Virus record (IMG/VR): IMGVR_UViG_3300027699_000001
Span: 1 to 63,615 of that record
Direction: 5' to 3' (one strand)
DNA length: 63,615 nucleotides
Source of the DNA: a virus
Lineage: Duplodnaviria; Caudoviricetes
Shown here: positions 1 through 63,615 of the stretch, piece by piece
Position numbering within the stretch: the first letter of the stretch is position 1
How the letters are laid out: the number at the start of each line of letters is the position of its first letter
Made by a program: the position numbers and the translations under genes
Notes under the pieces: model-generated
The model's database searches: none
What the model saw: the letters and a program-made list of their open reading frames with translations, nothing else
Told to the model about the DNA's origin: nothing

Positions 1-180
1 AAAAGAAAAATCAAAACTAGTATTTACTTGGACCATATCACCCCATATAATCCAAAACATTTTAGTGAATATTATATTCTGTGCTTCTCTAAAAGTTAGA
101 GCATTCTTTAATGTAACAAATTTTTTCTTTAAAATTTGCCAATTGTGATCTTTTTGACCTATATAAACTATATCATACAT
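1..180 (-). CDS. Glycosyltransferase-like protein, 5' part only (runs off window)
   Basis: Hand-translated from ATG at 180, which abuts the upstream stop: MYDIVYIGQKDHNWQILKKKF...FTKCFWIIWGD. It resembles the YDIIYLSY...FITVDGD N-terminus of 7133-8074. Confidence 0.6.
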   Translation of the reverse strand, partial: MYDIVYIGQKDHNWQILKKKFVTLKNALTFREAQNIIFTKMFWIIWGDMVQVNTSFDFSF

Positions 181-1476
181 TTAATATTTTCTACCATATC
201 TCATTTCATCAAATAATTTTAAAAATTTTACTTGGTGAGTTATTCCTAAATATTTTTCTCTATTAACTTTAGTAAATTCTTTTACTTGCTCTAATTTTTT
301 TTCAGTATCACAACTATCTCGTATGCGAATAAGCTCATCACAAATTAATTTTGCTCTTTTAGGAAAATCTAAAAATGTATCATATTCTTCATTGATAATA
401 TCATAAAACGTAAAATAGCCTTCTCTATTTAAATATTTAATAAGTTGACAACTTCCAAGAATAATAAAAGGTTTACCCATAGCAATTAATTGCCATATTT
501 CAAAATTTGTAAATAAAGAATTTATTTCATCCATATATTGATCATTTTTATGGGCTGCAAAACGAGGCGTTACTATAGTAAATAAACTATCTTTATGATA
601 TGATATATCGTCTTTTAAATTAAAATTTATTCCTTCTTCTTGTAATATAGAAATTATTTTTTTCTTCTTTTCTACATATTCATCATCTCTATAAAGATCT
701 AACAAATTAGGATCTTTATAATTTATTTCAAAATCTACAGGATGATAATTAATAATTCCTTCATTATCTAAATTATTTGCTATTAATTCACTGATGAGAC
801 TTAACCTATGTATAGAAGTATTTTTAGTTACAGAATAAAATAATTTTTTAGGTTTAAACTTATCTAAATCAAACTGCTTTATAGGTAAAATGGGTGCTCC
901 TAAAAAATAATTATAACCAAAATTTGTGTATTTTCTTTTACAAATTTTATCACAAATAATTAATCTACTTTCAATTTGCCACCAATCTAAAGAATAAGTC
1001 TTATAAGGTTGGAGTAATTTTTTATAAGAATTATTTAAATCACTTGTTACAATAAAAATATTATTATAAGAAATTCCTATAGATAAAAACTTATCTGCTA
1101 AATCTTTAACATATAATAATTCTTGCCTACCTTGAAACTCCAATCCTAAAAGTAAAAGTTTTAATTCACCTCTTTGTAAATATTCTAATGTTTCCCCAGA
1201 TATATTTAAATTAATACCTCTTACATCTACTTCTAAAGGATAAAATAAATTTAAACAAATATTTCCATCTGTAAATAATTCTATATTACAATCATTTTGC
1301 AACATTGTATAATAGAAACTAGATATTATTTTTACAATAGGTTGCTCAGAACCTGGCTCAAATCTAGGCTTTCCTAAAGGGAAAGGCCACTTCCTTTTAT
1401 CAATAAAATATTCACCAATACCATTTGGTACTGGCCCTTCTTTTGTAATTCGATCATAATAAAAATTAATCGGCAT
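181..1476 (-). CDS. Putative glycosyltransferase-like protein (GT-B/exostosin-like C-terminus)
   Basis: 431 aa. HRLSLI...KPFIILG...KYLNREGYFTF..IINEEYD pattern recalled from large-phage GT-like proteins, plus cassette context. Function tentative. Confidence 0.4.
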   Translation of the reverse strand: MPINFYYDRITKEGPVPNGIGEYFIDKRKWPFPLGKPRFEPGSEQPIVKIISSFYYTMLQNDCNIELFTDGNICLNLFYPLEVDVRGINLNISGETLEYLQRGELKLLLLGLEFQGRQELLYVKDLADKFLSIGISYNNIFIVTSDLNNSYKKLLQPYKTYSLDWWQIESRLIICDKICKRKYTNFGYNYFLGAPILPIKQFDLDKFKPKKLFYSVTKNTSIHRLSLISELIANNLDNEGIINYHPVDFEINYKDPNLLDLYRDDEYVEKKKKIISILQEEGINFNLKDDISYHKDSLFTIVTPRFAAHKNDQYMDEINSLFTNFEIWQLIAMGKPFIILGSCQLIKYLNREGYFTFYDIINEEYDTFLDFPKRAKLICDELIRIRDSCDTEKKLEQVKEFTKVNREKYLGITHQVKFLKLFDEMRYGRKY

Positions 1477-2432
1477 TAGTGCTTACGATAAGGTTGTCGC
1501 CAATCACGAGGATCATTTGGATCATAGTAGTTTGCAATATAATCGGCATCATCTTTACTAGGCAAAGTAAGTTCTTCCGGAACTGAATAAACTTTTGTTT
1601 TAGGTAATAAATCTAATTCAGTCATTTCTTTATCAAGAACTTCTGACCAAGCAATATGACCACATTCCTGAAAATGGTGCCATCTCCCATCTTTTTTAGG
1701 ATTGTGTCCTTTATTAATTAAATGCGCATAATAAATTTCTTCAGGATCAAAAGGATGCCGATAATAAATATCTTTTGCTAAAATATTACACCCTTCTAAA
1801 TCAAAAGATCTATCTTCTTGATTAAACTCATCAGGGAGAGGATGCTTAAGAACATCTTTTATTTTATGAAATGGTTTAACACATTCTACTGCATTAAACA
1901 TATAATATGATATATTTTTATCTCGCAAAAAAGAACGTAAAAGTTGATATTGAAAAAGATGATTATACACTTGAACATCATAAGGTTGAAGAGCTATTAA
2001 ATCTCTCCATAATTTCCAAAATTTTACAATTTTTTTATCTTGAAGTTTTGTCCAGTTTGGCATTAAATCAATATGCGCCGAAAGCAATTTTAAATTACCT
2101 TCATAAGGAAGTGCTAATCGAGGATAACCTGACCAGCCAATTAATGAAATTATCTCAGAAGGATCATATTGTGTTAATAATTGATTTACTTTCCTTACTG
2201 TATTTCTCATTATTGTTATATTATCTAATCCTGCATGACATACATTAACGTGACGTAAATTATTTTTTCTAGAAAGGTGTCCTGCAAACGAACGATATTG
2301 TTCTTCTCTACGTATTTCTTTACGAAAACGATGACCTTTTGGATAACCTTGTTCTCCTAAAATTTCAAATCCTGCAGAATGACTACAACCTGTTACTAAT
2401 AATACTTTAAGTTTAGATGTATCTACCATCAA
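1476..2432 (-). CDS. SGNH/GDSL-hydrolase-like protein (possible acyl esterase/transferase)
   Basis: Block I-like VTGCSHSAG, block II-like NVCHAGLDN, and C-terminal WHHFQECGH resembling block V. Confidence 0.55.
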   Translation of the reverse strand: MMVDTSKLKVLLVTGCSHSAGFEILGEQGYPKGHRFRKEIRREEQYRSFAGHLSRKNNLRHVNVCHAGLDNITIMRNTVRKVNQLLTQYDPSEIISLIGWSGYPRLALPYEGNLKLLSAHIDLMPNWTKLQDKKIVKFWKLWRDLIALQPYDVQVYNHLFQYQLLRSFLRDKNISYYMFNAVECVKPFHKIKDVLKHPLPDEFNQEDRSFDLEGCNILAKDIYYRHPFDPEEIYYAHLINKGHNPKKDGRWHHFQECGHIAWSEVLDKEMTELDLLPKTKVYSVPEELTLPSKDDADYIANYYDPNDPRDWRQPYRKH

Positions 2433-4513
2433 AATTCCTCCTTGCTTACCATTAAATCACCACCACACAAACAATTTAAAGAAGAACACATTATTGGTCG
2501 ACGCAAAGCGTCCCAATCAATTACTTGCCAATTATCTAATGTACCTATAAATCCGCCTTCATGACAATTACCCCTTTTAATGCTTCCATCACGATCTATA
2601 AATAACGATTCTTTACCAATATGACAATTATAATTAAAAAAGTTTGTTTCTCCATTTCTAATAGGATCTTCTGATAATTCAAATACTTTTTGATCTTCAT
2701 TCTTATATTTAATAAAAATATCCTTAGCAGGGTGTTTTTCTCTACTATGGGTACCTCTGTGACGTCTTATATGTTTAAAATTATTAATAAATTCTAATTG
2801 ATCATCTGTATACTTTATATCACAAAGTTTAAAACCTATATTACCATACTGTTCATCAATAATAACTGCATCGATATTAGCTTTTGTTTCTTCTTTAATA
2901 CGTTCTAAAAAATCCATTGTTTGATCCCAGTATAACGGGTCTAACATTATTCTAGCTGTTGTGGGTACTAAACCTAAAGATATATTTAACTTTCTAATAT
3001 ATTCATCTTCAGTATTATTCGGAAACACCATTGCTGGATGAAAACTAGCACATACTTGTGTAACATATTTAAAAGTTCTTTCTATAAATTGCTCTGACCT
3101 TGTAAGATTCGTTGATAAATTTATATGATGAGAGTTGTTATGTACTTCTTTAACTAGTTGAGAGAAAAAAGGACTTAATGTTGGTTCTCCTCCACTTAAT
3201 GAAAAAATTATTTTACGGTTGTCATTTTCTATAGAATAAAAATTAAATAAATGTTTTAAAAATGGGAAAATATGATGCCAGTTATATTTGTGATTTTTTC
3301 CATTTTGAAGAATAGGTGGACAATAACGACAACTATATGTACATACATCATTTATTATCCAAGTAATTATACTAGTTTTAGGATTAAAAATTTTTTCTAT
3401 CTTTTTACCTACTACTGGTTTTGGTTTTTTCCAAATAGGTTTACGATGTATCGGCGTAGTAAATGGTGCTCTTTTATGGTAAACGTCTCTTGGAACTACT
3501 GCCATTGAATAAATGGTATTAAATTGTTTAAAATTATCATTTATAATACCTATACTTGGTAAATAAAATTCTTCACAATGTTCCCAAATCAGTTCCCCAA
3601 TCTTTATATACCCTTCTCGATTTTCAATAAAATTACCAAATTTAAATCCTAATTTTTCATTAACTTGTAAATCATGCCATTTAGTAGAATAGTAATATAT
3701 ATCCTTAGGATTGTCATTATCCGGAGATAATCTAACATGCACTTCATTAGACCAAGTTGTTTGTGGAGCAATTGCATTTCGATCTATTGCATCTTGATCA
3801 CCATCTATAACAATATGATGTAAATTTTTTCCTAAGGTGTTATAACCCAAACAAAAATCTCCAAATTTTAAAAATGGACTCATACTATAAAAATCTTCCG
3901 ATTCTAAAATAAAATCTGTTCTTGGATTAAAACTAATAGTCATATTACCACGAGTATTATATCCTTCTTCTACCGGAGTTACTTCATGTGTATGTATTAA
4001 TGAATTTAAAGTTAGAAAAGCACTATTAAGTTCTTCATTAAAAGTTATTCCTGGCCATATTTTTGCAAGGGGAGAATTTTCAGGTATTCTTAAATACGCA
4101 TCTCCCCACCAGTCTTCTTCTAATTTTTCTTCTAAACGTTCTCCATACCTCTCATAACATTCATGAAGCACATTGAGGAAATTATTATCTAACCGTGTAT
4201 TACCTCTTGAATCAATAAAAGTTTTAATTTTAGGAATTTGTTCGTCATAATATTCGTTTATTTTTTTAATAATAGTTTCTAAATTTTTTAAATTTTTATT
4301 CCTGTCGGGAGAAGATGTTTTAAATGCCCGATCTTTATAATCATGAGCACCGCTAGTTAATTCTATAAAATGCTCTAACCATTTATGTGCTATAGGAATA
4401 TCATATAATTGAAAGAACAAATCTAAGTAATCCCAAGTAGCAGGATCCGTTAATGTAATTCTTATTACAGGATCTACTACTACATCATTAAGTTTATCGT
4501 ATTCAATTTGCAT
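2429..4513 (-). CDS. Radical SAM protein with ~370-aa unknown N-terminal domain and C-terminal twitch/SPASM-like Cys cluster
   Basis: CTYSCRYC (CxxxCxxC), SGGEPT, STNL, and C-terminal CHIG...GNC...CSSLNCLC. Confidence 0.85.
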   Translation of the reverse strand: MQIEYDKLNDVVVDPVIRITLTDPATWDYLDLFFQLYDIPIAHKWLEHFIELTSGAHDYKDRAFKTSSPDRNKNLKNLETIIKKINEYYDEQIPKIKTFIDSRGNTRLDNNFLNVLHECYERYGERLEEKLEEDWWGDAYLRIPENSPLAKIWPGITFNEELNSAFLTLNSLIHTHEVTPVEEGYNTRGNMTISFNPRTDFILESEDFYSMSPFLKFGDFCLGYNTLGKNLHHIVIDGDQDAIDRNAIAPQTTWSNEVHVRLSPDNDNPKDIYYYSTKWHDLQVNEKLGFKFGNFIENREGYIKIGELIWEHCEEFYLPSIGIINDNFKQFNTIYSMAVVPRDVYHKRAPFTTPIHRKPIWKKPKPVVGKKIEKIFNPKTSIITWIINDVCTYSCRYCPPILQNGKNHKYNWHHIFPFLKHLFNFYSIENDNRKIIFSLSGGEPTLSPFFSQLVKEVHNNSHHINLSTNLTRSEQFIERTFKYVTQVCASFHPAMVFPNNTEDEYIRKLNISLGLVPTTARIMLDPLYWDQTMDFLERIKEETKANIDAVIIDEQYGNIGFKLCDIKYTDDQLEFINNFKHIRRHRGTHSREKHPAKDIFIKYKNEDQKVFELSEDPIRNGETNFFNYNCHIGKESLFIDRDGSIKRGNCHEGGFIGTLDNWQVIDWDALRRPIMCSSLNCLCGGDLMVSKEEF

Positions 4514-5762
4514 TTTCTAAAACCTTATAAAATTCCGGAAATGTTTTTTTAAAACTTGTATTCCGTATTTTGTCTAATTTATCTCGATAATCAATAAATT
4601 GAGGATATAAATCTGATAAATCTTCACTATCCATAAAATCTAATTGTGAAAGTATTTTTTCTCGCCACTGTTTATTATATTTTAACTCTTCAAAACTTTC
4701 CCATTTTTTCCTTATTTCAGATTTAATTGATTTAGGAAAAACTTTAATAGATAGGTATCTCGGCCAATGTACTGTTCCGGCATGAAATACTCCACTATGA
4801 TGTAAATGGCCTACTCTTTTAAATTTACTCTTAAGCATGTTTTCTGCAAACTCAGGTATATAATACACGTTCATTGCATGAATTGTTGCTAAAACTTTCA
4901 CATCAATATTGTCAGGTGTTTTATCTAACTTTTTAAGATTTCCAGAAATTAATTCCCAATTAGCCGGGTATCGTACATATTCTAAATGTTCTCCCCAAGC
5001 GTCTATACTAGCCATTACTTCTACAAACTTAAATTCCTTCCATAAATTTACTATTTCCTCAGAAATAATAGTTCCATTAGTATGATAACGCAATTCTATA
5101 TTTTTACTATAACCAAACTTTACTAAATTCTTTATTAACTGTAAATGTTCTTTTATAAGCAAAGGTTCGCCGCCAGCAAAAATAAGATGCCTTATAGTAG
5201 AAAACATTGGTTCAAAATCTTTCCAAAGTTTTTCTTTTTTATACCATTCAAATTGATCGGTATCTATATTTGATTTATGCTCCCAGTCCCATTTAGCATC
5301 TGTCTCTAAAATATCTTTAAGTTTTTTAGCATTACTTAACCACATACTACTATCTTGAGGACGACACATAACACATTGTAAGTTACAAGTATTACCTAAT
5401 CTTAAATCTAGAGTTATAAAATTTTCAGTTAGTGTTCCATCTTTCTTTGTAGATGATATTAATTCTGCAATTCTATCCTCTCCTAATTTATTTTCCCAAA
5501 GAACATTTTCATTTATTCTATGACTGCGAATACCTGCCGCTTCTTCTTTATAGCAATGGTCACATGCTGATACCTTTTCACCTTTTAACATTTTTACACG
5601 AGCATCTTTAAAATGCTCACTATTCCATATAGTATCAACACTATCCTTATTAAAATTTAACTTATGAGAATTCTGTGCTACACAACAAAGTAAAGCACTT
5701 CCGTCGGTCCAAGTCGCAATATGGGTCCAAGGTAAGATACAAAATGTTTCTGATTTATTCAT
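4503..5762 (-). CDS. Radical SAM protein with N-terminal SPASM/twitch-like Cys domain
   Basis: CNLQCVMC, AGGEPL, HTNGT, and N-terminal FCILPW...CC...WNS...CDHCY. Start moved from 5807 to ATG 5762, which overlaps the upstream stop and aligns with the paralog. Confidence 0.88.
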   Translation of the reverse strand: MNKSETFCILPWTHIATWTDGSALLCCVAQNSHKLNFNKDSVDTIWNSEHFKDARVKMLKGEKVSACDHCYKEEAAGIRSHRINENVLWENKLGEDRIAELISSTKKDGTLTENFITLDLRLGNTCNLQCVMCRPQDSSMWLSNAKKLKDILETDAKWDWEHKSNIDTDQFEWYKKEKLWKDFEPMFSTIRHLIFAGGEPLLIKEHLQLIKNLVKFGYSKNIELRYHTNGTIISEEIVNLWKEFKFVEVMASIDAWGEHLEYVRYPANWELISGNLKKLDKTPDNIDVKVLATIHAMNVYYIPEFAENMLKSKFKRVGHLHHSGVFHAGTVHWPRYLSIKVFPKSIKSEIRKKWESFEELKYNKQWREKILSQLDFMDSEDLSDLYPQFIDYRDKLDKIRNTSFKKTFPEFYKVLENAN

Positions 5763-7143
5763 TTTTAAAATCATCCCAAACACTTGGATCCACTTGTAGT
5801 TTTTCATAATAAAGATCTAACTCCGATGCTAAATCGGGTATCAAGTCTTTAAAACTTTGTGAACGCTTTTTATCTAAAATGTCTGTCATTGTTAAAAATT
5901 GTTTATATAACTCGTCATGCTTTACATGTAACTCTTTTCTAAATAAAGAAATTATTCCATCAACACTTTCTTTTACTAAGTTATTACTAGAATAACGATC
6001 ACTACTATCTCTATATACTTCTAAATTTTTTGCGCCTATTTCTCGAATACTCTGAGGAATTATAGTTACATCTAAAAATGTTGGATGATTATTAATTAAA
6101 AAATTTACATTAATATTCTTTTTATAATCCTTGGATATACGATCGGCATAATACAAAAGATTATGACAATCTAAAATGTTATAAACTTGTACAACCGGTG
6201 TTATTCCTAAATCTACATTAGATAATTCTGCTAACTTTCTAAAATTCTTTTCAACATGGGACCATTTAGCAGGATATCTAATATAATCATTAACTTTTTC
6301 ATATCCATCTAAACTACAATTAATTTTAAGGCTCTTAAATTGGCTAACCAATTTTAAAAATTTATCAGTAACATTGGTACAATTAATATTAAAAAATAAT
6401 TCTATATCGTGATTATATCCTGCAGAAATACATTCTTCCATAAATCTATAATTATTTTCTATTAATGTCGGCTCTCCTCCTGTCATATAAACTTTTTTAA
6501 GATTAGGAATCATAGATATAATTTCATTCCATAAAAAATTTCGATCAAATACAGGTTGAACCTCTTTTAAATAAAGTGGATTTACTCCAAATTGATCTCT
6601 CCATACCTTAGAATATTCATTATATACACGACTATCAGCTTCTACACCACCTTCAAAAAGTTGGAAATGCTCTTTTGCTAACTGACTACTATTCCAAGGA
6701 TTACACATACGACATTTTAAATTACATAAATTTCCTAATCTTAAATCTAAATAAACAGGCGGCAATGATATTTTATAATTATTATCTATAGCTTCTTGGA
6801 CATAATTATTAAACATATCACCCAATCTATTCTCCCATTCTGCTGTCATCATCTGACGAAAACTTGTTGCACCCATTTCTTCTTGCTTATAACAATTAGC
6901 ACATGCTTCTAATTTTGTACCATTAAGCATTGCTTTTCGAGTTTCAATCATTGTATAACTGTTCCAAGATTCTAAAAGACTCGTATCTTCAATACTTAAT
7001 TTTTCTCCAAGCGTTTCGTCGATAGTAGGTTTTTCTCTTAAAATTGCTTTTGGGCCAAATGCTATACAACAGTATCTTGTAAAAGTATCTGTATTAAGCA
7101 TAAGACCGATAAAGGGCATTGCACAAAACGATTTATTTTTCAT
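5755..7143 (-). CDS. Radical SAM protein with N-terminal SPASM/twitch-like Cys domain (paralog of 4503-5762)
   Basis: LDLRLGNLCNLKCRMC, TGGEPT, YIRYPAKW, and N-terminal FCAMPF...CC...WNS...CANCY. Confidence 0.88.
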   Translation of the reverse strand: MKNKSFCAMPFIGLMLNTDTFTRYCCIAFGPKAILREKPTIDETLGEKLSIEDTSLLESWNSYTMIETRKAMLNGTKLEACANCYKQEEMGATSFRQMMTAEWENRLGDMFNNYVQEAIDNNYKISLPPVYLDLRLGNLCNLKCRMCNPWNSSQLAKEHFQLFEGGVEADSRVYNEYSKVWRDQFGVNPLYLKEVQPVFDRNFLWNEIISMIPNLKKVYMTGGEPTLIENNYRFMEECISAGYNHDIELFFNINCTNVTDKFLKLVSQFKSLKINCSLDGYEKVNDYIRYPAKWSHVEKNFRKLAELSNVDLGITPVVQVYNILDCHNLLYYADRISKDYKKNINVNFLINNHPTFLDVTIIPQSIREIGAKNLEVYRDSSDRYSSNNLVKESVDGIISLFRKELHVKHDELYKQFLTMTDILDKKRSQSFKDLIPDLASELDLYYEKLQVDPSVWDDFKNE

Positions 7144-8074
7144 TATCTTTTATCTCATTATCTATGATATTAACTGTGGGTACTCTATCAGGATTACGAA
7201 AAACTTTTTTAAAAAATTTACTTTGACCTGCATTAAATGGGAGGGGATCAATAGGTATATTAGTTTTACGAACTAGCATTTCTCCTAGCTCAATTATCTT
7301 ATCTAATAAATTTTCTTCTTTAACTTTATTATTTTCCCACATCTCATTTAAATATTTAAAATTACGAACATTTATATAATCCCAATCCGTACACATAGTT
7401 TTATATAAACCATGTCTAGCACCATACACTGCCCACAATCCATTGTCTACATCTGCTCCTACCATTTGCCAAACCCATAAACGATGTAAATTTTTCCAAT
7501 GCCCTTTTAACAAATACGAACTATCTTTAGGTCTTACTCCTCTGTCAAGAGCCATTTTAACACCTTCTCGAAATCCGGCTCGCCAGGCTTGGTGAGGATT
7601 TTCATTATTATAAACATCTGAAAAACATGCATTTTGTTGAATATATTCTAAGTCCCAACAAAAATCTACTTGTGCATGAGGATTATCTGATGCTGCATTC
7701 TCATGAGTACGCATATTTAAAACATGTTTTTTTGGCCAACATTTTAATCCTCCATTGCCATACATTAGCCCATTAATAATATTATAACCACACCAACTTA
7801 TAACTGCATTCTCTAAATTAATATGTTCATCAAAATTAATTGACTGACGTAAAAATTCTTCTTTAATAATATTATCTCCATCAACAGTAATAAATCGATC
7901 TGTTTCTGAAAGATTGGCGCAGGCTTTGTGTGCTGAATCTGATCCTTCTACTCCATGAACTCGTTTTGCCCAAGGAACTTTAGAACATAAATCAGCATAA
8001 TTCTTTTCTGCATTTGGCTCATCATAACTCAAATAAATGATATCATAATCTAAAACTTTAAAAATTTTGCTCAT
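7133..8074 (-). CDS. GT-A fold glycosyltransferase-like protein
   Basis: DIIYLSYDE start, FITVDGDN (DxD), YGNGGLK, AWRAGFREGVK. Confidence 0.65.
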   Translation of the reverse strand: MSKIFKVLDYDIIYLSYDEPNAEKNYADLCSKVPWAKRVHGVEGSDSAHKACANLSETDRFITVDGDNIIKEEFLRQSINFDEHINLENAVISWCGYNIINGLMYGNGGLKCWPKKHVLNMRTHENAASDNPHAQVDFCWDLEYIQQNACFSDVYNNENPHQAWRAGFREGVKMALDRGVRPKDSSYLLKGHWKNLHRLWVWQMVGADVDNGLWAVYGARHGLYKTMCTDWDYINVRNFKYLNEMWENNKVKEENLLDKIIELGEMLVRKTNIPIDPLPFNAGQSKFFKKVFRNPDRVPTVNIIDNEIKDNEK

Positions 8075-8640
8075 TCTATTGTCCTATGATAATATTCTTC
8101 ATGTTTTACATAAGAATATAAACTAATATCTTTTCTGCTAATAGTTTTATTATTAGATTTTTTAATTGTAAAAATTTTATTATTAAAAAATCGTTCCATA
8201 GGTACTTCTAATACATCTAATAAAACATTTGGATTATTTTCTTCAGTTACATATATCTTTTTTATTTTATTCAGTTGCATAACATGAGTTAAAAATTTAG
8301 TATAAACACCAGTTAATTTTGCTCGTGCTTGCCATTCTTTCTTTTTTTGATTTTGAATAATATAAAATATATTATCTTTCATTAATTTAGTTTTAGTTTT
8401 AGGGAATTCATGAATACTTCTTGCTATATCAACTCCTAGTTCTTCTGACCTTATTAAATTAAATTCTCCATTAACTTTATCTAATAATATACGATGATCT
8501 GAAATACTAAACTCTCCAGAAACAAATTTTACATAAGTTTCTTGATCAACTTCTATATAACTATTAGTATTTTCTGGGGATAATTCATTTGTACATTGAA
8601 GAATAGTTCCGTATTCTAAATCATAATAAATATAAAACAT
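8071..8640 (-). CDS. Hypothetical protein
   Basis: 189-aa ORF coupled to both neighbours; no motif recognised. Confidence 0.75.
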   Translation of the reverse strand: MFYIYYDLEYGTILQCTNELSPENTNSYIEVDQETYVKFVSGEFSISDHRILLDKVNGEFNLIRSEELGVDIARSIHEFPKTKTKLMKDNIFYIIQNQKKKEWQARAKLTGVYTKFLTHVMQLNKIKKIYVTEENNPNVLLDVLEVPMERFFNNKIFTIKKSNNKTISRKDISLYSYVKHEEYYHRTIE

Positions 8641-9467
8641 TATAAAGACTCCAATCTTTTAAGAAATTTATCAGTTAAAAATTCTTGGTCAACATAATGA
8701 AGAACATTATTTTGTATATAATTCCCTAGAAGTAAAGTTTTATCATTTCTTAAATAACTCCCTATACTTTTTGTCCATTTCTCAGGAACATCATGCCATC
8801 CCTGTAGATGAGGTTTCATGTGAGTAAACGTAATAGTTGAATCTGATTGTGTTATTTCTTTTTCATTATTTAAAATTTTACTAGCTATACTGCAACATAA
8901 ATCTATACTGCATCCTTGCTGGAAAAGATCAGGAGCACATTTATCATAAAACAGTTCCCAATTTACAACTATTAATTCTAATAAAGTAAAAAATGAATGA
9001 GAATAATCACATTTTTTAAAATAATGAATTGCACTATAAAGATCTGGAAGATTGTTTGCATCAAATGTTTTTCTATAATGTCTACTAGTAACTATTTCAT
9101 TTCGAAAATTCCTAACATTACTAACAAAAAACAAATCTCTTTCTGAAAGAAAATTCCACCATTGTGAAATCTTATGTAATACTAACATATCAGCATCCAT
9201 AACAATAGTATATTCATATGGAGTTACATGATATACTTTCCATCTATTCTCTATTTTCCAATGACTCAATTCTGCTTGATCATTCCAGGGAATCTTAATT
9301 ATTTTATCAAAAACCTTTTGATATTTTTTTGGAACTTTATCATTAGTAATTAATGAAACTTTTTGATCTTTATTAAATTTATGAATACTTAACGCAAGAG
9401 CATACGCTTGCCGTACATAATCCGTATCAGGATTATTCTGTGCTAATATACAAAATCCTTTACTCAT
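8640..9467 (-). CDS. GT-A fold glycosyltransferase (GT8/mannosyltransferase-like)
   Basis: GFCILAQN..DYVRQAYALALSI, TPYEYTIVMDADM (DxD), FTHMK. Start at ATG 9467 preferred because it overlaps the upstream stop and matches the paralog. Confidence 0.7.
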   Translation of the reverse strand: MSKGFCILAQNNPDTDYVRQAYALALSIHKFNKDQKVSLITNDKVPKKYQKVFDKIIKIPWNDQAELSHWKIENRWKVYHVTPYEYTIVMDADMLVLHKISQWWNFLSERDLFFVSNVRNFRNEIVTSRHYRKTFDANNLPDLYSAIHYFKKCDYSHSFFTLLELIVVNWELFYDKCAPDLFQQGCSIDLCCSIASKILNNEKEITQSDSTITFTHMKPHLQGWHDVPEKWTKSIGSYLRNDKTLLLGNYIQNNVLHYVDQEFLTDKFLKRLESL

Positions 9468-10317
9468 TTTTAAACTCAATATCTATCATTCTATTCAAAC
9501 TAAATTTATTCATTACATGAACATTTGAATTAGACATAGTTACTCCGAGAAAATTTCCTGGAGGTGATGCTTCTATTACAAAAAATAATTTATTATCTTT
9601 TATTTCATATAAAACATCCTTGTCTGTTGATACATACATATTACCTGGAAGAACTTTTGGCCAATCATTTGACTGAAATCCATTTAAAATATGAATTGCA
9701 ATACTAAATGCAAAATCATTCCTATATAAACTTCCTGGAATTTGATATATTAATTTATAAAAACTCCAATTTTCTTTAATATGTTTAATTAAATTAAAAT
9801 AAGCTTCTGTCATTTTACTTTTTTTAAAATAAAAAGCAGTTGCCCATCTTAAATTTATAGATTTATCACTTACTCTATTAAAAGGTTGGAATTCTCGTTC
9901 TTTAAATATATCTATAGGATCTTTATAAATTAAAAAATCTTCATTTAACTCAAAACAATTTAATAAATCATTATTGCAAACAATAAAATCTACATCAATA
10001 ACTAATGTTTCGTCAAAAGGTGAAATATCATAACAATCTGGGCGAGTATGATTTTTCCACAACAATATTTTTTCTGTGTATGCTCCATCAAAAAATTTTC
10101 TTGTTTGATGAGTAGACAAAGTCTTCTTTAACTCAATTATTGAATCAATATATTTTTTGTAAAAGGGAAACGAATCTTTTACATAAGAAGAAGACTCTGT
10201 AGCTAACGCTACAGGTAAATTTAAATGTTCTTTTATTTTTTTAGCACAATAAATTGCCTGTTTTACATAGTCAATTTGTGAATTATTTACTGCAAATAAT
10301 AAAACTCCAGATTTCAT
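9460..10317 (-). CDS. GT-A fold glycosyltransferase (paralog of 8640-9467)
   Basis: GVLLFAVN..DYVKQA, SPFDETLVIDVDF (DxD), RNDFAFSIA, HVMNK. Confidence 0.7.
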   Translation of the reverse strand: MKSGVLLFAVNNSQIDYVKQAIYCAKKIKEHLNLPVALATESSSYVKDSFPFYKKYIDSIIELKKTLSTHQTRKFFDGAYTEKILLWKNHTRPDCYDISPFDETLVIDVDFIVCNNDLLNCFELNEDFLIYKDPIDIFKEREFQPFNRVSDKSINLRWATAFYFKKSKMTEAYFNLIKHIKENWSFYKLIYQIPGSLYRNDFAFSIAIHILNGFQSNDWPKVLPGNMYVSTDKDVLYEIKDNKLFFVIEASPPGNFLGVTMSNSNVHVMNKFSLNRMIDIEFKNE

Positions 10318-10661
10318 ATGTTTAATAAACCTTCAGATGTCCTTTTTTCTTTTAATTCATTAAACTTAATTAAGTATTCATTTACATTTGTAAAATAAAC
10401 ATTTAAAATTTTATCCAAAAATTCTTCTAAATCGTCTATTTCTATTGGAGTATTATTATCATCTACGAAAATAGCCGAAGTTTGATTTTTTTGTAATAAA
10501 GTATTACAAAAATTAATTAATTCTTTATTAACTACAAATTTACCGCCTCTTTCATAATATACAGAATTTTCTAAAAACTTTTCATATATTAACTTACGTT
10601 GATTATTCACCGTAACCATAAAATTAGAAAAATCTAGAGCTTTTTCAAGTCTTTCGTCCAT
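10314..10661 (-). CDS. Small conserved phage protein, possibly tail-fibre assembly chaperone
   Basis: 115 aa with GGAGG RBS, directly downstream of the fibre genes. Function inferred from position only. Confidence 0.45.
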   Translation of the reverse strand: MDERLEKALDFSNFMVTVNNQRKLIYEKFLENSVYYERGGKFVVNKELINFCNTLLQKNQTSAIFVDDNNTPIEIDDLEEFLDKILNVYFTNVNEYLIKFNELKEKRTSEGLLNI

Positions 10662-10718
10662 ATAAGCCTCCTATCTAAAGCTATACATTGTATAGTATAT
10701 ACTTAAGACAGAGAAATG

Positions 10719-11762
10719 TCAACCTATATTTTGAAGATTTACATATGTAGGCGTAGCAACTGTAACTCCATCTACTACTGATGCTCGTACTTGAGTCATT
10801 GTAAGACCCAAATCTCCTGTAACTCTGTCATCTACATTACTACCGTCTGTATCAGCATCATTCCATTCAAATCTAAAAACAACAGAATTAGTTGAGAGTA
10901 ATTTAGCTTTTATTGTAAAATTATTTTCTGCGTAATTTGGAGCTGATCCTGATTTTGAAAAAATGTCTTGATAAGATGTAGTTAACTCATGAAACCCTAT
11001 AGCTGATGCAACTGTATGCGGCCCTGTAGCAGTAGTAGTTGTACTATGCACTTTAAAAGAAATAATTCCAGAATTTGTTATAATTGCATCCCAATCTACA
11101 TCTTTTTGATTGGTGGATTCATTTGTTAATGCAGAAGACATATTTATAACACCTCCTGTATTAAAAAAGTGACGTCGATGATCTTGGGTAGTTGCTGCAA
11201 TATCGATTCCATCGTCAGTTTTACATATATATCCGCCGGCAAAAACTAATTGAAATTCTGCACTTAATCCTGCAGCAGGCCAATCAGAAGTATATGACGC
11301 ACCTGTATCAGCCGATTGTACTTTTGTTTCTAGAACTGTTTGTGTAGCATGTACTGTTAAATGATCTACTTCAATTGCAGGAATAAGCGGTGGAATATCA
11401 TTTACACCTTTTGTAGCATCTGGATTAACAACTGTAAATGTATCTGGTGTTCCTGGTGTACGCTGAACAGTGTCTCCTGATCCTGTATTTGACTCATCTG
11501 CTCCTATAATATTTCCGGATACTATCTGATTAATTCCAATGGATGTATTAAATTGATGCCCATATACCATATTAAGATCTGTAAATAATCCACCCCATTG
11601 ACCTGCGGTTATATCATCTACGCCGGCCGGTGCTACCATTCCAGTATTAGCCATAGCTTGACCATAACCTTTATCACCTGATCCTATGCCTAGAATAAGA
11701 TTTATACGAGTAACAGCGTCATTATGTTCAGTAATTTCAACATTATCACCTGGTGAAACCAT
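10719..11762 (-). CDS. Virion structural protein (fibre/baseplate-associated), paralog of 11830-12732
   Basis: G/T/S-rich. Shares GxGxxGYGQ, RRHFFNTGG, KDxDW and FxKSGS..NYxEN with its neighbour. Confidence 0.65.
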   Translation of the reverse strand: MVSPGDNVEITEHNDAVTRINLILGIGSGDKGYGQAMANTGMVAPAGVDDITAGQWGGLFTDLNMVYGHQFNTSIGINQIVSGNIIGADESNTGSGDTVQRTPGTPDTFTVVNPDATKGVNDIPPLIPAIEVDHLTVHATQTVLETKVQSADTGASYTSDWPAAGLSAEFQLVFAGGYICKTDDGIDIAATTQDHRRHFFNTGGVINMSSALTNESTNQKDVDWDAIITNSGIISFKVHSTTTTATGPHTVASAIGFHELTTSYQDIFSKSGSAPNYAENNFTIKAKLLSTNSVVFRFEWNDADTDGSNVDDRVTGDLGLTMTQVRASVVDGVTVATPTYVNLQNIG

Positions 11763-11791
11763 TATATCTCCTTGCGAATAAAGTACTCATA

Positions 11792-11798
11792 TATTTAT
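11792..11798 (-). promoter_or_regulatory. T4-type late promoter (ATAAATA)
   Basis: TATTTAT on + strand, ~30 nt upstream of the 11762 start. Confidence 0.6.
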
Positions 11799-11829
11799 TC
11801 AAACAATGAAATATATTAATTTTATTGAA

Positions 11830-12732
11830 TTATAATTCTACTGTATTAGAATATGTTGGACTAGGAACTGAAACATAAATTCCGGACGCACGGCGTTGGG
11901 TAATAGTACTAGTAAGAGTTCCTGTAACATTTTCGTCAGGAGTACCACCTGAATCATCTTGGAATCTTATATCAAATTCTATAATTCTACTATCAACTTC
12001 TTTTGCTGTAATTCGAAACAAATTTTCATCATAATTATAAGCAGATCCTGATTTTTGAAATACTGTTTGGTGTGTACTTGTTAATTCAAAATTTCCTATA
12101 GCACTAGGTGTTCCATTACCAGAACTTGTAGTTGCATGTATTGCAAAAGATACTATCCCTATACCTGACAATAATCCTGCCCAATCTGCATCTTTAGACC
12201 CTGCACCATTAGATAATTGTCCTTGAAATCTAACCTCTCCACCTGTATTAAAAAAATGTCTACGAGCATTATCAGTAAAAAATGTTACTTGAAAAGTATG
12301 TATAACAGTACCATTCCAGTCTTGTGTTCTAGTACTAGAAGTTGCTGCTTCAACAGATGCTTGAGTATCATCGCATAAAAGTTTATCAGATTCTACAGAA
12401 TCTACTATACTAATAAAATCATTATAGCCTTTTAAACTATTTGTTCCACCGCCAGATAATACCACATCATCTGCACCAATTCTATCTGTAATTTCAACAG
12501 TTGCTATATTAGTTAAACTACCTGATTGATGTGCTCTACATTTATCTATATCAGTTTTAAGATTTACCATTTTTTCAGCAGTTATTACTGAATTAGCTGA
12601 AACAACATTACTTGATAAAACTTGACCATACCCTGTATCTGTAGATCCTACTCCTAAAACAGTTTCAACACGGCTTTGTAATCCATTATATGTTGCAGCC
12701 GTGATAACATCTTGAACACTTACAGTAGGCAT
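11830..12732 (-). CDS. Virion structural protein, paralog of 10719-11762
   Basis: Same shared motifs as its paralog; late promoter upstream. Confidence 0.65.
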   Translation of the reverse strand: MPTVSVQDVITAATYNGLQSRVETVLGVGSTDTGYGQVLSSNVVSANSVITAEKMVNLKTDIDKCRAHQSGSLTNIATVEITDRIGADDVVLSGGGTNSLKGYNDFISIVDSVESDKLLCDDTQASVEAATSSTRTQDWNGTVIHTFQVTFFTDNARRHFFNTGGEVRFQGQLSNGAGSKDADWAGLLSGIGIVSFAIHATTSSGNGTPSAIGNFELTSTHQTVFQKSGSAYNYDENLFRITAKEVDSRIIEFDIRFQDDSGGTPDENVTGTLTSTITQRRASGIYVSVPSPTYSNTVEL

Positions 12733-12757
12733 GGTGCAATCCTATTATAATTTTGAA

Positions 12758-12765
12758 TATTTATA
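12758..12765 (-). promoter_or_regulatory. T4-type late promoter (TATAAATA)
   Basis: Exact reverse complement TATTTATA, overlapping the stop codon of the upstream gene. Confidence 0.7.
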
Positions 12766-14275
12766 CTTTGAGTATGCATTCAACTAGTTTCTCTCTTTCT
12801 TCATTATTTGTTTCTAAAGAAATACCAACCATTCCACTAGTTACGTTAGTTGAACAAACTCCATCATTATAAACATACACTGATTGACCTTTATCAACAG
12901 GTCCTGTAACACGAACTGGTAAGCGTCCTGTTAATCCTATTGCTTGACCTTCACTGTCTCCGTTCATAAGATAAGCAGGTGATTCAGAAATTACACCTAT
13001 ACACATATCTTCAGAAGATGCTGCTGTAGTTTCCCCTTCACCACCAACTGCCATTGCAGTTCCTGGTGGATAAAGTGTATCAGTAGTATATTTTTCTGCC
13101 AAGTCAGCATATTGTGCTTGTGTTGCTATACCTACAAAATACGCTGCTTTTAGTGAACCAACTGGTATTGTTTGAGAATTTATTACTTCTTCTACAGACG
13201 TTCTTACTGCAACAGTTCCTGAACTTGATGTTTCACTTCCTGTTCTATTAGTTCCACTTACAACTAGTGCTGTAGCTTTTTCTGCTAATCCTGTAAAATT
13301 GTCTGCATAAACATTATTAAATTTATGATCAGTACTACCTAATGTTACAACTTCTGTAGTAATTTCATCACTCTGTAACCCTGGAATTACAGAATTTGAA
13401 TACATTCTTAACGGATTTTTTACAACTCCTAAGCTATTCTTTGCTTTAAATGAAATGAGTGTTCCTACTTCATTAGCAAATACAGCTTCATTTCCGTTTT
13501 CAATTAAAATTCTTAAATCATTAGAATCACCTATAGCAATACCTATATCTGCAAATTCTGCTAAACTAGTAAATTCTGCATTTCCAGTTTGAAGGAAGTT
13601 CGAAGCTTCTACTCCTCCTAATTTCAATGCATTTGAAGATGTACCCCAATAAATATGATCAGTTGATGTAACACCTCCTGTAGCATTAAGAGTGTTTATT
13701 AAAGTAAAACCTTTCTTGATTCTATCAAAACCTGGAATAGTATTAGCTGGATCTGTTAAATCTATTGTAAACTCTAATGAACTTAAAATTATAACTACTT
13801 CATCATTTACAATACCTTTAATAATTGCACGAGTAGCTCCAGTGTCATCTTTTACTGTACTACTTGTCCATTGTGTTAAAGAATCACCTGCGTCTTGGGG
13901 TCCGACGAGGATGAAATCTGTTCCATTAAATGCATACAATTGTTCATTTGCTGTATCCCACCAAAAATCACCTTCTGTTAATCCTGATGGAACTGTAGCA
14001 CTTACTTCTGCACCACCTGTAGTACGAAATTTTGTACCATCATAAAATTTTAATTTTCTTACGGAACTATCAAACCATATCTGTCCTGAAAGTGCTTTGG
14101 GTGGAGGAGTTGCTCCCGAAAAGTTTTCTAACAAAAATACAAAATTTTCATTTTGTATCTCCCCATACCCAGCATAGTTTTTACCAACTAATTTTATATC
14201 AGTTGTTTGGTCAATAGTTCCATCTTCAACAACTGTTAGCTGGGTATTATTATATCTGTCAATTGTGTATGCCAT
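12761..14275 (-). CDS. Tail fibre protein with C-terminal intramolecular-chaperone-like domain
   Basis: Shared N-terminal module (LVGKNYAGYGE..NENFVFLLENF..GQIWFD). C-terminal QYADLAEKY...GVIS..PAYLMN...GRLPVRV is typical of auto-cleaved fibre chaperone domains. Confidence 0.7.
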   Translation of the reverse strand: MAYTIDRYNNTQLTVVEDGTIDQTTDIKLVGKNYAGYGEIQNENFVFLLENFSGATPPPKALSGQIWFDSSVRKLKFYDGTKFRTTGGAEVSATVPSGLTEGDFWWDTANEQLYAFNGTDFILVGPQDAGDSLTQWTSSTVKDDTGATRAIIKGIVNDEVVIILSSLEFTIDLTDPANTIPGFDRIKKGFTLINTLNATGGVTSTDHIYWGTSSNALKLGGVEASNFLQTGNAEFTSLAEFADIGIAIGDSNDLRILIENGNEAVFANEVGTLISFKAKNSLGVVKNPLRMYSNSVIPGLQSDEITTEVVTLGSTDHKFNNVYADNFTGLAEKATALVVSGTNRTGSETSSSGTVAVRTSVEEVINSQTIPVGSLKAAYFVGIATQAQYADLAEKYTTDTLYPPGTAMAVGGEGETTAASSEDMCIGVISESPAYLMNGDSEGQAIGLTGRLPVRVTGPVDKGQSVYVYNDGVCSTNVTSGMVGISLETNNEEREKLVECILKV

Positions 14276-14312
14276 TTTATTTTTAACCCCTAATATGCTA
14301 CATATTTAATAG

Positions 14313-14319
14313 TATTTAT
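14313..14319 (-). promoter_or_regulatory. T4-type late promoter (ATAAATA); second TAAATA at 14303-14308
   Basis: TATTTAT in the intergenic gap upstream of the 14275 start. Confidence 0.55.
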
Positions 14320-14324
14320 CAGCA

Positions 14325-16091
14325 TCATGGATAATTACTCGTGTTCGCATGCGTCCAAGAAGACCCATCGCTGGTAAAAGTCATAGTATATCTAGCAGGG
14401 CCCGAAGGATGCCAACAATGTATAATAGCTGTTGCCCCATTTTTTGTACTAGAAGGATAAACAACGTTTAAAACACCTTGAACATCAACTGTTGGACCTA
14501 CATTCGTTCCTGGGACAAAGGGATTATTAAATCCTGTTATATCTAAACTTAAACCTATATTATCTGCATCTATTTGTGCATCTACATAATTCTTTGTTGC
14601 TACATCTTGAGCAGAAGTTGGATCTGTAACTCCTGCAATTTTCTTACTATTAACAGTAATAGTACCTTGACTTACTATTTGAAGTGGACTAGCAGTTGTA
14701 GTAATTGTACTTCCGTCTATAGTTACATCATCTACTGCAAGAGCCGTTAATGTTCCTACTTGTGTTAACCCAGTTGCTGAGGTAACAGTTGAAGAAAGAG
14801 TAGTTTGACTTAAAAGAAGTGCTCCATCTATTTTATATTCAGGTGTTGGATTTAAAGCATGTGTTATTAAGTTAAAATCTTGGTTTGATGTCCAACTATC
14901 TGTTGCATCTATCCAAAATAGTTCTTTGTCGCCGCCACTTGATCTAATTGTTAATCCTGCTCCATCGACAGCGGCATCATTACTTATAGTACTATCATCT
15001 AATATACCTAATTCTATATTTTTATCTTCAACTCGCAAAGTTGATACATTCAAATATGTAGTATCACCTTGCACTAATAAATTTCCGGTAACTGTTAAAT
15101 CACCAGTAAATTTACCAGCTCCTGCAACATCTAATTTTACAGTAGGTGCATTATTAAATACTCCAACTCTTTCATTAGTTGCATCTACATATAAACCTGA
15201 AACAAATGTGTTACCAACACGTACTTTTAAATTAATATCAGTATTTTGTTGCTGAGTTTCTAATTCTACTTCTTGAGTGCTAGGATTTGTTTTTAAAAGT
15301 CCATATTCATTATCACCAATTCCTATTGCTAAACCATTGGTATTTTTAATAGATAATTTACCTGAAGTTGATGTAGCTTGATCTGTTCGCATAAAATTAG
15401 CATCTGTAAATTCGTTTCCACTATCATCTACTAATCCTTTTGAAAAAGTAGCTGTTCCATTATATATAAAAGCAGAAGTAACTGGATTAAATCCTTGTTT
15501 AAAAAGTTGTCTTTTTGGAGTTTGTGTATCAAGAGGATCTTCTGGATATCCCGGAACACCATTAACTACATCTGCATAGTATTGACTATCTGCAAACACT
15601 CCTACAAGTGTGCCACCTATATATAATTTTAAAGCTGTTTTTGTAACATTAACTGTAGTAATAACTGATTGTACTTCAAATCCAGTTTTTTGCTGTCCTG
15701 CTTTAAACTCTGGGCCTACTAAAACTAAATCTGTTCCATCATGAAAATATAATTGATTATTATCATTATCTATCCAAAGATCGCCTGCAACTAAACCGGT
15801 TGGTTGCTGACTGCTAACAATAGGACCGCCTGCTGCTTTAAACGTTGTTCCATTATATAATTTTAAACGTTGCTCACTTGTATCCCACCATAACTGTCCT
15901 GTTATAGGAATTCCTGGAGCGGCAGAACCCGAAAAGTTTTCTAATAATTTAATAAAATTTTCATTTAAAAATTCACCAAAACCCTTATAATTACGTCCAA
16001 CTAGCGTTAAATTAGTTGTTGTAGTATCTATTTGTCCATCAACTAAATCAATTAGTAGATCACCATTAGTTTTATTCAGTCTATAACTCAT
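14325..16091 (-). CDS. Tail fibre protein (paralogous N-terminus)
   Basis: LVGRNYKGFGEFLNENFIKLLENF module, GDLTVTGNLLVQG, and the DPTSAQDVATKNYVD trimeric-fibre neck motif. Confidence 0.75.
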   Translation of the reverse strand: MSYRLNKTNGDLLIDLVDGQIDTTTTNLTLVGRNYKGFGEFLNENFIKLLENFSGSAAPGIPITGQLWWDTSEQRLKLYNGTTFKAAGGPIVSSQQPTGLVAGDLWIDNDNNQLYFHDGTDLVLVGPEFKAGQQKTGFEVQSVITTVNVTKTALKLYIGGTLVGVFADSQYYADVVNGVPGYPEDPLDTQTPKRQLFKQGFNPVTSAFIYNGTATFSKGLVDDSGNEFTDANFMRTDQATSTSGKLSIKNTNGLAIGIGDNEYGLLKTNPSTQEVELETQQQNTDINLKVRVGNTFVSGLYVDATNERVGVFNNAPTVKLDVAGAGKFTGDLTVTGNLLVQGDTTYLNVSTLRVEDKNIELGILDDSTISNDAAVDGAGLTIRSSGGDKELFWIDATDSWTSNQDFNLITHALNPTPEYKIDGALLLSQTTLSSTVTSATGLTQVGTLTALAVDDVTIDGSTITTTASPLQIVSQGTITVNSKKIAGVTDPTSAQDVATKNYVDAQIDADNIGLSLDITGFNNPFVPGTNVGPTVDVQGVLNVVYPSSTKNGATAIIHCWHPSGPARYTMTFTSDGSSWTHANTSNYP

Positions 16092-18121
16092 GCAATGCTC
16101 CTGCCTGTATATATAATATAATTAATAATTAAATGTGGATTCATTACATCTAAACTTTGTCCTAATACACCCGACTCTACACCGCCACTATTGGGCAAAT
16201 ATTGTCCACCATTGGTTGCAGCTGGTCCATCTCCTAAGAAAGCTCCTGTATCACCTGGTGTAGACGTCACATTATTAATAGCATAAAACTGTGTAAGTGC
16301 GTCTCCTTTTAAATCATGAACGTGATCGGGTAAGTTTGAAACAGCAATTCCTACAGTTTCAGCACCATCTTGTGCTCCTAAAACATCTGCAGATTCATTT
16401 ACTATAACATCGGCACTTGTTCCGCCCATATCATCTTTACCTATAGGCATTCTACCTCTTAAATCAGGAACTTTAAAATATCCTGCTGTTACAGATGCTT
16501 CACTACCAAAATTATAAGCTATTGCAGCAAAAAGCTGTGCATATTCCGATATAAGATATTCAGTACCATCACAAAATAGCCAATCTTCTGGTGCAGCAAT
16601 TCCTCCATAAGGTAACATAACTCCTGCAGGATTAATAGGAACTGCATTAAATAAATTTGCTCTTGTTAATTTATGAAGACCAACAGTTCCTGAAGTTCTG
16701 TTTATAAGAATTTCATCATCTGCTTGTGAAGTAGTTGCTGAAGTTTTTCCTGCAATAATATCATTACTAATAGTTGCATTAAAAATTTTTGTAGCACCAC
16801 CTACTTGCCCGTCAAATACAAAATCGGGAGCTGTTACATCTCCTGTTAATTGAAATGTTGTTGCTGATGTTAATTTATCAGCAGAACCTGCTCTACCTGA
16901 AACAGTACCGCTTACATTTCCTACTAAATTACCTGTAAATGTTACAGAATGAATATTTTTCCATTTTACAGCACTTGTTCCTAAGCTATAAGTGTTATGT
17001 AATTCAGGCATTAAATCTCTTAATGTTGTTGTTCCTATAACATCAAGTGTTTGCCCTATGTTTACATTTTTTGCAACTCCTAAACCACCTTTGGTTATAA
17101 CACTACCTGTTCCTATAGTAGAACTATCAGTAGTATCATTAATATTAAGAGTACCACTTGCTTTTACATTACCTGTTACATCTAATGCTTCGTCTGGTGC
17201 TGTATTATTAACACCTAAACGTAAATTTGAATCTATTCTTAATACAGTTTGTAATAAACCAGCATTTTTAACACGAACGTCAATATTAGATCCTTCAATT
17301 TGGTGTTGAATAATACCTGCGGATCCTTCTACTCCAATACCTAATTCTGCATTAATACCATAATTTATACCTGTATTATTTTGAACATTTATTGGAAATA
17401 ATGTAGTACTAGTTATATCTCCTCTTAAAAAATTAGCAGCTAAAATTTCTTGACCTGATACTACTAAACTTTCTGCTTTTTCTGCTACACCTCTATATTT
17501 TAAAACACCGGCCCCTGTTATATCTTTACTACTTAAATTAATTCCAGGATAAATTACTGAAAATCCTGTTATAACTAATTTTGGTGTAAAAGTACTAGTT
17601 GAAATAATAGCAGCGGGTTGGGCAAGAACTTCTAATACAATACATGTATATGTAGTATTATCTGTACCTATAATAGATATTGCTCTTGGTCCAGTTGATA
17701 ATCCATCACTAAATTCAGGACCTACTAAAACCCAAGCTGCACCAGAATACAAATATAATTGCTGGTTATCTGTGTCTACCCATAAATCCCCTGTTTGAAT
17801 TGTTGCAGCTTCGCTACCCACTGGTTCACTAATTTGTTTATATATACCTGCAGCAGATACCCAATTTACTCCATTAAAAACCTTAAGTGATTCTAATGTA
17901 GCAGTAGTATCATACCATAATTGTCCTTCTACAGCTCTTGCAGGTTCAGTAGTATGTGCAAAATTCTCTAATAAATGTAAAAAGTTTTCTGCAATAGCAG
18001 AACCATACGCTGTTGTATTTCTTCCTGGAATAGAAAGAGTAGTTTCTTGATTTAAAGTTAGATCTTCTACAGTAATTGAACCTTTATTTGGTTCATCTGT
18101 ATATGGAATAGTATACGCCAT
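16088..18121 (-). CDS. Short tail fibre-like protein with phage tail collar domain
   Basis: Same N-terminal module; C-terminal PAGVMLPYGG..APEDWLFCDG...LFAAI...FKVPDLRGR collar, HVH metal-type motif, NYIIY end. Confidence 0.85.
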   Translation of the reverse strand: MAYTIPYTDEPNKGSITVEDLTLNQETTLSIPGRNTTAYGSAIAENFLHLLENFAHTTEPARAVEGQLWYDTTATLESLKVFNGVNWVSAAGIYKQISEPVGSEAATIQTGDLWVDTDNQQLYLYSGAAWVLVGPEFSDGLSTGPRAISIIGTDNTTYTCIVLEVLAQPAAIISTSTFTPKLVITGFSVIYPGINLSSKDITGAGVLKYRGVAEKAESLVVSGQEILAANFLRGDITSTTLFPINVQNNTGINYGINAELGIGVEGSAGIIQHQIEGSNIDVRVKNAGLLQTVLRIDSNLRLGVNNTAPDEALDVTGNVKASGTLNINDTTDSSTIGTGSVITKGGLGVAKNVNIGQTLDVIGTTTLRDLMPELHNTYSLGTSAVKWKNIHSVTFTGNLVGNVSGTVSGRAGSADKLTSATTFQLTGDVTAPDFVFDGQVGGATKIFNATISNDIIAGKTSATTSQADDEILINRTSGTVGLHKLTRANLFNAVPINPAGVMLPYGGIAAPEDWLFCDGTEYLISEYAQLFAAIAYNFGSEASVTAGYFKVPDLRGRMPIGKDDMGGTSADVIVNESADVLGAQDGAETVGIAVSNLPDHVHDLKGDALTQFYAINNVTSTPGDTGAFLGDGPAATNGGQYLPNSGGVESGVLGQSLDVMNPHLIINYIIYTGRSIA

Positions 18122-18125
18122 CTAG

Positions 18126-18740
18126 TTATTCCTCATTGAATCCAGTTAGACTTTGTACCCTTACTGTATAATCAATTTGTACTAGTCTATTAAGTGACTT
18201 TTGTACAGGATGAAAAATAACATGGGTTAACAATCTCCCTGTTCCACTTGTATCATATGCTTTTAAACCTAATTCGTCGAAAACATACAAACTAGCATTA
18301 TCTGTAGCAGTATCAAATGCATCTTGTCCACTAGGTTCTCCGTAATCTAACAAACATGTTACAAGGACATCTGTATAATTTGTACCACTTACATGTCTTG
18401 TTTCTATTTTATTTCTAACAGGATCTAGATTATTAACACTTCTATCATCTACTACTTTTGTAAAAGTTTGATTATATAAACTAGCATTAACTCCTGTAGA
18501 ATTTGGAGTTAGATACGTAATTATTCCGGTAGGATCTACACTAGTTCCTCCGTTTCCAAAGCTCATTTCATGAATCCAGCCTTCTCCGCCATTTCCTATA
18601 CTTTCTGCAAGACTTAAACTCATGTTTTCGTAATGAATTGCATTACGTTTGTCTACAAATATGTAATTGGAAACTGGGTCATAAATTTTTATATAACCTT
18701 GCAGTAAAATTCCGTTCATTTCTTTAAAGTTGTCTCTCAT
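18126..18740 (-). CDS. Baseplate/fibre-attachment structural protein
   Basis: FDELGL...LLTHVIFHPVQKS...IDYTVR pattern; lies between the giant baseplate gene and the fibres. ATG 18740 (AGGA RBS) preferred over TTG 18755. Confidence 0.6.
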   Translation of the reverse strand: MRDNFKEMNGILLQGYIKIYDPVSNYIFVDKRNAIHYENMSLSLAESIGNGGEGWIHEMSFGNGGTSVDPTGIITYLTPNSTGVNASLYNQTFTKVVDDRSVNNLDPVRNKIETRHVSGTNYTDVLVTCLLDYGEPSGQDAFDTATDNASLYVFDELGLKAYDTSGTGRLLTHVIFHPVQKSLNRLVQIDYTVRVQSLTGFNEE

Positions 18741-18757
18741 TTTATTTCCTGTCAATG

Positions 18758-18764
18758 TATTTAT
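18758..18764 (-). promoter_or_regulatory. T4-type late promoter (ATAAATA)
   Basis: TATTTAT overlapping the TAA stop of the giant gene. Confidence 0.55.
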
Positions 18765-21700
18765 CGAGGTAGGTCAACACTTGTAGCACGTAAGAATCTA
18801 CCTATATCATTATCTGCTTGACTCAACGGTGTTCCTTGTTCTGACCATATTTTCCCCTGTCGTCTAATTACTATAATTTTTTGATTTTCTGCTGGTACAT
18901 TTAGTAAAGTTAAAGCACTACTTTGTAACGTAAACTCTGCAGCAAGTGTTATATCTCCTTCTGGACTATCTTGTGCAGTTAAAGTTTCGAAATTATACGA
19001 CGATATTGCATTTTTTCGTAACCGTTTTCCAGCAACAAATACTTCAAATTCATTTATACTTTGTGGAACAAAATCTAGTTCAAAAATACTAGTAGTTCCG
19101 TCTCCTGTAAAAATAGTAGTTATAGTTTCATCTTTATAAGGTATAGATGAATTTGAACCTTGCTCATATACTTCTGTACCACTAGAATGTACTTCTTTAA
19201 CACCAGTTCCTAATGTTCCTCTACGTAACTGCTTTAATGCATTACCATCTCTTATAAAATATTCTATTCTCTCTCCATTTATCCAAATAACACCTGGGTA
19301 TGGACTTCCAGAAGCAGGCGCTGTTAAGTCATCGTCTGCTATTACTTCTATTGTTTTATCATACCAATTTAAATCTTTTAAAAGTAGGTAATTTTTAGTA
19401 CCATCAATTCTCTTATAATGGTTTCTATTAAGCATATCTTTAAATTGACGCCAACCATGTTTTGTTATAACAGTAGGATTACCAAAATGCAATGTTTCTA
19501 TTACATCATCTTCTTTTGGTTCTTCTAGTAACCTAACATAACGTCGATTCTCTGTTATTCTATAATCTACATTAGGCATAAGAAGATTACCATTTAAAAT
19601 TACCCAAACATATTTTGCATCTACAGCGGGCGTTCTTAATTCAATTAATCCTGCTCTAAGATTATTTAAGAAATAATAATCATCTGATCCTACCGTAAGT
19701 TCTGTTTTTTCTTCTATTTCAAATTTTTGTCTATCAAAGTTTTGATATGCATTATTACTAAATTGATAAACTTTAATTGTATCATTTATATCATAAGGAC
19801 TATCTAAATATAAAACTCCTGGAGTAGAAATAAACGATTGAGCAGAATCTGCATCTGTTTCATGATACCCAAATCTATATTCACCTTCGGAAATTATAAA
19901 CACTCCTAATGTATCTCCTACTTCCCCTATACTATCATCTAACACTATAGCACTACCTCGTTGTTGATCTACTGGAAATGCATCATCAAAACTATCCGCT
20001 CCTACAAATGTCCATTGATCAGGATAAGAAAGTTTTATTTTATTAAGGTAAACTTCAACATTATGATTCTGTAAAGTTCCTATTGGTGCTTGCCACAAAT
20101 CTAATTGATATTCTTTACTTGAAGTCATTGTAAAAGTTTGATTATATCCTGCATTAAGTATCTTATCTTTTACTTGAACAAGGGTATAAAATGCACTAGG
20201 TTCTTGACTAAAGGGGGTTTGACTTAACTCATAAGTCGTAGTACTACCATCTGATATAAATTCGTCAATTGTAACTTCACTAAACACTTCTTCATTCGCA
20301 GCAGTTCCTAAGAATAATGCATATCTAACAACATCGCCTTCTCTAAGTGGTTGTGCTAATACAAGTTCAACATTATTAGGATAACTGCCTTCACTTTTTA
20401 CAATAACACTATCTAATTTAACGCCATTACTACTTGCAATAAAATCTATATTTTCTGACCATCTCACATTAGTTTCAAAACTATTTGAACTTCCATCACT
20501 AACAAAACTATCAATATCTAATATTTGTAAACCGGAAGGTTCAACTAATGTTAAATTAATTCTCGCTCCATCTGCTGGAGGAATGTTAAAAATTACTGTA
20601 GAATTTTTATAATCTACAGTAAACTCTATTTCATGACTACTATCACTTGAAAGACTACTAGGAATAATATCAGAATTTATTTTTACAAGCAATGAAGAAT
20701 CTGTAAATGGTGTTTTACCTATTTCATACACAGTTGTTACACCATCTCCTACATGATTTTTATTAATAATTATACTACTACCTGTAGTAGGTCTTTCAAA
20801 AACTGTTATATCTACTGCATCTAATACTTGTCCCGGAATAACTTCTTCTGGGCCTTTTGAAGTAGTAGGTGTAATAAAACCATCACCGTCTACATTAATA
20901 TCTTCTGCATTTAACCCTGTCGCAGTAGTATATAAAAGATTGCCGCCGGATAATGCAGTATCAAAACTTTCTGGGTCGGAAATAAAACTTCCATCGCTAG
21001 TAGTTTTTCTTAAAACAATAATATCGTCAGCTTGCGTTGGAATTTCTAGTTCCTGTAATTCAAGTGTTTGGGTAGTTCCATCTCCTGTAATACTTCGCAT
21101 AATAGCATTTGGATTTTCTACTAATGTTGAATCTGGATCAATTGTCCAATTAGGATCATCTAATCTAATTCCATTTCGATATAAATTATATACTACACTA
21201 GCTTCTAACGGCTTACTAAGTTCTACACTTATTGTAGAACCGTCTAATACAAAAACTTCATCTTCGAATGTAGTATCATAAGTATCCCATGAATCTGTAT
21301 ACCAAGGATTAGAATCCCAACCTGATGTTCCTCCAAATTCAAAACTTTTAACTTCTACTCCTCCATAATCTATTCCATCCATTAACTGAGCTAAGTCTTT
21401 ACCAAATTGACCAGTAGTAGGATTATAAAATAAACTAATTCTATCTTGTGCTTGTAATAATTCTACAGGTTTTTTATAATTAATTTTAATTTCTTGACCA
21501 TTAATTGGAGGAATTACAAATTCTATTCTTCCATAATATCTATCATATCCTTTTGTAGTATCTAAAATGTTTTTATAAGTATATTCGCTTTGTAATGCTA
21601 ACGTATCATTAATTAAAACTTCAATAGTGTTTGTTCGCATATCCATTGGAAATATAAGATTAAAAACATATGTGCTACCTGTTCCTGCAAAGGTTTCAGT

Positions 21701-24700
21701 TTCATTAAGGTTTGTTATTACAAATACACCTGTTACTCTATCAAATTTAACAATAGTGTGCATACTTCTAACTAAACCTTCACCTATAACAGCAACTAAT
21801 CTAGCACCAGTACCATCTCCATTAACTTCAATAACCGGTGCGTTTAAATAACCCGACCCTGGTTTAGTTACTTTTGCTGATACAATTTCACCATTAGCTC
21901 CTAAAGTTGCTATTGCTTTTGCACCAGACCCTACATCTGCTATAGTACTGTCGCCATCACTAAAGATCAAATCTGGTGGGAATGTATAATTTTTGCCGCC
22001 ATCAGCTATTTTTACTGAAATTACTTGATAAGTTAAATTATCTAACCAATTTTTGTTTGGATATGTACTTAATTCTGGAGTTTTTCCTACAATAATATTA
22101 TCTATTACTTTTGCAGTATGCGGAATAATTGCTTTTGCAACATTACTATAATTAGGTGACAAATCAAAGTCAGTTATTAAGTTTTTACTAGGTTCTAATG
22201 CATCATAATCACTTACATATTCTCGTAACTTAGTTTTAAATGGTTTAACTTCTTCTAAATATTCTTCATAACTAGCCAAGTTATCATTTTGAAAGGTAAT
22301 TTTTTCTTCAAGATTTCCTACATTGTGCTTTGCTTTTACAAAACTTGTTTTAAATGCCCAATCTACATAAGATTGTTCTGAGAAAACATAACGTATACTA
22401 GATAAGAACATATTATTATATTCTACAGCTAACTCATCAATAAACACTTTATCCCGTAACGTTTCTAATATTTTTCTAGTTTCAGAAACCGGTTGATTGT
22501 CATAAAATTTTGTATCATAGCTTACACTATCATAACCTATTGTTGTTGCACTATCATATAAACTAGACAAAAACTTTAATGTTCCACTTTCTCTACCTAC
22601 AGTTTTATAATTTATAGTATAATCAATAAAATCTGCATCATCTATTTTTTCTAATAAAAGCCAGCCGCCTGATCCTATATTAGCTATTTTAACTATATCT
22701 CCAGTGTCATCATCTAATCCTTGTAACTGATGACTTGCATCTATTAAATAATCAATTGTTGTAAATTCATTATAACCTGTATCATACCAATCTACATAAT
22801 CCCAAAATAAAGAAACATCAAATGCTTGACTTTGTATTCTTTCCCAATCCGTATTGGCAGTATTTCTTTGATATAATGCCCATTTACCTTGCAAAGTGGA
22901 ATCACTTTTTACTAAAACTGTAAATTGTCTGACACTTATACTAGTAGTACTAGTATAATTCTGTCCTTCATTAATAACAGCAACTTCAGTAACAGCACCT
23001 ACACTATTAATTGTTAATTGAAATTTTGCATCAATTCCGTCTCCTGAAATTGTGTATGTAGGAGTTACAAGATAACCTCTACCAGGCTCTGTTATATTAA
23101 CTCTTATAATTTTTCCATTAGAAACTACAGGTTCTAATAAAGTCTTCGTAATTTTAACTGTACCTACACTATCTAATTCTTCTAAAGTACTAATCGATGT
23201 ATCAAATACATAACTACTTACTGTAGGCTCTGGTTCTTTAGATGATAATCCTGTAATATCTTTATCATCTATGATTAAATTCTTTAACAATATTCCATTA
23301 ATTCTTTCAATTAATTGTTTAAGAGCTTCTTCTCTATTAACAAACCAAGTTTGTCGAGGATCATTTAAAATTCCATATTTTTCTCTCGGAGATAAATTTA
23401 AAGCTGGAACTGGCCTACCAAAATCATCATATCCTACTAAACTATCAAACCACTTACGTTCAATATCTTTATTAGGTTTACTAGTCTCTAGTCCTTCTGT
23501 GAATAATTGGTATTGATTATGAATATTAATATTTTGATTTTCAATAATCCAATACTCAGTACTAAATGCTATATCTTTTCCTTTAATAAGATTATCACAA
23601 TTATGTATAACAAAACTACTAGGACTTATAAAATTAACAAATTTAAGACCTTGAGCTGCTGGATCCTTAATATAATTTTCAACGTCTGCACAACTAAGAG
23701 TGCGGAATTCTGCATCAGGTACAGTTGCTTTTGCATTAACCCAATAATAATACATGTTTGAAAAAGTTTGAGATACTGAATCATACTCTCGCATAGCAAC
23801 AAACATGCTATCACCATATTTAGATTTTCCACTAACTCCTTCTGTTATACCTTCTTCTGTATCTGATAACTCATCCCATTCTGATGGAAGATACTTAGTT
23901 CCTACCCACTCATAAACTTTTATAGAATTTCCAGGGAATAATTTATTCCAATTATTAGTACTATAAATTGTATTCTCTTGATATGGATTTAAAAATCTTG
24001 CTTTATCTAAATCCCACCATAATTGATTTACTTGATATTTCCCCCAAGTATTTGTGTTACTGACAGTAACATCGCTTGCCAATAAAGATAGATCTTCATT
24101 AGTTAAATTATAAACAGCAGGGTCATAATATAATTTATATTTTAATTCTTGATCTGCTATTCCTGCAATTTTTCCTTGAATTGGATCAATACAATCTAAA
24201 TATGTTATAAAATCATTTGTTTTAGAATCATAAAGGAAAAGTTTCTTTATTTTATGAACATCTACAGTATCTTTAGGAACACGATGTTTTTCCCATATTT
24301 TAGTTGAAGTTATTTTTCTATAATCACTAATTGATCCAATATAATTTGTATCAACAGAAACATCTGGTAAACCGATATACACATGATTTTCATTCACATA
24401 TAAATTAGTACCAAACTTACTAACAGATAAATTTTGTGTTGTAGAATCTACTCTTTCAAAAGCCAACGGTTGACCATATACCATTGTATCATTAATTTTT
24501 TCATACAAATATACAGTACCAGTATCTACATATAGTTTAGCAAATGACGTAAAATCATTATCAAAAACAGTTTGCGGTACTAAAGGTGCCTCTGGATCTA
24601 AATTAGTATCAAAGGTAGTATGACCTATAAAATCTGTATTTTTAGCAGTTATGGCTAATGTATCCTCTCCAAATGCAACTTTTATTCCAAACAATTCTAC

Positions 24701-27700
24701 TTTTTCATTATTGGGACTATTAAGTGTTTGATTAAGGACATACTCTCCATTTACTTGAGTATAAATTAATACTTTTCCTTGTGTAATCTTAATACTATCG
24801 TCTAGCGGAACTCCTATTGCGAGCATTGCGCCGTCTTTACTAATACAAATATCATCACCAAAACCTATATTAGGATCAGGTGCAAGTATTGTTTGATGCC
24901 TTTGGTAATTGCCATTAAATGACCTATAAATTACAACTGCTTTTGGTTTAGCATCCTGATAATCAGCAATAACTGTTAAAATTTCACCATTATTTGTAAC
25001 ATCAAATTTAGTTCCAAAACTATATAAACTACCTTGGTCTAAAACGGTACTAGGATCTGCGCTATCAAAAATAGGAAGTATTTCTGTATTATTAGGAACA
25101 TATCCTAAATAATCTAATGGAGTAGTTACTTGCGTCCATTCTGTTGAATCAAAAACTTTAGCATCCAAATTACTTAATGCTTTAAAAATACTACCATCTA
25201 AATATACAAGATCATCAGTATTATAACTAATGCTAGGTAAATGTGTTCCTTGGAAACTTTTCTCTTTTCCTAATTCCCAAGCCCATGTATTTCCACTTAA
25301 ATCTGTTCCGTTTTTAATAAAATAAATTCTTCCTGGGAAAACAGTACTATCTTTTGTGTCGCTGCCTGCTTTTACAAACCCTCTATATAAATCTGTATGT
25401 TGTGTTAATCTAACATCATTACCTAAGTAAAAATAATTTTCTGCTTCGGGAACTGTAAACGCATTAGTAAACTTAAATCGATTTGTAATTCCTGTTTCGT
25501 AAATACTAAACATTCCCTGGTGAGTAAACCCACTAGCAGTCGATGTTGAATCCACAGGAATACTATATGTATTAGCCCAGTCATTATTATCTGCAGAAGG
25601 AACATTTGGTAAAATAGGTACACCCTGTACAGTACCTTGATTATAAAACCAATATTCTACATCCGTTAAAATATTTTGGGAGGGTAACGGAATATTTGAA
25701 CCATTATCTACTACAATTAGCTTTCCTATTCCTTCTGAACTTAAACCTAAAGATTTATGTTGTATCTCTCCCATTACACGATCAACTTGATATATAGGAT
25801 CTGGATCACCCGGGGTAGCAAGAAACTCTATTTCTGCAACATCACTAAATTCTGCTCCATTAGACCAATTACCTATTACATTATTAACAAATATTGTTAC
25901 TTCTAATGCACTACGTTGATAAAAAACAACTTCAGCAGTAGCATTGGTTGTAGTATCTCTTACAGTATCACCTATTCTAGGCTCAAATGGATCTCCAAAA
26001 ATAGTAAATTTTGTGAAATCAAATGTTATATAACCTTCCCATAATTGATCTACTGTAAGTGTTTTATTAAGATCAGTATAATTTAAATTCACTAATGTAG
26101 GATCATTTTGAAAACCATTACTATACCTTGCTAAAGATGGCATATAAAATCTAAATTGATCATCTACAGATAACGTATCAGTTAAATCTTTAGGTGCTCT
26201 TATAATATATTTAGAACTTAATATAGGATTAGTTTCTCCGTCGGGTCCTGGAAAACCTTGATAACTTAAAACTTTAAAATAACTTCCTAATGTATCTTGA
26301 CTAGATTCAACAGTAGAATTATTATAATCTAAAATATTATAATAAAATTTATTTGTTACTGTACTATCTGTTATAACATCGCTAAAAACTAAACCTTTTC
26401 CTTCATCAGATGTATTACTAAACACATTATATGTAGGAACATCTATCCACCAATAACCTCCATACTCTTCAGAAACATCTATTGTTTCTACTGGAGCTGC
26501 TATTACATACTCTCCAATAAAATCTCCACTTTCTAAAAACAAACTATCTGTTGAATTAATTGTTCCGTTTACATTGTTAATATAGATAGTAAGGTTATCA
26601 TCTGCTTCATAAGTAAAAACCACTATTCCATGACCTGTTTGTGTTTCTACTTTATCTCCAAGTACTGGCTTATTTGTAAAGGCAGTAAGATATAAAACTA
26701 AATCAATCTTTTTCTGAACTACATGTGTGCCTGTTAAAAATGTATCATTTATTTCTGGTATAAGCCCTGCAAACGGTTGTCTTAATATATAATCATCTTG
26801 AAATTGATTAGCTATTGTAAAAGTATTCCATTCTAAAATAACTTCATCATTTACATCTACTCCATCATACATTACTTTAGGAGCTCTTATTAATAAATGA
26901 TCTGCCGTTGTTGTTGTAAATGGATATCTTCCTGTTAATAATCCAGGTATTTGTTCCGAAGTTGATGTAATATTTCCTATAGTTTCTATTAACTGAGCAG
27001 TGCTAGTAAAACTACCAAATTCTATAAAAGAAGTTTCTGGCACTATTGCTGCCATAGCTGTCCATAACTTAAAATTATAATGTACTATGTCTCCAAGAGT
27101 ATATGCTATTGAAGGATCATAGTCACTTTTATATCTAGTTTTTAAATTACTTGCATTAGGAGAACCTACAATTAAATATTTTCCGTCTAAAGACAAATCT
27201 AAACTCGCACCAAATTTTTGTAAATCTGGTTGGGTTAATTGATCAAAATACGCTATATTAAATACTTCTGTACTTGTATGTTCTGTATTAACTATATAAA
27301 ATACATTATTATATTTTACTTGATCTCCAACTACAAAAAGTATATCAGAAAACCATAATTTAAATCCTGTTGCAAAATCTTCTTCTGGTACTATAATTTG
27401 TCGTAATATAAAATTACCATTGCTAGAAGCTCGCCTATAATAATAAACTTTTCCTTCGTCTTCTTCGGGTGCTCCAACTACTAAAGCAGTATTACTTAAA
27501 TTTGTTGATAATGTTGTACCAAATTCTGAACCTGCTGTATCAATAGAACTACTAAGATCTTGTAATTTATTATATGCTTTATTATTCTCATACACAACCC
27601 ATCTATTTGAATCATCATTATCTAACCAGAATAAAGATTTTGATTCAGCTAATGTTTGTGCAAGAATATTTAAATTCTGTAAAGTATCTGTTCTTACAGA

Positions 27701-30700
27701 AACTAATTTACTTATTTTCCCTTTACAAGACTCTACACTTTCTACTTCTTCTGTAGTTTCAAAAGTAATCTTATTTACAGTTACATCTTTTACTTTATAA
27801 AATGCACCTATTGCAGCAGTACTTTGCGTAACTGTTGCATAAGAACTATCTGCTGGGTCTAATGTTGTAGAAATTAAATCATAAACACCTAGCAACTCAC
27901 CTTCAACAATATCTTTTGGAGTAGAATTTAAAACAACTACAAATTCTGTGTCTCCTCCTTCTACTGCTTCAATATCCAAGTCAGTATCAGCATGCTTATA
28001 CATATTCCATGTTAACTTATCATTTCCTACCCAAATATAATTTCCCTTATTACATTCAGCAAAGTTGATATCTAGTATAGAATCATAAGTTTCGACAATA
28101 AATTGCACATCTTCTGAATTTACATATCCACTATCATTTGTAAAACCTTTATCTGGTTCAATATACGTTTTAGGGAATGGACTATGATTATAATTTTTTG
28201 GTTTAAGAAATGTTTCAAATGGTCTAATTCTATAAATTAAATCTGCTTCAGTTCCTGTTATAGTTTCTACTAAATCTATTGGTTGGGGTTTTAATCTAAA
28301 ATTACTTTCATCAAGAATATATTGAACTTCTTCAAAACCTTCAGCTGCTCCATATTGTCCGCGCTTAATAGCCCATTCTTCATAAAATTGTAAACTATCT
28401 TTATCTGCAGAACTTAAAACATCAAAAAGTTTTGTTAATGCGTTTTTTGTTCCCTTATCTTGAATATAACCTTGATAAAACTTATATTGACTTACATCAT
28501 CATTAATAATATTCTCTAAATAAGTTCTTTTTTGATATCCTATTAAATGTTGAGCAAGTTTTTGTTGATCGGTATCAAAATTATCACTATCTAAATCATA
28601 AAAATCAGCAAATTGATTTGTTTTATATTCAAAGTTTGGAATGAGTTGTGAAGAAGGTTTATCGTCTAATCTATTCCAGTCTTTATCAATAAATTCTTCT
28701 TTACCTGGAATCTTACTATTTGCTGTATAAAAAAACTCTTTATGTTTAACAAGCTCTCCTATAAAGTAATCTCTATATGGTTCCCAATCAGTTATTCTAG
28801 ATTCATCATATATAAAACCCGGAATATTAAGACTTCCATCCCAATCGGTTGTTCGATAACCTAAAACCTTTATTCGTTCTTGTCTATATCCTGGTTCTGG
28901 ATCATAAATTGTATCTTTAAAAACAGTTTTATTATCTAATAATACAACATGTTCTTTTTGAACTAATTGTAATTTTATTGAAAAAATACCATCTGCTGTA
29001 TTTTTAGGCCTAAGAATAAATTCATTAGGATCTTGACGATCCACTATAACAAATTCTTCTGTTAATTTTTTACCATCTACTTTGAGTAAAGTATAACCAA
29101 AAAATGTATCAAAAATATTATCTACAACAGCATTCTCTGATTTAAATTTTAATTGACTTGCGCCTGGACTTAGACTTATAAGAGTTCCTTCTGCCCAACC
29201 ATGTGTAGTCCAAAATGCAAACTCTTTACAAGATGTTTGCCAGTTATCTATAACAGAACCGTCTCCTCTAAAATTGTCAAAAACAAAACCTAATGACTCT
29301 AAATACTTGCCATACCCTTGTAAAAAGTCTACAACTTCTTGAATTGTTAGTAAAACTGTACCATAATCTAATTCAGATTCTATATGAGTGTTAAATTCTG
29401 TTCTAAGTGTAATTTCTCTTCCTCCCTTAGTTGGAAGAATAGGAAGGCTAGCAAAATTTTCAATACTAAAATTAATAGCAGATGTATGTGCTTTTGTAGC
29501 TCGATAAAACTTATTATTAAATTCTACTATTGCTCCAGCAGCATAAAAACTTTCACCTTCAAATTTAAGAACTGGTTCTGACACACCGCCTATGGTAATT
29601 ACAACATCATTATCTAATGAAACTGCTTTGAAATATTTAAATGAAGGAAATATATCATCATATCCTTTTATTTTAAATCCATTTTCTTTTATTTCTATCA
29701 TTACACCACTATAATTAATAGTTTTTACAGGGGTACTTTTATTAAGAAAAATTGAATAATTTTCTTTAGGAACAAATACATTTCCTTCATTTAAAGGGGT
29801 TCTACTATCTAAAATTAATTTAAATTTATCTTTCTCAGTAAATCCACCTATTTTAAAACCTATTTGATTTGATATATTTTTTAAATTAGATTGATATGTA
29901 GTATAAGATTTAACAACACTTGATGCCATATATCCCGCTACATAATTTATTAATCCAGAAGTATAAGTTTGAGCCGCATCCACATGTGTATTTGGAAATA
30001 CTAAATTAGATAATTTAATATGATTTTTGGTTGCGTTATATATAATCTGTTTAGCAATATTTTTAGTCTGACGTTCACGATCTAATCCTGTTGCTAAAAC
30101 TTTACAAGGCTGGCTTAAAAACCAACTTGTTATTAACGAAAAAGGATATTCACTACTGCGTCTCCAAGCAGTTTCAATAGGGGTTTCGTCTCCGAATTTA
30201 AATGGATTTTCGATTGTACCTGAATTAAAATTTTGGGCAAACCCGCTGAGATTTGGACTTATTATGTTACCTACTGAATCTACTGGTATAAATGTTGTTA
30301 GTCCAGGACGTAAATAATTTTTTAATATTTTAATTTTTTTATTAGGTTCTCTAACTATTCCATTTTCTAGATCACTCCACAAAATTAAATTATCACTTGT
30401 ATAAGGAGGAACACCATATACTGTTTCCCACCATGTAGGCTTTAAGGTAAAACCAAGCATTTCCCAAGGATGTGAATGTGGACGATCTGTATCAAATGCT
30501 TTTTTATAAACGCCTCGCCAAAAACCAGGAATACTAGTACCTAAGGGTGATGACATAGAATTATAATTAAATGTAAAACTATTTGTTCTTTCAAAAAATG
30601 GATTATCTGTATAATCGTCATCTACTAATTTTAACCATTCGATAAAATCAGATAACATAGGACGATTTGATTCTTCTCTAGTATATGCTGTTTTTCTAAA

Positions 30701-33700
30701 AGTTCCTTCTATAAAATCATGTATATCAAATAAAGCTGTATCGTATTCTACTTTTAAATTATTAAAAATTCTTAATTCTAATTCTAATATTAACTCATCT
30801 CTGTAATCTTTATAAGCAATTATTTTACTTCCATCGTGGCCCTGAATTACAGGAATACCTTCAGTCCATAAAGAAAAATCATCTGTATTATTAGCAGCAT
30901 AATTTGTAAAACTATCAGGCATCCAAAAAGTTTTAAATAAGCCTTCAATTATAAGAGAATGTGAAGAGCCTGTTCCATTATGTTCTGTTAAATCTGCAGA
31001 TGATGCAGCAGCCTCAGTTGTATATAATGGATAAAACCAACCTATTTTCCTTTTAAATGTTTCTGTAGTATTTTCTACATATCCATATATCTTAAAAGGA
31101 CCAGTACCTGTTGGCACTATACTTTGATATGTTGTGTCTATAAAAAGTTCTGGCTCATATTTAGGATATAATCCTAACTTAGTTGGAGTTGGAGGTACAT
31201 AAGATCCATTAGTTGTTTCATATTCATAAATGTCTAATAAATCTCCTTTCACTTTTGAAGCTGTAACTACACAAAAACCTTCACTATTAAAAGTATAATC
31301 TTTACTATGAATTAATTGTTTTGAATTCTTATAAACTTGTACTGCTCGTCGACTTGAATTTTCTAAAGTAAACGGTTGGCTAAGTGCAAAATATATTTGT
31401 GATGAACTTTCTATTTCATGGGTAGTCTTTTTCACCGATCCACCTGGTACCATATCTGAAAAGTAAAATGGCATAGAATTAATTTTATCTTTATTAATTT
31501 CAGTTAATATTTTTTCAACATGATCTTTTATTGGTCCTTCAAATCCTAAATCATTAGCTACTTGTAAAAACAATCTTTTAAATTTAGCATATTCTTTTCT
31601 AGCAAATCGAATTGCTTGAGGCAAATTTGCATCTCTGTTTAATAAATGATACATAGCTAAATTTAATGGTGAGCTATGTTTTACAAAACGTTTACCTAAA
31701 TTAGTTACAAAACCCAAGTCTCTTAAATTACTTGCACCTGGAAATATTCCTGAAAAATCAGTTAAACCTTCTACTATTGTAGAAACATGATCATTTACTT
31801 CACCTAATGTAAATTCATTAAGATTATTGTTTAACGGGTTTCTTTCTAAATTATTAGGTATTTCATAAAAACCGTTATCATTTTTAACTGCACTAGAAGT
31901 TGTTTTAATTACAATATTATCTCCTAATACAAGTTTTTTAGTGTTAATGCTTTCTAAAAAAGTAATCTCAACAAAATTATTAATAGAAGTTTCTAAAGTA
32001 TAATCTATATCTTTAAATTTTAAATCATTGTTTAAAAATACAGTAATATTTAAATCAGTTAAACTTGCACTATTTTCATATACATCTATTTCAAATTTAT
32101 TTAAAGTATTATCATATACATATTGACGTATCACAGATTGCTGACTTAACGTTGATGCTTTCTGCCAACCATTTCCTACTTTAAAAGTTTCTCTATTACT
32201 ATAAGTTCTAAGAAATCCTATATCTGTATCTTTATAATATAATTTATTATCTATTTGAAACTCAATAAATTCATTTAATAAATTAAAATTAAAAGTAATA
32301 TCTCCTACATTTTCTATAGTTCGATGATATAATGCTAAACCAACTTCAGTGTCAACAGTACCAGTACCTTCTTTATAACTAAACACTTTATTCCCAACAA
32401 ATGTTGTAGAATCATATACTGTTTCGTCATTAAAACTATAACCATTTTCATCAAAAATTTCAAATAATGGCGCTTGATTAACTTTAGTTTTTGTTTGAGC
32501 TTGCTTCCATTTCGTGCCATCATAATAATACATCAATCCTTTATAAGTATCACCATTTTGAATTAAAACTACTTCGTCCTCTAACGGTTGTGTATCTGTA
32601 ACATCTATAAGAGAAAGCTGCCTATTAGATGCCCTACCTGAACCATCTGCAAACGTAATAAATTTTACTTGAAAAATTCTACCATATACTAACAGATCTG
32701 GATCACCTAAGAAAAGTATTCTCATTCCATCAATAAGATCTACTCCATCTATATTATAACCTGAACTTCCCTCTATAATAGAAAAAACATCTGTAGTAAC
32801 TGTATCTAATAAATCTACATTTCCTTTAGTCCAAGTACCAAAATTATACAATTTCAATCCTGGCTGAAATTCTATAATAGGCCTCTTTGCTCTTTGTAAC
32901 TGATCTAGCTCTGCTGGCTGATCATTTAAACTAGCACTTAATTCAACAACAGATTTATGAAACCATCTATTATATCTACTCCAAAGGTTTCCATCGTTAC
33001 TGGCTCTATTAATAAGAAAATAATCTCTTACTACTGGATAACCTATTGCTTCATCAAAAGGAAGCCGATCGAAATTTGCATTATCAAATTCGAATGAAAC
33101 TTTATCAACAAATGCACTTGGAACAGTTAATGTTTCTTCAGGAATAAGAACTATTTTATCTCCTACGCCTTCTACATAAAATTCTCCAGTAGCATATTTT
33201 GCAGGAACAACATCTCCTATAAAATGTATTTTCATTCCATTTGATAATTCAAATCCAGCACCAGTTGTATATGTTTTCTTTCCTAAAATTTCTGCTTCAA
33301 CATCAATAAAAGATGCTTCTTCAATACCTGCTACTTTTATTAAACCTGCGGCTTCGATGTCATTATCAGCTACATACCATAATTCGTTTGAAGTAGAATC
33401 TGTAGGAATAATTTGAACTACGCCCGTCTCTACTCCTTGTTCAGATATTTCAGTTTCGATTAAAAACTCGTCATCTAATGTACGTTTTGTTCTTACAGTA
33501 AAAGGTAAACCTGGGGTGTTTATTTCAAACTTATATGTAACTCCTCTATATAATTTTATAGTAGGATTCTGCGTTAACCCATCTGGTGTAAAAACATATC
33601 CAAAATTATCTTCATTGTCAGCTATTGTTACTGTATAGGTACTTACAACTTCAGTAGTTTGGCCTCGAACGGCAACACTTTGTGGGCCATTAGACAACCA

Positions 33701-34150
33701 ATAATATTCTCTAAAATTAACAAACTTATCCCAATCTATATGAGGATCCCAAGAATAATATTCTTGTGTACTAATAATACTATGATCTTTTAAGGTAGGA
33801 TTAAAACTTATTAATTGAGAAATGTAATCATTATAATCTTCATAAAATTCTATATTATCTAAATCATCTTTTATAATAGTTGCTGGTTCAAATTGATAAT
33901 CTTTTCTATTTTGGCTTATATCTCCAATATAATTATCTTCTTGATTAAACGATTTAGCTGTTTCTCTTCCAAAATACCCATTAAGTTTTTCTGCAACACC
34001 CGGTTGCATTAATTGATCTAAAGTACTAGATAAAAATTTACTATTAGGTATTGTTCTAAAATACCTAGGCAAATGAAATTCGCTTTTTCGTTTGGCGTTA
34101 TCGTCTCCAACGGGCGATGGAAAATCTTTTTGATTATTTTCGAATGCCAT
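18761..34150 (-). CDS. Giant (5129 aa) multidomain baseplate wedge/adhesion protein (gp7-position)
   Basis: Uninterrupted 15.4-kb ORF directly downstream of gp6. Contains FG-GAP-like repeats, YxxGDxVxY modules, PGxGY repeats and (G/S)DGxTxxF repeats. Confidence 0.75.
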   Translation of the reverse strand: MAFENNQKDFPSPVGDDNAKRKSEFHLPRYFRTIPNSKFLSSTLDQLMQPGVAEKLNGYFGRETAKSFNQEDNYIGDISQNRKDYQFEPATIIKDDLDNIEFYEDYNDYISQLISFNPTLKDHSIISTQEYYSWDPHIDWDKFVNFREYYWLSNGPQSVAVRGQTTEVVSTYTVTIADNEDNFGYVFTPDGLTQNPTIKLYRGVTYKFEINTPGLPFTVRTKRTLDDEFLIETEISEQGVETGVVQIIPTDSTSNELWYVADNDIEAAGLIKVAGIEEASFIDVEAEILGKKTYTTGAGFELSNGMKIHFIGDVVPAKYATGEFYVEGVGDKIVLIPEETLTVPSAFVDKVSFEFDNANFDRLPFDEAIGYPVVRDYFLINRASNDGNLWSRYNRWFHKSVVELSASLNDQPAELDQLQRAKRPIIEFQPGLKLYNFGTWTKGNVDLLDTVTTDVFSIIEGSSGYNIDGVDLIDGMRILFLGDPDLLVYGRIFQVKFITFADGSGRASNRQLSLIDVTDTQPLEDEVVLIQNGDTYKGLMYYYDGTKWKQAQTKTKVNQAPLFEIFDENGYSFNDETVYDSTTFVGNKVFSYKEGTGTVDTEVGLALYHRTIENVGDITFNFNLLNEFIEFQIDNKLYYKDTDIGFLRTYSNRETFKVGNGWQKASTLSQQSVIRQYVYDNTLNKFEIDVYENSASLTDLNITVFLNNDLKFKDIDYTLETSINNFVEITFLESINTKKLVLGDNIVIKTTSSAVKNDNGFYEIPNNLERNPLNNNLNEFTLGEVNDHVSTIVEGLTDFSGIFPGASNLRDLGFVTNLGKRFVKHSSPLNLAMYHLLNRDANLPQAIRFARKEYAKFKRLFLQVANDLGFEGPIKDHVEKILTEINKDKINSMPFYFSDMVPGGSVKKTTHEIESSSQIYFALSQPFTLENSSRRAVQVYKNSKQLIHSKDYTFNSEGFCVVTASKVKGDLLDIYEYETTNGSYVPPTPTKLGLYPKYEPELFIDTTYQSIVPTGTGPFKIYGYVENTTETFKRKIGWFYPLYTTEAAASSADLTEHNGTGSSHSLIIEGLFKTFWMPDSFTNYAANNTDDFSLWTEGIPVIQGHDGSKIIAYKDYRDELILELELRIFNNLKVEYDTALFDIHDFIEGTFRKTAYTREESNRPMLSDFIEWLKLVDDDYTDNPFFERTNSFTFNYNSMSSPLGTSIPGFWRGVYKKAFDTDRPHSHPWEMLGFTLKPTWWETVYGVPPYTSDNLILWSDLENGIVREPNKKIKILKNYLRPGLTTFIPVDSVGNIISPNLSGFAQNFNSGTIENPFKFGDETPIETAWRRSSEYPFSLITSWFLSQPCKVLATGLDRERQTKNIAKQIIYNATKNHIKLSNLVFPNTHVDAAQTYTSGLINYVAGYMASSVVKSYTTYQSNLKNISNQIGFKIGGFTEKDKFKLILDSRTPLNEGNVFVPKENYSIFLNKSTPVKTINYSGVMIEIKENGFKIKGYDDIFPSFKYFKAVSLDNDVVITIGGVSEPVLKFEGESFYAAGAIVEFNNKFYRATKAHTSAINFSIENFASLPILPTKGGREITLRTEFNTHIESELDYGTVLLTIQEVVDFLQGYGKYLESLGFVFDNFRGDGSVIDNWQTSCKEFAFWTTHGWAEGTLISLSPGASQLKFKSENAVVDNIFDTFFGYTLLKVDGKKLTEEFVIVDRQDPNEFILRPKNTADGIFSIKLQLVQKEHVVLLDNKTVFKDTIYDPEPGYRQERIKVLGYRTTDWDGSLNIPGFIYDESRITDWEPYRDYFIGELVKHKEFFYTANSKIPGKEEFIDKDWNRLDDKPSSQLIPNFEYKTNQFADFYDLDSDNFDTDQQKLAQHLIGYQKRTYLENIINDDVSQYKFYQGYIQDKGTKNALTKLFDVLSSADKDSLQFYEEWAIKRGQYGAAEGFEEVQYILDESNFRLKPQPIDLVETITGTEADLIYRIRPFETFLKPKNYNHSPFPKTYIEPDKGFTNDSGYVNSEDVQFIVETYDSILDINFAECNKGNYIWVGNDKLTWNMYKHADTDLDIEAVEGGDTEFVVVLNSTPKDIVEGELLGVYDLISTTLDPADSSYATVTQSTAAIGAFYKVKDVTVNKITFETTEEVESVESCKGKISKLVSVRTDTLQNLNILAQTLAESKSLFWLDNDDSNRWVVYENNKAYNKLQDLSSSIDTAGSEFGTTLSTNLSNTALVVGAPEEDEGKVYYYRRASSNGNFILRQIIVPEEDFATGFKLWFSDILFVVGDQVKYNNVFYIVNTEHTSTEVFNIAYFDQLTQPDLQKFGASLDLSLDGKYLIVGSPNASNLKTRYKSDYDPSIAYTLGDIVHYNFKLWTAMAAIVPETSFIEFGSFTSTAQLIETIGNITSTSEQIPGLLTGRYPFTTTTADHLLIRAPKVMYDGVDVNDEVILEWNTFTIANQFQDDYILRQPFAGLIPEINDTFLTGTHVVQKKIDLVLYLTAFTNKPVLGDKVETQTGHGIVVFTYEADDNLTIYINNVNGTINSTDSLFLESGDFIGEYVIAAPVETIDVSEEYGGYWWIDVPTYNVFSNTSDEGKGLVFSDVITDSTVTNKFYYNILDYNNSTVESSQDTLGSYFKVLSYQGFPGPDGETNPILSSKYIIRAPKDLTDTLSVDDQFRFYMPSLARYSNGFQNDPTLVNLNYTDLNKTLTVDQLWEGYITFDFTKFTIFGDPFEPRIGDTVRDTTTNATAEVVFYQRSALEVTIFVNNVIGNWSNGAEFSDVAEIEFLATPGDPDPIYQVDRVMGEIQHKSLGLSSEGIGKLIVVDNGSNIPLPSQNILTDVEYWFYNQGTVQGVPILPNVPSADNNDWANTYSIPVDSTSTASGFTHQGMFSIYETGITNRFKFTNAFTVPEAENYFYLGNDVRLTQHTDLYRGFVKAGSDTKDSTVFPGRIYFIKNGTDLSGNTWAWELGKEKSFQGTHLPSISYNTDDLVYLDGSIFKALSNLDAKVFDSTEWTQVTTPLDYLGYVPNNTEILPIFDSADPSTVLDQGSLYSFGTKFDVTNNGEILTVIADYQDAKPKAVVIYRSFNGNYQRHQTILAPDPNIGFGDDICISKDGAMLAIGVPLDDSIKITQGKVLIYTQVNGEYVLNQTLNSPNNEKVELFGIKVAFGEDTLAITAKNTDFIGHTTFDTNLDPEAPLVPQTVFDNDFTSFAKLYVDTGTVYLYEKINDTMVYGQPLAFERVDSTTQNLSVSKFGTNLYVNENHVYIGLPDVSVDTNYIGSISDYRKITSTKIWEKHRVPKDTVDVHKIKKLFLYDSKTNDFITYLDCIDPIQGKIAGIADQELKYKLYYDPAVYNLTNEDLSLLASDVTVSNTNTWGKYQVNQLWWDLDKARFLNPYQENTIYSTNNWNKLFPGNSIKVYEWVGTKYLPSEWDELSDTEEGITEGVSGKSKYGDSMFVAMREYDSVSQTFSNMYYYWVNAKATVPDAEFRTLSCADVENYIKDPAAQGLKFVNFISPSSFVIHNCDNLIKGKDIAFSTEYWIIENQNINIHNQYQLFTEGLETSKPNKDIERKWFDSLVGYDDFGRPVPALNLSPREKYGILNDPRQTWFVNREEALKQLIERINGILLKNLIIDDKDITGLSSKEPEPTVSSYVFDTSISTLEELDSVGTVKITKTLLEPVVSNGKIIRVNITEPGRGYLVTPTYTISGDGIDAKFQLTINSVGAVTEVAVINEGQNYTSTTSISVRQFTVLVKSDSTLQGKWALYQRNTANTDWERIQSQAFDVSLFWDYVDWYDTGYNEFTTIDYLIDASHQLQGLDDDTGDIVKIANIGSGGWLLLEKIDDADFIDYTINYKTVGRESGTLKFLSSLYDSATTIGYDSVSYDTKFYDNQPVSETRKILETLRDKVFIDELAVEYNNMFLSSIRYVFSEQSYVDWAFKTSFVKAKHNVGNLEEKITFQNDNLASYEEYLEEVKPFKTKLREYVSDYDALEPSKNLITDFDLSPNYSNVAKAIIPHTAKVIDNIIVGKTPELSTYPNKNWLDNLTYQVISVKIADGGKNYTFPPDLIFSDGDSTIADVGSGAKAIATLGANGEIVSAKVTKPGSGYLNAPVIEVNGDGTGARLVAVIGEGLVRSMHTIVKFDRVTGVFVITNLNETETFAGTGSTYVFNLIFPMDMRTNTIEVLINDTLALQSEYTYKNILDTTKGYDRYYGRIEFVIPPINGQEIKINYKKPVELLQAQDRISLFYNPTTGQFGKDLAQLMDGIDYGGVEVKSFEFGGTSGWDSNPWYTDSWDTYDTTFEDEVFVLDGSTISVELSKPLEASVVYNLYRNGIRLDDPNWTIDPDSTLVENPNAIMRSITGDGTTQTLELQELEIPTQADDIIVLRKTTSDGSFISDPESFDTALSGGNLLYTTATGLNAEDINVDGDGFITPTTSKGPEEVIPGQVLDAVDITVFERPTTGSSIIINKNHVGDGVTTVYEIGKTPFTDSSLLVKINSDIIPSSLSSDSSHEIEFTVDYKNSTVIFNIPPADGARINLTLVEPSGLQILDIDSFVSDGSSNSFETNVRWSENIDFIASSNGVKLDSVIVKSEGSYPNNVELVLAQPLREGDVVRYALFLGTAANEEVFSEVTIDEFISDGSTTTYELSQTPFSQEPSAFYTLVQVKDKILNAGYNQTFTMTSSKEYQLDLWQAPIGTLQNHNVEVYLNKIKLSYPDQWTFVGADSFDDAFPVDQQRGSAIVLDDSIGEVGDTLGVFIISEGEYRFGYHETDADSAQSFISTPGVLYLDSPYDINDTIKVYQFSNNAYQNFDRQKFEIEEKTELTVGSDDYYFLNNLRAGLIELRTPAVDAKYVWVILNGNLLMPNVDYRITENRRYVRLLEEPKEDDVIETLHFGNPTVITKHGWRQFKDMLNRNHYKRIDGTKNYLLLKDLNWYDKTIEVIADDDLTAPASGSPYPGVIWINGERIEYFIRDGNALKQLRRGTLGTGVKEVHSSGTEVYEQGSNSSIPYKDETITTIFTGDGTTSIFELDFVPQSINEFEVFVAGKRLRKNAISSYNFETLTAQDSPEGDITLAAEFTLQSSALTLLNVPAENQKIIVIRRQGKIWSEQGTPLSQADNDIGRFLRATSVDLPR

Positions 34151-34167
34151 TCTTAACTTCCTTGAAA

Positions 34168-37100
34168 TTAAACACTTTGAATACCAGCTCTTGTTGATGT
34201 ACTAGTTGTTACTACACTACCTCCTAGTGCTTTTAATCTGCTAGCAGTTACGGCGTCAATTATTTCTGTATTATCTACTGTAGCACCACTAATAAAAATT
34301 TCATCAACTTCTGCTTTAATTTCAAACAGACTACCAAAAACTTGGTTTTCTTGTTTAGGAACAATTAAGAATGTTACTAAATCAGGAGCAAGATCAGACA
34401 TTACATAACTTCCTAACTCTGAAAAGTAAAACTTTTCACCAAAGTCCCAATTTTCTAATGCAAAAAATTCATTAATAGCTGCTATAACTCGCGATTTAAT
34501 ATCGTTGTCATTTAAAACTATGTTTGGATTTTTTACTATTTTAAAAATTGATTGTAAATCGTCTGAAGCTTTATCTCCAAAAAGTATTTTATACTTAACA
34601 GGATGATAAATTATTTCATCACTTAATGATTTAATTTTATTTAATTGTTCACTATAAGATAAAAATAAACTATCAGAACTAGCTGGTAATGGTTTCGCTC
34701 CTGTGCCCGCTAAAAACAATCTAAAATTAGTATCATATCCTTTAGTTAAAATATAAACATCTATAATATTACTTGCACTTGGATCGATTCTCGAACTATC
34801 ATCAGCAGCATGTTCATAATGAAATGAAATTTCATCTCTTCCAATCCTAGCTCGATAGCTACTTGTTTCTTCTAATATTCCTGTAGTACTGTTATATATT
34901 TTAAATAAATCAACACTAGTAAAATAAAATAATTGACTATTAGAATAGGTGCTTAAGGCTTGCAAATAAGATTCACTTTCTAATACTATTACACTTATAG
35001 AACTACTACTAACATAATTGAAATCTTCTACGCCATCAGATGTTATAACTTTTTGTTGAAAAATATATTTGGTTAACGGAGAAACAGTTTCATTAACTAT
35101 TGTTGAAAAAATATCTGGATCGTCTACAACACCATCATCATCTGTATCAAAAAAAGTAACTTGTATTTTTTTACTATCTACATACCCTTCAGCATCTCTA
35201 TATTCTTCTGTAAGCTCCCAATCAAAATCTACAGTAAATGGATTTACATCATCAGGTTTAGTATTAATATTTAAAACACTTATTCTATCTTTAACAACTT
35301 TCCCTGTTATATTATTATAAATCTTATCTGTTGAATCAAAATAGAAACGCATTTCTTGATCACTCTCAAAAATGTATCTTAATGCACGATTTGTTATTGT
35401 ATACGATTCTGTGTTGGTTTCAAATAATAATAACCAACTTGAATCTAACTGTTGATTTGATACATCTCCTTGCTTACCTGTACTAAAAGGACTAATAACA
35501 TTTAAATTATTTTCTGTTACAATTCTCCATGACTGCGAGTCTGTACTATATCTCAATCCAAACGTTTTATAAGCAAAAACTTGATCAATTAATTGTGTTG
35601 CAACATCTTGTTCTAAAGAAAAAGCAAGTCCTGGACGTACTTCTGCTAATATAGAATCTGATGGGATAATATCATTTAAAAATACAGGGCCTATTCCTGT
35701 CGAAGCAACAACTGTTCCATCTCCTGATACTTTCGAAACTTTAACCCAACGATAATCTATAACTCCTTTCTTTCCTTGGAAACTTCCTGAAACTACTTCA
35801 TTATTTAGAAAAGTCTTACCTGTTGGTGGTAAAAATTTAATCAAAGAACCCGGAACTACTAATTTTAAAAGTGAAGTAGTAAATGTTCCTAATTGGGATT
35901 TTAAACCATCAGTATTTGTGAAATACCCTGTGCTTAAATTAGTAGCTGATGTTGATTGAACCCATTTAATTCCTAAATCCTCTAATGGAATTTTAGGAAA
36001 TTCTCCATAATAATAATTTCTTAATTTTTTATCTTTTAAAATGGGTTCTATATTATTTACAATTGCACCTTCTATATCTGTTTTGGTAACAAAAGTAAAA
36101 GCTGTTTGAGGATTAATATTTTCACGATATATAACACCATCTGTACCATATAAACTTGTTTTACTATATTTTCCTGTAGCATCTATTAAATCAAAATATC
36201 TAGATATACCGCTAGCTGTTCTATTAACGGATTTTACTTTAATAATTTCTTGGCTAACTCCTAATGGTGAGATTTGATAATCTTCAGCAGTAACCATTCT
36301 ATTTTGTGTATAATACGTAGCAGGTGCATTTGTCTTTATATTTGCATTTGTTTCACTAGTAGTTGCATTATCTACTGTATTTTTTAATTCATACGTTATA
36401 GTTAAAGTTTCTACTTTATCTAATTTAGAAAGATAAGGAATAGTAACATTAATTCCTTGCATATCATCTGGTGTAACTATAACACGTTCATTTTTACTTA
36501 CTCTATAAAAAACCCGGAAAGTACCTTTAGGTAAATTTCCAAATGTACCATCTGCAAAAATTAAACTAATACGATCATCTACACGAGTTAATACAGCATA
36601 AATGTTTCTAAGTTTTTTATTTACACTATTGTAAATTACATTATTACCTTCAACCGATTCTACCTTTGTCCATAGTTCTGATTCATTTCCAAAACTATCT
36701 AATTTATAAAGCCAAACATCTGTTTCATTAATATTAATAGCATCAATTGCAACAACCTGACTAGTACTTGGATTGTTTACTGTAAAAACACCTTCATCTA
36801 TTACACCTTCTCTAAATTGACTAAAAAATCCGCTATTACTACTAGCAGGTCCTCTACCATCATCTCTATGTAAAAATGCAAAATTATTTCCTGGAAACGG
36901 TGCTTCTTCTGTTATTATACTAGCAACAAGATCAGTTGATACAACTTCAAATCTTACTGCACGACCGTCTACATTTTTACTAAATCCATAAACTGGAATT
37001 TCTTCATTAGTACTAAGCAATCTATATTGATCAGTAGGAATTGCATTAGCAGTTCCCCTTTTTATAGGTCTACCAAATTTGGCATTAGCAGGCAATGCAG

Positions 37101-37584
37101 AATTTATTACTTTTATAAATTGTTCATACCAATCAGGATTTGTAGGATCATTCCATACAATTGTCTGACCTGTTAAATTTACATTATTTGAATCAAGTAT
37201 CTCTTCTGTAGTAACAATACTTTCAAACTTTAATAGACCATTTGCACATTGATTACGCTTTGGGTTATATGAAAGTAATCGTGCAAGACGTAACACTGAT
37301 TCTCTGCGCTCTGCAAGTTCTAAATAATTTTCTCTTGCGTTTAAATCTACACGGAAAGAAATATTTTGACCTAAATAAGCAATTAAATCAATTAATGCTA
37401 GATATTCACTAGATTCAATATAATCATTAAAATCTTCAGGATAATTTTCCCGAAGGTAATTTATCATAGTTCGTCTTAAATTATCAAAATCATAACTTTG
37501 AAAATCTGCATGACGGAAGGACTGGTAAACACGTTTCCAGTCTTCTGCTAATAACAATCTGTTTTGTCTATCCGTTGCCGACAT
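34168..37584 (-). CDS. gp6: Baseplate wedge subunit, T4 gp6-like (extended)
   Basis: YDFDNLR..MINYLR...FNDYIESS...LIDLIAY...ENYLELA.RRESV..LA..LSYNP, FADGTFG.LP, AP..Y.TQNRMVTAEDY. Confidence 0.9.
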   Translation of the reverse strand: MSATDRQNRLLLAEDWKRVYQSFRHADFQSYDFDNLRRTMINYLRENYPEDFNDYIESSEYLALIDLIAYLGQNISFRVDLNARENYLELAERRESVLRLARLLSYNPKRNQCANGLLKFESIVTTEEILDSNNVNLTGQTIVWNDPTNPDWYEQFIKVINSALPANAKFGRPIKRGTANAIPTDQYRLLSTNEEIPVYGFSKNVDGRAVRFEVVSTDLVASIITEEAPFPGNNFAFLHRDDGRGPASSNSGFFSQFREGVIDEGVFTVNNPSTSQVVAIDAININETDVWLYKLDSFGNESELWTKVESVEGNNVIYNSVNKKLRNIYAVLTRVDDRISLIFADGTFGNLPKGTFRVFYRVSKNERVIVTPDDMQGINVTIPYLSKLDKVETLTITYELKNTVDNATTSETNANIKTNAPATYYTQNRMVTAEDYQISPLGVSQEIIKVKSVNRTASGISRYFDLIDATGKYSKTSLYGTDGVIYRENINPQTAFTFVTKTDIEGAIVNNIEPILKDKKLRNYYYGEFPKIPLEDLGIKWVQSTSATNLSTGYFTNTDGLKSQLGTFTTSLLKLVVPGSLIKFLPPTGKTFLNNEVVSGSFQGKKGVIDYRWVKVSKVSGDGTVVASTGIGPVFLNDIIPSDSILAEVRPGLAFSLEQDVATQLIDQVFAYKTFGLRYSTDSQSWRIVTENNLNVISPFSTGKQGDVSNQQLDSSWLLLFETNTESYTITNRALRYIFESDQEMRFYFDSTDKIYNNITGKVVKDRISVLNINTKPDDVNPFTVDFDWELTEEYRDAEGYVDSKKIQVTFFDTDDDGVVDDPDIFSTIVNETVSPLTKYIFQQKVITSDGVEDFNYVSSSSISVIVLESESYLQALSTYSNSQLFYFTSVDLFKIYNSTTGILEETSSYRARIGRDEISFHYEHAADDSSRIDPSASNIIDVYILTKGYDTNFRLFLAGTGAKPLPASSDSLFLSYSEQLNKIKSLSDEIIYHPVKYKILFGDKASDDLQSIFKIVKNPNIVLNDNDIKSRVIAAINEFFALENWDFGEKFYFSELGSYVMSDLAPDLVTFLIVPKQENQVFGSLFEIKAEVDEIFISGATVDNTEIIDAVTASRLKALGGSVVTTSTSTRAGIQSV

Positions 37585-37606
37585 TATTACTTTCCTTAAT
37601 TATAAC

Positions 37607-37616
37607 TATTTATTTA
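37607..37616 (-). promoter_or_regulatory. T4-type late promoter (tandem TAAATA)
   Basis: TATTTATTTA upstream of gp6. Confidence 0.55.
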
Positions 37617-37642
37617 ATACAATAAACAGAGCATATTATAAA

Positions 37643-38092
37643 TCATGTTGTTAAGAACCCTGCCTCTTCATCAAATGTTAATCTTAATGTTTCTGATATA
37701 TTATAAGGCAAATACGTTAAAGTACATTCTATCTGAATACCCTTTTCATATTCATCAACAATTATACTATCTACATTGGTCCTAGGATCATTATTAATTA
37801 TTTTTTGAGCATTTGATGCAATAGCATCTTTTAGTTGTTCAGTTAATGGCTCAAATAAAGCATCCCAAATAATTGTTCCAAATTCTGGATTACTTAATTT
37901 TTCTCCTTGACGAATATGAAAATGGTTTATTAAATCTTGTTTAATCAAAGAAATATCATACAGTGTAAAACTAGAGTTTTCTGGATTAACAGTACTTAAT
38001 CCTCTATATGATACTTTCTGAGAAGTAACTTCAAGGCTTTTATTTCCCGGAACTACTATTTCTGCATAAATTTTCTTTTCTAATGTACTCAT
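37643..38092 (-). CDS. gp25: Baseplate wedge/sheath initiator, T4 gp25-like
   Basis: LIKQDLINHFHIRQGEKLSNPEFGTIIWDALFEPL...DPR. Confidence 0.92.
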   Translation of the reverse strand: MSTLEKKIYAEIVVPGNKSLEVTSQKVSYRGLSTVNPENSSFTLYDISLIKQDLINHFHIRQGEKLSNPEFGTIIWDALFEPLTEQLKDAIASNAQKIINNDPRTNVDSIIVDEYEKGIQIECTLTYLPYNISETLRLTFDEEAGFLTT

Positions 38093-38097
38093 AACAA

Positions 38098-38103
38098 TAT
38101 TTA
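38098..38103 (-). promoter_or_regulatory. Late promoter TAAATA, 5 nt before the gp25 ATG
   Basis: Minus strand reads TAAATA-TTGTT-ATG with no SD. Confidence 0.6.
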
Positions 38104-38113
38104 CCTTACAAAT

Positions 38114-38416
38114 TTACCCCTTTCCGTTTGCAAATACATCAGTAGAGCTAGTTTTAGCTGCATTTGGTACCCAACTAGCATGTCCTCCAGTAGCATCATT
38201 TTTTCGATGAACTGGTATATTATTAACAAGTACATTAGGAGAACCCACAGCGGCTGGATCACCGCATGCTGTTGTGTCACCTATTCGTACTGTCTTTTCT
38301 TTATTAGTAAATACATCCGGACTACCTGTAGCATATGCTGTCTGATGAAACGGATTTGGTGTAGGTGATGCATGACCTACATGTACATCTTTGTTTATTC
38401 TAACTACTCCTGGCAT
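38114..38416 (-). CDS. gp5.4: PAAR-family spike tip protein, T4 gp5.4-like
   Basis: DxHxGH, GSPDVFTN, RIGDTTACG, GSPNVLVNNIPVHRKND..GGH, SSTDVFANG; directly after gp5. Confidence 0.9.
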   Translation of the reverse strand: MPGVVRINKDVHVGHASPTPNPFHQTAYATGSPDVFTNKEKTVRIGDTTACGDPAAVGSPNVLVNNIPVHRKNDATGGHASWVPNAAKTSSTDVFANGKG

Positions 38417-38437
38417 TAATTTCTCCTTTGCTACTTC

Positions 38438-40171
38438 TTATCTTGGTGGACCGCCTTGCGCCGTTATCGTTTGATTAGCGGTGTTTATAGGTGGTTCAGG
38501 TTGTGGTTCGCCACAATCTTTCTTAGATGGATCTTTCTTTGCTTGGTTTTCTGCTGCAAGGTCTAGTAATTTAGTTCCATCTTGAAATGTTTGACCAGCA
38601 GTTGAAATCTGCCTAGGAGTATCATTTATTCTTTCTTCTAGGTCTTCAGGCATTCTAACACTAGTAGCACTATCATTATCTGTCTTATCCGGAACATGAT
38701 TTACAGGATCATAATTTTCATGTCCAGCCCAGGGTTCTTTTTGAGGAACTCTTAATGGAATCTTAGATAGCATAGCGGATTCTGCAGATCCAGCTATAGC
38801 TGCTACAGGACCATTCATATGAATTTCTGTAGCAGTTTCTGTAATATTTGCTCCAGCATTATTATGAAAATTTGACCCAGATGCAATCATAGTATTTGCT
38901 TTAGCTTTAATTTGTATAGAACCTCCGACTGCTTCTACAAAAGTAGAATCTTCAGATTTAACATTTATAGCAGATTCTAGTGATTGTATATAAAAAGTAT
39001 TTTGTGCTTGAAAATGTATTTCACCTTCTTCGAATCTGTCAGGTATGTGCTTCTGCCTAGAAGCTTCTATTTCTTCATCTGTAAATCCTGCTGTTCCATT
39101 AAGATGCCTAGCGGCACGAAGATTAATATCTCTTTTTGCATCTAAATTAATATCTCTTTTAGCAGTTACGTTTAAATCATTTTCTGTATGAATACTCACA
39201 CTGTCTGTTGCATAAACATCTATTTTTCCATTTGATGTTAATTCTAACCAAGTCTTACCGTTAGCACTTCCAATATAAATTAAATCTTCTGTATTATGCA
39301 ATAAAATTTGATGGCCTGTTCTTGTTCTAAATCGCACTAATTCATTAGCAGGCAAAGTAGGATCGCCGCCTTTTTCTTTTGCTTCTACATTTACATATTC
39401 AGATTTTGTAGTACTTGCAGGACCTTTGCGAAGTAAAGAAGCATTACCATCATCCATAACAAATGATGTTCCTCCTAACCTACTAGATGCTATAATAGTT
39501 TGTTCACCACCTTTACCATATTTTCCTTTAGGAGCGCCTGGCCGGCGATCATAAGGTCCTGGTGTACTCCAACCAAATACTGTGCTAGGTAATTCTCGCC
39601 TAGCACTTGACGTAGAAATACCTCTAATAGTATCAGAAATTAATCCATTAGTATCTAATACGGTTTTAAAATCTGTATTAACAGGTTTAACAAATTGTGT
39701 AGGATCTTGACCTTTTTGTTTTTGACGTTTATTATATTCACCTACAGGTAACATTTTTGTTTTATCATCTGAATTATAAGTAGTAGCAGGATTTCCAGGT
39801 ACCATAAAATTCATAAATTCGTCAGGTACACAACCTATCCAAAATCCATTTGCTCGATTACCTTCAACAAAAGTTACTAAAACAGTAGTTCCTATATCAG
39901 GTGGTATTGCCCAAAGTCCATAACTTTTCTGTGTATTTTGAAAACCATCATTTTTAGTAACATCTTTAAAAGGCGTTGCTCCAAAAAAAGCAGGCAAATA
40001 ACTTACTTGAAGAATTTGTCCTGTTCCTGAAGTAGTATTTCCTGATTCTGATAATTTTAATAGTTCTACTTCTAATCCACCCATATACTTGGTATCAAGG
40101 TGACTAATAACAGTTGCCAAATAAGGACCACCCTGTACATCAACACTTGGAGTTCTTGTATCTTGTGCCAT
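38438..40171 (-). CDS. gp5: Baseplate central spike, T4 gp5/VgrG-like (OB-fold + beta-helix, no obvious lysozyme)
   Basis: SYGLWAIPPDIGTTVLVTF.EG...GFWIGC OB-fold, RTRTGHQILLH, and octapeptide beta-helix repeats. Confidence 0.85.
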   Translation of the reverse strand: MAQDTRTPSVDVQGGPYLATVISHLDTKYMGGLEVELLKLSESGNTTSGTGQILQVSYLPAFFGATPFKDVTKNDGFQNTQKSYGLWAIPPDIGTTVLVTFVEGNRANGFWIGCVPDEFMNFMVPGNPATTYNSDDKTKMLPVGEYNKRQKQKGQDPTQFVKPVNTDFKTVLDTNGLISDTIRGISTSSARRELPSTVFGWSTPGPYDRRPGAPKGKYGKGGEQTIIASSRLGGTSFVMDDGNASLLRKGPASTTKSEYVNVEAKEKGGDPTLPANELVRFRTRTGHQILLHNTEDLIYIGSANGKTWLELTSNGKIDVYATDSVSIHTENDLNVTAKRDINLDAKRDINLRAARHLNGTAGFTDEEIEASRQKHIPDRFEEGEIHFQAQNTFYIQSLESAINVKSEDSTFVEAVGGSIQIKAKANTMIASGSNFHNNAGANITETATEIHMNGPVAAIAGSAESAMLSKIPLRVPQKEPWAGHENYDPVNHVPDKTDNDSATSVRMPEDLEERINDTPRQISTAGQTFQDGTKLLDLAAENQAKKDPSKKDCGEPQPEPPINTANQTITAQGGPPR

Positions 40172-40188
40172 TTTATAACATCAATCCT

Positions 40189-42720
40189 TTAAGTATATAT
40201 TGCTGCTGCCGTGCCAGGATCATTATCAATTTTATTTTCTTTAGTTCCTTGAGTAATAAGAGCATTGCCGCCTTTGGTTCCTTTAGATTTCATATCTACT
40301 TCTTGATTCCGACGTCTTATCATAGTTAAATTCTGAGTAAACTCACCACCACTCCAGGAACTAGCAACTTGAATTACTTGATATAACCCACTAAATGCTT
40401 TAACTGGTTGTTGTCCTATTGATGGAAATTCCATAAAACCTTCATCTCCATAATCAAAAGGAGTTCTAAAATTTAATCTAACATCTACTTCACAATTTTC
40501 ATAATTCATACTACCGTCTTTAGTTATATTAATATGAGAAGTTGGTTCGGCTATGTAATTTCCCATGCCGCTGTCTGCTAGATAATACGGATCTCCCCAA
40601 ATTTTTAATTCTACTTGAATTAAATCAGCGGGACTATCTATTACTGCATCATTAAAATTTCTTGCAAGTTGGGTTTCTACATGTTCTTTGCCGCCACCGC
40701 CTGATTTTCCTGTTGAATTAGTATGTGTATCATCCACTTGTGCAGAACCTGATTTAGAAATTTTATCACTATCACCTGTGTTCGATTTAGAAAGATAAGG
40801 GAATGGTCCAGCGACCATTTCTGCTTGTCCTGCTTTTTTTTCTGCGGCTGTATTTTGACCTCGTGCTGCACCTATAGCTACATAATATGCAGCATCAAAT
40901 CTAATATCAAAATCTAATATATCTTTATTTTCACCTGTATAGATATAATTATATTCTTTAGCTGCTTCTCTATTTAAAGCTGTTAAGTCAGGTTGCGCTT
41001 TACTTGGAGCAGCCCATTTACTTGCACTTACTTTATAAGGCAATACTCTATAAACAAAAACCTTAGGTGAATCTCCTTTAGCGTCTACTGTTTTTGAATC
41101 AGCTATATTATATACTTGTGCATCAATTTTAAACCAATCAACCATATTATATTGATCTGGCTGTTCCATTCTATCTTTAATCGATCTACCCCATTCACTA
41201 GCAAGCACTACCTCCTCTATAATATCTTGAATCTTTTTTCCAGGTGGAAATTGAAAAGTTCTAACATCTGGAGAAATTTGACATTTGCTTCTACATACGG
41301 GTGTAAATCCAGGAGCGCCAGGTGGCTGCGGCTTCTGATTGTCTACTTTAGCAGTATTTGCAGCAGTAAAAGGAACATTACCTGACTCGTTTGCAGCTTT
41401 TACCATTTTTGATTTACCTATAGGATTAACATTACCTGGTTTTTCTGCAAATGTTCTAATAGCTTCACCTACTTCTGATCGTGTAATTGTAATACCTAAT
41501 AATTGATCTATCTTTGCTTGGAAGTCTGCTGGAACAGGACTATTTAATAAACCTCCTACACTTTCAAATAATTCTTGTTTTCTTTTTTCATCTACAGTTT
41601 TAATAGTTCCTTCTCCAACAGAAGTTGTTGCTCCAGCTGTTGTATCCGATGTTCCACCTAACATAGATTCATTACGACTACTATTTTTAGTAGGAAACAT
41701 TATTACATATTTGTCTGCTTTTGGTATTTGTTTTGCTTCTTGGCTTTTAAGTAATCGTGTATTCAAAACTGTTGCTAAACTTTCTGCTCCGGTTTGTAAA
41801 ATTTCTTTAACCGTACTACCTTTTAAAGATAAATCAGTTTTAACTTGTTGAGTTTTATCTGCAAAGGCTTTATGATTATAAGGTACTGCTGTCACTTCAT
41901 ATGTACTTCCTTGTTCTGTTACACTAAACTCACTTCCAACAAGTTTAACAGGAAAATGCCTCTCAGAATTTTTTGCTTGTTGAGAATTGCCATCATCATC
42001 CCAACCTACAAATTTTACAGACAACAAATAAGGAGCTACTAAATAATTTTTATGACCTGCTGCTATGGCTGCTACTTGCAATGTTTCATTAAACATTCCC
42101 ATACTATAAGGTTCAAAAACTTTAAAAGTAAAACCTACAGCTCTTGATTGTCTAGTTGCTTTATTATGAGAAATTACACTTTCTATTTCTACATCATCTA
42201 TATAATATTCTACTGCTCCTGATCCCATTCCTCCTGGAGGGCCTGTTCCACTTTCCTGTAATGTTTTTACTTTGTCACCTCCAGTACCTCCACTTCTTAA
42301 AATAATATGCTCTGGTGGCTTTTGCCTATAACTAAAATCAGGTAAATTTAAATCTTCTGTAGTTAAACACGACAACGTAAAAATAGAACTATAACTTACA
42401 AATTTTTCTAATTCATTTTCCCAGGGTGGTTCAGCACCACTTCTATCACCTGGGTGTCCTTGTCCGGCTGTCGAAACTGCACTTTGACCCCCAACGTTAT
42501 TTGAAAAATTTGTAAAATTATCTACACCAGCTATAGCACTTTTCAGTTCAGTTACTGCTCCTTCTACAGAACTTAAAACTCCATTAGGAGAAATATGTGC
42601 TGAATTTAATATATCACCTGATATACGCACAGCTTCTGCACCGGCTGCTCTTGCAGTAGTAACTATCTGACCGGTAGGAGTTTTTACTAAACTTCCAAAA
42701 TTATCAACTTGAACAGCCAT
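40189..42720 (-). CDS. Baseplate hub protein (gp27/VgrG-N-like)
   Basis: Lies between gp53 and gp5. C-terminal VELKIWGDPYYL and FSGLYQVIQVASSWSGGEFTQNL are typical of hub proteins. Confidence 0.7.
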   Translation of the reverse strand: MAVQVDNFGSLVKTPTGQIVTTARAAGAEAVRISGDILNSAHISPNGVLSSVEGAVTELKSAIAGVDNFTNFSNNVGGQSAVSTAGQGHPGDRSGAEPPWENELEKFVSYSSIFTLSCLTTEDLNLPDFSYRQKPPEHIILRSGGTGGDKVKTLQESGTGPPGGMGSGAVEYYIDDVEIESVISHNKATRQSRAVGFTFKVFEPYSMGMFNETLQVAAIAAGHKNYLVAPYLLSVKFVGWDDDGNSQQAKNSERHFPVKLVGSEFSVTEQGSTYEVTAVPYNHKAFADKTQQVKTDLSLKGSTVKEILQTGAESLATVLNTRLLKSQEAKQIPKADKYVIMFPTKNSSRNESMLGGTSDTTAGATTSVGEGTIKTVDEKRKQELFESVGGLLNSPVPADFQAKIDQLLGITITRSEVGEAIRTFAEKPGNVNPIGKSKMVKAANESGNVPFTAANTAKVDNQKPQPPGAPGFTPVCRSKCQISPDVRTFQFPPGKKIQDIIEEVVLASEWGRSIKDRMEQPDQYNMVDWFKIDAQVYNIADSKTVDAKGDSPKVFVYRVLPYKVSASKWAAPSKAQPDLTALNREAAKEYNYIYTGENKDILDFDIRFDAAYYVAIGAARGQNTAAEKKAGQAEMVAGPFPYLSKSNTGDSDKISKSGSAQVDDTHTNSTGKSGGGGKEHVETQLARNFNDAVIDSPADLIQVELKIWGDPYYLADSGMGNYIAEPTSHINITKDGSMNYENCEVDVRLNFRTPFDYGDEGFMEFPSIGQQPVKAFSGLYQVIQVASSWSGGEFTQNLTMIRRRNQEVDMKSKGTKGGNALITQGTKENKIDNDPGTAAAIYT

Positions 42721-42721
42721 T

Positions 42722-43024
42722 TTATACTCCTAATGTCTTTGCTAAATTAGAACTTTTAGGAAGAAAAATTTTAACTCCAGGAAGCATATCATATATAGGA
42801 TCTTTAATTATATCCATATTTCTCTGAGAAAAAACCCACCAAAGTTTAATAGTGCCATACAAGTCATAAGCTAACAAATCTGGTCTATACATATATTGGT
42901 TTTCTATTGTATAAACAATATCATCAGCCTCTGCAGGTACAGACCTAATACTTAGAAGATCTAAATATTGACTATTAACTATTGCTGTATTAGTCCAGGG
43001 ACTTTCTTCGTCATAAAATGCCAT
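42722..43024 (-). CDS. gp53: Baseplate wedge protein, T4 gp53-like (LysM-type)
   Basis: YRPDLLAYDLYGTIKLWWVF..RN...DPI...PG.KI.LP. Confidence 0.85.
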   Translation of the reverse strand: MAFYDEESPWTNTAIVNSQYLDLLSIRSVPAEADDIVYTIENQYMYRPDLLAYDLYGTIKLWWVFSQRNMDIIKDPIYDMLPGVKIFLPKSSNLAKTLGV

Positions 43025-43911
43025 TAAATAAATCCACTCTTATCATAAATGTAGTCACCTTTTACAAACTTATCTAAACTAAATTTAGTAGTTGCTCGTC
43101 TGCTGTACAGAGGTTGAGCTGCTACAGTAATATTGCTTCTTATAGGAACCCAACTAGATTTTGAACCTACTGGTACTTCCATATAATCTGTTTGAGGACC
43201 TAGCTCACATGTAAACTCTGTAAGAATAACAGGAATATTATTAAAAACATAATCTCCATAACCGTTTAATTTAACTACAGGTGGAGGATTCCCTTGGTTT
43301 GCAGATTCACCATATGCCATTTTTGTAACAGAACGCAAATAATGCATAGCTGCAATCCAATATTGTCCTTCTAATGAATTTTCTATTAAAAAATCTCCCA
43401 TTATTGTTATACTATTCACTTGACTGTTCTGGTAAGCGAAATAAGGATAATTACTATGTACAGGAGTAATTGACTGATATGCAGCAGAATGTTGCATCAT
43501 TATTTGTGGTGTGTACGGGAATACTAAACCATTGGTTTCGAGCAACGGCTTAATAATAGGGGAACCTTTCATTGTAGACGGTAATGATAATCTAACTCGC
43601 CAATCTTGCGGGCCTCTGCCCACTGTAGCTGAAGCAAAACCTAAATTAGGAAGCTCTGCACCAGCAAAAAGATTAAGTGATCGTAATGCCTTTCCAAAAC
43701 CAGTATCAGAAACAAAATCAGAAACATTTTGTTTAACTGTATCAACTATGTTTTCGCCTACTCTTAATGCTGAACCTACTGTATTTGCAACAGATGCTTG
43801 TGCAACTGAACTACCTGCCCCTGGAATATTAACCCGAGACGGATTTGATCCTCTTCTAGTAAAACCTGGCGGACCTGTTGCTATTCCGGTATCTGAAAAA
43901 AGTTCTGGCAT
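43024..43911 (-). CDS. Tail tube initiator/baseplate-tube junction protein (gp48/gp54-like)
   Basis: GLVFPYTPQI...PPPVVKLNGYG..VFNNIPVILTEFT tube-fold pattern; upstream of gp53. Confidence 0.65.
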   Translation of the reverse strand: MPELFSDTGIATGPPGFTRRGSNPSRVNIPGAGSSVAQASVANTVGSALRVGENIVDTVKQNVSDFVSDTGFGKALRSLNLFAGAELPNLGFASATVGRGPQDWRVRLSLPSTMKGSPIIKPLLETNGLVFPYTPQIMMQHSAAYQSITPVHSNYPYFAYQNSQVNSITIMGDFLIENSLEGQYWIAAMHYLRSVTKMAYGESANQGNPPPVVKLNGYGDYVFNNIPVILTEFTCELGPQTDYMEVPVGSKSSWVPIRSNITVAAQPLYSRRATTKFSLDKFVKGDYIYDKSGFI

Positions 43912-43933
43912 AATTTATTCCTCTTCTATACAT

Positions 43934-43939
43934 TATTTA
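43934..43939 (-). promoter_or_regulatory. Late promoter TAAATA for the baseplate operon
   Basis: TATTTA 22 nt upstream of the 43911 start; GAGGA RBS between them. Confidence 0.6.
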
Positions 43940-43940
43940 G

Positions 43941-43969
43941 TTGACAAAATTAACTACATATATTATAAT
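43941..43969 (+). promoter_or_regulatory. Consensus sigma70 promoter
   Basis: TTGACA (43941-46), 17-nt spacer, TATAAT (43964-69); GGAG RBS before 43991. Confidence 0.92.
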
Positions 43970-43990
43970 ATACATTAACTTGGAGCAACG

Positions 43991-44827
43991 ATGAAAAAAA
44001 TAAACTATTTAAACAACAAGGACATACTAGCAGAAATACATAAATCAAAAAATACATTTAATAGCTATATAGATCCTGAATATCATCAATTTGATATAAT
44101 TTTACTTAGCATAGAGAAAATAAACATAAGAACTATTGCTACAGCAAAAAGAAATAAAGCAAAAAGATTAGGTTTACAAGAGTATGATACTAGAAAAAGT
44201 CAAGGAGAAAAACTAAAACTTGCAGATTGTGAAAAAGATTACAAAAAAATAAAAAAAACTGACGTAATTTTTAGAATTATGACTTTTGATCATATTCCAG
44301 AAGAAAAGGGTCGTAAAAAAAATCCAAAAACTATAGCAGACACCAAAGTTAAACTTAATTTCCCTCCATTTCAACACTATAAATTTAACGATGACAATGA
44401 ACTCGTTGTTATAGGCAAAAGTCATTGGATAGGAGGTATGGATAATGGATATTTTTCAAAAGATCAAGGCCAAGCGACAGATAAACTTGCTACTATGTGG
44501 ATGAAACTATGTGATAGGTACGCTACTAGAGGAAATGTTCGAGGATATACTTATAATGATGAAATGAAAGGGCAAGCTATTTTACAACTTGCTCAAATAG
44601 GTTTACAATTTGATGAATCAAAATCAAATAATCCATTTGCTTATTATACGGCTGCTGTAACAAATAGTTTTGTACGTGTTATTAACTTAGAAAAACGTAA
44701 TCAAAATATTAGAGATGATATTTTAGAACAACATGGCATGGATCCTAGTTATACTAGACAACATGCAGGAGAATGGGAAGCAAATTTAAAAAGAGAACAA
44801 GATTCTCATATTAAAAAAAATTATTAA
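43991..44827 (+). CDS. gp55: Late-transcription sigma factor, T4 gp55-like
   Basis: NYLNNKDIL N-terminus; RGYTYNDEMKGQA...FDESKSNNPFAYYT...NSFVRVINLEK; T4-like synteny 55-47-46. Confidence 0.85.
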   Translation: MKKINYLNNKDILAEIHKSKNTFNSYIDPEYHQFDIILLSIEKINIRTIATAKRNKAKRLGLQEYDTRKSQGEKLKLADCEKDYKKIKKTDVIFRIMTFDHIPEEKGRKKNPKTIADTKVKLNFPPFQHYKFNDDNELVVIGKSHWIGGMDNGYFSKDQGQATDKLATMWMKLCDRYATRGNVRGYTYNDEMKGQAILQLAQIGLQFDESKSNNPFAYYTAAVTNSFVRVINLEKRNQNIRDDILEQHGMDPSYTRQHAGEWEANLKREQDSHIKKNY

Positions 44828-44859
44828 ATTAATAACAAATATTTAATGGAGAATTAATT

Positions 44860-45870
44860 TTGTTCAAAAAAGCAGCGGTATTTACCGATATTCATTTTGG
44901 TTTAAAAAGTAACAGTAAAATTCACAATGACGATTGTGAAGATTTTATAGACTGGTTTATTAAACAAGCCTTAGATAACAATTGTGAGACAGGAATTTTT
45001 TGTGGAGACTGGCATCATAATAGAAATAGTATAAACCTTACAACAATGAAGGCCACAATTAAATCTTTAGAAAAATTAGGCAAGGCTTTTAAACAATTTT
45101 TTTATTTTCCTGGGAATCATGACTTATATTACAAAGATAAACGTGACATACACTCTATAGAATTTGGTAAACATATTCCTGGTATTACTGTTATAAACAA
45201 AATTACAAAAAAAGATAATGTTGCTCTAATTCCTTGGTTAATAGGAGATGAATGGAAACAAATAGAAAAAATTAAATCAAAATATATATTTGGACACTTT
45301 GAATTACCTAGCTTTTATATGAATGCTATGATACAAATGCCCGAACATGGTGATTTACGTGCAAAACATTTTGTAAATCAAGAATATGTATTCTCAGGAC
45401 ATTTCCATAAACGTCAACAAAAAGGTAAAATTCATTATATTGGTAACGCTTTCCCCCATAACTATGCAGATGTATGGGATGACGAGCGAGGTATGATGAT
45501 ATTAGATAAAGAAAATAATAAAGAACCCGAATATATAGATTGGCCAGATTGTCCAAAATATCGTACAACTACTTTATCTGCACTATTAGATCCTGATCAA
45601 AAAATTATAAAACCTAAAATGTATCTACGTGTTACTATTGATGTTCCGATATCTTACGAAGAGGCTAGTTTTATTAAAGAAACATTTTCAAAACAACACA
45701 ATTGTAGAGAAATTTCACTAATTCCACAAAACATAGTTGAAGAAATATCTACTGAATTAGATATTGCGCAATTTGAAAGTGTTGACCAAATAGTAGCTGG
45801 AGAAATTTCTGCTATTGAATCTGATTCTTTTAATAAAACTACATTGCTAGAGATATATAACGAATTATAA
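44860..45870 (+). CDS. gp47: Recombination endonuclease subunit, gp47/Mre11/SbcD-like
   Basis: Metallophosphoesterase motifs DIHFG, GDWHH, GNHD, GHFE, SGHFH; TTG start with GGAG RBS. Confidence 0.95.
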   Translation: MFKKAAVFTDIHFGLKSNSKIHNDDCEDFIDWFIKQALDNNCETGIFCGDWHHNRNSINLTTMKATIKSLEKLGKAFKQFFYFPGNHDLYYKDKRDIHSIEFGKHIPGITVINKITKKDNVALIPWLIGDEWKQIEKIKSKYIFGHFELPSFYMNAMIQMPEHGDLRAKHFVNQEYVFSGHFHKRQQKGKIHYIGNAFPHNYADVWDDERGMMILDKENNKEPEYIDWPDCPKYRTTTLSALLDPDQKIIKPKMYLRVTIDVPISYEEASFIKETFSKQHNCREISLIPQNIVEEISTELDIAQFESVDQIVAGEISAIESDSFNKTTLLEIYNEL

Positions 45871-46353
45871 TATGATAGAAATCAAAGATAGCGTAAATGA
45901 TTTTTTTAAATGGGTTAAGGGTTCCAAGCTAGTTGAACTTAACAACATAGATGTATCAGAGGATCCTGTAAGACCTGAATTAACATTAAGTTTTAGAATT
46001 ACACACGGTAGAAAAATATTTGGACTAAAATATAATAATGAAATTGAATCAATTGCTTGCGTTGCAATATGTCCTGAAATACCATATACGGTTAGAGAAA
46101 TGGATTATATGTCAAGAATAGGTGGTAAAATTGTAATAGCATATACGATATGGTCAAGAAAAAAAGGTGCAGGTAAAGAAATTGTTAAAAAAATAAACAA
46201 GTGGACAATAGAAAACAAGTATGAAAGATTAGTAACTTTGTCTCCATTAACACCGATGGCTACTCATTTTCATATTAGCAACGGTGCAAAACAAGTCCAT
46301 ATTAATGACGAAACTCAAAATTTTGAATATACATTATGATAGAAATTAAAGAT
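45871..46353 (+). repeat. 19-bp direct repeat (1 mismatch) at the starts of the 155-aa ORF and gp46
   Basis: tatgatagaaatcaaagat (45871-45889) and tatgatagaaattaaagat (46335-46353); both encode MIEIKD. Confidence 0.75.
45872..46339 (+). CDS. GNAT-fold-like protein inserted between gp47 and gp46
   Basis: IAYTIWSRKKGAGKEIV (acetyl-CoA-binding-like motif A) and RLVTLSPLTPMATHFHISNGA. Confidence 0.55.
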   Translation: MIEIKDSVNDFFKWVKGSKLVELNNIDVSEDPVRPELTLSFRITHGRKIFGLKYNNEIESIACVAICPEIPYTVREMDYMSRIGGKIVIAYTIWSRKKGAGKEIVKKINKWTIENKYERLVTLSPLTPMATHFHISNGAKQVHINDETQNFEYTL

Positions 46354-48108
46354 CTTACTGTTAAAAACTTTATGAGCGTGGGTAATCAAACTCAAGCTAT
46401 CGATTTTAATAAAGATCAACTAACGTTAGTGCTTGGCGAAAACTTGGATCAAGGAGGTGACGATACAGGAAGTCGTAACGGTACAGGAAAAACAACTATT
46501 ATTAATGCATTAAGTTATGCCTTGTACGGCCAAGCACTAACAAACATTAAGCGTAACAACCTTATTAATAAAACTAATGGTAAGGGGATGTTAGTTACGC
46601 TACATTTTACAATAGAAGGAATAACTTATAGAATTGAACGAGGTCGCGGACCCAACTTACTTAAATTTTTTATTAATAATCAAGAACAAGAGTTAATTGA
46701 TGAATCACAAGGGGATAGTCGAAAAACCCAAGAAGATATTAATAAAATAATATCAATGTCTCATGATATGTTTAAGCATATTCTTGCTTTAAACACTTAT
46801 ACTGAACCTTTTTTAAGTATGCGTACAAATGATCAGAAAGATATTATAGAACAATTATTAGGTATTACTATACTTTCTGAAAAAGCAGAAAAACTTAAAG
46901 ACCAACTTCGTATTACTAAAGAAACAATTACAGAAGAAAAAATAAAAATAAATGCAATAGAAACAGCTAATTCAAAAATTGAAGCTACTATTAAAAATTT
47001 ACAAACTACCCAAAAAGCCTGGCTATCAAAAAAATCTGAAGATATTAAAAAATTACAATCAGGTATTAATGAATTAGAACAATTAGATGTTGATGCAGAA
47101 TTAAATTTTCATGAAAAATTAGGAAAATGGTCTGAACATAATAATAAAATTACGGCTCTTAAAAAAGAATTAAGCACACTAGAGCCTGCACTACAACGTG
47201 CTAACAAGTCTGTTGATAAAGTGTCTAAAGATATCGCAGGATTAGATAATGCAATATGTTATGCATGCGGACAAGAACTTCATGATGATAAAAAAGAAGA
47301 AATTTTATCTAAAAAAACTAAAGAACTAGACGATGCAAAATTATATGCTCAAGAAATTAACGTAAAACTGTCTACTGTTGTATTAGACTTAGAAGAAATT
47401 GGCGACATTAATAAAAAACCAAATACTTTTTATGAAAGTATTAAAGAAGCATATGATCATCGGAGCAATGTTGATAATCTTAAACAATCTTTATTAAACA
47501 AAGAAGAAGAACAAGATCCGTATGAAAAACAGATAGAAGAATTAAAAACTGAAGCAATACAAGAAATTGATTGGGCAATTATAAACGAGCTTGATCTATT
47601 TAAAGAACATCAAGAATTTTTATTTAAACTTTTAACAAATAAAGATAGCTTTATTCGAAAGAAAATTATTGAACAAAATTTATCTTATTTAAATAATAGA
47701 CTTGCTGGTTATCTTAATAAATTAGGTTTGGCACACCAAGTTTTATTTCTTAATGACTTAAATGTTGCAATTACGCAATTTGGACAAGATTTAGATTTTG
47801 ATAATTTGTCACGAGGTGAACGGAATCGATTAATTCTAGGATTAAGTTTTGCTTTCCGTGATGTCTGGGAAAGTTTATATCAACATATTAATTTATTGTT
47901 TATTGATGAATTAATCGATTCTGGAATGGATGCAGCAGGAGTTGAACACTCGTTGGCTGTACTTAAAAAAATGGGGCGCGAAAGAAAGAAAAATGTATTT
48001 TTAATTTCACATAAAGACGAACTAATAGGAAGGGTTAATCATGTTATGAAAGTTATAAAAGAAAACGGCTTTACAAATTATGAAAATGATATAGAGATTA
48101 TAGAATAA
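46336..48108 (+). CDS. gp46: Recombination ATPase subunit, gp46/Rad50/SbcC-like
   Basis: KNFMSVG, Walker A NGTGKT, coiled coil with CYAC zinc hook, LSRGE signature, LLFIDE Walker B, ISH. Confidence 0.96.
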   Translation: MIEIKDLTVKNFMSVGNQTQAIDFNKDQLTLVLGENLDQGGDDTGSRNGTGKTTIINALSYALYGQALTNIKRNNLINKTNGKGMLVTLHFTIEGITYRIERGRGPNLLKFFINNQEQELIDESQGDSRKTQEDINKIISMSHDMFKHILALNTYTEPFLSMRTNDQKDIIEQLLGITILSEKAEKLKDQLRITKETITEEKIKINAIETANSKIEATIKNLQTTQKAWLSKKSEDIKKLQSGINELEQLDVDAELNFHEKLGKWSEHNNKITALKKELSTLEPALQRANKSVDKVSKDIAGLDNAICYACGQELHDDKKEEILSKKTKELDDAKLYAQEINVKLSTVVLDLEEIGDINKKPNTFYESIKEAYDHRSNVDNLKQSLLNKEEEQDPYEKQIEELKTEAIQEIDWAIINELDLFKEHQEFLFKLLTNKDSFIRKKIIEQNLSYLNNRLAGYLNKLGLAHQVLFLNDLNVAITQFGQDLDFDNLSRGERNRLILGLSFAFRDVWESLYQHINLLFIDELIDSGMDAAGVEHSLAVLKKMGRERKKNVFLISHKDELIGRVNHVMKVIKENGFTNYENDIEIIE

Positions 48109-48314
48109 TGATTGAAGACGACACACATGATCTTCTTACTAAAGCATACTTAGAATATTTTAAAGCAAATGATGCTTTTGAATCTAGATTTTCACATCGA
48201 ACTCATGCTGCAAGTCGAAAATGGTTACGAGAAATACGTAGACTTGCTAAAATTCGAATGGAAGAAATACACGCAACATATAAAATCAAGAAAGAGACTA
48301 AAAGAAATAGGTAG
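48108..48314 (+). CDS. Small basic helical protein, possibly Hc1/histone-H1-like DNA binder
   Basis: 68 aa, coupled to gp46; AASRKWLREIRRLAKIRMEEI pattern. Confidence 0.5.
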   Translation: MIEDDTHDLLTKAYLEYFKANDAFESRFSHRTHAASRKWLREIRRLAKIRMEEIHATYKIKKETKRNR

Positions 48315-48327
48315 CGGTAAGTACCAT

Positions 48328-48750
48328 ATGCATTGGACTTATAGGGGTAAATCAGTAAACGAATTACCTGAAGAATGCGAAGGCTTTGTTTATCTAATTA
48401 CAAATCTTACCAACAATAAAAAATATGTAGGCAAAAAACTAGCAAAGTTTAAAACAAGCAAACCACCTCTTAAAGGTAAAATAAATCGAAGGCGTGGATA
48501 CAAAGAAAGTGACTGGAAAGACTATTGGGGTTCTAGTGATCATTTAAATGCAGATGTTTTAAAATTAGGCAAAAACAATTTTACTAGAGAAATTTTACAT
48601 TATTGTCCTAGCAGAGGCGTTTTAAGTTATCTAGAGGCAAAGGAACAATTCGACCGTAAAGTATTAGAAACAGATGAATACTATAACGGTATTATTAACG
48701 TACGAGTAGGCAGTTCAAAAATTCTTACAGAACATCTAAAAAACTCATAG
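48328..48750 (+). CDS. GIY-YIG endonuclease (short, catalytic domain only)
   Basis: GFVYLITN..NNKKYVGKK, DWKDYWGSS, FTREIL, E and YYN motifs. ATG 48328 preferred because the 48169 extension overlaps the upstream gene and TAAGTA lies 4 nt before 48328. Confidence 0.88.
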   Translation: MHWTYRGKSVNELPEECEGFVYLITNLTNNKKYVGKKLAKFKTSKPPLKGKINRRRGYKESDWKDYWGSSDHLNADVLKLGKNNFTREILHYCPSRGVLSYLEAKEQFDRKVLETDEYYNGIINVRVGSSKILTEHLKNS

Positions 48751-48754
48751 GCAA

Positions 48755-49125
48755 GATACAGAACACTGTTTGATCGAGGTTGCTCGATCCACCTTGAGGA
48801 CATAGAATTCTATGTTCAGATGCTGGTGATGTTCAATAGGCTATATGCTCCTAAAAACCCTTTGCAGAGGAACGAAGCAAGGGATAGCGAGAATCTGCGA
48901 TAGCAGTATTTTCGTAATGTCGACGTAGGTTGGGAAAGGTCAGAGCCCGAGGAGCAAGTCAAATACCTACTTCCGATCTCGTCTATGCAAACTCACATGA
49001 AGCGAGAAGATGGAATCTAATAACAGGTTCCGTCTGACTAAACAATCTACATGAAACTTAACTGCTTTATTCAAATAAAAAGTGTTAGAGCAAAGCGAAA
49101 ACACAAATGAGCGTTAGCTCATTTA
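48755..49125 (+). ncRNA. Putative large structured non-coding element (RNA or ssDNA), unassigned; strand assumed
   Basis: ORF-free, GC-elevated gap with at least 7 hand-identified helices and a 7-bp pseudoknot pairing (TGCTCCT 48846-52 / AGGAGCA 48950-56). Confidence 0.65.
49105..49124. terminator. Hairpin between convergent units, possible bidirectional terminator
   Basis: AAATGAGC-GTTA-GCTCATTT perfect 8-bp stem. Confidence 0.5.
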
Positions 49126-49135
49126 TAATATGTAA

Positions 49136-49336
49136 TTAATGTAAATCTGGATCACGACCAAAGCCTGGTCTTACTGTTGATGTTTTAACAATCTGATAAA
49201 AAAATTCGCCTTCCGGATCATTACTTTTTAAATTTGCTATTGTAGGCATAATTTCTCCATAATCGTAGACATTACCCACTTCTTCTATAATTATTTGGTT
49301 AGGAATCCGCTTAAAAATTGTATAATGTTCTTGCAT
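49136..49336 (-). CDS. Hypothetical 66-aa protein
   Basis: ATG start with TAAATA at 49345-50 and 49354-59 (minus strand) just upstream. Confidence 0.65.
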   Translation of the reverse strand: MQEHYTIFKRIPNQIIIEEVGNVYDYGEIMPTIANLKSNDPEGEFFYQIVKTSTVRPGFGRDPDLH

Positions 49337-49364
49337 CGTAGAATTATTTAATTTATTTAATTCA

Positions 49365-49372
49365 TATAAATA
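49365..49372 (+). promoter_or_regulatory. T4-type late promoter TATAAATA
   Basis: Exact match 32 nt upstream of 49405. Confidence 0.75.
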
Positions 49373-49404
49373 CTACTAGATAACTTTATGGATCATAATA
49401 TATC

Positions 49405-50895
49405 ATGCAAGTAAACGAAATTACTGTCACTTCTCGGGAAATAGCACTTTACGAAGAAAAACAAAGGCTTATAGTACTTTACGAAGAAAAACAAAGACTT
49501 GATGAAAAAGAAAAACAAAGACTTGATGAAATAGCACCTTTTATTATTGGTGCAGGTGTTATCCTAGGTAAGCTGTTGATTGCTGCAGGTGTTTCTTACA
49601 TATCTATAGCTGCGGTGCAAAAGATGGTTGATATGTGGCGGCGTTGGAAATTCCAACCCCCTGCTAATGCTATTCCTGACAAATTGAGAATTAAAACTGA
49701 AGGTGTAGGCAAGCACAAAGGTAAATTTTATTGGTGGCAATTTAATGAATCCGAGGGAAAGTGGCGCCGAGTAAAACGTGGTGTCTTTGGTTGGTCGATA
49801 ATCAAGGGGGGAAAATCTAAGACCATGGCGGCTTTTGCAGACCAGCTCGAAAACGCATTAAGAAAAGTCCATTTGATTCACCCGTCCGGTATCGGCGGGA
49901 CTGGGTGGATAAATGCTAAAGCAGTTACTAAAGAAGCGTTTGATTATGCTTATGTAATGTCTCAAGCACAAATTAACCAGAAAGATATGATGACAGCAGA
50001 TGATGAGGCGTTAAAAAAATATAATAGATTAGCAGCCCAGAGCCATAAAGCGAAAGCGTTTAAAGCAACTGCTAGATATTTGAAACATATTGCTCCTTGG
50101 CTTCTATTAATAACTCCTTTCCTTTCTACTATAACATACATCCTGACTTCACGCTCACTTGCAATGAATTATTGGCATCAATATCAAGATCATTTGAAAT
50201 GGAAAGAGGCTGGCAAACCAGAAGATCAAGAAAAAGGAATTAATTTCGCTACATATGCACAAAGAATAACTGATATTAGAGCAAGTGCTGTTATATTCTT
50301 TACGGCAGCAGTAAGCGGCGCAAGTATTGTAGCATTAGGCACAGTTGTTGGAGGTATAGGTATAAAGCTCTTGGGATTGGGTTTAACCAAAGCGGGGGCT
50401 GCGAGTCGCGGAGATGACGTAATAAAACAAGAGTTAGATAAGAAATTTAGAAAACTAGCTGCAAAATACGGAACTAAAATACCCATAGTTAGAGCAGCCC
50501 TCTATTTAAGTGTTCTAGCATTTATACCTATAGGATTTACAAACACAGGAAAAAAATGGTTTTCAAGTCTTCTTACTGATTTTACATTTTTTGGATTCTT
50601 TGACGTGCCTTACGTTACTGACCCGCAAGGAGGTGTACGCTCAGATATTTCAAATTTCGTGGATGATAAATTCGAATGGATGTTACTTAATTGGTTTGAA
50701 ATGTCTGCCATAGAGTTTTGGGGACCGCATGGTTTGGCAGACCCTGGGGAACAGTCTTCATATGCTGCTGATGTTGATCAACAGAAGAAAGATGAAGATA
50801 TCCGGACAGGAATTGAGGATGGCCGACTTATTCCAACTACCGATTCTGATGGCGCGTATCCTGACGGTTGGCTCGATGACGCACCTAAAGAATAG
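49405..50895 (+). CDS. Probable internal head/ejection protein with several hydrophobic segments
   Basis: Late promoter; MQVNEI start; repeated LxE motifs followed by a hydrophobic helix; three more hydrophobic stretches; acidic tail. Confidence 0.5.
   Translation: MQVNEITVTSREIALYEEKQRLIVLYEEKQRLDEKEKQRLDEIAPFIIGAGVILGKLLIAAGVSYISIAAVQKMVDMWRRWKFQPPANAIPDKLRIKTEGVGKHKGKFYWWQFNESEGKWRRVKRGVFGWSIIKGGKSKTMAAFADQLENALRKVHLIHPSGIGGTGWINAKAVTKEAFDYAYVMSQAQINQKDMMTADDEALKKYNRLAAQSHKAKAFKATARYLKHIAPWLLLITPFLSTITYILTSRSLAMNYWHQYQDHLKWKEAGKPEDQEKGINFATYAQRITDIRASAVIFFTAAVSGASIVALGTVVGGIGIKLLGLGLTKAGAASRGDDVIKQELDKKFRKLAAKYGTKIPIVRAALYLSVLAFIPIGFTNTGKKWFSSLLTDFTFFGFFDVPYVTDPQGGVRSDISNFVDDKFEWMLLNWFEMSAIEFWGPHGLADPGEQSSYAADVDQQKKDEDIRTGIEDGRLIPTTDSDGAYPDGWLDDAPKE
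49441..49530 (+). repeat. In-frame tandem duplications (30-nt and 24-nt units) encoding EKQRL x3
   Basis: atagcactttacgaagaaaaacaaaggctt / atagtactttacgaagaaaaacaaagactt / gatgaaaaagaaaaacaaagactt / gatgaa. Confidence 0.9.
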
Positions 50896-51121
50896 GCATT
50901 CCTGTTTTTTTAACAGCTTCAATATTTTCTAATACTATATTACTAACAATTTCTAAATCTTCTAAGTCTGTGTCACACAACATAGTATGACCATCTAATC
51001 CTCCGCGCATATACCAACAGAGTTTATATACTTCATGTTTTATTTTTTTAATATCATTTTCATAATTTTCCGATAAGGCTGGCAAGTCAGAATCAGAGAC
51101 CTGAATTAGCGTTGATCGAAA
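50885..51121 (-). CDS. gp51-like tail/baseplate assembly chaperone domain, probably made as a -1 frameshift extension of the upstream ORF
   Basis: KHEVYKLCWYMRGGL pattern. The frame is open back through the slippery site, and its only early start is an SD-less TTG at 51085. Confidence 0.6.
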   Translation of the reverse strand, partial: FRSTLIQVSDSDLPALSENYENDIKKIKHEVYKLCWYMRGGLDGHTMLCDTDLEDLEIVSNIVLENIEAVKKTGMPIL

Positions 51122-51936
51122 AAATTTGAGTAATCGATTTCAATGTCAATTTGATATTTGTGCTCACAAGCTGCACATACTACATCAGAAGGAGGAACAG
51201 TCCAAACAGTATTATTTTTTATAATTGTACTTTCTACTTTATTATAAAATTCTTTTTCACTATTTTTTAGAAAATTTAAAATATTATTATAATTAGATTC
51301 GTTTTCTTCTTCTCCTAATACTTCAACACTTGTAACACTAGTACATATTGATTTAAACTTTAATTCACTAAGTTGATCATAAATTTTTTGTAATTCTTTA
51401 GCTTGATCTTCTTCACTTTCAATTGTAGGAATAACTTGAACTATTTGTCTTTGAAGTTTAAAATTAATTTTATTAATATCATTAAATTCTTTATAATTTA
51501 AAGGTGCAAGTTCAAAAGATACATCATTTATTTTACAATTATCTATATACTCTTGAGTTAAAAAATAATCTATAATAGATTGTAAACTTATTGCATAGGT
51601 ATTCTCTGCACTACAATTTTCACAAGCAGAATCTATATTCATAGTATCACCATAACTAGCCATTCTTATAGCACTTAATATTGCATAAATGTCCACTGAT
51701 GGCACTTCCCAAGCATTTTTAATTTCAGGAACACAGTTTTGAATTATACTAACAGTAGTATTGCCACTAAACAATGCATCTGGTGTTTTAGTTGATATTT
51801 CATCACTTGCAGTCATACTATATACTGCTAATTCTTCTGACTTAGCTATTGCATTAGGAGGATACCATCGCCCCTTGCTAGGTAAATCTATATAAAGTTT
51901 TGGCTGTCTTTGATATTTTTCCAATATATTTGGCAT
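51106..51936 (-). CDS. gp26: Baseplate hub/tail assembly chaperone, T4 gp26-like
   Basis: IDLPSKGRWY, VYSMTASDE, D..AILSAIRMASYG, two CxxC pairs (CENC, CAAC), ends NFFDQR. Confidence 0.8.
   Translation of the reverse strand: MPNILEKYQRQPKLYIDLPSKGRWYPPNAIAKSEELAVYSMTASDEISTKTPDALFSGNTTVSIIQNCVPEIKNAWEVPSVDIYAILSAIRMASYGDTMNIDSACENCSAENTYAISLQSIIDYFLTQEYIDNCKINDVSFELAPLNYKEFNDINKINFKLQRQIVQVIPTIESEEDQAKELQKIYDQLSELKFKSICTSVTSVEVLGEEENESNYNNILNFLKNSEKEFYNKVESTIIKNNTVWTVPPSDVVCAACEHKYQIDIEIDYSNFFDQR
51118..51127 (-). other. Putative -1 programmed ribosomal frameshift site A_AAT_TTT_TTC
   Basis: Two overlapping X_XXY_YYZ heptamers in the correct phase, 3 codons before the gp26-like stop. Confidence 0.7.
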
Positions 51937-51948
51937 ATGGTTTCCTAG

Positions 51949-51976
51949 ATAAATAGATATAGTTATGCATTATTTA
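51949..51976. promoter_or_regulatory. Pair of opposed late promoters: ATAAATA (+, 51949-55) and TAAATA (-, 51971-76)
   Basis: Both lie in the 68-nt gap between the divergent gp26-like and tape-measure genes. Confidence 0.6.
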
Positions 51977-52004
51977 GTAATGTAATAATACCTAGGAAAA
52001 TTTT

Positions 52005-54362
52005 ATGGGAACAGAAGCAGAAGTACTTTCGAAATTAACAAAAAGAGTTGATGAATTAGGAAAGGTAGTATCAAATATAGGTACTAAAGGCAAGGAAGCA
52101 GCAAAAGGTATGGTTGGTGTTGCTACAGCTTTTGCTACCGGCAAACCTACTATTTCTAGTACATTAGATTCAATGGGAGGTTTGGGCAAAAATATTTCTC
52201 CTATTGCAAAACATCTAGAAAAACAAGTAGGTATGTACCAGCAACTAACACGAGGTGGTGTACATTTTAGTGGTAAAATGGAAGTTGCTGGTGAAATGGC
52301 AATAAGTGCTGGCCTAGATATGAAGCAATTTGGTGGATTAATTGAACAAAATACTGAAATGTTTGCTGCGATGGGTAATACCGCGCAAGACGGTGCGAAA
52401 AACTTCTTTAATCAATTAGAAAATCTTAGGAATAGCACAGATGGCTATGGTCAAACATTACGTGCTCTAGGTGTTAGTTACGAAGAACAAGCAGAAAACA
52501 TGGCTATGATTCAAAATTTTGAAAACATGTCTATGCGAAAAGGGTTTTCGAGTGATGCGAAAAGAAATGCTGCAACTGTGGCATTTAGTCAAGAACTAGA
52601 TCTTTTATCAAAATTAACAGGTAAACAATCTGATGAACTAAAAAAGGGCATGTCAGAAATGATGCGGTCAGGCGACTTTAAAGCACTTCAAATGGGAATG
52701 GGTGCCGATATGCAAGCGGCATTAACAACAGGTGCTGAAGAAGCCAAAGAAGCGGGCATCGGCGACTTATTCAAAGATATGATGATAAGAGGCTTTCCAA
52801 GCAAAGATCAGTCAAAACTAGCTGGATTGTATGGAGAATCTATGGCAGTTATGCAGAAAATGAAAGCAGCTCAAGATGAAGGCAATCATGCTGAATTTAA
52901 TAGATTAAAAAGTCAATTGTCAGCTGCAACACTTAAAGATCAACTGGCTAATAAAGAACTTGCTCAATTAGGAGGCACTACAGGTGTTACGCAAATTGCA
53001 TCAGCAGCATTAGCAGAAAGTGGTGCATTTCATACTACGTTAAGAAATTTATATGCACAAAAGACAAGAGAACTAGGACGAGCATTAACTGGTGACGAAG
53101 TTGATGAATTAACAGCAAAAGCTAGAGCTACGGCGAAAAAAGAACAAGACAAGCAAATTGTTGAAGTACCAAAGCAAGTAATAGGAGTAATGATTGAAGC
53201 TCAAAATGAAATGGTTAATATAGCAGCAACAACACAAAAAGAAGCTACTGTAAGAATTTATAGTGAAGTAGCAGATGCAATGGGCGGAACTTTAGCTAAA
53301 ATTAAAGCCTGGGATCCTGCTGCTAAACTAGATGAGGGTATTAATGTAGCTGTAGATTGGTTTAACGACTTTTTCACAAACGAAGGTGGCCCCGAAGCAG
53401 ACCTTGCAGTTTCTCAAGCATCACGCCTAGGTCCGGAAGGTGCTGATCTTGCCAACAAATTACAAGAACAAATTGATATTAGAGATAACGCAAATCAATC
53501 TTCTGCTCCAGGCGATGTTGAAGCTGCCGTTGCTGCTTCAACAAGGATAGCGGAATTACAAGCACAAATTAAGACAGAATCTACAAAACAGGGGATTACT
53601 CCTCCTAATACAAATCTTCCTCCGATTAATACCCAAGTAGCTAGCTCACTTCAGGCGATTCTTCAAGAACTATTAAATTGGACACAAGGCGGTCCCCCAG
53701 AGGGGCAAACAGGTTCACCTGGTATGAAACAAGCAGTTTCCGAACTTTCTTCATTAACACAAAATTGGGGTACTGGATCTCTTGCAATGCTTCATGGCGA
53801 AGAAGCAATAATAACCAAAAAACAACTTGCAATGATAGATTCATCTTTTAACGAATTATTTTCTAGAACTGCTTCTATGGAACAGCCTAAAGATTCAAAC
53901 GCCGAAGAGATCAAGAAAAAGTTTGCTTATGCAATGGCACAGCCTAAAGATCCAATGGCCGATCTAAAAAGATTAGGTATAGATCCTACAATGGGTGCTA
54001 TGCCATCCACCGGAACTAACGTTACTGATCTTCAAGGAGCGGTAAATACAATGTCAGCGCAGGACAGGCAGCGTTATATCATGCAGAATAAAGATCTTGC
54101 TCAATTAGGAGGTACTACTAGTACTACATCCGCAGCAGCAGATGCACTAGAATCAAGCAACAGTATGTCAGATTTACTAAGAGTAATGCATGAAATGAAA
54201 GATGCTTTAGCGACAGGTGATAATGAAGGATTTAAAGAAATGAAAAACTCTTTAAATGAAATGACGAAATTAGCACAAGTTCAAAATAGAATTGCTGGAA
54301 AACATTTGAAAGTAGGTAAAGGAATGGTTGGTGATCTTTTTGCAGGAGGACCTAGAGTATGA
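52005..54362 (+). CDS. Tape-measure-like protein
   Basis: 785 aa, A/M/Q/G-rich and helical; LSKLTGKQ and LAMLHGEEAII motifs; adjacent to the chaperone pair. Confidence 0.7.
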   Translation: MGTEAEVLSKLTKRVDELGKVVSNIGTKGKEAAKGMVGVATAFATGKPTISSTLDSMGGLGKNISPIAKHLEKQVGMYQQLTRGGVHFSGKMEVAGEMAISAGLDMKQFGGLIEQNTEMFAAMGNTAQDGAKNFFNQLENLRNSTDGYGQTLRALGVSYEEQAENMAMIQNFENMSMRKGFSSDAKRNAATVAFSQELDLLSKLTGKQSDELKKGMSEMMRSGDFKALQMGMGADMQAALTTGAEEAKEAGIGDLFKDMMIRGFPSKDQSKLAGLYGESMAVMQKMKAAQDEGNHAEFNRLKSQLSAATLKDQLANKELAQLGGTTGVTQIASAALAESGAFHTTLRNLYAQKTRELGRALTGDEVDELTAKARATAKKEQDKQIVEVPKQVIGVMIEAQNEMVNIAATTQKEATVRIYSEVADAMGGTLAKIKAWDPAAKLDEGINVAVDWFNDFFTNEGGPEADLAVSQASRLGPEGADLANKLQEQIDIRDNANQSSAPGDVEAAVAASTRIAELQAQIKTESTKQGITPPNTNLPPINTQVASSLQAILQELLNWTQGGPPEGQTGSPGMKQAVSELSSLTQNWGTGSLAMLHGEEAIITKKQLAMIDSSFNELFSRTASMEQPKDSNAEEIKKKFAYAMAQPKDPMADLKRLGIDPTMGAMPSTGTNVTDLQGAVNTMSAQDRQRYIMQNKDLAQLGGTTSTTSAAADALESSNSMSDLLRVMHEMKDALATGDNEGFKEMKNSLNEMTKLAQVQNRIAGKHLKVGKGMVGDLFAGGPRV

Positions 54363-56101
54363 GTTGGAAAAAATATTTTACACCTGTAACAATTGAAAAT
54401 CAAACTGGAACTTATTCACCTTTTAATAGGTTAAACACTAGTTCTCAAGCTGGACCTGCACGAACAAACTATTCTTCTTATCTACCTGATGTTTATGTTG
54501 GTAGTCCAAATCGTGTTGAGCGTTATGGCCAATATAATACTATGGATTTAGATTCTGAAGTTTCTGCTGCATTAGATATTCTTGCAGAATTTTGTACACA
54601 CGAAAACAAAGAGAATTATACTACTTTTAGTTTTATTTTTAATAAACAAGCAACAGCTTCGGAAATTAGTATTTTAAGTCAATATTTAAAACAATGGAGT
54701 AATCTTCAAAATTTTGAAACTCGAATGTTTAGAATTTTTCGAAATGTTTTTAAGTATGGTGATCAAATTTTTATTAAAGATCCTGAAACTAAAAAATGGT
54801 TTCATGTTGATCCTGCTAAATTATCACGCATAATTGTAAACGAATCAGAAGGTAAAAAACCAGAACAATATATTATTAGAGATGTAAATCTTAATTTTAG
54901 AGAACAAGTTGCTACAACTCCACATCAAACTACAGGCAACGTTACAGGAGGTGGTAGTGGATACATAGCAGGCGGTGTTCGCGGAATGGTAGGAAACTCT
55001 CAACAACAATCAGGTTCTAGGTTTTCAACAGATGAACAGGAAATTGCTATTAATGCAGAACATATAGTTCATTTAAGTTTATCTGAAGGTTTAGATAATA
55101 ATTATCCATTTGGTAATTCGTTACTAGAACAAATTTTTAAAGTATATAAGCAAAAAGAATTATTAGAAGACGCTATTATTATATATCGTGTACAACGAGC
55201 ACCAGAAAGGCGAGTATTTTATGTTGACGTAGGAAATATGCCTACTCACCTTGCTATGCAGTTTGTCGAGAGAGTAAAAACTGAAATTCATCAAAGACGT
55301 ATTCCAAGTCAAACGGGTGGCGGCGCTAATGTTATAGACAGTTCTTACAATCCTTTAAGCATTAATGAAGATTATTTCTTCCCACAAACAGCAGAAGGTA
55401 GAGGATCTAAAGTAGAAACATTACCCGGTGGTACTAATTTAGGTGAAATTGACGACTTACGTTATTTTACTAATAAACTTGTACGCGGTTTACGGATACC
55501 TTCTAGTTATTTGCCTACAGGAGCAGACGATGCTACTAGTTCTTATAACGATGGAAGAGTGGGTACAGCATATATACAAGAATTACGCTTTAATAAGTAT
55601 TGTGAACGCTTACAAGGACTATTAACAGAAGAATTTGATAAAGAATTTAAAGTTTACTTGTTAGAAAAAGGCATAAACATTGATACATCAATGTTTGATT
55701 TAAAATTTCATCCACCTCAAAACTTTGCCCAATACAGACAATCAGAACTTGACAATGCTAGAGTTCCTACGTTTACACAAATGATGTCTGTTCCTTATGT
55801 AAGTAATAGATTTGCATTAAAACGTTTCTTAGGAATGTCAGATGAAGAAATTGCTGAGAATGAAAAATTGTGGAGAGAAGAAAATGAAGAAACACTTATA
55901 CCACCTCAAGAAGATGCTACAGGAGAAATGAGGGGTATTGGAATTAGTTCAGCAGGAATTTCAGCAGATATAGACGGAGCAGAAGATATTCTTGATGCAG
56001 ATGTTCCTCCTGAGGAAGGAGGAGAAACGGCACCACCTGAAACTGCTACAGCAGGCGAAGGACCAGCAACACCTCCACCAGCTGGCGAACAAACGATATA
56101 A
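54359..56101 (+). CDS. gp20: Portal protein, T4 gp20-like
   Basis: LLEDAIIIYRVQRAPERRVFYVDVGNMP, EDYFFP...GRGSKVETLPGG.NLGEIDD..YF..KL.RGLRIPSS, ELRFNK. Confidence 0.97.
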   Translation: MSWKKYFTPVTIENQTGTYSPFNRLNTSSQAGPARTNYSSYLPDVYVGSPNRVERYGQYNTMDLDSEVSAALDILAEFCTHENKENYTTFSFIFNKQATASEISILSQYLKQWSNLQNFETRMFRIFRNVFKYGDQIFIKDPETKKWFHVDPAKLSRIIVNESEGKKPEQYIIRDVNLNFREQVATTPHQTTGNVTGGGSGYIAGGVRGMVGNSQQQSGSRFSTDEQEIAINAEHIVHLSLSEGLDNNYPFGNSLLEQIFKVYKQKELLEDAIIIYRVQRAPERRVFYVDVGNMPTHLAMQFVERVKTEIHQRRIPSQTGGGANVIDSSYNPLSINEDYFFPQTAEGRGSKVETLPGGTNLGEIDDLRYFTNKLVRGLRIPSSYLPTGADDATSSYNDGRVGTAYIQELRFNKYCERLQGLLTEEFDKEFKVYLLEKGINIDTSMFDLKFHPPQNFAQYRQSELDNARVPTFTQMMSVPYVSNRFALKRFLGMSDEEIAENEKLWREENEETLIPPQEDATGEMRGIGISSAGISADIDGAEDILDADVPPEEGGETAPPETATAGEGPATPPPAGEQTI

Positions 56102-56104
56102 ATA
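56097..56104 (+). promoter_or_regulatory. T4-type late promoter TATAAATA
   Basis: Exact match overlapping the portal stop, 5 nt before ATG 56110. Confidence 0.75.
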
Positions 56105-56109
56105 CTAAC

Positions 56110-56355
56110 ATGATACTACGTGAATTATTTTACTTCAATAAAGATACGCTTCAATCAGAAGAAGACGATCGTTATGATCCCGATTATGATCAATCAATAT
56201 TAGATCCTGATGATACTCGTAAAACACGTTTAACTTTGGGAGACATCTCAAGGGCAAGAAAATCAGCAGAACTACATAAAAAAGAAAAATCTAAAGAATT
56301 AGATTTAGTAAGACAAATGTATGGAATTGCTGCGCAGGCTGCTGTTGGTGTTTAA
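56110..56355 (+). CDS. Small head-module protein
   Basis: 81 aa after the portal; MILRELF start, DTRKTRLTL, VRQMYG. Confidence 0.75.
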   Translation: MILRELFYFNKDTLQSEEDDRYDPDYDQSILDPDDTRKTRLTLGDISRARKSAELHKKEKSKELDLVRQMYGIAAQAAVGV

Positions 56356-56360
56356 CTTAA

Positions 56361-57104
56361 ATGGCCAAACTAAATAAGGCTGATTATACAAAAGAAGCTT
56401 GGCGAAAATTAAAACAAGAAAAAAAGTTAGAAAAAGCTGCCAAACGAGCAGCAAAAGCAGAAGCAAAAGCAAAATCTCAAAAACTTAACACAACTCCCCA
56501 TCAAGAATGTGCCTTTGTTTTAGGCAACGGTCTAAGTCGACAACCCGTTAATCTTTATTCTTTGAAATCGTATGGTCCTATTTATGGTTGTAATGCAATA
56601 TATAGAGACTTTGATCCAGACTATCTTGTTGCTGTTGATGTTAAAATGGTTTTAGAAATTAATCGCGTAAAATATCAAATTAAAAATCCCAATGTCTGGA
56701 CTAATCCTAATAAAGCATATGATACTTTTCCTAATCTTAGTTTTTTTAGTCCAAGCAAAGGTTGGAGTTCTGGACCTACTGCATTATGGTTTGCAACTAC
56801 ACACGGACATAAGAAAATTTTTATTCTTGGCTTTGATTTTACAGGAACAAATGGTGGAAAACATTTTAATAACATTTATTCAGATACAGAAAATTATAAA
56901 AAATTAAGAGATGGTCCTACATATTATGGAAATTGGTTGAAGCAAACTGTTGACGTTATTAGAGAAAACCCTAGCATAAATTTTATTAGAGTTATAGCAT
57001 CAGATAATTTTTGTCCCGACGAACTAAATAATTTTAACAATTATAAGACCATTCGATTAAAAGAATTCGGTAAAATTTTTGGATTTTCAGTAGAAGATCC
57101 TTAA
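56361..57104 (+). CDS. Maf/MptE/sialyltransferase(GT29)-like fold protein with K/A-rich N-terminus
   Basis: AFVLGNGLSR, IYGCNAIYRDFDPDYLVAVD, WSSGPTAL, IFILGFDF. Confidence 0.6.
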   Translation: MAKLNKADYTKEAWRKLKQEKKLEKAAKRAAKAEAKAKSQKLNTTPHQECAFVLGNGLSRQPVNLYSLKSYGPIYGCNAIYRDFDPDYLVAVDVKMVLEINRVKYQIKNPNVWTNPNKAYDTFPNLSFFSPSKGWSSGPTALWFATTHGHKKIFILGFDFTGTNGGKHFNNIYSDTENYKKLRDGPTYYGNWLKQTVDVIRENPSINFIRVIASDNFCPDELNNFNNYKTIRLKEFGKIFGFSVEDP

Positions 57105-57151
57105 ATTGCTCATTTTGAGCCTATATTACACCTGATTTACCCGAAATATTG

Positions 57152-57157
57152 TAAATA
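57152..57157 (+). promoter_or_regulatory. Late promoter TAAATA for the core-protease-scaffold-capsid genes
   Basis: In the gap upstream of 57205; AAGGAG RBS follows. Confidence 0.55.
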
Positions 57158-57204
57158 TATTAGACAGCCTTACCATAGGTAAAATATTTTTAAGGAGACA
57201 CAAA

Positions 57205-58167
57205 ATGGCAGATCCAAAGAAATTTGAAGAAATGCTTGAACGCCTAATTAATGAAGATAAAGCAGGTGCAGAAGAGCTTTTCCATGAAATCGTAGTTGAG
57301 AAATCACGCGAAATTTATGAAACACTTTTAGAAAAAGATCTAGAAGATGATGAAGAAGTTGATGAAACTTCTAAAGAAGATGACGACGATGTCGAAGAAG
57401 CTTCCAAAAAAGACGATGACGAAGTTGAAGAAGCTTCTGATTCCGACGATGACGACGAAGTTGATGAAGATTTTGATCTAGACGAATTTGAAATTGACGC
57501 CGATGTAGATGCCGATGCACCAGTACTAGGAAGCGACGAAGACGCAACCGATGATATGATGGCTGACGTTGAAATGCCTGATGAAGAAGGTGAAGAAGGC
57601 GGCGAAGAAGAAATTGAAGATCGTGTAGAAGACCTTGAAGACGCACTTGACGAGTTAAAAGCTGAATTTGAAGAGCTAATGGCTGGTGATGCAGGCGGCG
57701 AAGAAGGCGAAGAAGAAATGGGAGACGAAGAAGGTGCAGAAATGGAACTACCTGGTGAAGACGATGCCGGAATGGAAGTAGAACCAGAAGAAGCTATTGA
57801 AGTACCTACTGAAGCTGTAGAAGATGACGAAGACGAAGTTGAAGAATCAAAAGCTCCGATGTCTGATACAGAGCAGATGCGCGAATATGTTGAAAAAGTA
57901 ACAGCATCAATGGGCGATGACGGTGCAAACACCAAGTCCGTAGTAGCTGGTGCAAATGACATGGGCGGTTCTGCAAAAAACTTGGCACAAGGTAAAGAAG
58001 AAAGCGGACGTTCTGCTCCTTCTACTACTGAAGAAGACTTTGATAACGTAAACGTTCCAGGTGGAAAGGCTGCTAAGTCATTGTCAAAAAATGCCAAAGG
58101 CCACGGCGCTGAGAAAAAAGGCGCAGGCGAAGAAGGTTCTACTAATAAAAAGTCAATTGTTGCTTAA
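57205..58167 (+). CDS. Highly acidic prohead core/scaffold-like protein
   Basis: D/E-rich, many (L/V/I)xE motifs, short coiled coil; located between portal and protease like T4 gp67/gp68. Confidence 0.7.
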   Translation: MADPKKFEEMLERLINEDKAGAEELFHEIVVEKSREIYETLLEKDLEDDEEVDETSKEDDDDVEEASKKDDDEVEEASDSDDDDEVDEDFDLDEFEIDADVDADAPVLGSDEDATDDMMADVEMPDEEGEEGGEEEIEDRVEDLEDALDELKAEFEELMAGDAGGEEGEEEMGDEEGAEMELPGEDDAGMEVEPEEAIEVPTEAVEDDEDEVEESKAPMSDTEQMREYVEKVTASMGDDGANTKSVVAGANDMGGSAKNLAQGKEESGRSAPSTTEEDFDNVNVPGGKAAKSLSKNAKGHGAEKKGAGEEGSTNKKSIVA

Positions 58168-58194
58168 TTAGTGGAAGTAATTTAAGGATTTTGA

Positions 58195-58818
58195 ATGCGG
58201 AATTTATGTGAGACCTTAACATTCGATCAAGCACAGATGGTCGTTGAATCTGCCAATGAAGGCAAAGACCTTTTTATGAAAGGAATTTGTATTCAAGGAG
58301 GTGTACGCAATGCTAATCAGCGTGTATATCCCGTGAATGAAATTGGTAGGGCTGTCAAAACCCTTAACGATCAAGTGACGGGCGGATATTCGGTTTTAGG
58401 TGAAGTCGATCATCCAGAAGGACTTAATATTAATTTAGATCGTGTAAGCCATATGATCCAGGAAATGTGGATGGATGGCCCAAACGGTTATGGGAAATTA
58501 AAAATACTACCTACCCCGATGGGACAACTAGTTCAAACAATGCTTGAAAGCGGAGTTAAATTAGGCGTTTCATCGCGCGGTAGTGGTAATGTTACAGAAG
58601 ACGGTTCGGGAGAAGTTTCCGAATTTGAAATTATTACTGTTGATGTTGTGGCTCAGCCCAGCGCACCAGGTGCATATCCTACTGCAATTTATGAACAATT
58701 AATGAATTCTAGGGGAGGATATCAGGCATACGAATTAGCAAAGGCAACAAGACACGATACAAAGGCCCAAAAGTATTTAAAAGAATCGCTGATTAACTTA
58801 ATCGGTCGACTCCAATAA
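58195..58818 (+). CDS. gp21: Prohead protease, T4 gp21-like
   Basis: GICIQG..RNANQRVYP, LGEVDHP, RVSH, PTPMG, LGVSSRGSG, DVVAQPSAPGA. Confidence 0.96.
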   Translation: MRNLCETLTFDQAQMVVESANEGKDLFMKGICIQGGVRNANQRVYPVNEIGRAVKTLNDQVTGGYSVLGEVDHPEGLNINLDRVSHMIQEMWMDGPNGYGKLKILPTPMGQLVQTMLESGVKLGVSSRGSGNVTEDGSGEVSEFEIITVDVVAQPSAPGAYPTAIYEQLMNSRGGYQAYELAKATRHDTKAQKYLKESLINLIGRLQ

Positions 58819-58833
58819 CTAGGAGAAATAAAC

Positions 58834-59964
58834 ATGTTGGATGCACTAAAAACTCTATTTGAAAACGATGTTGTTTCAGAAGAAGTGCGCCGCGAGATCG
58901 AGGAAGCATGGGAAGCAAAGGTAAAAGAAAATCGCCTTGCTGTTACTGCTGAACTTCGTGAAGAGTTTGCTCAGAAATATGAACATGATAAGCATGTAAT
59001 GGTGGAAGCTATTGATGCTTTGGTTTCTGAGAAATTAGCAGAAGAAATGAAAGAGTTTGCAGATGATCGCAAACAATTAGCTGAAGCTAAAGCAAAATAT
59101 GCAGTAGCAATGCGTGAAAATGCAATTGTACTCAAAGAATTTGTTTTAAATTCATTAGCTAAAGAAGTTTCTGAACTACACGAAGATCAAAAAATAATGG
59201 CTAACAACTTTTCAAAACTCGAGGAATTTGTGGTAGACTCCTTAGCTAATGAAATAGCTGAGTTTTACGAAGACAAAAAAGACGTGGCAGAAACTAAGGT
59301 ACGCCTTATTAAAGATGCCAAAAAACACTTGACTAAAGTTAAAGAAAACTTTATTCAACACAGTGCAAAAACAGTATCTAAAACAGTTGACAAAGCCCTA
59401 CGTGGCGAAATTACTCAACTTAAAAATGATATTGAAGTTGCACGTAGAAATGATTTTGGACGTAAAGTCTTTGAAGCATTTGCAAATGAATATGCCGGAA
59501 GTTATTTAAATAAAAAATCCGAAACTGCTAAACTTTTAAAAGTTATTAATACAAAAGATAAGCAACTAGCAGAAGCAAAAACATTTGCTGTAAAAGCTAA
59601 GAAGGTAGTGGAAGCACAAGAGAGACAAAAAGACTCACTTATCGAAACTGCAAAGCGTAAAGAAATTATGAATGGTTTAATTGCACCATTGAGCAAACCT
59701 CAACAAGAAATTATGACAGACTTACTGGAAAGTATTCAAACTAGCAGACTACAGTCACAGTTTGAAAAATATTTGCCAACAGTTATTGATGGCGAAGCAC
59801 CAGAAAAGCAGAAGAAGGCTAAATTGATAGAAGGCAAAGAAATTACAGGCAACAGAGAAATAGTAAAAACTAGTAAAACAGTAGACGATTCAAATGTCAT
59901 TGATATTAAACGTTTAGCTGGACTTATTCCAGCCGGCGAGACTCGTTTAGCTGGGATAAATTAA
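58834..59964 (+). CDS. gp22: Prohead scaffold protein, T4 gp22-like
   Basis: Long coiled coil between protease and capsid; GRKVFEAFANE; C-terminal RLAG motif. Confidence 0.85.
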   Translation: MLDALKTLFENDVVSEEVRREIEEAWEAKVKENRLAVTAELREEFAQKYEHDKHVMVEAIDALVSEKLAEEMKEFADDRKQLAEAKAKYAVAMRENAIVLKEFVLNSLAKEVSELHEDQKIMANNFSKLEEFVVDSLANEIAEFYEDKKDVAETKVRLIKDAKKHLTKVKENFIQHSAKTVSKTVDKALRGEITQLKNDIEVARRNDFGRKVFEAFANEYAGSYLNKKSETAKLLKVINTKDKQLAEAKTFAVKAKKVVEAQERQKDSLIETAKRKEIMNGLIAPLSKPQQEIMTDLLESIQTSRLQSQFEKYLPTVIDGEAPEKQKKAKLIEGKEITGNREIVKTSKTVDDSNVIDIKRLAGLIPAGETRLAGIN

Positions 59965-59974
59965 GGAGAAAATA

Positions 59975-61144
59975 ATGTCAGAACTACTAGAAAGTCGCTG
60001 GCAGGATACCAAAGGTGCCCTTCTTGAAGGCCTTATAGGCACAAAGAAAGCCGTTATGGCAACTACTCTGGAAAATACTCGTAAGTATTTGTCAGAAGCT
60101 GCTACTGGTGGCGCTACTTCTGCCGGAAATGTCGCAACTCTTAACAGAGTTATTTTACCCGTTATTAGACGTGTAATGCCAACCGTTATTGCTAACGAAT
60201 TAGTTGGTGTTCAGCCTATGACAGGTCCCGTGGGACAAATCCACACTCTGCGTGTTCGCTATAGCGACACCAATGATAATGTAGTAGCTGGTGAGGAAGC
60301 ACTTTCCCCATTCAAGATTGCTACAGCATATTCAGGTACTGGTACAGACCCAGCAGGCGTTGCAGATGCAACGGCTACGTTAGAAGGGTCAGCTGGTCGA
60401 AGAATGTCAATCCAGATCATGAAGCAAACTGTTGAAGCAAAAACTCGTAAGTTGTCAGCTCGCTGGACTTTTGAGGCTGCTCAGGATGCACAATCACAGC
60501 ATGGTATTGACGTTGAAGCAGAAATTATGGCTGCTTTAGCACAAGAAATTACCGCTGAAATTGATCAGGAAGTTCTCAATAGCCTAGGTACCCTAGCTGG
60601 TACGGCTGCTGAAACATATGACCAAGCTGCTGTAAGTGGTACTGCTACTTTTGTTGGTGATGAACATGCTGCTTTAGCTGTTCAAATCAATCGCGTTAGC
60701 AATTTAATTGCACAACGTACACGTCGCGGTGCAGGTAACTGGTGTGTTGTTAGCCCATTTGCGTTAACAATTCTACAGTCTGCAACAACTTCAGCTTTTG
60801 CACGTACCACAGAAGGTACTTTTGAAGCTCCAACTAACACAAAGTTAGTAGGTACTTTGAATAGTGCAATGAAAGTATATGTTAACACATATGCTGCTGA
60901 TAGTGCCGACGTATTGGTTGGTTATAAAGGTTCAAGCGAATCTGATGCTGCTGCATTCTATTGCCCATACATCCCATTGATGTCAAGCGGTGTAGTGTTA
61001 GATCCTAGTTCATTCGAGCCAGTCGTATCATTTATGACACGATATGGTTACGTTGAGCTTTCTAACTCAGCAAGTTCGCTAGGTAATGCTGCTGATTACT
61101 TGAGTAAAGTAGCAATTACTAACGCTAACGTTAGCTTCCAGTAA
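59975..61144 (+). CDS. gp23: Major capsid protein, T4 gp23-like
   Basis: PVIRRVMP..IANELVGVQPMTGPVGQI, VEAKTRKLSARWTFE.AQD, EIDQE, FYCPYIPL, FMTRYG. Confidence 0.98.
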   Translation: MSELLESRWQDTKGALLEGLIGTKKAVMATTLENTRKYLSEAATGGATSAGNVATLNRVILPVIRRVMPTVIANELVGVQPMTGPVGQIHTLRVRYSDTNDNVVAGEEALSPFKIATAYSGTGTDPAGVADATATLEGSAGRRMSIQIMKQTVEAKTRKLSARWTFEAAQDAQSQHGIDVEAEIMAALAQEITAEIDQEVLNSLGTLAGTAAETYDQAAVSGTATFVGDEHAALAVQINRVSNLIAQRTRRGAGNWCVVSPFALTILQSATTSAFARTTEGTFEAPTNTKLVGTLNSAMKVYVNTYAADSADVLVGYKGSSESDAAAFYCPYIPLMSSGVVLDPSSFEPVVSFMTRYGYVELSNSASSLGNAADYLSKVAITNANVSFQ

Positions 61145-61178
61145 AATGTAAGTTAACAGTTACTTAGGTAACAGAATT

Positions 61179-61206
61179 AAGAGTGACTTCGGTCACTCTT
61201 TTTTTT
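61179..61206 (+). terminator. Rho-independent terminator of the capsid operon
   Basis: AAGAGTGAC-TTCG-GTCACTCTT (cUUCGg tetraloop) followed by a T-run. Confidence 0.95.
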
Positions 61207-61226
61207 GGTTTTTTTTCCAAAATAGG

Positions 61227-61255
61227 TTGACAAACTAATATAGATCATGTATATT
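61227..61255 (+). promoter_or_regulatory. sigma70-type promoter for the downstream RNA
   Basis: TTGACA (61227-32), 17-nt spacer, TATATT (61250-55); predicted start near 61262. Confidence 0.85.
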
Positions 61256-61261
61256 AGTACT

Positions 61262-61508
61262 TGTAATGAGGACGCTCATTACACGGGTTGCAGGGAAGAG
61301 GTGTAGTCGAAGCACCGAACCTGGCTTGTCAGGGGTAGTACCCAGGGGCCTACTCGAAAGAGAACGGTTTCACATTGTGCCTACTAGCACAGGACAAGGC
61401 GTTGCCGCAAAATCGAACAAGGGATTTGGACGGCAGCTGGAGGTAATCCCAAGTCCTTCACCCACCTTTTTTAGAAAGGGCCTAGTACTATTTTGTACTA
61501 GGCTTTTT
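61262..61508 (+). ncRNA. Standalone ~245-nt structured non-coding RNA, unassigned family
   Basis: Own promoter and terminator, clearly higher GC than the flanks, nested helices along its whole length, no credible RBS-led ORF. Confidence 0.8.
61480..61508 (+). terminator. Rho-independent terminator ending the ncRNA
   Basis: GCCTAGTAC-TATTTT-GTACTAGGC followed by TTTTT. Confidence 0.88.
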
Positions 61509-61558
61509 CTTTATTCCTTTCTCAAAAAATCATTGCATACACATTAGTTCTTTGTATG

Positions 61559-61565
61559 ATAAATA
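61559..61565 (+). promoter_or_regulatory. Late promoter ATAAATA
   Basis: Upstream of 61603, after the ncRNA terminator. Confidence 0.6.
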
Positions 61566-61602
61566 CTTTATCAATGAGAGTATACCGCATTAGGATTAAA
61601 TA

Positions 61603-62640
61603 ATGTCAAAAATTTTAAGAGTAGGAAACGGCGACTATAAAATTTTAGTTAAACAAGGAGGTAGTATCACGTTAGATACTACTGATAATGCCCTTGATAA
61701 AACCGGAACAGTTGTAGTTACTGGTAATTTAGAAATTAAAGGAACAACAACCACTGTTGATTCTACCATAGTTACCATTGCAGATAATATTATTGTTCTT
61801 TCTAAAGATAATGTTGCTGCTGGAATTCCTGCTAGTTTAAATTATAGAAGTGGAATAGAAATAGAAAGAGGAAGTTTATTAAATTCCCGTGTAGTATATG
61901 ATGAACAAATAAATTGGACAACAGGTGGTTCTTCAGGTGCAGGAACTTTTACTTTTGAACAAGGAGTTACAACAATTCCTATTAAAGCAAGTGGAATGTT
62001 AAATTCAGGTAGTATCTATTTACAACCCACAGGCGGAACTGTATCTGTAACAAATACTACAAATTATGAAGAACGAGTATATTTTTATGACGGCGGCGTA
62101 GTAACTGATCCTGGAGATGGAATTGTTATAAGAGATGACGACCATTTACCTAATGCAAAAGGTATAGCAGATTATGTAACTTATATTTTAGCCCAAGGTG
62201 CATTTCAAGATAGGATAGAAGAAGGTGCTTATGGGGACGAAACATATGTAGAAACTAAAGATTTTAGTGAAACAGGATTAGAAAGTAATGTAGAAATTGG
62301 CGTAGATGGTAATGCAGTAGGTAACTTTTATTCTAATAGAATAGACTTATTTGATGTAAGAATTGATGCAAATCGAATCTCATCAACAGCTAGTAACCAA
62401 AACTTAATACTAAGTGCTCCTGGTACAGGAACAGTCCAAATTACAGATATTTTAGAAATGTCAGAAACGCCTCATGCTGATGATGTTTCGATTGATCCTG
62501 GAACCCCTTCAGACGGAATAAAAGTTTATTCTAAAACACAAGCAGGCGGCGGCACAGGATTATATTTCGCAAATAAAAGTGCAACCGCCGACGAAATAAT
62601 AAGTAGAAATAGAGCATTAATTTTTAGTATGATATTCTAA
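61603..62640 (+). CDS. Virion structural protein (fibre/neck-like)
   Basis: VVVTGNLEIKGTTTTVDS..TIADNII.L and SGIEIERG, similar to the segment in fibre 14325-16091. Confidence 0.65.
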   Translation: MSKILRVGNGDYKILVKQGGSITLDTTDNALDKTGTVVVTGNLEIKGTTTTVDSTIVTIADNIIVLSKDNVAAGIPASLNYRSGIEIERGSLLNSRVVYDEQINWTTGGSSGAGTFTFEQGVTTIPIKASGMLNSGSIYLQPTGGTVSVTNTTNYEERVYFYDGGVVTDPGDGIVIRDDDHLPNAKGIADYVTYILAQGAFQDRIEEGAYGDETYVETKDFSETGLESNVEIGVDGNAVGNFYSNRIDLFDVRIDANRISSTASNQNLILSAPGTGTVQITDILEMSETPHADDVSIDPGTPSDGIKVYSKTQAGGGTGLYFANKSATADEIISRNRALIFSMIF

Positions 62641-62651
62641 GAGGAAACAAA

Positions 62652-63014
62652 ATGGCAATTATCAATTATCAACTAACCACAGCGCAACTAAATGCAGTGA
62701 CAGTACCTGCTGCGAAACAGTATGCAATTACAAATATAATGGTTTGTAATACATACGATCCAACAGGAGGAAGTCCAGAGCTTCATGATGCAACTTTTAC
62801 AATGCATTTAATTCCAGATGGTGATTCGTTGACAAATGCGGTAACAACTGTTATTAAAGTCCTTTCATTACCTGCAGGAGAAACATTTACATTCGATTCA
62901 GAAAAAATCGTTTTAGGAGCAGGAGATATGTTATCTTTTACTGCTACTTCAGAAACTCCTCCGGGTGCTGGACTTACAGACTTAGCAGTTACAGTTAGTT
63001 ATTTGGAAGTTTAA
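62652..63014 (+). CDS. Small beta-rich probable virion protein
   Basis: 120 aa, GAGG RBS, LPAGETFTFDSEKIVLGAGD. Confidence 0.6.
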   Translation: MAIINYQLTTAQLNAVTVPAAKQYAITNIMVCNTYDPTGGSPELHDATFTMHLIPDGDSLTNAVTTVIKVLSLPAGETFTFDSEKIVLGAGDMLSFTATSETPPGAGLTDLAVTVSYLEV

Positions 63015-63015
63015 T

Positions 63016-63615
63016 ATGCGTTTAATAAAAGCTCAAAATACAAACTTGAGAACTATTTACGGTAAAGGCGTTAAGTATGACGTAGATGATCAAGTTATAA
63101 TTGATAGCACAAACACTGTTCTTATGCCTAAAGGAACTACAGCACAACGTCCTACATCTCCAAATAACGGACATGTTAGGTACAATACTGATGATAACCA
63201 ATTAGAAGCATATCAAAATGGTGCCTGGAGAGAAATTCGTTTCAAAGAACCTAATCAAGATCCTAGCATTGTACAACAAAACTTAGGTAATGGTGATGCA
63301 ACTATTGTACTTTTTGGTCCATTAGATAGTCAAGATACCGATTATCCTGCGCCCGCAGCAGCTCAAAATGTTCTTGTATTTGTAGAAAATGTTTTTCAAG
63401 TATCTACTACTAACTACACTCTTGTACAAAATCCTTCTACAACTAACACTGGACAAGAAGTTGTAGCAGGTGCATTTGTAGTATCCACAGAATATATTAT
63501 TACAGTAACAGGAACAACAGACTTCACTCTTATAGGTGCAGCCAATAGTAACGTAGGTACAGTGTTTACAGCAACCGGTGCAGGTTCTGGCGACGGCGAA
63601 GCAAGACCTACTGGT
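63016..63615 (+). CDS. Virion structural/fibre protein, 5' part only (runs off window; not in ORF track)
   Basis: Hand-translated MRLIKAQNTNLR...MPKGTTAQRPTSPNNGHVRYNTD..QLEAYQNGAW; the GTTAQRP..G..RYNT motif is common in phage fibres. Confidence 0.75.
   Translation, partial: MRLIKAQNTNLRTIYGKGVKYDVDDQVIIDSTNTVLMPKGTTAQRPTSPNNGHVRYNTDDNQLEAYQNGAWREIRFKEPNQDPSIVQQNLGNGDATIVLFGPLDSQDTDYPAPAAAQNVLVFVENVFQVSTTNYTLVQNPSTTNTGQEVVAGAFVVSTEYIITVTGTTDFTLIGAANSNVGTVFTATGAGSGDGEARPTG

Follow-up and report, generated by a model that had tools for sequence, protein, structure and literature searches.

The gene of the GIY-YIG endonuclease SegB of phage T4 is free-standing and intergenic, lies between tRNA genes among genes of structured RNAs, and encodes an enzyme that targets a tRNA intergenic region and favours the inheritance of that region (PMC2988022; the primary paper, PMC2330249, as referenced there). 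SegB promotes the inheritance of the adjoining RNA genes without any biochemical need of them, and nrdB is among the conserved genes that the seg and mob genes of T4 likewise target (PMC2988022). GIY-YIG homing genes accompany group I introns in T4-type phages as well, and a route has been proposed by which a free-standing endonuclease and an intron become a mobile intron (PMC2988022). Large structured RNAs beside small mobile nuclease genes are further known from the HEARO/omega-RNA systems of IscB and from TnpB (on OMEGA systems see also PMC13565253 and PMC10690162), and small GIY-YIG nucleases of the Ssn type, which have no extra binding domain, recognise folded single-stranded DNA beside their own genes (PMC11893778). 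GOLLD and ROOL are large, elaborately folded and often phage-borne RNAs that were found via covariation (PMC12286853).

Here we describe a large pseudoknotted RNA encoded directly behind a small GIY-YIG gene in a 63.6-kb fragment from an uncultured virus record, the neighbourhood of which is T4-like (the window, meaning the whole stretch of 63,615 nucleotides that was analysed). Large RNAs with conserved pseudoknotted cores are rare, past ones being ribozymes, guide RNAs and self-assembling RNA cages, and the GOLLD and ROOL RNAs are associated with tRNA genes. As at T4 SegB, a free-standing, intergenic GIY-YIG gene is found next to a structured-RNA gene; unlike the tRNAs of the SegB cluster, the RNA is a single large pseudoknotted one, and the nuclease is a domain-only protein. 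The arrangement is also like that of the OMEGA systems, although the nuclease fold is GIY-YIG here and RuvC/HNH there. In comparison with GOLLD and ROOL the RNA is smaller and tied to a nuclease, and it has no sequence or model match in Rfam searches. Whereas the targets of Ssn are multi-copy 28-nt DNA hairpin repeats (PMC11893778), the present locus holds a single 300-nt element with RNA-type covariation, and it lacks the tandem RNA repeats (48751-49135) of type III toxin-antitoxin systems.

Locus and gene neighbourhood

The coordinates of all features are collected in Table 1. Between the nuclease ORF and the converging ORF lie 385 ORF-poor bases; no ORF longer than 48 aa overlaps the RNA element. 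The gene blocks on its two sides converge, and gene turnover in the region is high. The only Rfam match at gathering thresholds in the window is a manA RNA at 61265-61469.

The nuclease matches the Pfam family SegE_GIY-YIG over residues 3-123 (E 4.7e-34) as well as PHROG homing-endonuclease families. Nothing beyond the GIY-YIG domain was found in its 140 residues, as the original prediction had supposed in describing a nuclease without a separate DNA-binding domain. The protein thus has the catalytic domain of Seg-type enzymes, and its relatives occupy varied intergenic sites by conserved genes (gp46, the baseplate-hub block in inverted loci and nucleotide-metabolism genes), as Seg-type genes do. 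The obligate nuclease-RNA co-occurrence that marks OMEGA-type systems was not seen.

Table 1. Features of the RNA locus and its flanking genes (positions in the window)
Feature	Position	Strand	Basis or remarks
gp46, Rad50/SbcC-type, 590 aa	46336-48108		Pfam AAA_23, SMC_N; PHROG 77
Small ORF, 68 aa	48108-48314		After gp46
Nuclease, 140 aa, GIY-YIG-only; candidate Seg-type free-standing homing endonuclease	48328-48750	+	Pfam PF19835; PHROG
5' domain (type A), three-way junction	48761-48834	+	RNAalifold; covariance model R2. Closing stem 48761-64/48831-34; hairpin 48772-78/48783-89; stem 48790-93/48825-28 enclosing hairpin 48799-805/48810-16
Helix a	48846-52/48950-56 (span 48839-48960)	+	Covariation; extension 48839-42/48957-60 in the window's subgroup
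Hairpin b	48858-65/48877-83	+	7 of 7 counted pairs compensatory
Hairpin c	48887-48915	+	4 of 4 basal pairs compensatory
Double-pseudoknot core (k, d, e)	48922-48970	+	Covariation
Helix k, GAC/GUC	48922-24/48939-41	+	100% paired; GUG/CAC and GAU/AUC variants
Helix d, GUAGGU/ACCUAC	48925-30/48965-70	+	2 pairs changed on both sides
Helix e, UGGG/CCCG	48931-34/48946-49	+	2 pairs changed on both sides
Hairpin g	48977-81/49003-07 (span 48977-49007)	+	MFE fold; cognate helix variants
Hairpin h	49009-17/49026-34	+	9 pairs, 1 changed on both sides
Single-stranded 3' tail, conserved	49035-49056	+	Invariant columns, 73 sequences
Terminal module	49082-49124	+	Conserved; purine-rich segment with mini-hairpin (49082-49102), then hairpin (49105-12/49117-24)
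Converging ORF, 66 aa	49136-49336	-	Next gene after the RNA element
Baseplate-hub-like gene	past the converging ORF	-	PHROG 150

Structure of the RNA

The plus strand of the window encodes a structured RNA of ~300 nt at 48755-49056. When folded as RNA, the plus strand of 48751-49135 has a minimum free energy (MFE) of -111.9 kcal/mol compared with -86.7 +/- 5.7 for shuffled sequences (z -4.40; none of 100 shuffles as good), the value for the opposite strand being z -2.29. The G+C fraction is 0.39-0.47 over 48700-49074 compared with ~0.27-0.35 in the flanks. Nearly all of the hairpins that had been drawn by hand are recovered in the MFE fold, and together with the covariation described below these figures confirm the structured element where it had been placed. 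Frequent G-U pairs fit the plus strand only, so that the RNA is assigned to this strand, as had been proposed from the G-T pairs in the DNA; in helix h, for example, one pair is U-G in 50 and C-G in 21 of 73 sequences.

Copies of the RNA share 72-80% nucleotide identity, and covariation is therefore plentiful. RNAalifold predicted 69 pairs with 19 compensatory ones from nine close sequences and, for the 5' domain, 21 pairs with 17 compensatory ones from 28 sequences, including the outlier L176. A covariance model (R1) was built for the RNA core and 80 copies were aligned with it; in this alignment, which was fitted to helices a, b, c and e and not to k, helices a, b, e, k and the base of c had 96.5% of their cells paired, and 23 of their 24 pairs were changed on both sides; none of 500 shuffles came as high, and slid controls had 35-45% of cells paired. 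When 73 copies were aligned with MAFFT alone, helices k, d, e and h were jointly 99.1% paired and seven of their 22 pairs were changed on both sides, which none of 500 shuffles reached (slid controls 27-46% paired). MAFFT misaligns helices a, b and g across subgroups, and the model-based alignment (A5) misplaces the 3' strand of helix d where a sequence has long inserts; helix d was therefore counted on alignment A3, and helices a and b on A5. An alignment-free test of cognate against non-cognate helices separated the two poorly because its windows were too wide and one anchor was misplaced in 8 of the 73 sequences, and only its haplotype tables were used. In a mutual-information scan over all pairs of columns, subgroup structure drowned out any other signal, and the scan was set aside.

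Ten of the eleven pairings of the original prediction are backed by base-pair covariation. The 17 compensatory pairs of the 5' domain lie in GATCGAG/CTCGATC, CACC/GGTG, GAAC/GTTC and the inner hairpin. The crossing pair TGCTCCT/AGGAGCA, helix a, is very well supported; all six of its counted pairs change on both sides, with up to five or six standard types per pair, and at least six different complementary versions are visible. The pairings CCCTT..GC/GC..AAGGG, the base of the hairpin at 48887-48915 and TGGG/CCCG belong to the joint set in the R1 alignment, and GTAGGT/ACCTAC and GATGGAATC/GGTTCCGTC to that in the MAFFT alignment. TCTCG/CGAGA is backed less strongly, by C-G to U-A variants among cognate helices. 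The one pairing that fell is the second crossing pair, GTCAGA/TCTGAC (48939-44/49033-38), which shows zero covariation, is broken in 10 cells and fails at two of the three columns where helix k stays paired through variants. As it is k, a helix absent from the original prediction, that covaries, and as helix d crosses helix a, the fold contains two true pseudoknots, d with a and k with e.

Three parts make up the RNA: a 5' domain that can be exchanged, a core of two pseudoknots whose joining strands are invariant and, on the 3' side, a pair of hairpins. Helix a encloses hairpins b and c and the k/e knot, the 5' strands of helices k, d and e (GAC-GUAGGU-UGGG) are contiguous, and the linkers of the knot core are purine-rich and invariant. 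The 11-nt loop of hairpin b contains an invariant GGAACGA and that of hairpin g an invariant ACUCACAUGAAG (48991-49002). Hairpin c is hypervariable in length among relatives, from two to three pairs with a four-base loop to >100 nt, and hairpin h shows many G-U/G-C/A-U exchanges. The motif ACAUGAA is repeated and flanks the two 3' hairpins, its second copy being AUCUACAUGAA (49045-55) at the end of the 3' tail, which was used as a search anchor. The RNA gene probably extends past 49056 to the hairpins of the terminal module, which probably ends the RNA transcript and serves the converging gene too; a terminator-like site for the latter was scored on the minus strand at 49127-49102.

Distribution and search for known families

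The RNA recurs in at least 158 viral contigs and is common in marine T4-like phages that are abundant but uncultured. It forms a family not described before, or rather a small superfamily whose parts can be exchanged. The 5' domain occurs in three unrelated forms, namely A (that of the window, detected in other loci by covariance model R2), B (longer) and C (short). Ten non-redundant copies form a "far" subgroup in which the type A domain and the 3' motifs are kept around another core that R1 does not recognise. In a further variant (L006, L013, L019-21, L025 and L029) a type A domain is found ~130-210 nt behind the nuclease, again with a different core.

A second large structured RNA was found in 11 loci in which the nuclease lies in opposite orientation behind the baseplate-hub block, with ~670 noncoding bases upstream of it. 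These bases hold an RNA of 115 predicted pairs, 34 of them compensatory, which begins behind a promoter-like site, TTGACA-17-TAGTAT. In architecture its 5' domain matches the type A domain of the window, and the terminal hairpin modules of the two RNAs are similar in sequence, although their cores are unrelated by profile search. The nuclease family thus adjoins at least three sequence-distinct large RNAs (that of the window, that upstream in the inverted loci and the variant typified by L020), which is more than a chance neighbour predicts and leaves room for a functional tie.

No Rfam family (Rfam 15) was matched by the element at gathering thresholds in the window or in eleven related loci. 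At E values up to 10, only four unrelated weak matches were obtained on the region, and three in five related loci. ARAGORN detected no tRNA or tmRNA in the element, blastn against 50,697 GenBank phage records gave no match to the RNA, and no description of the element was found in the literature. The main text of a catalogue of 10,000 candidate viral structured RNAs contains no nuclease-linked motif, although its supplementary tables may list the element (PMC10690425). The earlier description of a ribozyme-sized, pseudoknotted RNA outside the known families is thus upheld.

An RNA-motif pattern scan of 596 Gb of prokaryote genomes gave one real copy among the at least 120 stretches listed, on a T4-like phage contig binned into a MAG, and says little on the presence of the RNA in cells. 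One copy (L176) lies among cellular-type genes with a 240-nt match (70%) to a Methylopumilus genome; it gave no capsid match in a search in which the controls were silent too. On neither strand of the window are the invariant loop motifs enriched at other places, which gives no hint of antisense targets. Inside 48751-49135 neither tandem nor direct repeats were found, and the locus showed no flanking repeats of the Ssn kind.

Linkage of the RNA to the nuclease

A protein search with the nuclease returned 594 relatives in viral contigs, from which 80 loci were kept; the RNA profile matched in 54 of these nuclease-selected loci, always just behind the nuclease. To remove the bias of nuclease selection, the viral collection was also searched with a pattern of two RNA motifs only, which gave at least 119 stretches. 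Among those listed, 103 were the RNA by profile and 16 were chance matches. A GIY-YIG gene lies directly upstream on the same strand in 83 of the 103, while 14 are at a locus edge and six have room for such a gene and lack it, so that 83 of the 89 resolvable RNA-selected loci among the matches listed are directly behind a GIY-YIG gene. When all 158 loci are counted, the nuclease is directly upstream in 138, 14 are at an edge and six are without it. By these counts the two are physically linked in most copies. The pair is kept together when the nuclease is inverted (L072), and nuclease clades agree with RNA subtypes. In a quick tree of 147 columns with many open forks, the number of label changes is 9 compared with 24.8 in shuffles (0 of 500 as low), and nucleases without this RNA are nested among RNA-linked ones.

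Part of this linkage may be a matter of descent. Selection by the small ORF gave 80 loci, in 79 of which the nuclease is next, the remaining one ending too early. All 53 loci that are long enough carry the RNA; the sequences of the other 27, in which it was not matched, stop <=328 nt past the nuclease. Among these small-ORF-selected loci, no allele of the gp46 locus with the RNA but without the nuclease was found. As gp46, the small ORF, the nuclease and the RNA form a fixed block in one clade, shared descent alone would give high co-occurrence. The small ORF co-occurs with the RNA in 106 of 123 loci. It was considered as the partner of the RNA and rejected, as L072, L169 and L176 lack it and one inverted locus has a diverged copy beside gp46.

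The two genes are also found apart. Intact nucleases with 79-84% identity to that of the window occur in other contexts without this RNA, in Melnitz and eight other loci. The nearest cultured relatives by nuclease are OM43 phages, with Melnitz (host OM43 methylotrophs) at 79.3% identity; its nuclease gene lies behind that of the small ribonucleotide-reductase subunit. The same association with ribonucleotide reductase is found in L052, L058, L061, L064 and L065; in L061 and L065 a 282-aa ORF overlaps the nuclease stop, the reductase gene is upstream and no large RNA is adjacent. In L034-36 the nuclease adjoins other nucleotide-metabolism genes. Such neighbourhoods are classic for homing endonucleases (PMC2988022). 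In two loci (L111 and L152) a PD-(D/E)XK nuclease (Pfam PDDEXK_15, E 4.5e-24) and a 71-aa ORF replace the GIY-YIG gene. Two full RNA copies (L169 and L176), whose helices a, b, d, e and k show compensatory changes, are found in unrelated contexts with no nuclease nearby.

Transcription and downstream genes

No promoter-like site was detected on the plus strand in the last 150 bases of the nuclease ORF. Co-transcription with the nuclease, as originally proposed, receives a weak hint from contigs of relatives that bridge the nuclease ORF into the RNA, one from a metatranscriptome (48452-48825) and a second (48555-48995) from a library only guessed to be RNA; DNA carry-over is possible, and the RNA-library contigs cover 48341-48995 only.

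A plus-strand gene starts 97-173 nt past the 3' motif, beyond the terminal hairpins, in 33 of 65 non-redundant loci; in 17 it starts at 335-529 nt, after a small converging ORF like that of the window, and the other 15 have no such gene. The downstream plus-strand genes vary widely in length and have only a short N-terminal pattern in common. This pattern may resemble that of the capsid-targeting leaders of T4 internal proteins. If that likeness holds, the order of Seg nuclease, stable RNA and internal protein would presumably echo the segB / tRNA and stable-RNA / ipII-ipIII order of T4.

Possible roles of the RNA

We give an even chance to the reading that the element is a phage RNA gene in its own right, with a Seg-type homing endonuclease at its side, in the manner of T4 SegB in its tRNA cluster. 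The RNA and the nuclease are neighbours and probably not partners. The working nuclease-RNA partnership put forward in the original prediction is at odds with the closely related nucleases without the RNA, the exchange for a PD-(D/E)XK nuclease and the RNA copies without a nuclease, and the caveat attached to it, that short GIY-YIG genes are common in T4-like phages and that their closeness to the RNA may be incidental, comes nearest to the evidence. The RNA would be transcribed on the plus strand, here as the tail of a gp46 / small-ORF / nuclease transcript, and would be a stand-alone molecule. Its build is typical of molecules that function as RNA, be it as a ribozyme or as a scaffold to which proteins or ligands bind. 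The nuclease would be a selfish, free-standing homing endonuclease at the border of a conserved gene and not a user of the RNA. In a mixed infection it would cut relatives lacking it, and recombinational repair would copy the nuclease plus the neighbouring RNA gene; through such joint copying the two would travel and diverge together without biochemical need of each other. The structure, conservation and strand of the RNA, its linkage figures and the separate occurrences of RNA and nuclease are observed; homing activity, co-conversion and action of the RNA in trans are inferred. In contrast to T4 SegB, no nuclease-free allele was found at the gp46 locus, and plain vertical synteny within one clade would give the same linkage.

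It is unlikely that the RNA is instead a cis-acting leader or UTR, such as a large riboswitch or an antitermination or stability element, for a downstream gene or for the nuclease message. Plus-strand genes do follow at a short or longer distance in most of the 65 loci counted above, the invariant purine-rich linkers of the knot core are like those of many ligand pockets, and in the inverted loci the second RNA and its terminal hairpins lie between the promoter-like site and the nuclease ORF. However, the genes that follow are unrelated to each other (the nuclease in one case and variable proteins in the other), almost a quarter of the loci (15 of 65) lack a downstream gene, and L176 and L169 lie in unrelated contexts. 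In the window the next gene converges on the minus strand, so that there is nothing downstream to regulate.

Still less probable is that the RNA is a working partner of the GIY-YIG nuclease, either lending it DNA specificity as a guide or scaffold or, as an inhibitor, keeping it off the phage's own DNA. The domain-only form of the nuclease, the position of the RNA directly behind it in 83 of the 89 resolvable RNA-selected copies among the matches listed, the retention of the pair on inversion and the agreement of nuclease clades with RNA subtypes would all suit such a role. So would the 11 loci with a different, promoter-led RNA directly upstream, on account of which layouts with the RNA before and after the nuclease both exist. 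IscB and TnpB systems likewise show both layouts. Against this stand intact nucleases of 79-84% identity with no adjacent large RNA (Melnitz, L061, L065), the substitution in L111 and L152, and the solitary RNAs of L169 and L176. Moreover, a guide-like hypervariable end as in OMEGA systems was not seen in the RNA, the variable parts being whole folded domains (5' forms A/B/C and hairpin c), and the RNA has no repeated units as in type III antitoxins. An extended form of the proposal, in which GIY-YIG proteins use adjoining large RNAs as specificity or control subunits and the RNA-free copies are a derived, protein-only offshoot, is in our view a long shot. If true, a homing endonuclease would work together with RNA in a protein fold that is not known to be tied to one, and interchangeable RNA families would be encoded after (window) or before (inverted loci) the nuclease gene.

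It is also improbable that the RNA is a self-processing ribozyme, self-cleaving or derived from a group I intron, as a remnant or precursor of a mobile intron. The locus is like group I introns with I-TevI-type GIY-YIG endonucleases, and like "collaborative homing", in that an endonuclease accompanies a ribozyme-sized RNA with crossing helices enclosing two hairpins (PMC2988022). In our own mapping on the group I architecture, the order a, [b], [c], d, a', d' would correspond to the crossing topology of P3 / P4-P6 / P7, and there are an A-rich joiner after helix a and a length-variable hairpin at a group I insertion position. Unlike group I introns, however, the element has no hairpin between a' and d', the P8 position, and has an extra knotted hairpin (e/k) between d and a'; no group I, GIR1 or ribozyme family of Rfam was matched at E up to 10 by the window and five homologues. 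Evidence of splicing was likewise not seen, nor was an interrupted gene, the upstream ORFs ending at 48314 and 48750 and being followed downstream by hairpins and a converging ORF.

A role of the conserved fold at the DNA level, finally, is very improbable. The region might prime replication or form an R-loop, be a hot spot of recombination, or offer single-stranded hairpins for recognition by proteins. In favour of this, the element lies between converging gene blocks with high turnover, its terminal mini-hairpins could fold in DNA too, and Ssn nucleases recognise such folds beside their own genes (PMC11893778). Against it, the long-range helices and two pseudoknots are kept via one-strand G-U pairs, which fit RNA better, and the Ssn proteins, 94 aa long, come from a different GIY-YIG subgroup and have 28-nt repeats flanking their gene on each side (PMC11893778), whereas no such repeats are present here.

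Significance

Its many natural variants (well over a hundred), rich in covariation, its several interchangeable domains and its one sister family or more make the RNA family ready for structure determination, and it offers an entry point to the functions of early phage RNAs. With an independent RNA gene beside a Seg-type nuclease, the locus would be a clean natural case of homing endonucleases for which RNA genes serve as landing sites and which carry these genes from one genome to another.

Structured RNAs at Related Loci

A second large structured RNA, found in a related viral locus (L009) and with an equivalent region in L007, L012, L014, L015, L022, L024, L026, L027, L037, and L053, has the architecture of its 5′ domain and its terminal hairpins in common with the pseudoknotted RNA of the window. 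It is preceded by a TTGACA-17-TAGTAT site and by an A/T-rich leader with repeated CTAATA, and its predicted fold comprises 115 pairs, of which 34 are compensatory. This second family also ends in a module similar in sequence to the terminal module conserved behind the window's RNA. In the window, this terminal module is also the predicted terminator for the 66-aa gene that converges on it.

Features of the window and of related loci
Feature	Location	Strand	Remarks
Second large structured RNA	L009:2323-2994	+	~600 nt; upstream of the same nuclease family
Complete, divergent RNA copy	L176:7408-7720		Between class II aldolase and cytochrome c genes
Type A 5′ domain, third layout	L020:3597-3689		Also L006, L013, L019, L021, L025, L029
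Terminal module	Window 49082-49124		Purine-rich segment with mini-hairpin, then hairpin with four-base loop
496-aa protein	Window 49405-50895	+	Coding tandem repeats at 49441-49531
Small basic protein 3′ of gp46	Window 48108-48314	+	
	L009:3931-4107	−	
Second GIY-YIG-like ORF, 210 aa	L164:1380-2012	−	Unrelated to the usual nuclease
Usual-nuclease fragment	L164:2129-2215		Residues 109-137

In a third layout (the L020 group), the nuclease stop codon is followed after ~130–210 nt by a type A 5′ domain, the form found in the window. The ~350 nt behind this domain had no match to either RNA profile and are probably another core variant.

The divergent copy in L176 lies near Bax1-I, glyA, and IscU-like genes, with no nuclease among the neighboring genes of that locus. 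The L176 record is 46.9 kb in length, with an estimated completeness of 13%. For the 63.6-kb window record CheckV gave a completeness of 18% which, if correct, implies a genome far larger than that of the OM43 phage Melnitz (141 kb). The sole Rfam match in the whole window was the manA RNA motif at 61265-61469 (+), whose 64.6 bits exceed the gathering threshold of 55.2.

Flanking and Inserted Genes

The tandem repeats of the 496-aa protein consist of 30-nt and 24-nt units near the N-terminus. This protein has hydrophobic stretches and is without a family match, and genes at its position in relatives encode 142 to 492 aa, having only a short N-terminal pattern in common. In both locus layouts gp46 is followed by the small basic protein, which had no match in Pfam or PHROG. 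Its conserved helix, rich in arginine and lysine, suggests nucleic-acid binding. In L164, the 210-aa ORF and the nuclease fragment both sit between the nuclease and the RNA, an arrangement which looks like the insertion of a homing gene into the cassette of another homing gene.

Follow-up and report, generated by a model that had tools for sequence, protein, structure and literature searches.

A divergent manA RNA behind the capsid gene of an uncultured marine jumbo phage, probably a self-associating small RNA

The 63,615 nucleotides of DNA analysed here (the window) are a fragment of an uncultured marine jumbo phage whose capsid is of the gp23 type. The structured RNA encoded behind the major capsid gene belongs to the described manA family and is not a new RNA class, and it is probably a self-associating phage small RNA. 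We propose, at a probability of roughly 0.7, that it is the product of an autonomous small-RNA gene, associates with itself and acts in trans, and that it is not the leader of the next gene. According to this model, a host-type sigma70 promoter at 61227-61255 would set the 5' end of the transcript at about position 61262, the foot of hairpin P1, and an intrinsic terminator at 61473-61510 would end the transcript, giving an RNA of about 250 nt with both ends predicted. Behind P1, the short outer stem GGGU/ACCC closes a four-arm junction, the arms being P3, P4 (from which P5, a GNRA-capped P6 and P7 branch), P8 and P9. The complementary loop pairs L5/L7 and L8/L9 could join neighbouring RNA molecules by kissing loops, and the RNA, produced from the start of infection, would form a stable, self-associating particle and act in trans. 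The next structural gene seems to have its own promoter, and the RNA would be neither its leader nor its riboswitch.

Family assignment and fold

The element matches the Rfam model of manA above its gathering score, and this is the sole Rfam match anywhere in the window. The preliminary description had taken it for an RNA of unknown class and for the best candidate for a new system; since manA has been in Rfam since 2010 and the match exceeds the gathering score, the supposed new class is struck off the list. The match and the helices are located as follows, where MFE denotes the minimum free energy fold and helix numbers refer to the consensus of the clade.

61265..61469, plus strand: match to Rfam RF01745 manA RNA over the full model (positions 1-192 of 192) with 64.6 bits and E 3.7e-14; the gathering score is 55.2
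61262..61283, plus strand: P1, the 5' hairpin of 9 bp, TGTAATGAG-GACG-CTCATTACA (MFE fold; both-side changes in 7 of 8 pairs of helix 1)
61285..61288, plus strand: outer closing stem, 5' strand GGGU, pairing with ACCC at 61460-61463 (both-side changes in 4 of 4 pairs of helix 2)
61291..61323, plus strand: P3 arm, CAGG/CCUG (61291-94/61320-23) around GGUGU/GCACC (helices 3 and 4, paired in 100% and 90%)
61325..61398, plus strand: P4 stem CUUGUC/GACAAG (61325-30/61393-98), bearing P5, P6 and P7 (MFE fold; helices 5-9)
61332-43, plus strand: P5 hairpin, loop GUAGUA (MFE fold)
61345-71, plus strand: P6 hairpin with a GAAA (GNRA) loop at 61356-59, CTC-GAAA-GAG at 61353-62 (MFE fold)
61375-92, plus strand: P7 hairpin, loop CUACUA (MFE fold)
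61401..61437, plus strand: P8 arm, GUUGCCG/CGGCAGC (61401-07/61431-37), with an inner stem and an apical loop (MFE fold)
61439..61459, plus strand: P9 hairpin, GGAGG/CCUUC (61439-43/61455-59), with the 11-nt loop UAAUCCCAAGU (61444-54) (helix 12, paired in 100%)
61460..61463, plus strand: outer closing stem, 3' strand ACCC (MFE fold and pair counts)

The order of helices is that of the manA consensus, in which the 5' hairpin comes first and an outer stem then encloses P3, the P4 junction with its three hairpins, P8 and P9. Classical manA copies score 152-197 bits with the Rfam model, which marks the window copy as a divergent member, and its modest score is explained by the consensus sequence words being kept only in part. 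In the Rfam alignment, the consensus words GGGaGUG and CUGAAUAA appear as GGGUUG and AGGGAAGA, consensus P9 GGUA...AAUCC becomes GGUAAUCCCAAGUCC, and consensus L5 GUGGUG with L7 ACCA becomes L5 GUAGUA with a compensating L7 UACUA. A covariance model of the clade (R1), for which the consensus structure was obtained as a vote over single-sequence folds, reaches 154.9 bits on the window at 61261-61472. Applied to 80 loci fetched with a classical manA word, R1 gave 14 matches at E <= 0.01, eight of them in loci with Rfam manA or passing the blastn filter, and an Rfam scan of 20 such classical-word loci found manA in 18.

The unconstrained MFE fold of 61262-61515 consists of exactly these helices at -100 kcal/mol, compared to a mean of -72.95 kcal/mol for shuffled sequences (z = -5.35), none of the 200 shuffles folding as well. 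Among 19 distinct copies of the clade, both-side (compensatory) changes are found in 58 of 65 pairs, in an alignment that is fitted to the model and thereby favours structure; in the same model-fitted alignment 84.5% of the paired cells are paired, versus 60.3% after shuffling (0 of 500 reach the observed value) and 37-48% with slid partners. In loci L007 and L046, for example, the outer stem reads UAUAG/CUAUA. MAFFT with RNAalifold on six copies misaligned P1, P6 and P8 and so recovered no more than 36 pairs. A multi-arm fold with a short outer closing stem, as first described for this element, is therefore real and co-varies, and every coordinate of its sequence features that was checked holds. 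What had been read as an expanded tRNA-like cloverleaf is the consensus fold of manA, and no tool lends it tRNA support.

Transcription unit and occurrence in related phages

The element is embedded between structural genes in the following order.

59975..61144, plus strand: major capsid protein gene (gp23 type), upstream neighbour of the RNA (Pfam Gp23 PF07068 at 1.4e-99; PHROG 138, major head protein)
61179..61200, plus strand: intrinsic terminator of the capsid gene, 9-bp stem followed by a T run (terminator scan)
61227..61255, plus strand: sigma70-type promoter TTGACA-17-TATATT, 11 of 12 positions (promoter scan)
61473..61510, plus strand: intrinsic terminator of the RNA gene, 16 pairs followed by a T-rich tail (terminator scan, MFE fold)
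61558..61566, plus strand: GATAAATAC, candidate late promoter of the next gene ([GT]ATAAATA motif)
61603..62640, plus strand: downstream gene of 345 aa, outside the RNA unit (weak PHROG matches to 15769, function unknown, and 697, structural protein)

The promoter places the predicted transcription start at about 61261-61263, which is the foot of P1. Its support comes from conservation at related loci and not from the scan, as promoter-like sites in 60500-62200 number 5 versus 5.1 expected and the class is not enriched. The pattern TTGA[CT]-N16-18-TAnnnT lies immediately 5' of 20/20 manA-like copies, with a background of 0.17 per kb, and the narrower GGTTGAC...TAnnnT occurs three times in the window against 0.33 expected. 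At the other end, 17 of 19 copies have a terminator that begins 0-8 nt past the end of the model. The element was originally described as a transcription unit of its own between late structural genes, and both conserved signals bear this out. The conservation of promoter and terminator argues that, at least in this branch, manA acts in trans as a small RNA and is no switch in a 5' UTR. A single feature, the sigma70-type character of the promoter, suggests that the RNA may be expressed early.

The T4 late-promoter consensus is TATAAATA. The motif [GT]ATAAATA is found 3' of the terminator in 18 of 19 copies, at a background of 0.16 per kb. In the whole window, KATAAATAC occurs 5 times versus 3.85 expected and is thus not enriched, which counts against reading GATAAATAC as a late promoter; the gene context of these sites was considered for three plus-strand sites.

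Short metatranscriptome contigs from three studies match the window exactly at 61277-61457, 61209-61461 and 61274-61461, and none of them joins either neighbouring gene. The second of these (X17, depth about 2) starts 5' of the predicted transcription start, while in run X15 the downstream gene is matched exactly by contigs and the RNA by none. In four RNA runs, contig cover is absent at 61070-61208 and 61478-61588, gaps of a kind that prove nothing. We regard these RNA-library contigs as a weak hint of expression, from which starts, ends and strand are not readable and in which DNA may be present.

The capsid protein of the window is 72.5% identical to that of Vibrio phage 2.275.O. R1 finds the RNA behind the capsid gene in 19 related contigs, and it is present in the spacer after this gene in 15 of 45 relatives with enough flanking sequence. 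Of the 19 related loci with a match, no more than 5 pass the Rfam cut-off, so that Rfam under-detects this branch. The cultured relatives (L001-L005: Vibrio phage 2.275.O, GAP32, PA5oct, Phosso and XaC1) have neither an Rfam match at E <= 0.01 nor an R1 match, and their post-capsid spacer measures only about 90-190 nt. A blastn search of 61150-61600 against 50,697 phage records gave no match. A search of 85 loci (L001-L085) found the 345-aa gene in syntenic position behind the capsid gene in 42. The unit following the RNA differs by locus, being the freshwater-2 RNA in many, a tRNA in L031 and the 345-aa gene at variable distance elsewhere; a whole-word literature search on freshwater-2 returned no relevant paper. 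With these loci, the range of manA-like RNAs extends to jumbo phages with a gp23-type capsid, uncultured and of marine and freshwater origin. In the literature searched, no description of manA as a free-standing gene, or from a jumbo phage, was seen; the supplements of Weinberg et al. 2010 and of the 2026 preprint discussed below may already show promoters, terminators, helix numbering and loop co-variation.

Loop-loop complementarity and self-association

In the window copy, L5 (UAGUA, 61336-40) is complementary to L7 (UACUA, 61382-86), and L8 (GGGAUU, 61421-26) to AAUCCC within the P9 loop at 61444-54; three of the six L8 bases sit inside a predicted stem in the MFE fold. For L8/L9, Watson-Crick runs of at least 5 are formed with the own partner in 6 of 15 distinct combinations, compared to 20 of 206 with partners taken from other copies and 572 of 7500 with shuffled ones. 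The words themselves change from copy to copy (AAUGAUC/GAUCAUU, AGGAU/AUCCU, GAGA/UCUC, CUGAU/AUCAG and GGGAUU/AAUCCC), and the pairing is short in some of them, with 2-3 bp in L007 and L015 and 3 bp in L052, L061, L080 and L055. For L5/L7, runs of at least 4 are found with the own partner in 7 of 12 combinations compared to 41 of 114 with the partners of other copies. L7 ACC or CCC accompanies L5 GUGGU in 8 of 9 rows, and ACUA accompanies L5 GUAGU in 8 of 10. Co-variation, statistically modest, is thus present for both of the pairings that had been proposed from the window copy, and it fits kissing within one molecule or between molecules alike. The arms of the window terminator, UAGUAC and UACUAG, also resemble L5/L7, which we treat as coincidence because the terminators of other copies are unrelated.

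A recent preprint (bioRxiv 10.64898/2026.07.01.735769) reports, by cryo-EM of other manA members, pentamers, decamers and a 60-mer cage joined by L5-L7' and L8-L9' kissing loops, the pentamers being the units of the decamers and the cage. These assemblies were formed in vitro at about 3 mg/mL RNA and 10 mM Mg, and manA is still described there as a putative cis-regulatory element. The loop pairs of the window appear to match these two contacts, a mapping drawn from helix order. Because such kissing loops are reported to build oligomers of these manA members, we infer that the window RNA may oligomerise as well, also in cells, and act in trans as a self-associating particle. In turn, the natural co-variation of both loop pairs provides evolutionary support for the contacts that the preprint describes from cryo-EM in vitro.

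A tentative extension, which we regard as rather unlikely, is that manA, as a free-standing gene product, forms particles in infected cells that are made of RNA only, are based on pentamers and grow as large as a shell of 60 subunits, and that the co-variation of the loops reflects selection on intermolecular contacts. If this were true, manA would provide the first case of an RNA-only quaternary structure that has a biological role in a virus, which might be to sequester or present a host or phage factor, and the label "riboswitch candidate" would be wrong for the family. The unit, compact, self-contained and equipped with a sigma70 promoter, would lend itself to expression in a laboratory host.

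Alternative explanations and related RNAs

The element could instead be a cis-acting leader or riboswitch, in which the fold binds a metabolite, 61473-61510 serves as expression platform and ligand-dependent read-through reaches the 345-aa structural gene. This would be in line with Weinberg et al. 2010 (PMC2864571), where manA is rated cis-regulatory, a probable riboswitch and commonly located in 5' UTRs, and the succession of aptamer, terminator and same-strand gene, the usual riboswitch layout, is found in the window too. Among classical copies, 30/55 are followed closely by neither a terminator nor a tRNA, and many run into an ORF, which fits the published 5'-UTR reading for those copies. 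In the window, however, the terminator starts past the completed outer stem and its G+C-rich core (61479-61504) lies wholly outside the fold; the only alternative pairing found by eye is a 5-bp CCUUU/AAAGG hairpin, which competes with an A/U extension of the stem alone. In addition, the [GT]ATAAATA motif separates the terminator from the next unit at nearly all of the loci, and this next unit varies between the freshwater-2 RNA, a tRNA, or a gene 100 to over 1500 nt away, while no ligand for manA is reported in the parts of PMC2864571 and bioRxiv 10.64898/2026.07.01.735769 that were available. We therefore consider a riboswitch unlikely for this copy and favour the autonomous small-RNA gene.

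Much less probable still is a tRNA mimic, i.e. a cloverleaf-like decoy for RNase P, the CCA-adding enzyme or anticodon nucleases, as had been suggested initially. Like tRNA and tmRNA (Rfam clan CL00001), the window RNA has a short closing stem and four arms in tRNA-like order, corresponding to a tRNA with a long variable arm, and it carries ACC behind the outer stem. A tRNA abuts the RNA 3' end in L031 and neighbours manA, abutting its 3' end or within 49 nt, in 5 of 18 classical loci; according to PMC3692125 (2013), Rfam describes manA as often adjacent to tRNAs, and CMCompare links the two models. This link amounts to 13 bits, is termed a "low-scored cloverleaf consensus" and is called presumably false by its authors, and an adjoining tRNA accounts for 3' processing without mimicry. 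Unlike a tRNA, the element is three times longer and lacks a 7-nt T loop (the P9 loop has 11 nt), an anticodon arm with its loop and a conserved CCA-type end. ARAGORN predicts 0 tRNA or tmRNA genes in the whole window, and Rfam tRNA/tmRNA models are absent among the 15 matches obtained for 61100-61650 at E up to 10, in agreement with the earlier statement that the element is neither a tRNA nor a tmRNA. A tRNA-like CCA end is ruled out, because the tail is not conserved in relatives or classical copies: ACC follows the outer stem in the window and L055 only, other relatives have CUUGCUUA, CACCCUUAUUC or CAUAUAUUA, and classical copies are varied. This leaves the decoy proposal without support.

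That the locus encodes a protein, with the RNA fold being incidental, has a practically negligible chance of being correct. An ATG-initiated frame of 93 codons (61266-61547) spans the element, yet this 93-aa ORF is without a Pfam or PHROG family match. The frame is open in the window copy only, the other 17 copies being stopped at least once in every one of the six frames, and substitutions preserve base pairs and not codons. The element is thus non-coding, as had been assumed from the window alone, and the manA small-RNA gene remains our preferred reading.

Phage T4 encodes two structured non-coding RNAs, species 1 and 2, which lie beside tRNA genes and are co-transcribed with tRNAs, and whose function is unknown. 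manA resembles them in being phage-encoded, structured and non-coding and, at L031 and the five classical loci given above, next to tRNAs, where tRNA processing would set the ends; for the classical loci this fits manA being processed as a stable RNA. The window copy differs in having no tRNA near and in ending at a terminator.

Compared to the manA motif as described (RF01745; Weinberg et al. 2010, Genome Biol 11:R31), the window RNA shares P1 to P9, the GNRA loop on P6, the complementary L5/L7 and L8/L9, and the phage and marine origin. It also shares TTGAC-N16-18-TAnnnT directly upstream, which is found in 37 of 55 classical copies. It departs from classical manA in pairing L5/L7 as UAGUA/UACUA and not as UGGU/ACCA, in residing in the spacer after a capsid gene, and in stemming from a jumbo phage related to Vibrio phage 2.275.O and not from a T4-like cyanophage. 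An own terminator, present in nearly all copies of the clade, is found in only 21 of 55 classical ones. Among the RNAs of bioRxiv 10.64898/2026.07.01.735769, the window RNA resembles the cage-forming manA_A0F1 in family and, by helix order, in its L5-L7' and L8-L9' complementarities, and manA_pho34_A767 in its GNRA L6, a likeness to the solved oligomers known here from sequence and predicted fold. In relatives of both groups, the clade and the classical one, a glutamine aptamer is located near manA.

Family identity, fold and co-variation

The only Rfam covariance-model match in the 63.6-kb window is RF01745, the manA RNA, at 61265-61469 (+), which covers model positions 1-192 of 192 with 64.6 bits (E 3.7e-14). 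Since this lies above the gathering score of 55.2, the new RNA class proposed in the preliminary description, which such a match was to refute, has to be given up, and the RNA is a divergent member of the manA family. The unconstrained fold of 61262-61515 reached -100 kcal/mol against a shuffle mean of -72.95 (z = -5.35; 0 of 200 shuffles folded as well) and recovered every helix that had been proposed. The "expanded cloverleaf" is therefore present in the fold, but equals the family consensus and is nothing new: the square brackets in the RF01745 consensus line, which we take from WUSS notation to mark the outermost nested stem and no pseudoknot, make the manA consensus itself an arrangement of four arms closed by a short stem.

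We took 80 uncultured relatives with capsid identities of 82-91% and scanned 40 of them with Rfam, where manA scored above the cut-off in five loci (L055, L080, L007, L046, L015); after the capsid gene of five cultured relatives, where spacers are short, no Rfam match was found. A clade covariance model built from these five loci and the window (R1; 211 positions, 65 pairs) was run over both strands of 549 kb and gave 20 matches at E <= 0.1. Every one has the orientation of the capsid gene and lies 107-1018 nt downstream of it, and none comes from the cultured relatives. The RNA is present in 15 of the 45 relatives having at least 1300 nt after this gene.

In the alignment made by R1 (19 distinct rows), where fitting to the model favours the structure, standard pairs occupy 84.5% of cells, compared with 60.3% for shuffled partners (the observed value being reached by 0 of 500 shuffles) and 37-48% for slid partners. 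Both-sided changes were observed in 58 of 65 pairs, including all four of the outer stem, where for example GGGU/ACCC is replaced by UAUAG/CUAUA. The six seed copies folded singly gave the same architecture, independent of the model-fitted alignment. Judged from these sequences, the manA-like structure of the clade is under selection.

A role as tRNA mimic is unsupported: ARAGORN returned no tRNA or tmRNA gene in the entire window, and no tRNA or tmRNA model is among the 15 matches of an Rfam scan of 61100-61650 up to E = 10, which agrees with the initial judgement that the RNA is neither a functional tRNA nor a tmRNA. A link between the manA and tRNA models was noticed in 2013 at 13 bits, as a "low-scored cloverleaf consensus", and is judged presumably false by the authors of that paper, who also cite Rfam's description of manA as often adjacent to tRNAs (PMC3692125). 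The protein-coding reading of a 93-aa ORF can be excluded for practical purposes, with the frame open in the window copy only, stops in all six frames of the 17 other copies (17/17) and no family match in Pfam or PHROG.

Transcription unit and comparison with classical copies

The layout of the locus agrees throughout with the coordinates proposed initially:

59975-61144, capsid gene, gp23 type (Pfam Gp23, 1.4e-99)
61179-61200, capsid-gene terminator (terminator scan)
61227-61255, promoter TTGACA-17-TATATT, downstream of the capsid terminator
61262-61283, 9-bp hairpin between promoter and multi-arm core
61473-61510, RNA-gene terminator of 16 pairs, after the multi-arm core

The window record is rated 18% complete (IMG/VR), and its capsid protein shares 72.5% identity with the counterpart in Vibrio phage 2.275.O (349 kb) and 67-70% with the other listed jumbo phages, including GAP32 and PA5oct. 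Across the jumbo-phage clade, i.e. the window and capsid-related copies, TTGA[CT]-N16-18-TAnnnT lies upstream of all 20 copies, 5-24 nt from the model start (background 0.17 per kb), and a G+C-rich hairpin with T run follows 17 of 19 within 0-8 nt, the remaining two being L042, with none, and L031, where tRNA-Gly begins 3 nt past the RNA. The proposed independent transcription unit is thus supported, and this clade-wide gene architecture is one of three useful results that remain. Past the terminator, 18 of 19 copies carry [GT]ATAAATA (background 0.16 per kb), a word similar to the late-promoter consensus of T4; it shows no enrichment across the whole window, so that its reading as a late promoter stays putative. 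The window terminator core does not overlap the RNA fold, and a by-eye search for an anti-terminator gave nothing convincing. GGTTGAC-N16-18-TAnnnT occurs three times in the window against 0.33 expected, and the further sites at 10694-10724 (-) and 24468-24498 (+) may be host-type promoters in other parts of the fragment.

The 2010 description presents manA as a riboswitch candidate from marine metagenomes and T4-like cyanophages, with two copies in gamma-proteobacteria (PMC2864571). From 80 loci fetched by an Rfam-consensus word we obtained 55 distinct classical copies, and Rfam confirmed manA in 18 of 20 scanned loci (152-197 bits). The promoter pattern precedes 37 of the 55; a terminator follows 21 and a tRNA 4 (ARAGORN), while 30 are followed by neither, and many continue into an ORF. 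The Rfam scan placed a tRNA directly at the 3' end, or no more than 49 nt away, in 5 of 18 loci. Placement of a promoter at the base of P1, the first helix, is therefore general to the family, with mixed downstream context, and on these sequence features many classical copies agree with the published 5'-UTR reading, but the jumbo-phage clade agrees with it poorly.

tRNA genes begin 0-3 nt past the manA 3' end in L031:4283-4573, L145:2795-3072, L112:2344-2609 and L144:393-659, where RNase P cleavage would set this end, suggesting a stable processed RNA. A conserved long hairpin, AGACCUAAGAUGCAACUC...GGGCAGAUGGUCU, with T run stands behind many classical copies (e.g. L101, L104, L106, L141, L148, L155), and in classical loci a GAGGG/CCCUC terminator hairpin lying upstream often has the -35 TTGACA in its loop. 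L110 and L149 hold a manA-like variant below the Rfam cut-off, with the classical word CUGAAUAA in its 5' part and a 3' part, GGAGGUAACC...CCUCUCACCCACC plus terminator, resembling the branch to which the window belongs; this variant may link the two groups as an intermediate.

Exact-match contigs from three metatranscriptome studies cover 61277-61457, 61209-61461 and 61274-61461, none joining the RNA to a neighbouring gene; with low depth, possible DNA in the libraries and one contig beginning upstream of the predicted start, they give a weak hint of expression. The best-supported reading is an autonomous, stable and probably self-associating phage small RNA, which host polymerase would transcribe from the RNA's own promoter.

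RNA cassettes in the post-capsid spacer

In the same spacer, a glutamine-riboswitch aptamer is often found upstream of manA and freshwater-2 RNA downstream, and the window's next gene (345 aa) is syntenic in 42 of 85 loci searched at varying distance. The spacer is therefore a variable site collecting RNA cassettes, and this hotspot is another of the useful results. In the jumbo-phage clade the aptamers (RF01739) lie upstream of manA in five loci (L010, L015, L030, L046, L055), about 60-560 nt past the capsid gene, and likewise in 4 of 20 scanned classical loci (L088, L115, L145, L161), so that aptamer and manA seem to travel together in phages. Freshwater-2 (RF02980) was found in 21 of 40 scanned capsid-related loci (e.g. 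L080:4550-4633, L046:5230-5313, L061:5390-5471), right after a GATAAATAC motif and either downstream of manA or directly 3' of the capsid gene. The Rfam scan found none in the window, and a whole-word literature search returned no description of freshwater-2.

Loop-loop complementarity

Both complementary loop pairs noticed initially are kept across copies: TAGTA/TACTA lie in the loops of helices P5 and P7, and AATCCC/GGGATT in those of P9 and P8. L5 GUGGU is paired with L7 ACC or CCC in 8 of 9 rows and L5 GUAGU with ACUA in 8 of 10, a switch from G:C to A:U. The L8 and L9 words are complementary within copies and different between them; of 15 distinct combinations, 6 have a Watson-Crick run of at least 5 with the copy's partner, against 20 of 206 with other copies' partners and 572 of 7500 with shuffled ones. 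L007 and L015 show weak pairing of 2-3 bp, and L052, L061, L080 and L055 just 3 bp.

In a July 2026 preprint, cryo-EM of manA RNAs gives pentamers building decamers, octamers or a 60-subunit T=1 cage. Kissing loops between molecules hold the pentamers together, namely L5-L7' and L8-L9' for manA_A0F1, and an L6 GNRA-receptor contact, L5-L7' and L3-L8' for manA_pho34_A767 (10.64898/2026.07.01.735769). The window copy has both loop complementarities and a GAAA L6 and, if loops are matched by helix order, the covarying clade loops would correspond to the solved kissing loops; their natural co-variation is likewise one of the three useful results. The arms CCUAGUAC / GUACUAGG of the window terminator (61473-61510) repeat the L5/L7 words (61335-61340, 61381-61386) and could pair with these loops, a likeness that is probably chance; the terminators of other copies are unrelated.
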